From positions 1 through 58,139 of the forward strand of contig MQRK01170068.1 of assembly GCA_001938485.1 (NCBI GenBank): a stretch of DNA of 58,139 bases, written 5' to 3'. The notes under the pieces are model-generated. The model saw only the letters and a program-made list of their open reading frames with translations. It was not told where the DNA came from and did not search any database. The translations under genes were made by a program, and so were the position numbers. The stretch is from Girardia tigrina (taxonomy: Eukaryota). The stretch's first letter is position 1. Each line of letters opens with the position of its first letter. Positions 1 through 58,139 of this stretch are shown in pieces.

Positions 1-137
1 CGACCGTTGCCATGGTAACCGCGACCGTAACTAAGGTAATCGCGACCGTTGCCATGGTAACCGCGACCGTTGCTATGGTAATCGCGACCGTTGCCATGGT
101 AACCGCGATAACCTATACCATTGCCATGGTTACGGCT
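1..137. repeat. GC-rich 21-bp tandem repeat (CGACCGTTGCCATGGTAACCG), about 5 units plus a degenerate one, truncated by the window edge
   Basis: Units at 1-21, 22-42, 43-63, 64-84, 85-105. They alternate AACCG/AATCG endings (42-bp higher-order period). Core GTTGCCATGGTAAC. Confidence 0.9.
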
Positions 138-900
138 AGAGGGGGTGTATGTATGCCGAATGCCCATTTTTCCCCTACTTCGCCAGAATAATTTATTATT
201 TTTTAAATTAAAAGGTAAAATATTTTAATGTTAATATGCTTATTAAATATTTTAAAATTAAAAATGATATAACAAAACAACTATTAAAAAATCAAATACG
301 TATTTAAAAAAATAAAATGTTTTTAAAAAATAAATGTGTTTTTAAAATATTTAAAAAATTAATGAATTTTGGAGTTAAAAAATGAATTCTGATATTGATG
401 TTGCAACCACTTCTCACAATGATAATTATATTTAAATTCCGGGACTTCTGTCCCTTTGAAACAAAAAAGATTCTATTTTTACTATGTAGGCAATGATTAT
501 GAGCCTTACTTCATCGACCTCATTATGAAAGAAATGGCGAGTTTTCTTTTTAAAAAAGGGCTTTTGTTCTTATTATGAGAGATAGTTAACACTACAACCC
601 ATTAATAAACATTCAAAATGAACATTTAAAAAAAGAAAGCCGTTTTGTATATGAAATTAAATTCAAAAGAATTTTGGTATTATTATAACTAATAACTTCT
701 AATAATAAATAAAATAAATAAAATAAATCATTCCATTAAAAGTAACATAAAAATTAACAAATATTTAATTATAATTGCTGATTATGGAATATAAAATTCC
801 GTGATATGTTTAATAATTAATTTCTTAAATATATATTTTCTATAATTTTTTAATACTGTTATTCAATTGAAAAATAATAGTTATATATATATATATATAT

Positions 901-1881
901 NNNNNNNNNNNNNNNNNNNNNNNNNNNNNNNNNNNNNNNNNNNNNNNNNNNNNNNNNNNNNNNNNNNNNNNNNNNNNNNNNCAAGTTTAGTATTTCGAAA
1001 ATATAATTTGATTAAAGCTTTTTTATATAATTATTGGACATGTTTCGATGTTTACATACATCATCATCAGCAATTTTTGGATGTTTAGTATATGAATATT
1101 CAATTCAATTCAACAATTCAATACACAGAATTGTTCACAGGCCTTGTTCACAGAGTTTCAAATTTTTTCTCCACTTTGGAAATTGCAAATCAGGGTTTAA
1201 ATATTCTTAGAAGGCACTTGAGGGACAATATGTATACAGACAAGCAAATAGAACACAATATTAGGATAACATCAGACAAATGATGTATAGATGTACAAGT
1301 AAAAAAACAATTAAAAGAAATTACTAAAGAATACAAACAAATCATTAAAATTCCATATTCTGAAGGATTGAGAGCGTTTAAGAAGAGTATTTGTAGAACA
1401 ATAAGTAGTGCTAAAGTAGTCTCTGTCACATCCAAAGTTCAAAGTTTCCTCTCAAACAAATCGAAAACAGTTTGTGGTTTGCAAGCTAATCTGGTATATA
1501 AATTTAATTGTCACGGGTGTCAAAACTCGTACATCAGAGAGACAAATCGTCATCTCAAAACCCGGATTAGCGAGCACTCGCAAATGAGTCGGTCGAGTAA
1601 GCTTCTTGATCATTGGTTATGTTGTAAGGATAGAACCTCATCCATTTCAAAAGATGAGTTTTCTGTTCTACCAAAGGGGTTTGATTCACATTACGAACGA
1701 CAGTTTTGTGAATCTCTACTAATAAGACACTACAACCCATCAATTAACATTCAGAATGGGCAAAGTAAGGTTATTTCAATACTTAAAATTTNNNNNNNNN
1801 NNNNNNNNNNNNNNNNNNNNNNNNNNNNNNNNNNNNNNNNNNNNNNNNNNNNNNNNNNNNNNNNNNNNNNNNNNNNNNNNN
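901..1881 (+). mobile_element. Penelope-like retroelement, 5'-truncated (RT C-terminus plus GIY-YIG endonuclease), with an inverted pseudo-LTR at the 5' end, inserted in (TA)n
   Basis: ORF 1368-1791 reads NLVYKFNCHGCQNSYIRETNRHLKTRISEH...ESLLIRHYNPSIN (GIY-YIG). 982-1110 is the reverse complement of the pLTR seen at 18396-18490. (TA)n on both sides (883-900, 1882-1912). Confidence 0.9.
1033..1074 (-). ncRNA. Minimal type I hammerhead ribozyme in Penelope pLTR
   Basis: Minus strand: AUUG-CUGAUGA-U-GAUGU(AUGUAA)ACAUC-GAAA-CAUG-UC-CAAU. Stem I AUUG/CAAU, stem II GAUGU/ACAUC, palindromic CAUG loop III, GUC cleavage triplet. Confidence 0.85.
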
Positions 1882-1915
<34 letters not shown>

Positions 1916-2552
1916 TGTGTGTATGTGGAAAAACATAATTAAAAGAATAAGAAATGATTACAAAAAAATAAATTATTAATTTTTTTTCTAAATCGTGATA
2001 ATTTTGTATTTCTAAATAAAATGAAACTAAAAAACAGTTTTAATTTAAATGTGTAAATTAAAGATTAACATTTTCTGTTAAATTATTATTTATTTATGGA
2101 ATGATTTGGCAAAATAATTTCGTTCATTCTCAAACGACATCAGTTTCAAAAGATTCCGTTACGACATTTGATCTCGCGATGATTGACCGTCACCCATCAC
2201 CGATTCGAGTGATATTATTTATATTTATTACATTTTATTCAGATTTTGTATTTATATATTTCGTATTATTTTATTGAAATGTTTTAAACAAATTGTATTG
2301 AGTATCATAATTAAAATAAATATTTATTATTTTTTTACAAATGAAAAATTAGTGATTAGAAATTTGATACAGATTTCTAATCAATTAATCGTTTTCGTTT
2401 TCTTTCGAATAATCTATTCATTCGAAGAAAGTAAGTAGAAAATTGTGTTAACATTTCAAAGGTTGTGGAAATATGAATTTTCCGTGTCTTTTTCATTTTG
2501 GGACCTTAAAATGCTTTTTAAAATCATTTTAACACAATCATTCATTGTAATC

Positions 2553-2598
<46 letters not shown>

Positions 2599-3275
2599 TT
2601 TACATGAAACTATGGCACTGTTTTCGTTTAAAAGTTATTTTTCTTCTATAGATCCATTAGTATTTTTGATTAAAGACAAACAGACCTTTTTGTTGGGTTG
2701 CGTAGAATGAGTGGGTACTACTAAACTTATTTCCTTGAAAACATCTTCCGTTATAATAGTTATAACAAAAAAGCAAGTTGTAATATCGGATAACAGAATA
2801 AATTCCCGAATCTTTCAATCAAGTTTTTAACTGAGACTGTTTTAAATTTGATTAAAAAACTCAACTCATTGTCATTAATTATCAAATTATTTTTTTTATT
2901 TTTTACGGTTTTCGAGTATTTTATAAAAAACTGTTTTTCAGTTTTATTTTTTTAATAGTAAAATTCAAAAAAAACAATAACGATTTTTTTCATAATTCTA
3001 AAGAGTAAAGTCATTAAAAATATTACTAGAAATCTCACGTGGAAAGTCGATTTTTTTAAAAAAAGAAATAAACTTAAAATCAATTTTTTGACCGCGTTTT
3101 TGAAAAGTATCCACCGCTAATTTTTTTTAGAAAATGCTTTTTTTTACTATTTTACACTCAGGAAGTTTTTCATTTTTTAGAAGTGGTGGAACATAATGAA
3201 AAAAATATGGTATTTAAAAATTTAATTAATTCTAAATATTGAAACAAATATTTTGAGTATTTTCAAATTGAAATA

Positions 3276-4529
3276 TTATATTGGGGAAAAAAAATCCATT
3301 ATTTTGGCATGAAATTCAAAACTTTATTTAATATGTTTCAGATTGTCCTCTTGGAGTCAAATATTCACCGTTTTGTTGTATAATTAGTTGCCATTTTGAA
3401 GGTAGCTTCATAATGCCTCTCTCGTAAAAGTCTTGGTCCTTATTTGCGAAAAACTGTAGTAATCTATTTTCACAATCTTCTATTGATCCCAATTTCTTAT
3501 CACTCAGGAAATTTTGCAATGCTAGAAAAAGGAGGTAATCGCTTGGTGCCAGGTCCGGACTATATAGTGGATGCATTAAAACTTCCTAACCAAATTACCA
3601 CAGTTTCTGGCGAGTCACTACAGACGTATGTGGTCTGGCGTTGTCGTGATGGAACACAACACCTCTTCTGTTGGCCAACTCTGGTCGTTTCTCATCAATT
3701 GCTATCTTCAAACGGCCCAGTTGTTGACAGTACAGATCTGAATTTAGTGTTTGGCCATACGGAAGACACTCATAATAAATGATTCATTTCCAGTCCCACC
3801 AAATACACATTAGAACCTTCCTGGCCGTTAGTCCTGGTTTGGCGACCGTTTGAGGTGCTTCATCGTGCTTTGACCACGATCGTTTTTGTACAATATTGTC
3901 GTCTGTAACGAAATTCTCATCTCCAGTAACCATTCGTTTAAGAAATTGGTCGATTTCATTTCGTTTGGCCAAGGCTTCACAGATGGAAATTCGATCCATT
4001 ATGTTTTTTGGTGTTAATTGGTGTGGAACCCAAACATCAAGTTTCTTTTAGGAATCCTGCTTTGCCCAAATGGTTTAAAACCGTTTTGTGGTCGATCTTC
4101 AGCTCCTGTGCGATGCTACGATTACTGACATGCCGGCCAAATTCGATCATTGTCGTGATTTTATCGACATTTTCAACGATAGGCCTGCCTGTGCGAGGTG
4201 CATCTTTAACATCAAAAATGCCTCCACGGAATCGACGAAACCAAAATTGCGTGTAATTAGCTGTTACAGTATTGGCACCATAAACACCATTCACAATAAC
4301 AGCCGCCTGGCTTGCATCTTCGCCTTTATCGAATAAAAACTGTAAAATGTACCGAATTTTTAATTTGTTGACTTCATTTATTACACTCTGTAACTCAGAA
4401 CTGAATAAAAAAGCAAAACTTTTTTGTGAAATTACTGTGAAATGTTACCTTGACAAAGAGCATAAATTTGAAATTATTTGATCGATAAATAATGAATTAA
4501 AATAATGGATTACTTTTTCCCCAACCTAA
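3276..4529 (-). mobile_element. Full-length mariner (DD34D) transposon with frameshifted transposase (~4377 to 3328)
   Basis: Imperfect ~30-bp TIRs (TTGGGGAAAAA.AATCCATTATTTT), TA flanks, ~1.25 kb. Motifs FWFRRFR, PRTGRP, MVTGDE, KPGLTARKVLMCIWWDWK, YSPDLAPSDY. Confidence 0.95.
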
Positions 4530-5028
4530 TATATAAAAAATAATTTTTCAACTGAAAATATACATTTTATTCATAAAACATATTTAGAAAATTAAGAAAT
4601 TGGTGCAAAAAATTATATTATTATAAATAACATCAACGATAGTAACGATTGTAGCACTGTTTAACACAAATTATGGAATGAATAAATATATATTATAAAT
4701 TATTGTAATTAAAAACCAGCAATATTTTTATGAAAAAAATATTTTTATGAAGAATAATTGATGTTATTTAAACTAATATAATTTTTAACACCAATTTATT
4801 TATTTTATCAATCAAGAAATTATCAATCACCAATTTGGTTAAGTATTATTATATTGTGGTATTAATAAAAATGTCGAAAAACATCTTCAAATTCTTAATA
4901 AATATAAACCAGATGATGATGTTGCTTCGGGTTCTTCTTTGATACTCACACTTCCTTCATTTTCTAATTTATAAAATTGAAAATAAAACTTATTTATTTA
5001 CCAGTTTCCAACCTCATACTTATAAATT

Positions 5029-7375
5029 CAATTATTGTGTCGATTCGGGTCATGTATTCGTTCTATACATAAATAAATTTTATATTCCAGTCGTGTCTTA
5101 TTTCTTCCCGTTCCAACGACGGAAGTTGGTGGTGCAAATTGCACTCGCCAAATTGGTGTCAGAAAGAAGAAGGACGGAACCTTGCGAATATGTGGTGACT
5201 ACAGAGGACTCAACAAGGTGACCATTCCAGACTCGTACCCAATGCCGCTCATCACCGACCTTCTTCAGCGCTTCGCAGGATGTACCGTCTTCTCATCTCT
5301 TGATTTGAGCAAAGCGTACCATCAGATCCAAATGGACACAAACTCAATTCAGAAGACGGCAGTCACAACACCATTCGGCTTATACGAATATGTGCGCATG
5401 CCCTTCGGGTTACGAAACGCCTCACAAACGTTCCAGCGGCACATTGACACGGTACTCAACGGACTCCCGAATGTAGCCGCGTACGTCGACGACATCATCA
5501 TCGCGTCGCCAAATTACGAGCAACACAAAACACATATCACCGCGACACTTGCAAGATTGAGCCAACACAACCTACAGATAAAGCTGCAGAAATGTCACTT
5601 TTTCCGACAACAAGTTGAATTCCTGGATCACTTATTATCCGATAAAGGCGTATTACCACTGGAGAGCCGTGTCAAAGCTATAAGAGATTTCCCCCGACCT
5701 GTAACAGTCACAGCACTGAGAAGCTTCTTGGGGATGATCAATTTCTGTAGACGGTTCATACCGCACATTTCCGACATACTTGCACCCCTTACGGTTCTTA
5801 CTTTCGGACCAAAACGCTCAAAAATCACCTGGACAACCGAGTCAGAACAGGCGTTTTGTCGAGCCAAAGACGCCTTACAAAAAATCAAATCCTTGCATTT
5901 CCCGGACTACAACTTACCACTCACATTGACAACGGACGCCTCCAACACGGCTCTAGGCGCAGTCTTGATGCAGGTCCGCAACACACATTCCGAACCCATA
6001 GAATTCTTTTCTCACAAACTGTCACCGGCTCAGACAAGATATTCCACCTTCGATCGGGAACTGTTAGGCCTTTNNNNNNNNNNNNNNNNNNNNNNNNNNN
6101 NNNNNATCGTCAAACCAGCAGTCGTCTACACGGACCACAAACCGCTCCTGCATTATCTGACCATGAAACATCCTTCCCCGCGGCAACAACATCACATGAG
6201 TTATCTGTCACAATTTAACATCGAATTACGCTATGTCAGAGGAGCCGAAAACGTTGTCGCAGACTGTTTGTCCCGCGCAGACATAGCAAGTCTTGATTTT
6301 GAACCCTTCCTCACCACTGAGACCCTAGCACAACACCCACCCACCTAAAAAGATCTCAGTTCTTTCTCCAATCCACCAGTCTCCAAAGGGAACAAATTCT
6401 TTGACACTTCTCTCGCTGGATCCATCCGACCGATACTTGGACAAGAGCTACGCGCACAAGCTTTCCACGCTGTTCACAACATCGCTCACCCCGGCAGGAA
6501 AGCAACCTATGAGTTGTTACGAACTAAAGTCATTTGGCCACATATGCGAAAGGACGTCACACTATGGTGTCGGGCTTGCTTCGACCGTCAACGGGGCAAA
6601 GTCACCCGGCACACGAAACCACCGACCACAGCCTTTCCTACTGGTAGCAGGTTCGACACAATTCATATAGACTTTGTCGGTCCGCTTTCCACGTCAAAAG
6701 GATTTTCTTACTTGTTCACAATAATTGACAGAAACACGCGCTGGCCCGAAGCGTTCCCTCTCAGAACAACCGCCACCGAGACCATAGCAGACATACTGGT
6801 GAACCACTGGATATCCAGATTTGGCATTCCAAAGCGGATCATTACCGATCAGGGTCAGCAATTCGAATCCGCACTTTTCACGGATTTAACCAAAAGACTG
6901 GGTATCCAAAAGGTGAGGACAACTGCCTACCACCCCCAAACCAACGGTCTCGCGGAATGCTTCCACAGGACACTAAAAAAACTCGTTCAGAGCGGGACAA
7001 TCCACAGCTTGGGCAGACTAATTACCTTTCGTACTTCTTGCTTGACGTAACATCCCCGACGGCAAACACGGGACATCGCCAGCACAACTGCTTTTCGGGT
7101 CAAACGCTTCCTTTGTAAACGAACTGTTCTTCAACGAAGCCCCTCGGAACAATAGCCAACTGGAGGCAGCTCGGACGCTCTTCATCACACATACACACCC
7201 CCCACAACATCCTCAAACGTTAAACCAGGCCAACGGAATCAATCCATACCAACACAGCCAACGAGAACCACACTACCCAAATCCAGACGTCGTCCAGCAC
7301 GCTACGGAGAACAAACCCAAACACTTAAATATGGCACATAACACTGCAAAATCATCATCTGTACTATACCACATT

Positions 7376-7407
<32 letters not shown>

Positions 7408-7874
7408 TCTTTTGTGGTCTTCCTCTCCCCCACCGATTGACAGTTACACTCAGCAACGACTCTCACTGCTCACTCCCCAAAATTTGTGGCCTCCACGCCC
7501 GTGCTCCACACTTCCGTGAGGGGGCTGATGTGGTGTTAAAAAAAAACACAAAAAACAATTTAAATTAAAATTCAAAAATTAATAGAAGAAACAAAAATAA
7601 AAATTTTTTGTTTTACTAATCATAAATTGGCGAAAAACTCAAAAAAAAACACACGAATCCACAAGAACACCAACCAGAATCGCAATCAATATGCTCAACG
7701 GACTGTCAATCATCAACCCAACTATGCCCAGACGAGACTCGTGGATCTATGCCAATTATTGTGTCGATTCGGGTCATGTATTCGTTCTATACATAAATAA
7801 ATTTTATATTCCAGTCGTGTCTTATTTCTTCCCGTTCCAACGACGGAAGTTGGTGGTGCAAATTGCACTCGCCA
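5029..7874 (+). mobile_element. Ty3/gypsy LTR retrotransposon; gag/protease deleted and 5' LTR truncated
   Basis: The 122-bp LTR segment 5029-5150 is identical to 7753-7874. PBS TGGTGTCAGAA at 5154 (tRNA-Leu type). PPT GAGGGGG at 7518. 3' LTR ~7529-7874. Domain order RT-RNaseH-IN. Confidence 0.95.
5164..7140 (+). pseudogene. gypsy pol remnant (RT, RNase H, integrase) with stop and frameshifts
   Basis: DYRGLNKVT, LDLSKAYHQI, MPFGLRNA, YVDDI, LTTDASN, YTDHKPL, ADCLSR, HIDFVGPL, ITDQGQQFES, TTAYHPQTNG. Confidence 0.95.
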
Positions 7875-8989
7875 AAATATGTTTGGACATTTTTCTCGTT
7901 TTTATTATTTGCTTCTTACATGAAAATATGTTTTTCACAACTGAGATATTTTGATGTATTTTCTGGTATTGCAACTGCGACAAAGAAGAGTACATAGGAA
8001 ATGTAAAAAACTTAAAATCAATTGCAACTAGATACACCATATTTACGCATTCTATCTTTTGATAAGAAGCTTTAGGACCTAAAAAAATATCTGCTGATCT
8101 CAACACATTTTTAAAGATACCGTTAATATTATCTGTTAAGGGTTTTTTTGCTGAACTTTATATTTTTGAAAATCTTTAGATTGAAAATCATATTTATACT
8201 TAAGATAAATTAAAATAATGTTTTACCCATTAAAGGGAATTAATAATGAATTAACTTTATAAAAATTAAGTTTTAAAAAAATCAAAATTAAATAAATTTG
8301 TTTATCGAAATTAATTTTCAGAAATTATATTTTAGACAATATTTTATAGATAATGTTTTATTAATTAAAATGGATTAACTCTTTATAAAAATAAAGTTTT
8401 AAAAAAATCAATTGTATATCATTAATTAATATATTCATATTTATATCTAGAATTTTAAAAATTTGGTTTATGCAAATTGAAAATAGTGTTCCTCATAAAT
8501 TTGTTTGTAAAATGTAATATGTGATAGAAATAAAGTTTTGCGAATTAAGGAATCCTGATTTTAATCACGAACACAACATTATCGATTCCATAAAATGTCT
8601 TAGACTTAGACTCTTAACAAATTAATGCAACGATATGGAATCAGTTTACCATTTACTTTTACTACATACAAAAGTTTTGGTTATTGTAATTATCTACCGT
8701 ATTATCTTTTACTTTTATGTTATTATTTATATTAACTTATTATTATTATTAATATATGTTTGTTTGTATATTTCTTGTCTCTGAATTTTCGCGTATATGT
8801 GTTTGTTGCCGTTATTCTTATTTATTTGTATTTGCATCGTCTTATTTTTATTATTATTTACATGCTTTACTTTATTTATATTTATATACATTTATTTAAA
8901 TACATAATTTATAATTAATTAAGATAAAATATTGCCACTAAGAAATTTTTAAATTCAAATTTGAAAACAATAATAAAAACTATAACATA

Positions 8990-10584
8990 CAGTGAAGGAC
9001 AAAAGTATTTGCTCAGATGTATTTTTAACATATTTATGAAATATAAAATCACAAAAACCTAAAAATAAATATATTCTTAATTCTCGTTCTCGTCTACATG
9101 TATTTCATATGCTTAATTTTAATTTTGGTTAATTTTTATTTATTAAACAAGAAAAATTCGAAAAGTCGATGGACAAAAGTATTTGCTCAGAACGATTTAT
9201 TTATTTAAAAGACATAAAAAACACTTTAAAAATTTGTCCATAAGCATTTGTTTTTAACTAATTGGTCCATTCTACGTGGCATGGACTCAATAAGCGAATT
9301 ACAATACCCTTTAGTTATTTTTTTCCAGCATGTTTTAATACCTTCAATTAAATCTGATTTTTTTTATTTCCTCTGATTTAATCAAGGTTTTAAGCTTGAA
9401 CCAAAGGTTTTCAATTGGGTTTAGATCCGGACTTTGGCTTGGTCAGTCTAAAACTACAATATTTTTTCTGGTGAGATACTCTTTCCCCTTCTTAGCTGTG
9501 TGCTTTGGATCATTATCATGCTGGAATATGTAATCATCTTTAAATAAACGAGCTGATGATGGAATCATGTGCTGAGAAAGCATTCTGATATACATATTGG
9601 CATTCATTATACCTTCGATTATATGTATATCACCAACACCAGCTTAACTGAAACATCCCCAAGCCATAACAGAGTCATCATGCTTGACTGTTTGCTTCAC
9701 ATGTTTTGGTTTAAGAATTTCTCCAGGTCTTCTCAAAGTCTAGACCTTTCCATCACTGCCTCTTCTATTTAATTTTGTTTCGTCTGAGAACAAAACACGT
9801 TTCCAATCTTCAACTGTACAACTTTGGTGCTTTAAACCAAATTGGTGCCTTGCTTTAATATGCTTTTTGGTCAAGAGCGGCATTTTCAGTGGTGCTCTGC
9901 CATGTAAACCTGCTTCATGCAGTCTTCTTTGAACAGTTTTTGCACTCACATGTGCAATATTTGTTTTCTTTAGGTTTTCAGCAACGTCTACAGCATTTGG
10001 TTGATTTGATTTTTCAATTAAATCAACTATTTTCTTGTCTATCTTTGCTGTAGTCGCCCTGGGTATACCTGTTCTAGGCTTGTTCTGATAAGTTCCAGCC
10101 ATTTAAAACCGTTTTAAGGTATAATTGACAGTGAAAAATGGAACATTCAGCTTCTTTTCAATTTCCAGACTTGAATAACCTTCGTCTTTAAGAGTTTTTA
10201 TTGAAACTCTATGAGTAAAGTTAATTTTCCGGGTTTTCGTCATTAAGGCTCTTGGAATAAAATTTTATATAATATAATATTAAAAAACCAACTTGACTTT
10301 CAAATAATAATTTTATTGATTGATTCTACGATTTTTTCTATTAAAATTATAACTTTAATTTTTAAAAAAGTCGAATATTAATTCTGAGCAAATACTTTTG
10401 TCCATCGACTTTTCGAATTTTTCTTGTTTAATAAATAAAAATTAACCAAAATTAAAATTAAGCATATCAAATACATGTAGACGAGAACGAGAATTAAAAA
10501 TATATTTATTTTTATGTTTTTGTGATTTTATATTTCATGAATATGTTAAAAATACATCTGAGCAAATACTTTTGTCCTTCACTG
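8990..10584 (-). mobile_element. Tc1-family (DD34E) transposon with ~200-bp IR-DR terminal repeats; transposase 10243 to 9226, disrupted
   Basis: TA-CAGTGAAGGACAAAAGTATTTGCTCAGA at both ends. GGACAAAAGTATTTGCTCAGA occurs twice within each TIR. Motifs TVQRRLHEAGL, VLFSDETK, FQHDNDPKH, QSPDLNPIEN. Premature TAA at 10103-10105. Confidence 0.95.
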
Positions 10585-11369
10585 TAATTAACTTATTATT
10601 TAGATAAATTGAGACTTTGTTAGTTAAGTTTTTTAACAATTGCACTAATTTTTTGATTGACTCTATTACCACAATTTTGGTTATTTTGTTAATGTTTGTC
10701 AGAGAAGATTGTTGACCGGACATATTATTTTATCAAAACCAATTCCAAAGTATACGATTTCTAACTGTTTACAGCAGATTAATATTTGCTTCAAGAAGTT
10801 AATACAAATAATAATATTATTCCGAGATACGGAAATGTTGAAATGTAACTAACAAAAAAAGTAATTTCATTAGTTTTAACTACCACTTCTATTAACTATT
10901 TCCTTTTAAACTGTGAGCCAACTTATTTACCTGTTTTTCTATGCTATTGGTTAAATTATTAAATTATGTAATTCTTAAATTTAGTTATATCTATTTTATT
11001 TATTTTAAAGTAAGAGTTGATTCTCAAAAATTATAAATACTGTTTATTTTTCGTTAGATTTAATTTTTATAGTTATCAAAAAGATGAAATTAAAACAATT
11101 TATTTGTCTAAAAGTCTAGGTAATAATAAGTCTATTGTAATATTTCTGGTAAAACTGTTATTTGTTATGGTAAATTTTGTTATTTGCCCGAAGTATTAAT
11201 GAAACATGACGACCTAAATATGAGTTTCTTTTTTTCTTCTGTCATAAAGTGCGACGATAGGATAAAAAATGTTTTTGAATCAAACTTGCTTTATATTTTC
11301 TATGAAGTTTTGAATTTGGAACATTTAATTCTGTCGAATGTCGGATTATAACTATTTAAGAAACGCGCA

Positions 11370-11574
11370 TGGAACGAAAGTCTTGTCCAACAGAAAATAA
11401 TATTTATTCAACAAACAAATAAAATGTGTCAATTGAGAAATATAAACCAAAAGATTATTTGTGATGTTTTTTTTAGATTTACAGATGACTGATGTTTTAT
11501 TTATATTTCCAAATTACATATTGTCTTTATTTGTTAAATAAATATTATTTTTAATCGGACAAGACTTTCGTTCC

Positions 11575-11575
<1 letters not shown>
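11370..11575. mobile_element. ~206-bp MITE-like element
   Basis: Perfect 19-bp inverted repeat TGGAACGAAAGTCTTGTCC at 11370-11388 and 11557-11575; abuts (TA)n. Confidence 0.7.
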
Positions 11576-11614
<39 letters not shown>

Positions 11615-13048
11615 CTTTGGAATAAGGAATATTCTGGTTATTTGAACAAACATAAATAATAAAACCAAGATAATCTCTAATTTAACATATTTTTCAATGA
11701 GTAATTATGGAAATTATCTATTTTTTTGATTTTATTAATATAATATTTCTTATTAATATCGTGATATATTTATAATCTATATGTATTACAGTGAATATAA
11801 AGGTCATACAGCGATCTCATTTTTGTGACAGAAATCACGGAGATCTCCACAAACCAAAAATAATCCATTGTTTAATTTATTTTGTGACATATAGGTTTAC
11901 TCACATTAATTCTAAAAAAATATTATTTTGGTGATTATGGGGATTAGTCATATAATTTTTAAAAGATGGAGTGCAAAAGAAGTATTTTAAAGATTATAAA
12001 ATGGATTTCCGTCTAAAAATATATTTATTATTAATCAAAATAAAACATTTTTATAGCATTATCTTGAAGTTTTGCATCCATCTATAGATCAGAAGTTTAA
12101 GCATAAAAGGAAGTATATCCGTTTTTAATGAGAATAAAAACTTCAAAAATTTATTATTTTGGGGCTTTCCTTACCTTTAAATTAGAAAATCATAATATTG
12201 AAAATGGTTTTATAAATTAATGCAACAAATATTTAAAAATATAGGTTACATTTAAAATCTTTCATTTAACCAAACAATACATAAATAACCATATTGACAC
12301 ATTAAAATTATTTTATTTTATTAATGGTGGATTTTATTTCAAAATATAAATAATTTTATATTATATACTTTAAGGGGCTCAATCTTTGAATATTTTATTT
12401 TCTTCATTTATGTAACCATGATTTTGTTTCTCTCAATTCATTGAACAGAATTATTACTAGAAATAATGGTAGGTTCTTTAATAAAAATTACAGATTCAAG
12501 AGTATTCAAAATTGACCTTAAATATAAAATTATTAAATAATTTATATATTTGAAGTGTTCTTCAAATGATCATTGCATAAAAGAAATTTATGAAATTCCG
12601 AATTAATTTTTATTTATTAATCAAAAATGAAAAATGAAAACTGAATTACTTTACATTAATTAAAGGATTGAAATATAAATAAGATGAATTAAAAAAATTC
12701 CACTTCCATACATTTAAATTTACTAATTAAATAATTTATATAAATTTGCGGTGTTTAGTATTAATGTCTTTGAAGTATTCCGATTATTATACAAATCGAA
12801 TATTTTATATAAATTATACATAATTAATTATTTTTGTTAAATTAAGAAAAATATTAATAAATATTTGAATTTTAAATAAACAAAGAATACAATTCTGTGA
12901 ATTTTTACGCGGTTTTTGCCAATTTATAAAAAATTAGACACTGTAAAACAAGATTTAAGAAGTACATTTATTTTTTGTACCTTTAGAGTTGATAGGTTTA
13001 AATTTTAATATCCTTTTGACAATAAAACTTTTTTTTATTCATAAAATA

Positions 13049-13590
13049 TAAGTATACTTTTGTTGTTTATATGGTACATAAAGAAAAATTGCAAATCCTT
13101 CAAAAAATCGAAAACATTTGGATCTGAACAAGTTATTAATTTAAAATGTTTCTTTTTTTTCACGATATATTTAGGTGAATATTTTTCCTTCTTTAGGCAA
13201 AAGTTTCAACAATTGTACTTGTGAGGAATATTTTAAATTGTTTGAATGTGTGAATGTTTGATGTTGTCTTGCACTTGAAATTGTCGACTACACCTAAGCG
13301 GTGCGCTTAAATTAAATTAAATTACATCGATTCATCTACAGAATAACATTGAAATAAAAATTCTCATTATTTAAGTATACTTTTGTTGTTTATATGGTAC
13401 ATAAAGAAAAATTGCAAATCCTTCAAAAAATCGAAAACATTTGGATCTGAACAAGTTATTAATTTAAAATGTTTCTTTTTTTTCACGATATATTTAGGTG
13501 AATATTTTTCCTTCTTTAGGCAAAAGTTTCAACAATTGTACTTGTGAGGAATATTTTAAATTGTTTGAATGTGTGAATGTTTGATGTTGT
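13049..13590 (+). repeat. 219-bp exact direct duplication (13049-13267 and 13372-13590) with a 104-bp spacer
   Basis: Read identical base by base; includes 171 bp of flank plus the first 48 bp of the adjacent TGT-terminal element. Confidence 0.9.
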
Positions 13591-14413
13591 ATGTTGATTT
13601 GAGTATGTTGAAATTAGAATGGTCATTCTCCTACCCAGATGGAAAAGCATTTAATTAGATTTAATCTAAATTCATTTTTAACAATTTTATAAAGTTTTTA
13701 TTATTCTGAGTTTTATAAAGAAATGGTTAAAATTATTATTTTTAATTAAAGTTTTTATGAAATAAATATTTTAAAAAGAATTAGAAAAAATTGTTCGAAT
13801 AATCATGATAAAAAATAGAAATTAAAAAAACCAATTAGAACGATGTCCAACAGTGAATGATCTTGCGAAAGTTGTGAGGACTGTAAATGTGAAAATAATA
13901 AAGATGATTATGAAAATTGCCTTTATGTCCTTAAAACTACTTGTTCAGAGAACTCACACATTTGGTAGAACATTTATTACATTCACAATTTTGATCATCT
14001 CTATAACAATCCAAAATATTGCTTTATCTTAAATTCCTCACTCAATGTTTAATATTTCTCAACCGAAATCTGAACTAACTTGAAACTACATATTTTATTT
14101 AAAATATTTACGTTAAATGTTATTGGTTAAAGTAAAATGACTTATTATTATTCAAAAATATTAATTCGATTTAATTATTTACAAATTAACAAAAAATAAA
14201 TTAATAAAATCATTTAAAATTTATAATCATAATAAATTTAAAACTTGAATATGAAATCTAAATTTGAATAAATTAGTTTCAAATTATAAGAATTAAAATA
14301 TTAATCATTCATCTGATTAGGAGAGACACAATCCCAAATCAACAGACAACATTCAAACAGGCAAACAGCACACAAAGCAAAAAACACACACAGCATTCCA
14401 AATATTCCTCACA
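13543..14413. mobile_element. Non-autonomous TIR element with TGT...ACA ends and 5-bp TSD (Ginger-like)
   Basis: Perfect terminal TGTGAGGAATATTT/AAATATTCCTCACA, extending imperfectly ~110 bp. TSD GTACT at 13538-13542 and 14414-14418. Confidence 0.8.
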
Positions 14414-14499
14414 GTACTAACTTATATATAAATGTTATTATGTTATTAATTTATGTAATAGCTAATTAAATACTTTCAACAAAGTGAAAGAGATACTTG

Positions 14500-14900
14500 T
14501 TTGAACATTGACTGGTGGATAAAGTTATTTAATCAATAAGACGTCCCAAGAGACTCTCCTAATAATTTCTTAAATTTCTGCAAAAATTTTTAAATTTTTA
14601 TCGTAAAATCTGACTAACAAACCTTCATATATTTAGCGAAATTGATACCATTACCAAATCGCCTGTGCTCCTGAATCCGCTTACAGAGACGACGAGAAGT
14701 CTATCCAATGTATGTGGCACTGTATCCATTACAATAAAATTTTTAAACAAGATTAGAGCCCAAACTCAAACTAGTTGGAATTTTAATTCTAAACACACTT
14801 AATTTTTTGAGATTTCGATATGATTTTTTAAATTTTAGATCGAAGAATTTAGCACTTTTTTCCAATTTTGGCGCATCGCCATTAAAAATGCTCAGGAAAA
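14500..14900 (-). mobile_element. Degenerate Penelope GIY-YIG endonuclease fragment
   Basis: Minus strand reads SNLV*KFYCNGYSATYIG*TSRRLCKRIQEH around 14760-14667. Confidence 0.8.
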
Positions 14901-16081
14901 TATATACATGCGTTTTTTGTTTATTTACTTTAAATAAAGGATTTTTGAATGTTCTGTGCCTTATCTACAAAAATGGACCCTTTTATGTTGAATAATTTGT
15001 TTTTAATAAAACTGTAGTTTTGTCATTCTCATTTAATAATTCTGAATTGGAAAAAAAGTGATAGACACTCAACTAAAAAATCATAAGTAATCATAAAATG
15101 AATAAAATTAATTAATTAAATTTCAATAAATATTACAAATATTTTATTTTAATTCAATTAAATTTTTTTAAAATTTTTCATAGAGTTCAAATGCTCCTTG
15201 ACCAAATAAATGTCTGACACCAAGTGACTCTTTGTCACTGTCACAAGAACAATTTTTTATGAAAATATATTTCGTTTAATCTTTATAATTTATTGAAATA
15301 ATTTATTTATTTTGTTTAGAAGAATTTTATTTAGTAAACACGAAGAAGAAATTAAAAAAACACAGTTGAATTTAAATTAAAAAAATCTTTTTTTGTAATT
15401 ATTATAATTATTTTCTTTTTTTTCAATATTTATTTTATAAATTGGAATAATAAATCCTTTAAAAATATTGATTCAAATTTATTTTTTAAGATAAACGTAT
15501 GAAATATAATTAATACATTTTTTCGGAAAAAAGTCAGAAAAATTGATTAATTTTTGAAAAGTTGAGGAAATTCAAGTATAATGTAACAATGTAAAAGGCT
15601 TCAAAAGTAAATCATTTAAAGGTATTCTAATCTTTTATTTTTCCAATTAAATGACCTGAAAATAAAAAAAAGTTTTCACAAAATAAGTCGAAAAGTAGTG
15701 ATAGGTTTTTTTTCTGATCAAACTTGCGATAAATAAAATAAGATAAATTACTGAAGCAAATGAAAATATTCATTTCCAAAATTATAAAATTAAGTTTAAA
15801 GGTACTAAGATAACAGGATAAATTTTAATCATAAAAGAATGGATGAAAAATTTTGATGAAAAACCTCTCCTTGTTCTACAATTTTTCTACAAAAAAAGCA
15901 ATTTTTGGGATGAAGACAAGTATAATATTATTAAAAGTATTAATAAAGTATTAATATTATAGTATTTACTAATATTCTTACATATTAACATAGATAATAT
16001 AATAATAATTATACTAAACGCACATTGTAAAGAAATATATAAACAAAAACAAAATAAAACAATGATGTCATTAAAATTCAT

Positions 16082-16469
16082 TTATTTTATTTGTTTCTTC
16101 ATTCTTCTACTCAGCTCTTGCAAATCGATTTCTATTTGGGTATTTGTACATCGTAATTTGACTAGAATGTTAGCGTCCGTTATGTTTGACCGTGTTTTGT
16201 GTTTAGTCATTTTCATTTTAGAAAAAAACGTTTCACAGATGTAAGTTGAACCAAAAGCACTAACAACGTTTTGTACCATATTTGTAAAATTCTAAAATTT
16301 CTCTTTTGTGACATAAGTATTATCAAAATATATTTCAAAAATGTGTTTTAAGTCAATATTGTATTAAAAGTAAACCCTATATTTTGTAAAAGCATGATAA
16401 ATCTCGCGGGCCGAAAAAATGTTTAAAGCGAGCCGCATGCGGTCCAAGGACGCAAGCGGGCCACCCTTG
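16082..16469 (-). mobile_element. hAT (Charlie/Buster-like) internally deleted remnant
   Basis: C-terminal dimerization motif SAFGSTYICETFFSKMK..K.K.RS.ITD. Terminus CAAGGGTGGCC...GGACCGCATGCGGCTC at 16469. Confidence 0.8.
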
Positions 16470-17970
16470 CTCTAATTCATTATATACATAATTTATATAA
16501 GTACAAATTTTTAATAAAAAGAAAAAAGAATTTTTAAAAATTATTTTAATAATATTTTACTTTAAAAACATTTTTTTAGCTTCCCTTAAATTCTTAGTTT
16601 AGTACCTTATATACATTGTTAGCGTCTTTAAACAATGTTTGGACAATGTGTACTTTACAAATGAATAAGCCTCAGATAGTCTGATACATGTTTAAAAAAA
16701 GTTCAATCCATGTTGTCAGTTTTTCAATAAGATTTTTAAAATCACTAAATACTTAAACGCCCTAAAAACGACAACGTTTGAACGGTCGTTTTAATGCTAA
16801 ATGCGCCCACATCTAACTAGTTGAGAGATCTTGATAAAGAAATCTTTTAAGTGAAATGCAAGTATCAGTAGCAAAGGTTTCAGTTTGGGTTTATATGAAA
16901 GATTTAACTCCTGGAAAGGTTTGATTGTATTGTTATTATAATGTTAAAATGTAACTGACTTTTTGAAATTCATTTTATGTTGAGAATTACGTTTGATTTT
17001 GCTATTTTCATACTTATGTCTTCACTAATGTCGAGTGGTCAGGCTATAAAATTTGTTTTTGCTGTTTCTCATTAAATGAATTTACAATAAACTAAATAAT
17101 ATTTGTACTAATTATTTTTTAACGCAGACTATCTTTACCTATAGATTTGATAATACAATTTTATTTGAAGCTGTTTAAAAACCTTTTTTGGTTTTCACTG
17201 GTCGCTTTTCGAGATTTCGAGGTTTTTATAGGAAAAGAATAAGAAAAGGTTTTTTACAACTTAATCCATGTTTGCATTAGTCATTTATACATTTATTGGT
17301 TTACTGAGTAACATTATTTTTTAGTTCGAAAGAGATAAAAAATAATAACAGTAATAATGTTTTTATAAATTAAACATTTACTTGTTAGTACGATATCCTA
17401 ATTTACTTGAATATCTTTTGTATTACATATCCAGTTTTTAAAGTAAATGGTATATATAAAAATCAATGGTTTTATGATTTTTTTCTCATTTTCTGAAGAA
17501 ATCTTAATTAATGAAGATTGCAATTTAATTAGGGTTATCTTATATTATTTCTCGCGATAAAATTCTTCCTCGGGCAGTTTCCTTGGAGCTCATGAAGGCA
17601 AGAGATGTCAGAAATGATTATTCTTCATCCATATGAATGTCCTACAATTTTAGGGACAGCCACATTTGAAAGGAATCAACGGAAATTAAGAAAATATTTC
17701 ATGTTTATATTACAATAGTTTACTATCGTTACCATAATTATAGGAAAAGTAAAACAGGCTTAATATTAAATATCTTAAAATAAAGTTAATTAAAATACTA
17801 AAGAATAAAGTTGAACTTTAATAATATTTGAAAATACTTTGTTACCGTTTTACATTTTAAAATGAAATAGATTATAAAACATCAACTTACAACACAAATA
17901 AAGTTTCTGAAGATAATAAAAGATTGTGATCAAAACATATCCAGCTTTGATTTAAAAAAAAATAGTTTAA

Positions 17971-18013
<43 letters not shown>

Positions 18014-18489
18014 NNNNNNNNNNNNNNNNNNNNNNNNNNNNNNNNNNNNNNNNNNNNNNNNNNNNNNNNNNNNNNNNNNNNNNNNNNNNNNNNNNNNNNN
18101 NNAAAAAATCATCATCAGCAATTTTCTATTGAATTGTTTGAATAATACAATCTTACACAATTTTAATAAATACAATTTACTTTAAATGGTAACAAAGAAA
18201 TTAAACATTTTTATTTATTTATTTTATTTATTTTCTTTGTTACCATTTAAAGTAAATTGTATTTATTAAAATTGTGTAAGATTGTATTATTCAAACAATT
18301 CAATAGAAAATTGCTGATGATGATTTTTTTAAAAATCGAAACATGNNNNNNNNNNNNNNNNNNNNNNNNNNNNNNNNNNNNNNNNNNNNNNNNNNTTCAA
18401 TAGAAAATTGCTGATGATGATTTTTTTAAAAATCGAAACATGTCCAATAGTTGTATTAAAAAAGCTTTAATCAAATTATATTTTCGAAA
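18014..18489. mobile_element. Apparently ORF-less Penelope pLTR unit (inverted plus direct pLTR copies) inserted in (TA)n
   Basis: ~98-bp perfect inverted repeat 18103-18200/18232-18330. The 18440-18490 tail matches the reverse complement of 991-1041. (TA)n at 17974-18013 and 18489-18512. Two N gaps inside. Confidence 0.8.
18407..18448 (+). ncRNA. Minimal type I hammerhead ribozyme (partial copies at 18309-18345 on + and 18103-18124 on -)
   Basis: AUUG-CUGAUGA-U-GAUUUUU(UU)AAAAAUC-GAAA-CAUG-UC-CAAU; predicted cleavage after C18444. Confidence 0.85.
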
Positions 18490-19190
18490 TATATATATAT
18501 ATATATATATATCATTATGTATCATTTAATTTTTTGAACTTATTGAATAATGGAAATATATCCTTGAAATAACCATTTTATTAATATTGATCCACTAATT
18601 TTGATACAGACGACTGATTTATTGATTTTGAATATTAAATTGGTTATTTCAAAGGACGAGCCACCTGATAATGTTCTGTTAGGAAGGGAACATATTGTGA
18701 ATTTTAGTGGATTAAATAACTGCTATTGAAATTTTCACGGGGGTCAAAACTCGTATATTGAATAAATCGGGCGGCTGCTAGATACTTTTTAGTTTTGATG
18801 GACTCTCTAAAGAGCCTGGATGCTCAATACAATTGAAAGAGATGAGATGCCTACATTCAATAAGATTTTCATCTGTATTTATATAGGAGCATTGCCAGCA
18901 AGAAATATGAAAAATTAATTTATATAGTTAGGAGTAAATATTTATTTATATTTATTGAGTTAGGATTTCTTTTGATATAAAATATAAAATCAATTGACAA
19001 TCTTAGATTATTATTCAATAGATATGTAAAAAGCATGCGACTCAATAATTTAATGCGACTCAAACGTTTTGATAATACATTAGTGCTCTCGATGCATCTT
19101 AGGAAATAACTTTGGCCGAAAGGATTGATAATAAATATTTTTATATTAAGTAACAGAAAAGATTGAATTTTTAAAAATTTCACTTGTTAC

Positions 19191-19319
19191 CTTTTGTTTG
19201 TCCAATATTTTAATAGCTCCATACTCTTTAGTCGTTTTGTGCTGCACAAGCATCACCCGGCCAAAGGATCCCGTTCCTAAGGTTCTTAGTCTTTCAAAAT
19301 CATCGAGTTGTGAGGTATT
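19191..19319 (-). CDS. PRKACA-like (Pka-C): PKA catalytic subunit exon (Gly-rich loop and catalytic Lys; equivalent to vertebrate exon 3)
   Basis: 129 nt, tttag|...|gtaac. Encodes [43 protein letters not shown]. Confidence 0.95.
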
Positions 19320-19559
19320 CTAAATAAGAAATACGTTTTATACTTTTAAATAAAAAATTTAAATTATTTGACAAAAATTTAATAAAACATTATTTTGTAA
19401 AGTTTATCTTTCGAAGAATGTGGATAGAAAAGTATCAAATAATTTCCAAAACCATCATTATCAGTAACAAACTTACTTTTAAAATCTTATCGTTTTCTGA
19501 TTTTTCAAAAACTTCAAATCAGTAACAATGAAAATCGAGTTTGTTCTTGCATAAACCTT

Positions 19560-20000
19560 TAAACAGAGCTTCTTATTATGGATTTAAATTATTCCACTTA
19601 TGAACAGTGAATTCCATTTTATATTGATGGTCATGTTATGTTCATAATGCCGTATGCTTTTAGACACCAAGGTTCTACAGACCATTTTGCTTTACATTTA
19701 TTATATGATTTGCATATTACTGTTTGAGATGCTATTAAAAGAAATTATTTATTTGAATTATAAATTTTTTCCTTTTGGTGTTTTGGTTTTTGAAACGTAA
19801 TGATAGGGAGTTCAACAGCTTTTAAGAAGATGGTTCCACGTAGTAAATGGTTCCAGTAAGATGGCATGATTTCAAACTGGGTGCAATAATACGTTTTCTT
19901 TTAACTAACGGGTTTAGTCACCACTTGTTTGTTTTTAAAATAATAATTGCTTCCAGACGGAGTAAAATAATACCATAAATTTTTCATTCATCTAGGCCTT
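19560..20000 (-). mobile_element. Possible highly degenerate CACTA/EnSpm transposase remnant
   Basis: Frameshifted minus-strand fragments APSLKS...TWNHL...LKAVELP resemble the DG.P.FKS..S.WP...ELP block; weak. Confidence 0.25.
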
Positions 20001-21429
20001 TATAAAACTTCGGTACCTTCTTTCAAGTACATATGGTAGAGATTTCTTAGATGTATTAACTATAAAGGAACCATAGTGCAACTCAGATATTTATTTTATT
20101 GTTTTGGAAGCTTAAATTTGTATACTAAGATTTGAATAATTACAATTTTGTAACTGCTCTATTTTTGTCACGTTTGTAGTTTCTATAAAATTATGATTTT
20201 AAAACTCTTCTGACATTTAAACTTTTTCTAGGACATGGTGTACCAATTCAAGTTCTATTTATTGCAGTAATTGCTTTCAATATTATTCAATTTACCATAT
20301 TATATTATTCATTTTTGTTATGTATTATATTGTTTATATCATTCAATTTTTTCAACAATATCGATTTAAAAAGTTTACTTCATTTAGTTAAATAATATTA
20401 AAAAAAACGTGTTAAGAAGAAAGATAAAAAATAAGTTTATTAAAGTCACAGTAATGTGAAAAAAATATAAAAAACTTATACTAAATAATAAAATTATTAG
20501 TAAAATAAATAATAATTTAATTTAATGGTTACAATTTTTTATGATTTAAAAGAACATATTTATAAGTAAAGTTAAAAAACATTTAATTTTATATTCGTTA
20601 GAATTGTTCAAGAAATGTAACAAGTCAAATTCTTATGCTTTTATTTATTAGAAATTTATTTATTTATTTTCAATTAAGAACTTGTTATGCCTCATGTAAA
20701 AAAACATATTTTATTACGACTAAAAAAATAAAATAAAATTTATTATAATTAAAATTAATATAAAATTTAGTTGAATGAAAAAATTATTTACAAAAAGATT
20801 TATTTTCTTTAAGTTTAATCTTCTTTAAATAAAATAATAATGATAAATAAAAATTAATAAATAATAAAAAACAATTTTCAAATAGATAAAATAATTCGAT
20901 AAATAATTTAAATGAAACAACAATTTAATTTACATAATAAATGTTTTTTTAAATGATAATTAATTTCACTTTGTCAAATTCAATTATTATTAAGAGAGTT
21001 TTTTCGTTGTTTTTCGAGAATATAAAGTCGACAAATCATTAAATATTTTTTAAACTTTATCTCCAACATTTTTTTCGTTTATTTTATTATTTGGAATATG
21101 ATGCGAATTCCCCAACCACTTTTTCCCATTTTAATCCACGAGATTCAGTTTTTGGAATTAAAATATCAGTTTTAAGAAGAGATAATGAGTTTTTCATTTA
21201 AATAAAGCTTTTATATTCCAATTTCAATTTAATAGTTATAATTTTTTTTCTTTTGCCCCTCCAAAATGTGTGTGGATCCTTGAAAAACATAGCTGAACCA
21301 CTTAGGCGACACTAAAATGTACTTGTTTAGGCTCGAACTTATGTGCCGTGTGCGGAAATTTGAGTAAAACAATAATAAAAGACACCAGATACAAAATCTT
21401 GATAGTTTGAGTTGAAGTTAGAATAGTTA

Positions 21430-21711
21430 TTGACGATATAATTGTGCTAATCATCAACAAGGTTGGTCGAAGACGTGGAATCGCAAATGGAATTGTTGAT
21501 CGAGCTCAAGAGAGACTTGGTTGTAAGGTTTTGTGGAATTTTTGTTGTTGATATTGAGGAACCTCCAAAAGCAGTGAATGAGGATGTGATTTGATGAATT
21601 GAGATCGGGAATAGCTGTTATTACATTGTCCCAGATTTTTATCACAAGAAATGTATTAAAATCCACTGCTGACAGTCTTATTATTACATGGAACTGATTA
21701 ATCAATATTTA

Positions 21712-21757
<46 letters not shown>

Positions 21758-21960
21758 GTAACTTTAGGTCACTTCAGTGTCTCTGGGGTTGCCATGCCAC
21801 CCGATTCAATTCGCAACTCGAATTGTTTGCTTTGATCTATTTACAGTTGCAATTGAAGCATTTAGTTGAGAAGATTCATGTATGACATTTGTGATAGACA
21901 TATTGATAGCTGCTGGGTAAATGATGTGCTAGGATGTTGTGACGTGTTGATTCTGATGCG
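21430..21960 (-). mobile_element. Possible LINE 3' remnant interrupted by (TA)n
   Basis: Raised GC; FNTFLVIKIWDNV resembles the FF..RVI..WN.L C-terminal motif of CR1/L2-type ORF2. Confidence 0.3.
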
Positions 21961-22259
21961 CCACTTTAACTTTTGAAATTATATAAAATGCAGAGGTTCA
22001 ATAATGAGAACAACAAGAACACATTGAAAATATTTATTTATTTCAAATTCATATACAAATTGTGTTTATTTAAAAAAAGTTATTTTTTGATTTTTTATTT
22101 TTTGATTTTATTTTTTTTTCTAATTGAAAGGTGGTCGTCGACCGAACAGCAACGCAACACTATAACTCTACTAGGTTTTATTTATTTCAACCTTTTTCCC
22201 ATAGTCATATTTGGAAAATTACTAACATAATAATAATAATAGTAAAAATATATTCCTAC

Positions 22260-22321
22260 TTGACTCGGTTTCTCCCATTTTTCAGTAAATAGTCTTTTTG
22301 CTTCTTCTAAATAAGCTTTAA
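22260..22321 (-). CDS. PRKACA-like (Pka-C): PKA catalytic subunit exon (A-helix; equivalent to vertebrate exon 2)
   Basis: 62 nt, phase 1 to phase 0, tttag|TTAAAGCT...AGTCAA|gtagg. Encodes (V)KAYLEEAKRLFTEKWEKPSQ, compare VKEFLAKAKEDFLKKWE.P.Q. In frame with 19319. Confidence 0.93.
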
Positions 22322-22511
22322 CTAAATAAAAATCATACATTATTTATCGAAGATATACAATTGAAAAAATAAAATACAAAATAACAGATTTAAAACAGTT
22401 GTTTTTCAAAATATTGAAAAGCTATAGAATGTTTTTGCAATTTAAAAGAAATGTGTTTAATGTTGTCAAAATTTTATTTATAATAAATTAATGACATCAA
22501 AATAACCTTAC

Positions 22512-22547
22512 CACAAACACTCTGCGACAAAGTGTTTTCCCATCTTG
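22512..22547 (-). CDS. Candidate 36-nt symmetric (phase 1-1) PKA microexon
   Basis: tttatatttag|CAAGATGG...GTTTGTG|gtaagg. Reads (A)RWENTLSQSVC(V) without stops; 190 nt upstream of the A-helix exon. Confidence 0.6.
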
Positions 22548-22644
22548 CTAAATATAAACTATATATTTCTAAATTAAACCTAAATTATTTGTTTCTTGAT
22601 ATATTTTGAGGCAATGAATGGAACAATAAATATAAATATAAATA

Positions 22645-23562
22645 CAGTAACTTTTTGAGATAATGAGTGCCACGGGGACCTAAAAAATGGCCGCTCATTA
22701 ACAAAAATGAAGATTTCAATATTTATTGAATTTTTAAAAGAAATCCGTTATTTTTAAGGTTCTATGTTTTTTGTTATCTAGTAAATGAGTTCTAAGATCA
22801 TCCAAGTTTGAGTGCAAAGTAATTATGAACAAGAAAGTACCTTTCCAATTTTTTTAAACAACACACAGCATCTGTATATTCGATCTCTGGCTCATCTTGT
22901 TCTAATGTTTCTTCATGTTCAACAAATTTATTTAGAGATTCAATCTGTTCGAGAAAAGCTCTGTTATCAATATCGGAATCTGCACATATTAAAAAGTCAT
23001 TGTATTCAAATATTTCAGAAACATCTATGTTAGTATCTGATGGAGCGGTATTATTAACTTCATTTACAGGATTTAAATATCCCTATTAATAGCGGGGGCT
23101 CTTTTTCACAAGTTTCACTTTAGCAATAAAGAAGTGTTACTCTTTATTTAGAGAATTTTCCACTAGCATTTTCTTAGTTTCTTAAAATAAGTGCCTTTTT
23201 TGGAGGACACTTAAAGAACAACCCTGTTTCGTCACAATTAAATACGTTACGATTAGCGTATTTATTATAAACTTTTTCGAATTCTGCCCATGATTCACAT
23301 AAAACCAAAGGGTTTACCAAACCTTCTTCACCAAAAATAAATTGTGTTTTTATTCCAAATGATCTTTTAAATTTCGATATTCATGTGCCGGAAGCCTTAA
23401 AGTATTCCATTTCCAATTTTTTTGGAAATGTTTAATGCAATCTCCTCCAACATTAAGTTTGTTATTGTGTTGTTCAACTTTCTCTTCCTTGATATTCAAT
23501 CGTAGGGATGCGGATATATTTCTTGTGTCTTTATATTTGAAATAATACTGTTACTGCCTGCA
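22645..23562 (-). mobile_element. pogo/Tigger family A copy, internally deleted and 5'-truncated
   Basis: TA-CAGTAACTTTTTGAGATAAT terminus. Reverse complement is homologous to 44150-44650 and 45115-45544. Motif VFNCDETGLFFKCPP. Confidence 0.9.
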
Positions 23563-23564
23563 AT

Positions 23565-25061
23565 TTAATTGTTTATATTGTTTACATTGTTTATTGCACT
23601 GTTTTGTATCCTTGATTAAAATGGGTAACGATTCTGAACAAAAACAAAAGAAACAACGAAGATCTTTTAGTTCAGCAAAGAAAAAATAAGTTATTGAATA
23701 AGCTAGTTAGGAAACATACGGGAAGCTGCAAGACGATATGATATTGATGAAATTTTATTCGAAGATGGATCGCCCAAGAGTCTGTTATCAAAGCAATGAA
23801 TCCAAATCGAAGATCTTTGCTTGGTGGTAACGCTAGATATCCGGAATTAGAAACGAAATTACACGAATGGATCCTAATTCAACTTGAACGAGAACTTTAA
23901 GTGTCGCTTTTTCGAATTCGTTTACAGAATCAAGTAATTGCCAAAGAGATGAAGATTTAAGTTTTTTTGTCGCGAGCTCTCAATGGACTGATAATTTTAT
24001 GAAACACAAAAATATTTGTGTTCGACGGCCTACCACAAAGCAATAATTGCCGAAACATTGGGAATTTAAGATGGTCAAGTGTAGAAGCACCATCTCAGAT
24101 TTAAAGAATGATTTGCCAGATAATCAAATTGGTAATTTTGATCAAGTGTCCGTTCAATATTACATGCATTTTGGGTACACAATTAAGACTAAAGGTGCCA
24201 GTGAGGTCCGCATTAAAACTACAGGATATGAGAAAAACGTTTCACTGTCAGCTATGTGTTCTCAAAGATGGTACGGAATTTCTGCATTTTGTTATTTTTG
24301 GCACAAAGAAACTTCCAAAGACTTGCATTCCTGAATCAAAGTTTGTTATTGCAGCTAATGGATCTGGTTGGATGAATCATGAAACTTTTAAGACATGGCT
24401 CAAGAAAGTATGGAAGAGACGAATTACATTGCCTCCAAAGACACCATGGAACGAGGATCAAAAAGTAACATCATTGCTTTTATTTGATATGTGTCGCTCA
24501 CATCTTGTCACTACTACACTTGCTGAAATTAAGAAGGAATCCAAAATAGCTTTCATATCTACCGGATTGACATCAATTGTGCAGCCATTAGATCTTATTG
24601 TTAAACGTTCGTTCAAGTCTAAATTGCGCAAGAATTGGGAGGATTGGATCATTAAAGATTGTGAGAATATCAAGCATACTAAATCCGGAAATATGAAAGA
24701 AGCTGACTGGAATACCATTTGCTAATGGATTGTCTATTCTTGGGAAGAGGTTAACCTTTCCACCATTTTGAATGGTTTTCGTGTTTCATTCGGTGAAGAC
24801 GACGATGTTCTTGAAATTGAAGAAATTGAAATGAATGTGAATGAATGAATGTGATCAAAACATTGCAGTTTTTCATGACCTTGTAGAATTACTAGAAAAT
24901 TTCACTTGTGATATTTTTAGGAGTGTGATGTTGAAAATTGAAATAAATAAATAATCGTATCTTCAATTTGAATTGTTTTTGAAATTGTAAAAGCTGCACG
25001 TCATATTATCTGTAATTCAAAAATGTTGCCTTAATGTTCGTTTTAGCTGCAAATTTTACAG
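23565..25061 (+). mobile_element. pogo family B transposon (CENP-B HTH plus DDE_1), decayed, left end missing
   Basis: GNFDQVSV, IKTTGYEK, NGSGWMN, LLLFDMCRSH, TGLTSIVQPLDL. Right end AATTTTACAG-TA. Confidence 0.9.
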
Positions 25062-25106
25062 TATATATGTTGAGAAATGATAGACTTAAATGTCAAAGAA
25101 AAGTTG

Positions 25107-25144
<38 letters not shown>

Positions 25145-27493
25145 CTAGCGAGGTGCCCGCCGTACATTTAGAAAATCTTATATCACATATTTAACTTATT
25201 CGTGATGATAGTAAAACAGATTGAATGTTGTATTATAATTCAGATTGTTTAAATAAATCGAAAATTGTGTCAGTTTTATTTTTCAAAATAAATCTTGCTT
25301 TGTCTGCCAACTTGTTTTTACAAGCTTTCACGGCAACAATCACTGCTCGGAATTAACATTCCTATGATAGAGAGAACCAAAAGCATGGACTAAATCTGGA
25401 CGTCTGGAAAAGATTGAGGCGATCTAGAGCCGCATCATTAAGGAAAATAAAATTATATTAATCATTTGAATATCTTTTTTTCTTGTGCGTATATCAATTT
25501 ATAGTAGAGCCGCATCGCGGATCTGTTCATGGAAAACTGGTTTTTCCTAATTGATATAGAAGACTAATAATGAACCGGTAAAATTTCACTTGTTTCACCC
25601 CTGAGTGAATTTCCAAATGTAAAAAATGTTTCTTTATGGATTGCAGGGTCAATCTGTTATTTTCATTTTTTTGTTGCAGTGAACCTTTCAAACAGAAGTA
25701 AAGTCGAATTTCCCATCGTTAAATACTCGATTTGATTTTGATGCACGGAATAATAAAAAATTTTGAGAACGAACATTTACTTTAAACACATTAATTGAAA
25801 ATACATTATAGTCTGCAGTGCAGTATCGACGTTGTATTGATGTCTCCATCTTTTCTACAGATTCGAAACTTTTCATTAACATAACATTATTTAAACAATG
25901 ACAATTTATAAAAAATGCAAAATTTTTGAGGGTAAATAGTTATTACAAATTGTCGTTTTTGATACCACGTTTGTTAATTTTAAATAAACTCGTATCTTCT
26001 GATTTTAATATTTTGGATGATTATTGTTGGAATTCTCAGATTGTTGTTGCGATGTAAAGATGAATTCAACAATAATCATGGAGAAAGTGTCATTTTCTTG
26101 AGCAACATCGAGGAGTCGTAGCGGGTCAGCATTTTAAACATGAACATAACTAATCAATCGATATCGATCAAGGTTTTGTGTGAGGGATAGAGCGTCCACT
26201 AGTCGGCAGTGGCTCTCCAAGGTCGAGGAGAGAGAGGTCTTCAGTTTTATGTCAGTAAGGATTATCTTGACACTGGCCCAAGAAGATAGACCAGATCTAG
26301 AAGACTCTACATTGTCAACTGGAAAAAGGGTAACTCACTCGATAAACTAGTGATCGACACTCTGTTGGTCTCAATGGACGAGCACTTGTCGCTCGTTTAG
26401 ATATTAAAAAGGGCTAATGCGTCGGACACGCAGTTCAGTTGAATCCTGATCGTGATCGTAAAAACACTACAGGAGGGGCGGTTGCGGATGTCATGAGTTA
26501 TATAGGGTTCTACAATATTATGGATCTGATGATACTCAGAGTCGGTGGAACATGTGCCAGTACCAGTGATAACATTGTCAATTTGAGTTTAAGATACTGT
26601 CAGTATCGATCAGCAGTGTGATCAAGCTGTATCGGTTGTATGTACTGACATGTCTTGCTGAGTGTCCTGCAGATTTTTTTATCACCTGGTGACTGCATCA
26701 TGAGGTAAATGTATTTTCAGATGAAGACAAGGTTAGATAGTTTTGATACGAGGACCGGACTGATATGAGTCGGTTACGGAGGTTGCTGCGAATGCTTGTC
26801 CAAATGAAATGATTGTTCGCATGGACCAGGGATTTAGACAACTAGGAGCGGGCCGAACCTGATGACTCACTATGCGGTTTAATGACCGCAACTTGAGTAC
26901 AATGAATTTTGCCATTGCATAGTTGAACATCGATGGCCCAACTCTACTACGCTTTTTGTTGTCTATGAGCCGTACTTGGATTTTGATGAACTATCGCGAT
27001 TCCATAGTTAAATACCGCAGGCCAGTAGCTGGATAAACTCGGTGACTTGCGTTGTTTAAGGGATGCTAATCTGATGATAGTCTTTTTCTTATTGATCAAG
27101 CTTTGTTCCTTGATCACAGGGAGCTTGTAGGTAAGTTACAATCACTCCTTTGCTGGATCAATTAACATGTTTTGAAGTTAGGGGACTCGTGATGTACTAT
27201 AATTCGGTTTGTTTAAATATACTGAATGTCATGTTAGTTTTGTTTTCAAAATAAATCTTGCATTGACTGCTCGCTTGTTATTATACTAATAAAAAGTTAT
27301 AAGTCTTCAGATGGCTTTCTGTCGCCTTCACTCTTTTATATGTAGAAATATTTCAATCCTATTGGTCAGTATAAAGGGAAATGGTGATTTTTTAAAAAGG
27401 CGACACTACCATTTCCCTTAGTTTGATAAAGTTTGTTAGTGTTTGGCTTTCAAACGCATAGGAACAGATAAACTGACTTTCTTTATATATAAA
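25145..27493 (-). mobile_element. Non-autonomous Helitron-like element with internal insertion
   Basis: Minus strand starts TATATATAAAGAAAGTCAGTTTATCTGTTCC and ends CGGCGGGCACCTCG-CTAG|T beside (TA)n. Diverged internal direct repeat 25225-25300/27191-27285. RPDLV (Rep-like) near 25400. Confidence 0.6.
26040..27190 (-). mobile_element. GC-richer insert, probable DIRS-type tyrosine recombinase remnant
   Basis: Minus strand 26700-26580 reads MQSPGD..(frameshift)SAGHSARHVST...IDTDSILNSN*, resembling the DIRS YR motif AG.D...HS.R..S...D.IL...W. Confidence 0.45.
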
Positions 27494-28259
27494 AATTATT
27501 GAAATATTTAAAAACAATTTTCATAATTATTGTCAAAGTAATGATTAAATTAGAAGAAATTAATATATTCTAAAAAATTTTTGGATTAATCTAGAATAAA
27601 TTTTATAATTTTCACAGATATTTCCATAAAAATTGATTATTAATTAATAAAAATTACTTTTAATATTTATTTCAAAACGTTTATAATATTTATATTTTTT
27701 TCATATTTATTATTGATTTTTGATCAATTTATTTAATTTAATTTTGATTGATTTTTTAAATATTTTATTGAAAAGAAATTATAAAATAGTAAAAAAATGT
27801 TTAAAAATTATTTGATTAATTTATAATTTATTTACAGAAATAATTGAAAAAAAATAAATTATCATATGTTTATCTGATTTTTATTATTATTTTAATATTC
27901 TAAAATATTTTATAAAAATAAATTATTAAATAATTCAAAAATTATTTAACTATTTTTATTTCTTTATTTTTGCTATTAAAAAAAACTTTTTGGAATAATT
28001 TGTATACACAAAAGATTTTAGAACTTTATTTTATATTGATAAAGGAAAGTTTTTAAGGTGTGTATGTCAATATCTTCTAATCATTTTTCAATTTTTGTGA
28101 ACACATTTAAGTGTATTTTTTTTCAAAGGGGCATATTTTTATTTACGAAGGAGGTATTATATAGTTATTTCATAACAAAAAGTTCTAACATCAAATATAT
28201 TTTATAACATAAAATTTTTATAACAAATAGTTTTTATAAAAAAAATGAATGATTATGAA

Positions 28260-29260
28260 ATCACTTACGTAATTCTAATCGAAAACTCTTAACAAATTAG
28301 TTGAGAGTACTGTTTGAACAATGATTTTAAGATCACATGATCTTATCAACAATGCTTCACATGACACTCTCTCCCAATAATTTTTAAAATGCTTGCACAA
28401 AATCTTAAAATCATTTATGCTCATATTACATTTACACGTTTTTTTACGCTCAGCAATATTACTCTTTCCCCTTTTTGACTGTGTTCTTGGACTCGTTTGC
28501 AGAGATTACGGGCAGTCTCTCCGATGTATGTGGCATTGCACCCATTACATGTGTATTGATAAACAATGTCCGAACACAATTCTAAAGGAGTATGTGATTT
28601 ATTGCAAAACATATTCTCAACTTTAAATGATTGAGAAATAATTTTTAAATTTAAAATGTTATCTGTTGATTTCAAGATCGAATTCTTGAGGTGTTTAAAA
28701 CCCTCGGAGTAAGGTAAGCTTAGAGTATACCCAGGTGTAAAGCAGTTTTCAATGTTTAAACTATTATTTTTTTCATTTTCGATTTTTTCTTTTTCGATTA
28801 TTTTATCTACAGTCTCACGAGTGAGTCTGTCTATGATGGACTTAGAGTAACCGTTATTATTCAATAACTTGCTCAATGTATCAATACTTTTAATAGATTN
28901 NNNNNNNNNNNNNNNNNNNNNNNNNNNNNNNNNNNNNNNNNNNNNNNNNNNNNNNNNNNNNNNNNNNNNNNNNNNNNNNNNNNNNNNNNNNNNNNNNNNN
29001 NNNNNNNNNNNNNNNNNNNNNNNNNNNNNNNNNNNNNNNNNNNNNNNNNNNNNNNNNNNNNNNNNNNNNNNNNNNNNNNNNNNNNNNNNNNNNNNNNNNN
29101 NNNNNNNNNNNNNNNNNNNNNNNNNNNNNNNNGAAAAGGAAACACATGTTCTCGAGATTCAAAGACTAGAAAGATATCATCCACATATCTCTTATAAAGT
29201 AGTGGTTTTTTCCCCAAAAACAATTCTATTTTTTCTTCAATGGAAGAAAGAGTTAAATAT
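28260..29260 (-). mobile_element. Penelope-like element (RT, linker, GIY-YIG), truncated, with gap
   Basis: YKRYVDDIFLVF, NNGYSKSII, LPYSEG, IVYQYTCNGCNATYIGETARNL.KRVQEH. Confidence 0.92.
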
Positions 29261-30174
29261 TAACATTCCGTAGACCAAACGGTCACATTGGACCCAATTT
29301 TCCTTAATGAACTAACCTTTTATATAAATAAATTTATTTAGTAAACACCGTCAATTCATTCGGTAATTTAAGCCACGAGCCCAATTGACTTAAGTGGTAA
29401 GAATTACATACTTTTTGTCAGACCGAAAGTTATGTATAAAATAAGAGTAGAACGATTGAGGACAAAATATCCGAGACAGAAATTAAAAATGGGACAAGAA
29501 TTTAACGTTTTAAAACAAGTAATTCATTTATTTAATTCTGTTTGAATCTCTCTATCTATTTCTAAATAAATGTGACAAATTTTTCATACGCCTCATTTGA
29601 GGATTCTACATGCGAAGTTAATTATTATTTATTTTTTCTTTTTTCTTAAATAATTGATAGCAATCTATAAACAATAGATCCATACAGATTTGACACTGTA
29701 TAATCAATTAATACTTATTAGCAAATTAATTAATTTATTCCTAAAATAATCAAAATTATTAATAGCCTTTGTCATTATTAAATGTATAATACAATAATAA
29801 ATATTTTGCAAAAAAGAAGAAAAATACATTTTCAAAAACACTGTTTGCGTACAATTTATATAAAATATAATCCAGTTTAAATTATATATTTATTTATTTA
29901 TTTAATAAAGGATTTATTTTAAATAATCCTCAAGGAGGATTATTTTTAATTTACTGTTAATAAATACCTTTTTTATAGAAGCCATATAAATATACATATA
30001 AATATACAATATATATAATATAAAAACCATATTTGATCTTGTGTAATTAAATATTTGTAGAAATTACATCAGTAATCTTCCAATGGGTCTGTGGTACATA
30101 TTGTATTGCTTGAAAACTTGACAATTATGGAAATTCAGAGTAAAATCCATTCAAAGTAATTCAGAGTAAATTCA

Positions 30175-31345
30175 CTGTAAAATTCCGAGCATAAGCTGCA
30201 GAAAACGTTTTTATGAAAGTGTATTTTTAGTCATATAAGCTGCAGCAAGTATTAGCTGCGCCATTTGCGTTGATGACACATGATTTTAAAAACAACAATC
30301 TATCATTCAAAAACCAATGTCACAGTGATAATAACCATTTTGTTTTAATTGTTTACATTGCTTATTGCACTGTTTTGAATCCTTGATTAAAATGGGTAAT
30401 GATTCTGAACAACAACAAAAGAAACAGCGAAGATCTTTTAGTTCAGCAAAGAAAAAAGAAATTATTGAATTAGCTCATGAGTTAGGAAACATACGGGAAA
30501 TGGCAAAACGATATGATATTGATGAAACTGTTATTCGACGTTGATCGCCCAAGATTCTGTTATCAAAGCAATGAATCCAAATCGAAGATTTTTGTGTGGT
30601 GATAACGCTAGACATCCGGATTTGGAAAGAAAATTACACGAATGGATCCTAACTCAACGTGAACGAGAATTTCTTTTTGCACAAAGAAACTTCCAAAGAC
30701 TTGAATTCCTGAATCAAAGTTTTTTATTGCAGCTAATGGATCTGGTTGGATGAATCATGAAACTTTTAAGACATGGCTCAAGAAGGTATGGAAGAGACGA
30801 ATTACATTGCCTCCAAAGACACCATGGAACGAGGATCCAGAAGTAACATCATTGCTTTTATTTGATATGTGCCGCTCACATCTTGTCACTACTACACTTG
30901 ATGAAATTAAGAAGGAATCCAAAGTAGCTTGCCATTTCCCGTATGTTTCCTAACTCATGAGTTAATTCAATAATTTCTTTTTTCTTTGCTGAACTAAGAT
31001 TATGAGAACATCAAGCAAACTAAATCCGGAAATATGAAAGCAGCTGACTTGAATACCATTTTCGAATGGATTGTGTATTCTTGGAAAGGGGTTAACCTTT
31101 CCACCATTTTGAATGGTTTTCGTGTTTCATTCAGTGAAGACGACGATGTTCTTGAAATTGAAGAAATTGAAATGAATGTGAATGAGTCTGATCCAAACAT
31201 TGCAGTTTTTCATAACCTTTTAGAATTACTAGAAAATTTCACTTTTATTGTCAATGAAAAGTGTGATGGTTTTGAGGAGTGTGATGTTGAAAATTGAAAT
31301 AAATAAATAATCTTATCTTCAATTTGAATTGTTTTTGAAATTTAA
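30175..31345 (+). mobile_element. pogo family B deletion derivative
   Basis: Near-identical to 23565-24985 but lacks ~400 bp at ~30670 and carries an inverted filler at 30929-30997. Left end CTGTAAAATT. Confidence 0.9.
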
Positions 31346-32637
31346 ACAGTCCATTCTTTGTTGTATTTTTTAAAATTTAATTTCACTTCTGGTTATGTTG
31401 ATTGTTTTGTTTAGACCATTTTTTTAGATCAATTAGTCGGCTCCCGATATTTATAATAAAATTTAGATATCTGGTTTTTGTGCAAAATAGGAAAATATTG
31501 TTCCTCGTAAAGTTGTTTGAAAATAGTTAATTGTCAGAAATAAACATGTAGAGTTATAAATTCTATTCTTGAGCGCAAACCCAACACTAACTAAAAAATA
31601 GATCTAAAACTTTGATTCAATTTTTATGATAATCAAATGAACTTAAAGTAATTTTGTTCACATTTATGAATTCTAATATCCAAGGAATCCCTAAAATTAA
31701 GTTTTTAAATCATCCTCAAAAATCTACATTTCTACCTTTCATGTAATCATACACTATCTTCGCTTTACTTTTGAAATTACCATATTAGAAAAAGTTAATA
31801 AAAAATTTATTAATAGTCAAAACAAAAATTAATTTGTATAATTAATATTAATAAATATTCTTTTTTTTCTCTAGTTTTATGGCGAAAGTATGTCATTAAA
31901 ATATAGCCAGGAAACAGCAAAGTAAAGGACATCATTTCTGACAGATAATTTCTTGAAAACGGAAATATCGTCGAGAATTTAATAAATACATATTTTGAAA
32001 ATTTATAATTATAATTATTGAAAATTCTCTTAATTAATTACATTAATTAATAATTTAAAAATTATTCATTAAACATTTTACTACATTAAACAATTATAAT
32101 AACTTTTATTTTGATAATAAATACTATATTTTTAAGAGATAAATTTAAAATAAAATAAATATTTTAAGCAATTTAAATATTTGATTTGAAAAAAACATTT
32201 TAAAACATTAAAATAAGTATTTGTGATAAATATTTTTTAAAAAATTATTTAAAAAAACTATCTTAGGACATATTCTGATCTACTTTGATCTTAATCAACT
32301 ATAATCCTTGCTTAAATAAGTAAAAGTATATATTTAAAGTAAAGTATAAGAAAGAATGCTTTTTTATATAAAATGATAAAAATTAATCTTATTAATAATA
32401 ATGTATCAAATAGGAAATTAGAGATTAATATTAGGTGAATGTTACAAAGATTCTATGTCCATTTTATGGATTCTACAATGTTGACACCCTAAACTCTAGA
32501 AGTATCACAGCAGATCACTATCCTCGATGTTATCATGATAATCTCCACAGAAGGAAAGCAGTCAAAGATTCGACTATCCCAAACTACTTTAGAAAGTCTG
32601 CATTTCATATAACTTTCAATGAAACCAGTGTACCTGC

Positions 32638-33037
32638 AGATTCAGGTGCAAAAGTTTGTTAACGCTTATTGCTAAATTGTCTTTTGCACCCAACTGCAAT
32701 TATAATGACAAAAGCACACCAAAATACAAAGATTTTATTAGAACATTATAATAAGGCACAAATTTATCAAAACTTGTCATAATTGGCACATAAACCACGA
32801 AAAACCAGTGTATATTTAGTATTTTGTGTGTTTACCCTTATTTTTGAGATCAGAACGAATTCGGTCAGGCATCGAACGGCATAATATTTTACAATAGTCT
32901 GGTCACACTTTTTGAGTCCAAACAGTTTCCAGTGCTTTGATCATGTCCTGCAGGGAATTTGGGTGCATGGCAGCAACCTGTTTCAGTATAGAAAAGCAGT
33001 ATAGAAACAGTCGTTCACAAACTTTTGCACCTGACTG
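32638..33037 (-). mobile_element. ~400-bp Tc1 deletion derivative
   Basis: Inverted ends CAG(.)TCAGGTGCAAAAGTTTGT(G/T)AACG. Retains transposase C-terminus KQVAAMHPNSLQDMIKALETVW. Confidence 0.8.
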
Positions 33038-34029
33038 TATATCGTCATTGAGTCGCCGATCAAATACCACAAGGAGAATATGATAGATGAAGACTCCGTC
33101 TTCTTTGTAGCTTTTTCTTCCAAACAATCTGGTCAAAGAATTGATCTGAAATCAGACATCAGCGTTGATGGAGGAATAACTTTGGTTAATCCATCTTTTC
33201 AACATTTCCTTGCCCACCATGGTAAAAAAAGATCTCTGACTGAATGTGCAGGATGTGATAGTGATTATTAGGAAAATTAGAAAAAAATGCCTTAATTCAA
33301 CAGGATTTATGTCCCTTTCTAAGCCGTGAGAAAAATCTTTGATTTTATTGTGTTTCAATGTAAGAAACTCAATAAAAGACTGTCTTATGAATATTATTGC
33401 ATTTATACTTTTATGATTTGATGCAGAAACCAAGTTTACATAAGATATTTGTTAAGGTTGGTTTTTTTGTTACATAATGAACCTTTAGTTAACGTAGCAG
33501 TTTTCTTAACATGGTCAAAAGTTACAGAACGAATGTGGTCACTTTAAGAGGTTTGAACTCTATTTAAAAATTTGTTTTACTTTTATAAGAATATATTAAC
33601 TGATTTATAAATATAAAATTACTAAAATTTTTAGCACTACTTATTTAAATTTTGATCTTTTTTAAATATTTTAATTACTTAAGTGTTTCATGTTTCAAAT
33701 TCACAATTAACATTTTTAAATAACTTTATTTATTATATATTTAGATAGAATTTCCAACTGTTTGGTAGTGACCCCATTGATTGTCCGACCAAATGAAGAT
33801 ATTTTCACAATATTAATGTACGATTTTATGATATCAAACTTATCCATTGAATCCGTTCAATTTGTTTCAAAGGTTTAATAATTCCATCTCACAGTCTTCC
33901 TACAAGTATTAATGTATAATGAATATTTTCTTTTACATTAATTTGATTAAGTTGAAGTAATAGAAAGGAAAATAATATTTATTGTATATTATGAAAAATT
34001 GTTCTTCAAGGATTAAAATAATTTTCTTT

Positions 34030-37000
34030 TTTCCATTTGTTAGAAGAAAAAAGATCTGCACTAAAATATATTTCAATAAACTAAATCACAAACACACATA
34101 CATCAGTTATATACAGAATAAATGGAGAGTCAAAGGTTAACTCGGCTCTCGACCATGTAATAGTTATATAATACAAATTTAGAATTATTCTAAATTTGTT
34201 AATTGCGTAATATTTAATTTAATTAATTTAATTTAATTCTATAATATCTAACATCCCCCTCGTTTTAAATGGTTTCAACCACTCTATATTCTTCACCAAT
34301 AATTTTCCGTTTTTATCTTGTAATTCATAGCTTCTGTGGTGTCGCTTTTAATGAATTTTTATCGTCCCCTCGTAACGGTTATCATCTTTATTACTTCTGG
34401 CTTTAACTTGTACTAGAACATGTTCTCCCCCATTAAATTCTCTATTTCCCCGTTTACTATTATCATATGCAATTTTACTTTGATTCTGTCTAACGGTATT
34501 TAAAATATCTTCACGATTTCTTCTTATCTCTTTATTATTATTCCATTGCCTATTTATCGGGAAACCAAATACGACTTCTGCTGAAATCATTCCGATTGAC
34601 TTTTGCGTTGTGGCATTTAAGGAATATTCAACTTCTGGTAATAATTCGACCCAAGTTTTTCCATTTGTATCTTTTAAAGAAGAAGATATAAAATCTCGAA
34701 TTGTCCTAAATTGTCTTTCGATTAAGCCCATTGGTGTTGTGATGATATGGGCTTGAATATTGAATCTGAATTTTATAACGTTCTGCTAGCTCCTTCAAAA
34801 CTTTGGATTGGAACGATTTTCCATAATCTAAATACATTACTCGATGTGCACCATATTTTAATATCCATCGATTCAAAAGTATATCAGCAGTTGTCTTTTT
34901 ATCTTGTTTGGCCACATCATTTAAAGAAATGTATCGACTAAATTGATCTATAATAGCTAAAATGTACTTTTTTCCTTGAAATGTCTGTTTGAATGGTCCA
35001 CAAAAATTGAGAAATATTGACTCAAATGGAAAGTTAGTGCTTTGCTTAATTACAGTTTCTTTTGATCAGGCCTCACAAGATTCTACAATTTGTTTTGTAA
35101 ATTCATATATTTTCATCATAGCAAAATTAAGTCGAATATAATCATAAACTTTTTTTAATCCAGCACGGCATAATAATTTATGGGTTTCAATAATAAACTG
35201 ACTCCGTTTGTTATATTGTATTCATATTTTACTCTCAGTTGTAAGAATAACATCGTTTTTTATCCGAAATTTTCTCGTATTTAGTTTTTCCACATCTTCT
35301 TTGATTTTTTCGATTTCCTCATCATTTCGTTGCCATTTCTCACCATTGGATTCTGTCATCAGAGCTAATTTTGTTGTCTTTAACTTACCTTTTTGTGGTT
35401 CTTCATGATTCATTTTGCACTGCAAGCAATTTTCCCATTTGCTACGTGATAAAGAATCTGCATTGGTATGATTGATTCCTTTTCTGTACTGCATATTGAT
35501 GTCCAAACTGCTTAAATAATTGATCAATGTTTGGAATTGAGATGTAATCTGTTTTTTTAGTTGTAAGCATGAATGTTATTGCTTTATGATCCGTCCTAAG
35601 AGTAAATCTCTTACCATATAAATAGTGCTTGAAATGTTGAGTAAAATAATAAATAGCCAATAACTCTTTCCTAGTTACACAGTATCCTATCTCATGTTTG
35701 CTCATTGAATGTGAACTCTAATGTGAGGCAATCACTCTTTCATTTCCAAAAGTATCTTCTTGCGATAGAACAGCTCCAATGGTATCAAAACTTGCATCGG
35801 TATCTAAAATAAATTCCTTCTCGAAATTAGGATAAGCTAGAACTGGTGTCTTCGATAACGCTTCTTTCATTTTCATAAACGCATCATTGTATGTTTCTGT
35901 CCATATCATTTTGTCCTTGTTAAGCCCACATAAACTTTCTAAATTCTTTGAATATTTTGAATAATCCTTGATAAACTTACGATAATAATTACATAATCCT
36001 AGAAAACTTCTTAAGTTTTTAAACATTTCGGTTTCTCATAATTAATTATTGATTGAATCTTACCTTCATCTATCTTTATACCTTTTGAGCTAATAATATG
36101 TCCAAAAACATTGTTTCTTCTTTAATAAAATGACATTTTTCTGGATTTATTCTTAATCTCGCATTTCCTCTTTTCTGAAAAATTTTATCTAAACGTTGAA
36201 AATGTTCCTCCAATGTTTTTGAAAAAGATCAAAATATCGTTTAGATAAACAATTGTCTCCTTCCAATGCATATCACCAAAAACTATTGTCACCAGTTTCT
36301 GGAACGTCGCAGATGTTGCTGCTATTCTAAAAGGCATCCAATTGAAGCAGAATTGTCCGGTTTTTGTTGAGAATGTCGTCTTTTCTTGTGACTCTTCATC
36401 CAATTTCACATGATAATAAGCATTACCTAAATCAATGGTACTGAAATACTGAGATCCATTTAGAATATATAAAACATTTCTTCTATATGAGGCATTGGAA
36501 AGGCCGGTCTTTCCGTTATCTTATTAAGTTGCCTAAAATCTAAATATAATCTTATGTCTTTCTTTTCCTTTTTCCAGACACAAACCATTGGTTTGTTCCA
36601 TGGAGAGTTGCATTTCCGAATTATTCCATTCCTCTCTAAATTTCTTATGTCTTCATCAATTTTATCCTCTAAATTTATGGACTGACGTCTCGGTTTGATA
36701 TTTATAAGTCATCCATTAGTTAATATCATGTGTTTCATAATATTTGTGCATCCTATATCCCATTGATGTGCCATGAAAACATTTTTGTGCTTCTGCATTA
36801 CTTTATATAACCCCGATTTTGAATCAATATTAAAATGTTTTATTGCCTTATCAAACCTTTCAAGTTTAGTAACTTGTTTCCCAAATTTCGCATCTATGTT
36901 GCAAATATAGTTATTTTGAATATTTTCGATGTCATAATTTTTACAGTTATTTAAATTCTCTTGTAAAATTAATTTCAAGTTAAATTTATTTAAGAAATTC

Positions 37001-37700
37001 CTTCCTGCAATTATTTTTGGAGTAACTTTATCAGCAATATAGAATTCTATGTCTTCACTATGACAATCAATTTTAACATTAATAACTATTACTTCATAAC
37101 AATACTTCATTGTTGACTGATGCCTCATCATACTCTTTGTATGAATCTGGCTCTTTTTCTGTAATAGGAATTTATCGGTTGTTGATTGGCATATTGTTAA
37201 AAAATCCTTCATTAACATTTTTGTCTCGATCATTATCTCTTGGTAATCGGTAATCACCTCGACCTCTACGCAATCCTCTTTCTCCCTTAAAAAATCTCGT
37301 CCTCAGTATTCTCGATTTTTACAATTTTCATCAAAGTAACCCATTTCGTTGTTTTCAAAATAATTTTAATACTGTACGGAGGAGCATTTGTAACCTGATT
37401 AAAGCTAACACCTGATTGACCCTTGAAATATATGACTCGATTATAGTCTTCTCCTTAGACTCGGTCTTTTCTGAACGGTCGTTCACGATTATGTACCTCA
37501 AACCGACTTGCCTCGCTTCATTTCTGTGACTTATGTTGTCTCTCTCCAGTAAAGAAGCACATCATAAAGTTGCTCCTTTTATGATTTCTCTCTGTTGAAA
37601 CTTTACCAACGCAAGTCCACCAGAGCGGTGTCAATTGAGCTATTGGTTCATTTAATCGTCCTTTAACTTCTTTCATAGAATATTGTAGATTTAAATTATC
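34030..37700 (-). mobile_element. AT-rich Ty3/gypsy retrotransposon, decayed (gag end, PR, RT, RNase H, IN, 3' LTR); outer boundaries approximate
   Basis: MPFRIAA, YLNDILIF, LRSFLGLCNYYRKFI, ILDTDASF, RTDHKA, SSPYHH.TNG. PPT GAGGGGGA followed by TGTTAG LTR start at 34253. Confidence 0.92.
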
Positions 37701-37719
37701 TGCTCCTAAAAACCACGAA

Positions 37720-38690
37720 ATCTATCTTTAAAGGTGGCCTTGATGTGGAAATTCGTCGTTACTTAAAGAAGATTTGTGGAACGGTCCCAAATTCATCCAA
37801 TGACTCCATGATACTAAGTGAACATTCAGTTGACAATATAACTTTCCACTTGCACAGAATCTATAACAAAATGAAATTTGACAAATGGAGCAAACAAAGG
37901 ATGGCTGGAATGTCAGCCATCTCATTGGCAGAACAAAACTTCAGCTCCAAAGTACTTTACAACGAGTCACTATCCATCGAGGAATGGCGCTTTTTACACA
38001 GCGCAAGGACTAATAGTTTACCAATCAATTATAAGCCGAAAAAACCAAGACAAAAATCGATGTGAAGGGTATGTGGTCAAGATATAGAAACGCAGATCCA
38101 TGTTCTATGTTGGTGTAAACCCCAACAGCACTCTGATACAGGCGAGAAATAAAACAATTGCAGAAATCGTCACAGATGCTTTACTTGCAGAGAAATCAAT
38201 TTTAAAAATCATCATGAATCGAGTGTGATTGGTCTGTTTCGTGAAGCCGTGTTGATTTACAAGTTTATAACCATAGAACCAAAGAACTCTGGCTTATATA
38301 TCTATATAAACACCTTATGACACAATCAAAGCACTTAAAGATGCCAGAGATAACAACAAAAAGAAATATAAAAGTCTGCTAACTGAAGCAAATGCGGCTC
38401 ACAAAGGATGGACTGTAATATTAAGAGCAATTATGATCGGCTGTTTAGTCCGCCGATAGTTTGGTCCGCCGATAATAACAACCTGCTTAAAAACAAATTA
38501 CATCTTTCAGGTACAACTATAAAAAATATAACCAAAATGTGCATTGTGTCATATATCAAATATTCCAACTCGACACAATACCGGTCAATATAACCCACTG
38601 ATGCCAAATGCGGTGACGACAATAGCGATATTCGTCATTCGCACAAAATAAATTTCACCTTATATAATTTTGGCCAAGCTTTTTATCCAG
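37720..38690 (+). mobile_element. 5'-truncated non-LTR retrotransposon with restriction-like endonuclease (NeSL/Utopia/R2-type)
   Basis: EWRFLHSARTNSLP, CCHC knuckle (VCGQDIETQIHVLCWC), then PYDTIKALKDARDNNKKKYKSL and IMIGCL, matching the RLE layout. Confidence 0.8.
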
Positions 38691-38733
38691 TATACGTATT
38701 CAGTACAACTTTAGTGTAAGTAGCATTTATGCC

Positions 38734-40848
38734 TGTGAGGAATATTTTGAATGTTTGATGTTATGTGTTTGAATGTGTATGTTGATTTGGAAATGTGTCT
38801 CTCCTAGCCAGATGGATGATTAATGTTTTAATTCTTATTATCTAAAAATAAGTAATGTTTAAATTTATTTTTAATTTCATATAATTTTAAAATTTTAAAT
38901 AAGTTAATTAATTTTTATAATATTTAATAAATAAATCAAATTAATATTTTTTTAAATAATTAATTATCATTTTAATTATTATCCAATAAGTTTTGAGTGA
39001 ATATTTTATTTAAATATTTAGTTCCCCATTTTCTAAAAAAGTAATGAGAATTAAACCATTAATCAATTTTCGCTTTGAATGCAAATGTAGGAAAGTTTTG
39101 ACAAAGATTGTTTTGAGGACAATCAAAATTGTTGTTTAAATAAAAATATAAAAAATCAAATTGGTGTTCTTAATAGTGCCATTTTCATTATTCGAAATTT
39201 CAGAAGTCATATTTATCGAAAAAACTTTATTAATGATATAAATTTATAAACAAATTTCTTGTTAATTAAATCCTTTCACCAAACTCCATCTATTAAATTT
39301 TTCTTTCAAATTAATTTGTACAATTTAACCTATAATTACAAAATTTATTTTATAAATTATAATTAAAAAAATTTTTATAAAAATTTAGCATAAAACTATT
39401 AAATTTAAATTTACAACAAGCGTTTAATTTAAAAAAAAATATTTCTTATAAATATTATTAATTTCAATTCGTTTATTATTTATTTTAAAATTCTTATTTT
39501 TAATTTTAATTAAAATTTATCGATTGTTATGACTGTAAATATTTTTATTTTATATAAGTATATAATTTCTTGTAAGTTTTCATTTAAAGATCATTTTTTT
39601 TAATTTTTAAACTTTTTATTTATTAAAAATTTTTAAACTTAAATTTAAAAAAAATATTAAATTATTTTGACGACTTGCAAATTTCAACTAACTCCTCATA
39701 ATTAGAAATTACATTATAAAAATTAAATGAGACTTACAAATACAATCATGTTGCATGAATACAACATTGGTTACTATTTTAATAATAAAATATGCATCTG
39801 ATGTAATTAATTTGGCCGAAAGCGTATATTTATAATTTTGTATTTTAATTATTTTATTTTTAATTATTTTAAATAATGATAATTAAAATAATAGCTTTGA
39901 AAAATAATTATCAATATATTTTTGGATAAATCATTTTTAAAACATTTTATTGATAGTAAAACTTTTTTTTCATTAAAACCGGAAACGATGTTTATATCAA
40001 CATTGTTTAATAAACTTGTACTTTAAATATTCCATAAATCATGGGTGAAAAGATAATTATCCTCGATGCCAGCCAACAGAACCATAACGATTTCAGTAGA
40101 AATTGTCTTTGAATTGTTTTTATTAACAAATGTTTTGTTTTTTCTAAAAAAAATATAAATATTTTTTTTAATTTTCGTTTACTTAATTTGATTGTTTACG
40201 TTATCAAACTAACAATATTTGCATGTGACAAATAATTTAAATGCTTTTGTTAGTAATTTTAAAGCAAATGACATTTAAAAACTTTGAATTAATTTTTTTA
40301 AAAAGAAATTAAAGTAAAGACTAATGCTATGGAAAAAAAATTTTCAAATTATTTTTTTCTAAAAAAAATAATTTAATTTATTTTGTACTGAGCAGAAAAA
40401 ATGCATTAATATTATTTTTTTTAATTTGTCATCTTGAAAAGAACACTTTTAAAAACATTAATGTTTATCGACACGAATATTATCAAAACTTTCGTACTTT
40501 TGCATAATACAATTGTTCAATAACCTTTATCCGAATATGTGAACTAAAAAACTGTCTATAAATATTTACTGTAAAATTTCATTGGTTAAAATTAAAATAA
40601 AAATTAATTATTTTAAAATATTGATTTACTTTAATTATTTAAAAATTTAAATTATCAAATTATTTAAAATTTTGTAATTATATTTAATTAAAATAAAATT
40701 AAATATTATATATAAATTTATAGTGAATTAGTTTCTGATTATAAAAATTAAAATAATAATTAGTCACCTGGGTAGGAGGGACACAATTCCAAATCAACAC
40801 CAAACATCAAACATTACAAACATCCCTTACAAACATCATTTCCTCATT
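38734..40848. mobile_element. Second, older and longer member of the TGTGAGGAATATTT TIR family
   Basis: 38734-38850 resembles 13543-13650; 40740-40848 resembles 14290-14413. No TSD recognisable. Confidence 0.65.
39225..39700 (+). repeat. Diverged dispersed AT-rich repeat; second copy at ~51800-52285
   Basis: Colinear blocks AAACAAATTTCTTGTTAATT, TCTATTAAATTTTTCTT, TTAAAATTTATC.ATTGTTAT.ACTGTAAA, both ending TCCTCATA. Confidence 0.7.
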
Positions 40849-40910
40849 TTTAATTTTTCAATAAAAATGTTGACATTAATTATAGAAAATATTTTATAGT
40901 GTATTATTAA

Positions 40911-41490
40911 TAAAGTAACCAGATGTCCCCCATTAACTGGGACTGTCTGAGATTTTAATAATTAATCCCACATCAGACAATTATCGAATCGCTTTATTAA
41001 ATTAATTATTTTTAAAAATGATAGAAAAAGTTATCGAGATCAAGAAGGAGTAATTGTAATATAATTATTTTTATTAAATATAATCTTTATTTTAAAATAT
41101 ATTAAAGTTATATTAACATATTAGCATATCAAAGTAGTACTCAAGCCTACCAAAAATCATAAGTTATGTTACAATAAAATTGAAGCTAACAATGATACTC
41201 TTTTGTAATGTATGACTGAAAGCGAGGAAGTGACATTCCAATTGTGTGGTACAATTGTTAAAATGTTCGCATTTGGGTAACAAATCATGAGAACATCAAA
41301 GGAATCATCCTAAATTTAACGTCTTCTGAGCCGTATCTAAATACTAAATCTGTTATCCCTTTTTTCTTTGAAGGAAACAATGTCACAGGACAAGTCTTTC
41401 TATAATTGCTTCAAAACTATTTGTTCACGTCACTGCAAGCACATTAAAATTATTTTATTTTTCAAGAAGAGGGACACCATCACATTGACA
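40911..41490 (+). mobile_element. hAT-Blackjack-like remnant
   Basis: Terminus TAAAGTAACCAGATGTCCCC...GGGACTGTC resembles Blackjack-type ends; degenerate GGGACA at 41471. Confidence 0.45.
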
Positions 41491-41579
41491 TCTCAGGATA
41501 CTAACTTATCTGAGTGAAAACCGAGGTGACCCAGCAGACCGGACGGTAGTAGCAGAGATCAAAAAAATGCAAAACGCAA

Positions 41580-42181
41580 GAGATCTTGGAGTAAAAAAGA
41601 TCAACCTGCTCAAAGCACTTCCAAAGCTGACATCAAAAAAGGTGATGCTATCTGTTTGGTGGGATTTCAAAGGAATCGTATTTTATTAGCTTCTTCCGGA
41701 CAAAACTACGATCAATGCGGCCGTCTACTGTCATCAGCTGGACAAATTAAATGAATCCCTTAAACACAAAAGGCCAGAATTGATCAATAAAAAAGGTGTA
41801 GTGTTTCACCAAGATAATGCCAGACCTCATACAAGTTTGGTAACTCGCCAAAAGCTTTTACAGCTTGGATGGAACATCATGCCTCGCCCACCATATTCTC
41901 CAGGCCTTGCACCTTCTGATTATCATTTGTTCCCGTCTCTACAAAATTATTTAGATGGTAACTGTTTTGGATCAAATGAAGATGTTAAAAATCACCTGGA
42001 AAAGTTTTTTAGCAGCAAAGAACAAATATTTTATGAACGTGGAATCATGTCACTGCCAGGAAGATGGAAGAAGGATTGGACCACAATGGTCAATATGTAT
42101 TTCAATAAAATATTTATTCGTCATAAAAATTTGTCTTTTACTTTAATACAAAAAAACGAAATGACTTTCTGAACAACCCAA
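41580..42181 (+). mobile_element. mariner 3' half (mellifera-subfamily-like)
   Basis: KKVMLSVWWDFKG, VFHQDNARPHTS, PPYSPGLAPSDYHLF; right TIR ending ACAACCCAA-TA. Confidence 0.9.
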
Positions 42182-42307
42182 TAGTAATCAATAAGCTTTT
42201 TATTGAATCTAATGCAATAACAATTTAGAAAGGAAGAGAAAGAAAAAGATCATACAATTAAATTTTAAATAATAAATTAAAAATTTTAAAATATAGTAAA
42301 AAATAAA

Positions 42308-42810
42308 TTGGGTTATTGCATAAGTTCTCATTGCTTTTAAACATTTATTTTTAAAGAAATCAAAAAATATTAACAATCAAAATGAATCAGTCACATATAT
42401 GTTTACAAAAATCATGAAATTTAAACAGCAAAAATAATAATACTTTAATCAATTATGTACTCTCCTTTATTGTTCATTACTTCTTCTCATCTTTCAACCA
42501 GTCTGTTGATTCCATTTTGCCACAAATCCTTAGATCGAGTTTCGAAGAAATTGTGGAGTTAATTATCAAGTTATTTAGATTTTCCTCATTTCATTTGAAA
42601 GGCAGGGAAAGAGATTGTAGTCCACCGGAGCGAGGTCTGGAAAATATGGATGATTTTAAAGGGGCAATCCAATAACACTCTTGAAGTTCCATTTTGACAG
42701 TTTTTGGAGGTGTGGTCCAGCAATATCACGGAGCAGGATTACCTAGGCCCATTGATCCAGTTATTTTTATTGAATCGCCTCATTGATTTGATGCAATTTG
42801 GTAATTACTA
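42308..42810 (-). mobile_element. Degenerate mariner 3' fragment
   Basis: TIR-like TTGGGTTATTGCATAAGTT; minus strand HPYFPDLAPVDYNLF. Confidence 0.7.
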
Positions 42811-43661
42811 ATTTGAAATTACTTACACTTTTTTAAACCCTGATGTACCTCAAAAAGACTTTTTATTCTCCAATCTTTTATTAAGTAAAAAGTGTTTATT
42901 AGACACTGTGATGGAATACTAGAACAGGTGTAAATAATTTTAGTTTTATTTTTAAGTGAAAACTGAAACATTTTTAGGCATCCTTGGAACTGAAGGTACT
43001 AAATTTATTGGTGTACATTTATGCATTGCACATTTAAATGACATAATTTAAGAAATGGACATTCCTGTCAAATAGCGGGAAGGAGGGCCTTCAAATAATA
43101 TAGATTATGAATACAGACCTGTTATAATTTTCTGTAAAATTTATTGTATCATCGAATTAAATAATATTTTATATCGCGAACATAATTTTAATTTATTTGC
43201 TTATTTTTCAAAAATATTCTAAATTGATATGTTTTTAATTTCAATAAATAAAATCGAAATTCAATTATAATGTCTCAATTATTATTTTTAATTTATTATA
43301 TTTTTTAAATTTATTTTAATGAGAGAAAATTTATATGTGACAGATAAGGAAAACTACGAAAAATAAAAAAAATAATCATTGTATTTCTTTTTTTCTTACA
43401 ACTGTGTGAAAAGTAATTTATCAATTCACCTGTTACTCTCTGTTTTCTCCCTTCATCAATATTTGTATTCGTCTTTATTCGAGTTTTTGCTGTTTTATTT
43501 TATTTGTATGAACTTCTTAAAAAATTGATTATTATTTTAAAAATAACAAGAAAATAATTATTTGTTTAATACAAGTTTTAAAAATAATTTTTATTACTAA
43601 ATTGTATTTTTTTTCAAAATCTTTTTAAATTTTTAAATCACACCAAATAATAATATAAATA

Positions 43662-45541
43662 CAGTAACTTTTTGAGATAATTTAATTTTTTTAATAATAA
43701 GCGTCTACTGACTGTTTCATTAGAAAACGCGGGAAATTTTCGAGATAATGAATTTTTTGATAATGAATGGGCAAAATTCTTAAAATTAGAAATTACTTTA
43801 GTAATTTTTAAATATTCAATGATCATAAAGTAAATATTTATATATTAAATTGCATTTATATTATTTATTTTATTTTAATAATGTAAAATTTTGAACATTT
43901 TTTAAAAATTTTGATTTTTTTAAGTTTAAATTTTTTTTTACTTTTTTGCATTTAAATTATTTTAGATCAATAAAGGCACATGATAATTAACAGAAAACCA
44001 AAAAGAAGAAGATATTCAATTGCAAAAAAAACTGGTCGTTGCAAATTTTAAACTGGAAAATAAATTTGTAACACAGGCATCTCTTGTCAATAAATTTAAG
44101 ATGCCAGCTGGAACGGTAAACAAAATTCTTAACAACTTGGAGAAGTATAAATCAGAATATGAAAAGGAAATAGCAGACAAGAAAAGTATTGTTTCAAATA
44201 TAAAGACACACGAAATATATCCGCATCTCTACGATTGAATATCAAGGAAGAGAAAGTTGAACAACACAATAACAAACTTAATGTTTGAGTAGATGGCATT
44301 AAAAATTGCCAAAAATTGGAAATGGAAAACTTTTAAGCTTCCAGCACATGAATATCGCAATTTAAAAAATCATTTGGAATAAAAACACAATATATTTTTG
44401 GTGAAGAAGGTTTTGTAAACCCTTTGGTTTTATGTGAATCATGGGCGGAATTCGAAAAAGTTTATAATAAATATGCTAATCGTGGCGTATTTAATTGTGA
44501 CGAAACAGAGTTGTTCTTTAAGTGTCCTCCAAAAAAGGCACTTATTTTAAGACACTAAGAAAAGGCTAGTGGAAAATTCTCTAAAGAAAGAGTAACACTT
44601 CTTTATTGCTAAATTAAAACGAATGAAAAAGTGCCCCGCTCTTAATAGGGAAATTTAAATCTCCCAGAGGATTTAAAAACCTCTAGTTTTTTAAGATATG
44701 CTTAAAATACGAGAATAACAAAACTTCTTGGATGACCTGTAAAATTTTTGGCCGGTGTTTACATGATCTTAATGAAAAATTGAAAAAAAATCGAAAAATT
44801 TTACTATTGCTACACAATACTGATAAGTTTTTCAGTAATATAGAGCTTTATTATCTTCCCATAAACAGTACTTTCAAGATACAGCCCCTAGATCAAGGAA
44901 TTATCAAAGCACATTACACAAAACATTTTACGAGAAATTTAACTATAGAAAATGAAAATGACACCATAACATATGAGGAAGCAATTAAAAGAACTCGTTT
45001 AGTAGATGTCCTTCCGCTCATATTAAATGCTTGGAGCTCAGTTAGCAAAACAATTATAGCAAACAGTTTTAGACATGGATTTATTAATTAGAGAGGATAT
45101 TCTAAAGATACAGTTCATGTAAATGAAGTTATTAATACCGCTTCATCAGATACTAACATAGATGTTTCTGAAATATTTGAATACAATGACTTTCCAATAT
45201 GTGCAGATTCCGATATTAATAACGCAGCTTTTATCGAACGGGTTGAATCTCTAAATAAATTTGTTGAACATGAAGAAACATTAGAACAAGATGAACCAGA
45301 GATCGGATATACAGATGCTGTGTGTTGTTTAAAAAATTTGGAAAGGTACTTTCTTGTGTATAATAACACTGCCATCAAAACCTTGGATGATCTTAGAAAT
45401 CAATTACTAGATAGCAAAAAAAAGGACTTTAAAAATAACGGATTTTTTTTAAAAATGAATAAATGTTGAAATCTTCATTATCTCTTTTTAATTAGCGGGA
45501 ATTTTTTAGGTCATCGTGGTTCTCATTATTTCAAAAAGTTA

Positions 45542-45544
<3 letters not shown>
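43662..45544 (+). mobile_element. pogo/Tigger family A near full-length element, transposase decayed
   Basis: TIRs CAGTAACTTTTTGA(G/A)ATAAT with TA flanks. NCDET.LFFK, KERVTLL, WMT..IF, LPINST..IQPLDQGII. Confidence 0.92.
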
Positions 45545-45588
<44 letters not shown>

Positions 45589-45874
45589 AATATTTTAATA
45601 TGATTCAATGAATGATTTTGAACATTTAAGAGTCATTTGAAACTTTTAATTAGCAATGCTTCCATGATTATCTTTTCCTTATTATTATTAAAATTATTTC
45701 ACAAAATTTAAAACTCTTTATTATAATCGACTTTATTTCGATCTTTGCAATATAATATATTATAAAGAACGAGCTGTTTCTACACAGTTGAGTTCAGCAA
45801 TTTTTGTTTGAAAATGTACAGTGCCTCTCCAATGTACAAAGCTTTACATTCATTACATTTAAATTGATATAATA

Positions 45875-47147
45875 TTAGGGGTACCCAAATGTTATGTCGT
45901 TTTTTATTGATTTTTAGAAACAAAAATAAAACCATATAAAAAATTTATTTAATCAGAAAAATAGTCCCCATCGCAATCGATGACCTTTTCCCAACGTGAT
46001 ATAAGTTTTTCTATGCCATTAGAAAAAAAGGATTCGTCCTTGGATTCGAAAAACTTCACCAGTTCATTTTGGACATCATCCATTGATAGGAATTTTTTAC
46101 CCTGAAGATAATGTTGCAAAGATCTAAAGAGATGGTAATCCGAAGGGGCCAAGTCAGGAGAGTATGCCGGATGAGGTAGAACTNNNNNNNNNNNNNNNNN
46201 NNNNNNNNNNNNNNNNNNNNNNNNNNNNNNNNNNNNNNNNNNNNNNNNNNNNNNNNNNNNNNNNNNNNNNNNNNNNNNNNNNNNNNNNNNNNNNNNNNNN
46301 NNNNNNNNNNNNNNNNNNNNNNNNNNNNNNNNNNNNNNNNNNNNNNNNNNNNNNNNNNNNNNNNNNNNNNNNNNNNNNNNNNNNNNNNNNNNNNNNNNNN
46401 NNNNNNNNNNNNNNNNNNNNNNNNNNNNNNNNNNNNNNNNNNNNNNNNNNNNNNNNNNNNNNNNNNNNNNNNNNNNNNNNNNNNNNNNNNNNNNNNNNNN
46501 NNNNNNNNNNNNNNNNNNNNNNNNNNNNNNNNNNNNNNNNNNNNNNNNNNNNNNNNNNNNNNNNNNNNNNNNNNNNNNNNNNNNNNNNNNNNNNNNNNNN
46601 NNNNNNNNNNNNNNNNNNNNNNNNNNNNNNNNNNNNNNNNNNNNNNNNNNNNNNNNNNNNNNNNNNNNNNNNNNNNNNNNNNNNNNNNNNNNNNNNNNNN
46701 NNNNNNNNNNNNNNNNNNNNNNNNNNNNNNNNNNNNNNNNNNNNNNNNNNNNNNNNNNNNNNNNNNNNNNNNNNNNNNNNNNNNNNNNNNNNNNNNNNNN
46801 NNNNNNNNNNNNNNNNNNNNNNNNNNNNNNNNNNNNNNNNNNNNNNNNNNNNNNNNNNNNNNNNNNNNNNNNNNNNNNNNNNNNNNNNNNNNNNNNNNNN
46901 NNNNNNNNNTGCCTTTAAACCGCGGTCAAATTGAAAAAGTATACAATGACGCAAATGTGACTCATCCAATTTGTCTATTTCATCAATAAAATCATATGAC
47001 ATTTTATCTAAAAATAGGCACAAATAAAGTTAATACACTAACTGAAATTAATAAATAAAAATGGCAGAGTCAAAATAATGTAAGCGGCAGTTAAACGATT
47101 TAGAAAAATATATCAAAAAAAACGACATAACATTTGGGTACCCCTAA
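45875..47147 (-). mobile_element. Young full-length mariner; transposase ~47002 to 45949, middle in N gap
   Basis: Perfect ~31-bp TIRs TTAGGGGTACCCAAATGTTATGTCGTTTTTT, TA TSD. HLRHCILFQFDRG ... HPAYSPDLAPSDYHLFRSL...RWEKVIDCDGDYF. Confidence 0.95.
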
Positions 47148-47449
47148 TAGATTTGCTTGTAAACTGAAAGATGTTTTAGATTTATTTGAAAAGAAACATG
47201 ATATTTTATTCGTAGTAAAGATCATTCTAAATTTAAAATTTGCTGAAGTTCATTTCCATAATGACTTCTTGTACTCATTTGCTGTATCATAGAATTGTAT
47301 TTTAAAGTAACCTTAAATAGATTATTTTTTATATTATTTAGAGTAATCGGTTTGATCTCGAGATTTCCGATATATAAATTCAAAAATGATTCAAAATGAT
47401 TCATTGCAACTGGCCATCCTTCATTCACATGATAACTAACATTTTGTGG

Positions 47450-47940
47450 CCTGCCTAGGAAAAAATGGAGGATGACGGCATTGATGAAATGTGGTCTCAA
47501 CAGAACGGAATAACATCCACACATTACGGGAGACAATCATCTTGCTTCGAGAAAAATTTCCTGAGCGTCTGATTTCGCTTCAGGGATGCCTGCAAGAATG
47601 GTCTCTGATGTCATGTAACCTAACAGCTTCCTTCTATAAAGGGAATATATGAAGTCCCAAGTCTACTTGAACCATCCTCAAACAAATCCTAAACTGAAGA
47701 GGGAAATTACACGGATAATCAACAAAATTGACAGGGACGTCTGCGAAAGATTTATCGTTTATTTCAACAATTGGATGACTACCTGCAGAGGAAGTGGAGC
47801 TAGACATATGATCCATATTATTTTTCATTATTAAATCGAAGTATATATTGGATAAAATTAAATTAAAAATTTTGATTTTGCATCGATTTTGCTGATTTAT
47901 TGCATTTTGAAAAACTGTATACTTTATGAAACACCATTTA
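47450..47940 (+). mobile_element. rosa/DD41D-type Tc1-mariner 3' remnant
   Basis: LLREKFPERLISL...YMKSQVYLNHPQT..KLKREI..II. Confidence 0.65.
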
Positions 47941-48716
47941 TTTGTAACATAAACATTTATTCGATGATCAACTAACATATGCTTCTACAATCATCCTTTG
48001 GTTTCATAACTTTTGTAGCAGTTCTCTTTGAGGCATATAAAAGTACCACCACGCCTATGTCACTCAGGCACTGTGTCCATATGTGCATTCTGTATATGTA
48101 GTTTTATTCCTTTCGCTCAGCAAATTTTTTCTAGTGCAAATAATCAAGTTGACGGAACTGACTGATGACTAAGATCAGTAAACTTACAATAATAAATAAA
48201 AAATATATTAAAATAATACAGTTATATTTAATCACAATAAACAGTAACAAAAAGATTAAAAAATTGCCAGGATTACTAGTTGAGGAAATGGATAGTATAT
48301 AAATAAGTTACTAAGCATTGTTAAAATATTTCGTAGTTTTGTTATTTTCTGGTTTTACAGTAATAGATTGGATGATTAATGTTTGGTAAAGAGACGACGA
48401 GATTTGTTGGATGTTAGAACTTATAACCGGTGCCCTCAAGAGAAAATATAGCAACCATGGCAAAGACTAGTACAGTAGAATCAAAAGAAACCTAATGTTT
48501 CATGGGTTGAATTGGGATGATTTTTTGATAGAGGAAAGCGATGATGGAAGACTCTGAGTAATTGGAGAGCTTCTTTCGTTAGTTGATGGAGGATGTCGGG
48601 AAATTTGATAAAACTATCCGCATAAAATCCAAGAAAACAGAAAGAAATTTTAGATCATTTTTTAGTGATTTTTTATTTTTCAAATTAATCCATATGATAT
48701 AATTTACATATATATA

Positions 48717-50100
48717 CAGGGTTTTTCAATTAAAATCAGAAGTTTTTCAAATAAAATCAGAGATGTTTCAATTAAAATCAGAATGTGGAAATCAAAATCA
48801 AATCATTTAATTAAATTTTAAAATAAATTAATCGTTTAATTTGTAAATGTTATTTAAGAAAGCAATTATTGAAAGACATCTTGAAAAATTGTTCATCTAC
48901 ATTTATTTTTACATGTGTAATTCGTATAAAAAATAAAATCTAAGCCCATGGTTTTAATCGAAAGAAAAAAACAGCTTTCGAATCGTGAAAGAGAATTGAT
49001 ATGCAGTACATACGACACTGGAAAAACACTTAAAACGATTTCAAGTGAGCTCGATGTGAACTATAAAACCGTCTTTAGTGTTGTGAAAGTTTATAAAGCC
49101 AGTGGTAGAATAAATTCACTACCAGTCCGTGGTCATAAAACTCCAATTCTTAACCAAGAACATGTGAATTTTATTAAAAATAAAATCGAAACTGATTGTT
49201 CAATAACACTTGGATTGTTAAAAAATGACTTGGTGTTGGAAAAAACATTCTTGCTTCCAAATCTACAATTTATCGTTCAATAAAAGTATTTAATTTTTCT
49301 TTGAAACGAGCGTTTCGATATTGTCCCAGAATCTCGAAATACAGCATCGTGTATATATAGCATCATGATTTGAGTTTGCAAATTACTACTTGTCTTTAAA
49401 TGAAGAAGATATTATGTTAATTGTTCAATGAGAAAATCTTATGGACGAAGTCAGCTAGGAACGCCTGCTAAGAAAACAATTAGAACAATTCGCAGTAAAA
49501 ACTTTTCAATTTCGGCGGCTTTTAGTAAAACAGGGTTGTTAAAATATGAAGTATTGGAAGCTCTAATAATGGAAACACTTTTATTTCGTTTATAAACAGG
49601 CTGCTTTCTTTCTTGGCGGACAATAACTATGAAAAAACGTTATTATAATGGATAATTGCGCAATACACAAAGTTGGTGGAGTTTGTGAAGCAATTACGAA
49701 TGCTGGACATGTTTTAAAATTCCTTTCGCCGTACTCTCCACAATTAAATCTGATTGAAGAATGCTTTTCAAAATGGAAAAATGGAATCAAATCTAAAAAT
49801 GTTGTTGTGCAAGTGAATTGATGGAAGCCATTCAAACAGGGAAAGATTCAATCACATCAGAAGATTGTTTTGGGTTTTTTAATGATACTCGTCGTTATGC
49901 TTTAAAAGCAATGAGACGTGAAGAATTTTGATTAAATAAAACTTAGGAAGAAGAAATATTTTTAAATTACTGTGTATCATTAATGTTGAATATATTGTTG
50001 TTATAACGCTTATATTTTTTAACAAAATTAAAGTTTAATTATCTTTAAAATAAGTTCTGATTTTAATTGAAACGTTTCTGATTTTAATTGAAAAACCCTG
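48717..50100 (+). mobile_element. IS630-like/Tc1 DD34E transposon, frameshifted transposase 48948-49931
   Basis: TA-CAGGGTTTTTCAATTAAAATCAGAA TIRs with tandem subterminal TTTCAATTAAAATCAGA repeats. HTH N-terminus; IIMDNCAIHK...FLSPYSPQLNLIEECFSKWK. Confidence 0.92.
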
Positions 50101-50169
50101 TATAATATGTATTTAATAATATAATTTAATTTTATTTATAAATCATTAGATAGGTCACTACAACATCAA

Positions 50170-51700
50170 GAAAGAAAAATACAATCTACTCTCTTGAAAC
50201 GCAGTTGAAATATTTTTGGATCCCATTTCCTTGTTCAAAAGCCTCTTTCAGTTTTTCGGTTACAGTGCCTTTAAAAATGTGTTGCAATTCATCATCGTTG
50301 TCAAACACCCCTCTCGAATTAAAGCACTCTCTATATTCTGCCAAGTCATTTTTGTAGCAAAAGATCCAGAGCATATCGCGAGTAACAATCTCTCATCAGT
50401 TGAGTTTAAAACACTTTTCATTTTAATCACCTCTTCTTCTTGTAAAACTCATAATACGTCTATTAACTGGAATCACTCTAGGCTGAGTCAAACCAATAAA
50501 TAATTCCCAATAGGTGTTCTATCAAGCTTCGTTTTTAGATGGACCGTGCGCTTACAACTGTTACGGAAAGCTTATAACCATGAAACATCCTTCTCAGACG
50601 TTGTCTAACCTTCGCTTCTATAGTAGAATGTAGGGAAAGTGCTCGATCTGATCAGTTTTGTTTTCAATAATATTTATGCGTAGTTGCACGGTATTACGGG
50701 TTGCAACTCTTTAAGCTTCTGCATTCCGCAGCATATACATTGACTAATATTCGACTGTGATCAAAATACTGGCAAGATAACAGAATTCGTTCACCCCTTT
50801 TATGACGGTCTTACCACAAGTATTCCGAATTGTCAGTGAGACACATGAATTTCGACTTAGTTACAATTATAGTCAACATGAATTCGTCATATTTTTTCTC
50901 AGCATATTTTAATTTCTAAAGGGCACGATAAAGGTCGGAATCAATGATGTATAAATCATCCGCATATGCCAACATATTGACTTGCATTTCAGCATCAATA
51001 ACGACAATGAAGGTTATTCCGTCCACTGAAAACTTTCTGTAAAGTCATTGTTTTAATGACTTTATCAAATACCAAATTAAATAATCAAGACGCCATCTCA
51101 CATAAATGCCTGACCTTCTTTATATGAAAAAAATCACTACTCCCAACAAAAGCAACAAAATTTACATGAAAGTCTTTATAAACCACATAATTTTTGTCGG
51201 TTAGACCGAATTTTTTTAGGCTTGCTCTCAGGACTTCGCGCGGGAAAATTTCAAAAGCATTTTCAGATTGATGAATATAGTACATACTGTCCCGTTTCGA
51301 TATTGAACTTCCTCCTACATCTTTCTGAGTATACTTATGGCCTGTAGAGAACATGTTGTAGTTCGAAAACGAATTGCTTATGAACTAGTCTTTTTTTATC
51401 ACTCGCCAGAATATATTTACTTCCAAAATGAAAAAAACACCAATAATTATTCACATCAGACCCCGAAGACTTTCCCTTGTAAAGTTTTACCACTTGTTGC
51501 GCTTCTCCATTTGGTCTGGAACTGGCTATGATCTCCGTTCAATATCAACTCCAAATCATGCCACAGTTTTTCAAGGAGTGAATTCCCTATCCATTTCAAA
51601 ACCTCTGCAATCACTCCCATGAATCCGGCTGGCTTCTAATAACTTAGCTGTGAGAGGACAAGCTGGACTCCTGCTTAAAGACCCTGCATTGATTTAGCTT
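50170..51700 (-). mobile_element. Decayed LINE ORF2 RT region (RTE-like, clade uncertain)
   Basis: VVKLYKGK, ENAFEIFPREVL...KFGL, NMLAYADDLYII, KGVNEFCYLASIL. Confidence 0.8.
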
Positions 51701-53106
51701 ACATTGGGATATCAAGTTATGTTACTTGTATTGTGTAATTAGCGTTTATGCCACTTTCATTATCACTAGAATTACGATTCATAATTTAACACCAAAATTT
51801 TATTAATGACAATATTTACCTTATTTAAACAAATTTCTTGTTAATTCAATTATTTCGCTAAAATCAATCTATTAAATTTTTCTTCCACTTCAATTTGTAA
51901 AATGTAATAAATTTTAAAACTTTAAATTAATACAATAAATTTTTAAATTATAACTAAAAAGTTTTTATAAAATTTTATCCTAAAACTAATTAGTTTAAAT
52001 TTATTATAAGCCTTTTATTTAAAAAATTATTTCTTGAAATAATATAAAATGTAATCCGTTATTATTTATTTTTTAAATTCTGATTTAACACTTTTATTAA
52101 AATTTATCAATTGTTATAACTGTAAACATTTTTTAATTTTTAATAAGTATTTAATTTTTAATGGTTTTTTTATTATTTAATTTTTAATTTCAAAAAAAAC
52201 ATTTGTATTTACTTTTTTTAAAACTTTCAAATTAAAAGATAATAAACTATTTTTGTGAAAAACAAATTTAAATTAAATCCTCATACAGTGTAAACATGAA
52301 AACATTTTTATTATTGATAACAATAAAATTGTGATTTTTAATTAGTACAAAAACAAAATATAATAACAGATAATTCTTAATTTTTAAATAAAATTCGTAA
52401 AATAAAATGAATTATTCACTTATTTATTTATTATTTATTTATTATTACTTATTTATTAAATATTATAATTATTTTGTAGATTAGAAAACAAATTATTAAT
52501 AATTAGTTTTCATTTTATAATTAGATTTTTGACACTTCAAGATGTGACGACTTATTTGGAAATAATAGATTTAAATTTTTATGAAAATTTGTCAATGAAA
52601 ACAAATTACATTTCTTAAAATAAAAAAGAATAATAATTTAAAATAAAATTCATTGTGTAAATTTTTAATTGTAATATTATTTATTTGATATCACTTTTGA
52701 TACTAAAATAAATATGATACGATAATAATAAGAATACAGATTAATATATTAAAACTCAATTTGTGTAAATATTGTATTTGTTAGGGGTTTATATAGTGGT
52801 TTTCATCAGCCTTGAAAATTGATAGAATAAAACAAAGACTAAAATATTTTTAATTTTCAGTTCCAAATTTTGATACACTAAATATTATTTTGTTTAAAAT
52901 TAATAATTTTGCCAAAAGAATTATTTTAAATTTTTTCTACATAAAATTTTATCAAAAATGTTCATATATATATTTCGGAACCCTAACATATTTAGGCACA
53001 ATTTGTAAGCTACTGAAATCATTGAATCATATTTGTTTATTAATTCATTTTAAAAAATATCTGGCAATAATAATTGAAATTAATTGAAATAATAATTGAA
53101 ATTAAG

Positions 53107-53265
53107 TTAACACGTTGATGGACATTTGCATCTAAAGCTATCAAAGCGAAGTTCGCTATGTGACATAACGGCAATAGCCGTCCAAAACGAAACTGTCGTT
53201 TTAAGACACTACGTATATAGCGGCACAAATGTACATTTATATAGTTATAGCCGCAACCTAATTAA
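53107..53265. repeat. Short dispersed repeat, possibly a piggyBac-like end; diverged inverted copy at ~16752-16823
   Basis: TTAA-CACGTTGATG start; shared CCGT.CAAA.CG..TGTCGTTTT block. Confidence 0.35.
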
Positions 53266-53966
53266 TGGTGCTGAATTAATTAAAATTAAGTTTATTTAAA
53301 CAGAAAGAGTAAAACTATACTTCTAATATTCTAAAAGTGACAAAAACATATAGTATTAATTTTCGAACATTACTTGTTCCCACTTTCCGTTAATGTGTTA
53401 ATAAAATTTACATTGTACTTTTCAATTAAATGTATCAAATGTAAATCCTTGTTAAATATCTGAATGAAAAATAATTCGTAATTTAAACATTATGAAAGTA
53501 GTTTACTTGAAATGGTTGTTATGAAGCTTATGATTATAAAATTTACTAAATATTATTTTTGTATAAATCATTATTTAAATATTTTGAGAGTTGTTTGAAC
53601 ATTAATTTTTGGATTAAGTTACTTAATTATTGACGCTTTTTACTTTAATTTCAAAATAATTTTCAACCTTTGAATTCAGAGCTTTAAATTTTTACATGTT
53701 ACTTCTACCATAAATTTGTCTGTGTTCTAGAATTCATTTGATGCTTTTCTTACATGTTTGGTATTACACCTATTAGACATTATTTCTAATACATAATGTA
53801 TAAATAGACTCAAAAAAGTAAGTGAATAATTATTATGAAACATATTCTCAAGTTTAGTATTAAACTTTTTATCCGACTGAAATATAATTTTAATCAGTCA
53901 ATAGTCCCAAATTATAGTTATCGTGATATATATATATTAGTTTTGTGAACGCTAATTTGATATTAT

Positions 53967-54398
53967 GTAGTCAATGGCCTCAGTTAGGTACGTCGGATCT
54001 CGTCCGATCTCCGAGGTTTAGCAACCAAAGGCTGCGTTAGTACTTATTTGGGTGACCAATAGGGAAATTGTGGGGCCATTGACTACACTACAGGACAGGC
54101 AATCTGTCTGCTACAGGTACCATGTAAACCTGTAATACCTGTCCCATGGTCGAATAGTTGGCGACTAAACCGGCCGCATCACTTAGAGTAACCTGCGTGA
54201 AGAGGTGTGTGGACACCTAGAAGGATGAAAAACAAAACCTAGCAAAGGGCGGATGAGCTCCTTGGAGCCAACGGCCATCCATACCTGGAGAGGAGATGGG
54301 CGCCACCAGGTTCCTTGCCTACTGAGACACTCAAATATATATGCAAACCCACGCATAATTGAGTGCACCCACAGTCCAAAGGCTACAGTACCAAAAAA
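53967..54398 (+). mobile_element. Full-length 5S rRNA-derived SINE (SINE3 type)
   Basis: Head contains GATCTCGTCCGATCTCCGAGGTTTAGC...GTTAGTACTT...TGGGTGACC...GGGAA (5S loop C, A-box, loop E, C-box-like). A8 tail. 13-bp TSD AATTTGATATTAT at 53954-53966 and 54399-54411. Confidence 0.9.
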
Positions 54399-55103
54399 AA
54401 TTTGATATTATTTTGAAATAATTTTGTTAAAGTTTTTGATGTTTTATTAATCATAATTAACCTTTATAATTTGTCAAGAAAAAGTTATTTTGAATGTTAA
54501 AGAAAAATTGTTGATATGTTTGAAGTTTTCCCTCGATACCCCATGTAAATTTGAACTTATATGAAGAGTTTATATAACTCAAAAAATATTTCTGTCAAAA
54601 ATTTGTATTTTTAAACAAATTATCGAGGAACATTTTTTCATTACATAAACACAAATAAATATTACTTTGATATAAAAACGACTATTTTAAATTTTGTAAT
54701 TTAAATTTCCATTATAAATTTCCTAAAGTACATTTAGAAATTAAAATTTTATATTCGATATTCTTTTGCAAATACCTTTACCAATTTACTTTTTTATATT
54801 TTACAATTCCAAAATTACATTTTCAGAACTTTATTTTTTAAATTACATTTTAAATTTCCCATTTACATTCTAAATATTTACATTCTAAGTTTTCTTAAAT
54901 TTCATTTAATAGTTGATGTTGTATATTGTGAAAATATGATTTTGTTTTCTTACTTCCTAATGTTTACATTTTACATTTTCTCAAAAAATCTTTTCGTTTC
55001 ACAAGTTTTTATTATAATATTCAAAAATTTGTGTCAATTCCAAAATACTAACAGTGGTAAAACTAAAAAAGTTTATAATTTATAAAGATTTAAACCCCCT
55101 TAC

Positions 55104-55262
55104 TCAATGATTTGTAACATTTTTATGATCTCCAATGTACGAGTTTTTACACGCGGGACAGTTAAATTTGTACACAAGATTAGCTTTCACTATTTTGTCA
55201 GTTTTGGATTTCATTGTAAGGTAATTTCTTACTTTGGATGTTACTGACACTATTTTAACATT
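55104..55262 (-). mobile_element. Penelope GIY-YIG fragment
   Basis: VKIVSVTSKV...ANLVYKFNCPACKNSYIGD; similar to 1415-1540. Confidence 0.85.
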
Positions 55263-55979
55263 GTTGGGATCTTGATCGAGATTAAGACTCATTAACACCA
55301 AAATTTTATTTGGAAAAAGTTTTTTAATTAATAAAGATTTTAATGTTTTATTTATTATCAATATTTCAATTTAAAAGCATTTTTACCTACAATTATTTTA
55401 AATACAATACAAATTTTAAATACAATATAAATAAAAAAAAATAATTTACAATATTCAAATTTTTATTATTAGAATAACTTTTAAAATTAGTACAAACATA
55501 ATTATCATTGTCTTTATATATTTCTTTTAAATCAATTATTTAAAAATCGATTATTTCCCAATTAATTTCAAAATAAGTTTTTACTCTACAATTAAAATTT
55601 GATTATTTCCGAAAATAACTTTTTAAAATTAATTAAGGTATAAACTTAAATTTGTTTAAAAACTTTTGATTTTAAATATTTCATTATTTTAGAGATTCTT
55701 TATAAAAATTAATTATTTCAAAAATTTTGAGAGTGAGCCTGTCCTTCACAAACATTATCGATATTTTTATAAATGTTATTTTTAAATCTTCTGAAACCGT
55801 CTTAATATGGAATTTTGATAATTTCAACGCGTTCCTCTTTATCATCATTCTTAGTTGTGTTAGTGTGGATTCAATCTATCATTAATTTAACATTTTTTCT
55901 ATTTGTTTATTCGGGTACATATTGTTATGCAAACGTTTCCTTAGAATGCCAAGTCCGTCACATGCTTTCGCAAAGGTTG

Positions 55980-56450
55980 AGGAAAGATTCCATATTCTAT
56001 GAATTTAACACTTGATCATACTATCTTTGTATCTCTCTTCACAGTACCTTTTTGATGTTGTATAAAGTCATGTGTCTGTTACCTTTATATACCAATCTGT
56101 TTCATATTTACCATTCACTCTTTTAACAAGAACATCCAAAAACGGGAGAGTATAATTAACCTCTAATTCTGTAGTAAAGTTAACATTATCATTAATAGAG
56201 TTCATGAAATTCAGAAATGATTTTATCTGGACTTTATCTTGGAAAACCAAGAAAATATCATCCATATATCGTTTATACATAGAAGGTCTTTCACCAGTAT
56301 ATGCATCCTTGTGACTTTCAATGAACTGCATGAATATTGAAGCTAATGTTGGAGCAAGTGGCGAACCCATTGCTACACCGTCTTTCTGAATGTACCATTC
56401 CTAATTGAAGAGAAATGAAACATTTTTGTACTAAACATCAGCAGTTCAAA
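55980..56450 (-). mobile_element. Penelope RT fragment
   Basis: YIQKDGVAMGSPLAPTLASIFM, YKRYMDDIFLVF, LPFLDVLV, WYIK.TDT. Confidence 0.92.
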
Positions 56451-57089
56451 TAATAACATTCTCTATAACATATGATTCTCTATGAAAAATGGAGTCGTGG
56501 AATAAAGTAAAAAAATAGTCTAATAATACAATTAAATTACCCATTTCAATTTATTTTTAAATTTAATAATAATAATGATATATAAAATAATAATAATAAT
56601 AAACAACATGGATAAAATGACTAGAATTTCTACAACCTCTTCAATTTCAATTTAGGAATCGAATATTCAAATATTAATCCCAGACTTCGGAATTATCTGT
56701 GATATTTTTGGTTTGTTACCTTTGTAAATTTTTTATTTTCTTAACCTGAAATTTTATTTATATTAAACTCAAATTTCAAATTCCTTTAATAATTGTGCTA
56801 TGATACTTATGATACTTAAAATGTAACTTGATCAATAATGCTATTCAATTAAAATGATGGATTAAATTATGTAACTTAGGAAGTTTTTCAGCAGAAATTT
56901 AATCAATCTAAATGGTTTATGTTCAAATTTAATTTTTTGGAGACTTGTGACCTTCTCTATAAACGAATTCTGGAACATAATCGAAGGGAAAGTGATAGCA
57001 ATTTTGATCAATAAAAGAATGAATTGTTAAAATAGTAAAGTGGATTAAAATAATTGTTTTAAATTTTGTGTTCACAATTTGGTATTTAC

Positions 57090-57129
57090 CGGGAGAGGCG
57101 ATGCGTGAATCATTGATGATCAAATCCAT
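57090..57129 (-). CDS. Candidate first coding exon of the PKA catalytic subunit
   Basis: ATG GAT TTG ATC ATC AAT GAT TCA CGC ATC GCC TCT CCC G|gtaaat = MDLIINDSRIASP plus a phase-1 donor, the phase required by the downstream exon. Lies in a TE-free, higher-complexity island (56880-57620). Confidence 0.55.
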
Positions 57130-58011
57130 TGATCCGAAAATCAATGGGCAAACATTTTATGGAAGTATTTTTATGATGATGAAAATACGTAATGATTACG
57201 AAAACATTGCTTTGATAATAAATTCGAATATATCCGTGTTCGTTTAGTCTGATGATGACTGTAGATCCGTCGAAATTATAACAATAAATTCTGATCAGTG
57301 TTTATTTTGTTTGCAAAACAATTTGCTATCATTATTTAATTATTTATATGAATGTTACTTTTATTCAACGATTTCTTGGTAAATTGTTTTTGTATATTTA
57401 TATATAAGAGAAAATATACAAGAGAATGGCTTGACGATGGATATAATTTCTCGGAATATGTTGTTTTGTTTTAAGGTCCTGCGTGTAAATGTTCATTTTC
57501 ACAACTGTTTTTGTATTAAATTTTTGAGTTTATATTGTTCATTTTAAATAATAAAAATCACTTTTTCGTTGACCGAATCTTCCTGCTAGGATTGCATAAT
57601 GGGTCATAACTTTGACAATAATACACAGATTATGTTGTTCTTTAATATAAAGAAAACTTTTTTTAATGTTATTAGGTTCGCGTTTAAAATTGGAAGTCAT
57701 AATTTTGTAAACTTTATTTCTATTACAATTTTCATTATTGAAACAAATTTATGAGGAACAAAATTTTAATTACATAATCCAGATCTCAAAATTCTAAATA
57801 TAAATAATAATATCTATAAATATATAAATATGTTATTTTATTCAATTTTGATTTTCTTTTGATTTTAAATCATTCCATTATAAATTATTTCTTTTTAATT
57901 TGTTTTTTAATATAATTGCAAAAATAACTTACAAATTTAAAATACTAAAATATTTAGCAATATTTAAATTTATTATTATTTAATAGAGATTCATTAATTA
58001 TAAAATTTTTA

Positions 58012-58046
<35 letters not shown>

Positions 58047-58139
58047 CAGTCAACCCTCATTAATCCGAAAAATTAAAAATCGAATTCCTTTCGGATTGTG
58101 AAATAATTCGGATAATGAGGGAATATAAAATCAATATTA
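58047..58139 (+). mobile_element. Left end of a Tigger/pogo-like element in (TA)n, truncated by the window
   Basis: TA-CAGTCAACCCTCATTAATCCG start with internal inverted CCTCATTA.TCCGAA/TTCGGATAATGAGG. Confidence 0.6.

Follow-up and report, generated by a model that had tools for sequence, protein, structure and literature searches.

Organization of the element

The window analysed here, a 58,139-nt stretch of Girardia tigrina DNA (contig MQRK01170068.1), contains a unit of about 430 nt at positions 53967-54398 that is flanked by a 13-bp target-site duplication (TSD) (Table 1). The 120-nt stretch singled out in the preliminary description of this DNA is the head of that unit. An Rfam scan of the window returned 5S rRNA as the sole gathering-level match, with a 4-nt gap after position 10, and the head length of 120 nt corresponds to a 119-nt gene with +3, -4 and +2 changes. 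The labels and limits of box A, IE and box C within the head of 53967-54398 are those we take to apply. A tRNA scan gave 0 matches, and no ORF of at least 120 aa overlapping the SINE was found in the window. TSD lengths in the family vary from 9 to 13 bp, and the SINE is a single unit with an A tail and without long terminal repeats. Judged by these sequence features, the element is very probably a 5S-headed (SINE3-class) non-autonomous retroposon, a decaying copy of a dispersed family.

Table 1. Features of the 5S-headed element and its flanks (positions in the window)
Feature	Position	Strand	Basis
Left target-site duplication (13 bp)	53954-53966	+	Exact 13-bp repeat located by script
GTA, 3-nt 5' extension absent in host 5S; likely Pol III start	53967-53969	+	45 of 72 young copies carry G at -3; where young copies have a TSD (17), its edge is at -3 in 8
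5S rRNA-derived head, host 5S nt 1-119 minus nt 11-14 (loop A)	53970-54084	+	Rfam RF00001, 57.5 bits; read against the host gene L031
Internal control region, 5S nt 50-97 (box A, IE, box C); putative type 1 Pol III promoter	54015-54062	+	3 substitutions, young consensus vs host 5S
5' arm of the terminal helix, 13 bp in the family: C10-G109, nine inherited pairs and three new ones	53967-53979	+	Predicted pairing
3' arm of 13-bp terminal helix; last two bases stand in for the 5S oligo-T terminator	54074-54086	+	T run after host genes, not after SINE copies; no T4 run in consensus
Body, derived from the start of an APE-RT (RTE-like) LINE	54091-54347	+	259 columns aligned with the LINE 5' ends L246, L254 and L257 at 83-85% identity
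Tail, derived from the very 3' terminus of that LINE	54355-54392	+	80-87% identity over 31-46 columns; both ends in one 3.3-kb LINE copy
Short A tail	54393-54398	+	Sequence
Right target-site duplication	54399-54411	+	Exact 13-bp repeat

Elsewhere in the window, frames of an LTR retrotransposon lie at 5077-7050 (plus strand; reverse transcriptase and integrase-like by their motifs). Fragments that are transposase-like, again by motifs, lie at 4037-4444, 9740-10102, 24105-24725, 41690-42172 and 44687-45469, several of them within inverted or direct repeats. Positions 1-126 hold a tandem repeat of five copies of a 21-nt unit.

Copy number and subfamilies

Searching the genome (1.43 Gb) with 53960-54400 gave 3556 first-look candidates, and the 40 that were scored were 87-100% identical, nearly all across almost their full length. 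Exact motifs from the head, body and tail matched 470 (control 67), 832 (control 0) and 1314 (control 0) places genome-wide, respectively. Thousands of candidate copies are dispersed, many with TSDs; a TSD of at least 9 bp was present in 17 of 60 young copies.

Loci from the genome, 5S-family and motif searches were pooled with 60 of 70 additional listed body-motif sites (5 were removed because they were duplicates or lay too close to a contig end, and 5 were left out) and 60 of 70 additional listed old-junction sites (2 duplicates removed, 8 left out). This set comprised 247 matches spanning the head/body junction, or 188 after merging those with shared flanks. An intact 5' end was found in 125 copies (72 young, 40 old and 13 unclassified). 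The two subfamilies differ in mean divergence, at 0.146 for old (n = 40) and 0.06 for late young copies (n = 61). Because the old set was chosen largely on its 3' arm, the conservation of that arm is artefactual; position -3 played no part in choosing these copies.

The partner LINE

Many matches to the tail motif are LINE 3' ends, in which an ORF (RVT_1) enters the shared segment and stops before a GAA tail. Body matches that lack a head start at one sharp base and continue into an endonuclease frame. In one of the five stretches examined (L379; G000:C184398:17600-21500, minus strand), the LINE 5' start and tail stand 3.3 kb apart. The SINE body covers the first ~255 nt of this LINE from its very first base, and the SINE tail matches its last ~40-45 nt (identities in Table 1). 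Body and tail are the two ends of one internally deleted RTE-like LINE. The LINE combines matches to an APE-type endonuclease and RVT_1, DUF6451/RVT_1 look-alikes, a length of 3.3 kb, a coding region near the 5' end and a GAA tail. These we take to be RTE hallmarks, and the LINE is called RTE-like on its features and look-alikes, not by a tree. An Rfam e-value search for a ribozyme in the LINE 5' end found none at three loci, and a PDB search with the LINE protein returned nothing meaningful.

Three further loci or pairs of loci were noted. One without a head (L215) joins the LINE 5' part to a longer LINE 3' part and is a candidate bipartite precursor of the SINE. Two others (L173 and L174) carry a different, GC-richer sequence upstream of the tail motif and end in the same LINE tail, possibly as another SINE family or another LINE. 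At L246, 2178-2367, a long AT-rich hairpin has a sub-threshold match to a microRNA model and is probably a MITE-like inverted repeat.

The plan of the SINE, a 5S head followed by a bipartite RTE-like LINE, places it in an ordinary class that is already known, as a further independent case that is ordinary in itself. The family is probably uncatalogued; it may already be listed, as Repbase lay outside the comparison. A literature search on 5S-derived SINEs found none mentioning planarians. Nor did the literature searched, which left subscription papers mostly outside, hold a report on compensatory RNA structure in 5S-derived SINEs or on a SINE3 terminal helix.

The head compared with the host 5S gene

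A 5S-family search of the genome gave 46 matches among 47 scored, and the best of these (up to 108 bits, followed by a T run) were taken as true 5S genes. The 9-bp core of the SINE terminal helix has exactly the sequence of helix I in the host 5S, and loop D (GUGA) is identical too. The preliminary description had read the departures of the head from typical animal 5S as compensatory change. Because the host's own gene already carries the same 9-bp helix I and loop D, these departures are the host's own. A genuine host 5S with the same sequence had been named there as the result that would speak against independent covariation, and for the 5S body this is what we found (identical helix I).

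Relative to the host 5S, the old consensus has 3 bases added at the 5' end, nt 11-14 deleted, a broken terminator and 4 substitutions (U16C, U96A, A103U and U109G), with U96A and A103U each in about half of copies. The young consensus adds G17A, A27G, C28U, C35U, U53C (in half), A83U and U102A, reaching 11 substitutions. Two-sided changes in helices I-V numbered 0 in the old and 0 in the young consensus. Helix II is broken by U16C and G17A (two pairs lost), while A27G and C28U leave wobbles. The first of these pairs, 16-62, is unpaired in 40 of 47 aligned rows and the second, 17-61, in 24 of 47. U109G pairs with C10, and the three-way junction of loop A is not intact. All 18 helix I positions are unchanged in both masters, for which a hand estimate gives ~16% by chance.

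The excerpted text of PMC10245719 places the internal control region of 5S at bp 50-94. Over nt 50-97, there is 1 substitution in the old consensus and there are 3 in the young one, so the promoter region is retained. In loop C only C35U has changed, a base also found in a second host 5S type.

As a positive control for two-sided change, the two 5S gene types in the same assembly were compared, and 9 two-sided changes were recovered over 25 differing sites. These types are represented by L031 (861-979, minus strand) and by L037 (120-238, minus strand), L039 and L041, with T runs after both in most loci; they are either two 5S classes in one genome or the mark of a second organism in the assembly. 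SINEs derived from the second type were sought and rejected (5 matches against 10 in the control; the 3 examined were not 5S).

Individual copies were then compared for changes in stems. In 27 young full-length heads (picked on the body motif), unpaired sites had changed at 0.061 and stems at 0.045-0.126. One-sided changes that keep pairing made up 41 of 134 in these heads, with 39.1 expected from the mutation spectrum. The corresponding values were 98 of 297 (97.8 expected) for all 72 young copies and 94 of 339 (90.4 expected) for the old ones. Stem-breaking substitutions in the 5S body thus occur at the neutral rate in copies, contrary to the suggestion that selection acts on the RNA structure of the head; random stem breaks of this kind were the second result named in the preliminary description as speaking against it. 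An alignment of 3 host genes with 44 of the 112 heads gave a pair count above all 500 shuffles on all five measures, a result to be read with the rows being related, the second 5S type included, the outermost pair contributing 14 of 42 two-sided cells and a +1 slide, run for comparison, itself giving 41 cells. Aligning family copies with the host 5S, as the preliminary description had proposed, did reveal one two-sided change, at the outermost pair, but none in helices I-V of the masters.

The copies decay neutrally, the 5S-like pairing of the head is inherited and eroding, and maintenance of the 5S fold by compensatory change is not supported.

Predicted fold of the 53967-54086 copy

In this copy, 53967-53982 pairs with 54071-54086 to form the claimed 16-bp closing helix with one G-U, and the claimed helix IV with its GUGA loop and the TCGGA/TCCGA stem are both present. 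The 120-nt head folds at -46.4 kcal/mol (z -4.08), and 0 of 200 shuffles were equally stable. The idea of a rebuilt terminal helix holds insofar as the family helix is longer than 5S helix I (13 vs 9 bp), but the length of 16 bp is private to this copy. It results from two private changes, and both subfamily consensuses have 13 unbroken pairs. Among full-length heads, only three of the 72 young ones and one of the 40 old ones have an unbroken run of at least 15 pairs.

That the head keeps the 5S fold did not survive closer inspection. Predicted pairing of canonical helix II falls from 0.96-1.0 in the host 5S (one pair at 0.5) to 0.43 in the old consensus, 0.02 in the young consensus and at most 0.01 in this copy. 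Helix V is also lost here (at most 0.02 predicted) because the 16-bp helix takes its strand. Likewise, not all loop sequences are retained as described: loop A has lost nt 11-14, and loop E carries U102A and A103U. The predicted fold of the consensus still has helices I and IV, along with part of III and V. The terminal helix has a predicted probability of 0.09 in the full-length young consensus and 0.88 in the full length of this copy. Against its family, this copy shows one two-sided change (G15U/C64A), four one-sided private changes that still pair and one that breaks pairing. We read its private pairing-preserving changes as chance.

Coupled ends of the terminal helix

Old copies have ATA before the 5S start and TAT after the 5S part, and young copies have GTA and TAC. 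As its outermost pair, the terminal helix has A-U in the old subfamily and G-C in the young one. At position -3, young copies have G in 45 and A in 9 of 72, and old copies have A in 29 and G in 2 of 40; a Fisher test on these counts is pseudo-replicated. A hand count of the young body-motif subset gave G at -3 in 14 of 23. The switch from A-U to G-C between subfamilies is a single evolutionary event. The extension is exactly 3 nt, with no complement at -4. Among the 17 young copies with a TSD, its edge falls at -3 in 8, at -2 in 4, at -5 in 3 and elsewhere in 2. A 13-bp terminal helix with coupled ends is supported; the coupling does not by itself show that selection on an RNA function is the cause.

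An origin of the extension from the flanks of 5S genes was rejected, as the genes with the highest scores have T rather than A at -1.

Rearranged copies provided direct examples of templated 5' ends, the rearranged-head pattern being found at 3 places genome-wide. At L283/L348 the head interior is inverted, and seven 5' bases are complementary to the junction. The 5' flank of L349/L364 reproduces the sequence of the 3' arm and body but for a skip. L350 is a head-to-head fold-back. In L377, ~20 nt of 5' flank are complementary to the start of its own body, with a minority base in common. The excerpted text of PMC11371274 describes cDNA snap-back after full-length synthesis for R2, and these copies match snap-back of that type. 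By our own estimate, long fold-backs make up ~1% of full-length young copies.

Fold-back at each insertion was rejected as the routine source of the 3 nt, there being no complement at -4 and no CT excess: among 34 matches, the complementary CT stands at -5/-4 in 6 (2 of them long), compared with GT in 7, CA in 10 and GA in 11. A search for an old-type long fold-back pattern gave 1 match, a normal copy on the other strand. Scanning the flanks of the 125 copies revealed nothing above control except L002 and L009, which were marginal. At the 5' junctions of L002, L009, L182, L219 and L226, the first 9-15 nt of the element recur as direct or inverted repeats, suggestive of template jumps.

Origin of the element and of its paired ends

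The comparisons show that the element arose by joining the host's 5S to an RTE-like LINE reduced to its two ends (5' ~255 nt and 3' ~45 nt), with loss of the oligo-T terminator. The head would work as a DNA promoter, with TFIIIA/TFIIIC on the internal control region; Pol III would read through into the LINE-derived part, and the LINE protein would copy the SINE RNA from the shared tail. In a search for expression, none of 17 listed sequencing runs contained half of the sampled words; the four compared with the element supplied assembled contigs (three presumed to be RNA, one a leaf-litter metatranscriptome with 42 contigs compared), which carry no information on strand, start or level. The excerpted text of PMC10245719 gives a TFIIIC ruler model of start choice. 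The distance from the 5' end to box A is 50 nt in 5S and 49 nt in the SINE. The 4-nt deletion in loop A may have moved the start 3 nt upstream, with 3 added bases offsetting 4 deleted ones as for a start set by the promoter.

The end of a finished cDNA would sometimes fold back on its own copy of the 3' arm and be extended, rewriting the 5' end. If such a copy were transcribed from -3, it would found a master with a corrected 5' end. Rare fold-back copies whose 5' end comes from the 3' arm imply that the match can arise without selection on RNA function. We tentatively favour fold-back synthesis as the most likely source of the three-base match. It is also conceivable, and again put forward tentatively, that the 5' end is self-correcting as a whole: fold-back by the LINE enzyme would rewrite the first bases and the Pol III ruler would trim them to three extra, such that the ends co-vary like a selected helix, with or without selection for a paired 5' end. 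If true, this would be evidence, from a natural genome, that SINE masters are shaped by snap-back at their 5' junction. It would also caution against reading covariation at the ends of a retroposon head as a sure sign of RNA function.

Selection of the terminal helix at the RNA level, independent of any 5S protein, is a somewhat doubtful alternative. A flush-paired 5' end could yield stabler transcripts or more full-length insertions, and, in the excerpted text of PMC11331408, a stable 5' structure raises the insertion efficiency of R2 templates. The subfamily switch at the outermost pair, the addition of exactly 3 nt without a complement at -4 and the unchanged helix I arms of both masters are consistent with this. 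However, the switch is one event only (by a hand estimate, ~3% by chance with ~8 other changes in the head), rearranged copies give direct examples of templated copying, and the terminal helix is predicted to be weak in the full-length young consensus. Fold-back repair and selection for a paired 5' end are not mutually exclusive. The coupled ends, over which templated repair and selection compete, are the sole point that might draw SINE specialists.

That the 3-bp extension and its switch are coincidence is unlikely. The AT-rich flanks (A 0.37, T 0.40) give the first match a chance of ~5%, a G-U intermediate would be harmless, and ATA lies inside the TSD in 3 of 5 old copies that have one, which blurs the boundary. 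Nevertheless, two separate coincidences are required, with a joint chance well below 1% (a hand estimate, made post hoc).

Very improbable is 5S mimicry, in which the SINE RNA would bind TFIIIA or uL18/L5 and reach ribosomes making the LINE protein, like Alu with SRP9/14: loop C is nearly intact and several helices persist in the consensus, yet loop A is deleted in both subfamily consensuses, helix II is progressively broken, loop E is altered, the masters lack two-sided changes, the LINE-specific tail offers a direct route to the LINE protein, and helices III-V largely overlap the promoter, which suffices for their retention. In the excerpted text of PMC3257258, loop A is the high-affinity TFIIIA site and loop C the main L5 site; mimicry towards TFIIIA is unlikely because loop A is deleted. 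TFIIIA and Rpf2 also read loop E, according to the excerpted text of PMC4511217. The case is a clean test of the idea that a SINE head mimics its parent RNA, and the idea fails here against the host gene.

Comparison with known systems

The Alu head derives from a housekeeping Pol III RNA, and its protein-binding fold (SRP9-14) is kept. The head described here has the same kind of source. Unlike Alu, it is without the junction loop, and a LINE-specific tail is present. The SINE3 class is said to go back to Kapitonov and Jurka in 2003. As in that class, a 5S internal promoter would drive a LINE-dependent element. The excerpted text of PMC10886601 reports that SINE3 conservation is highest in the promoter, with more divergence upstream, whereas in this head the nine 5'-most bases of the 5S part are still those of 5S and still paired.

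Cassandra and Ajax are 5S-bearing TRIMs that captured 5S as a promoter and whose predicted RNA fold differs from that of 5S (excerpted texts of PMC10886601, PMC12486564 and PMC10853983). The Girardia tigrina SINE resembles them in its putative use of captured 5S sequence as a promoter and in a predicted fold differing from 5S. It lacks their LTRs and instead ends in a LINE tail and an A tail, with TSDs of variable length.

The closest parallels are HaSE3 (Helicoverpa), CoeSINE5 (coelacanth), SINE-1_Pmo and Ped-1, which combine a 5S head with the ends of an RTE LINE (excerpted texts of PMC5786205 and PMC3272025). All share with our element a 5S-derived head and a body and tail supplied by the two ends of one LINE, of RTE type in those families and RTE-like here, a likeness drawn from descriptions, not sequence. 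Unlike those families, the Girardia tigrina SINE has an independent origin from its own host's 5S, its body begins at the first base of the LINE and spans ~255 nt, and both arms of helix I are kept and extended by 3 pairs, with loop A deleted.
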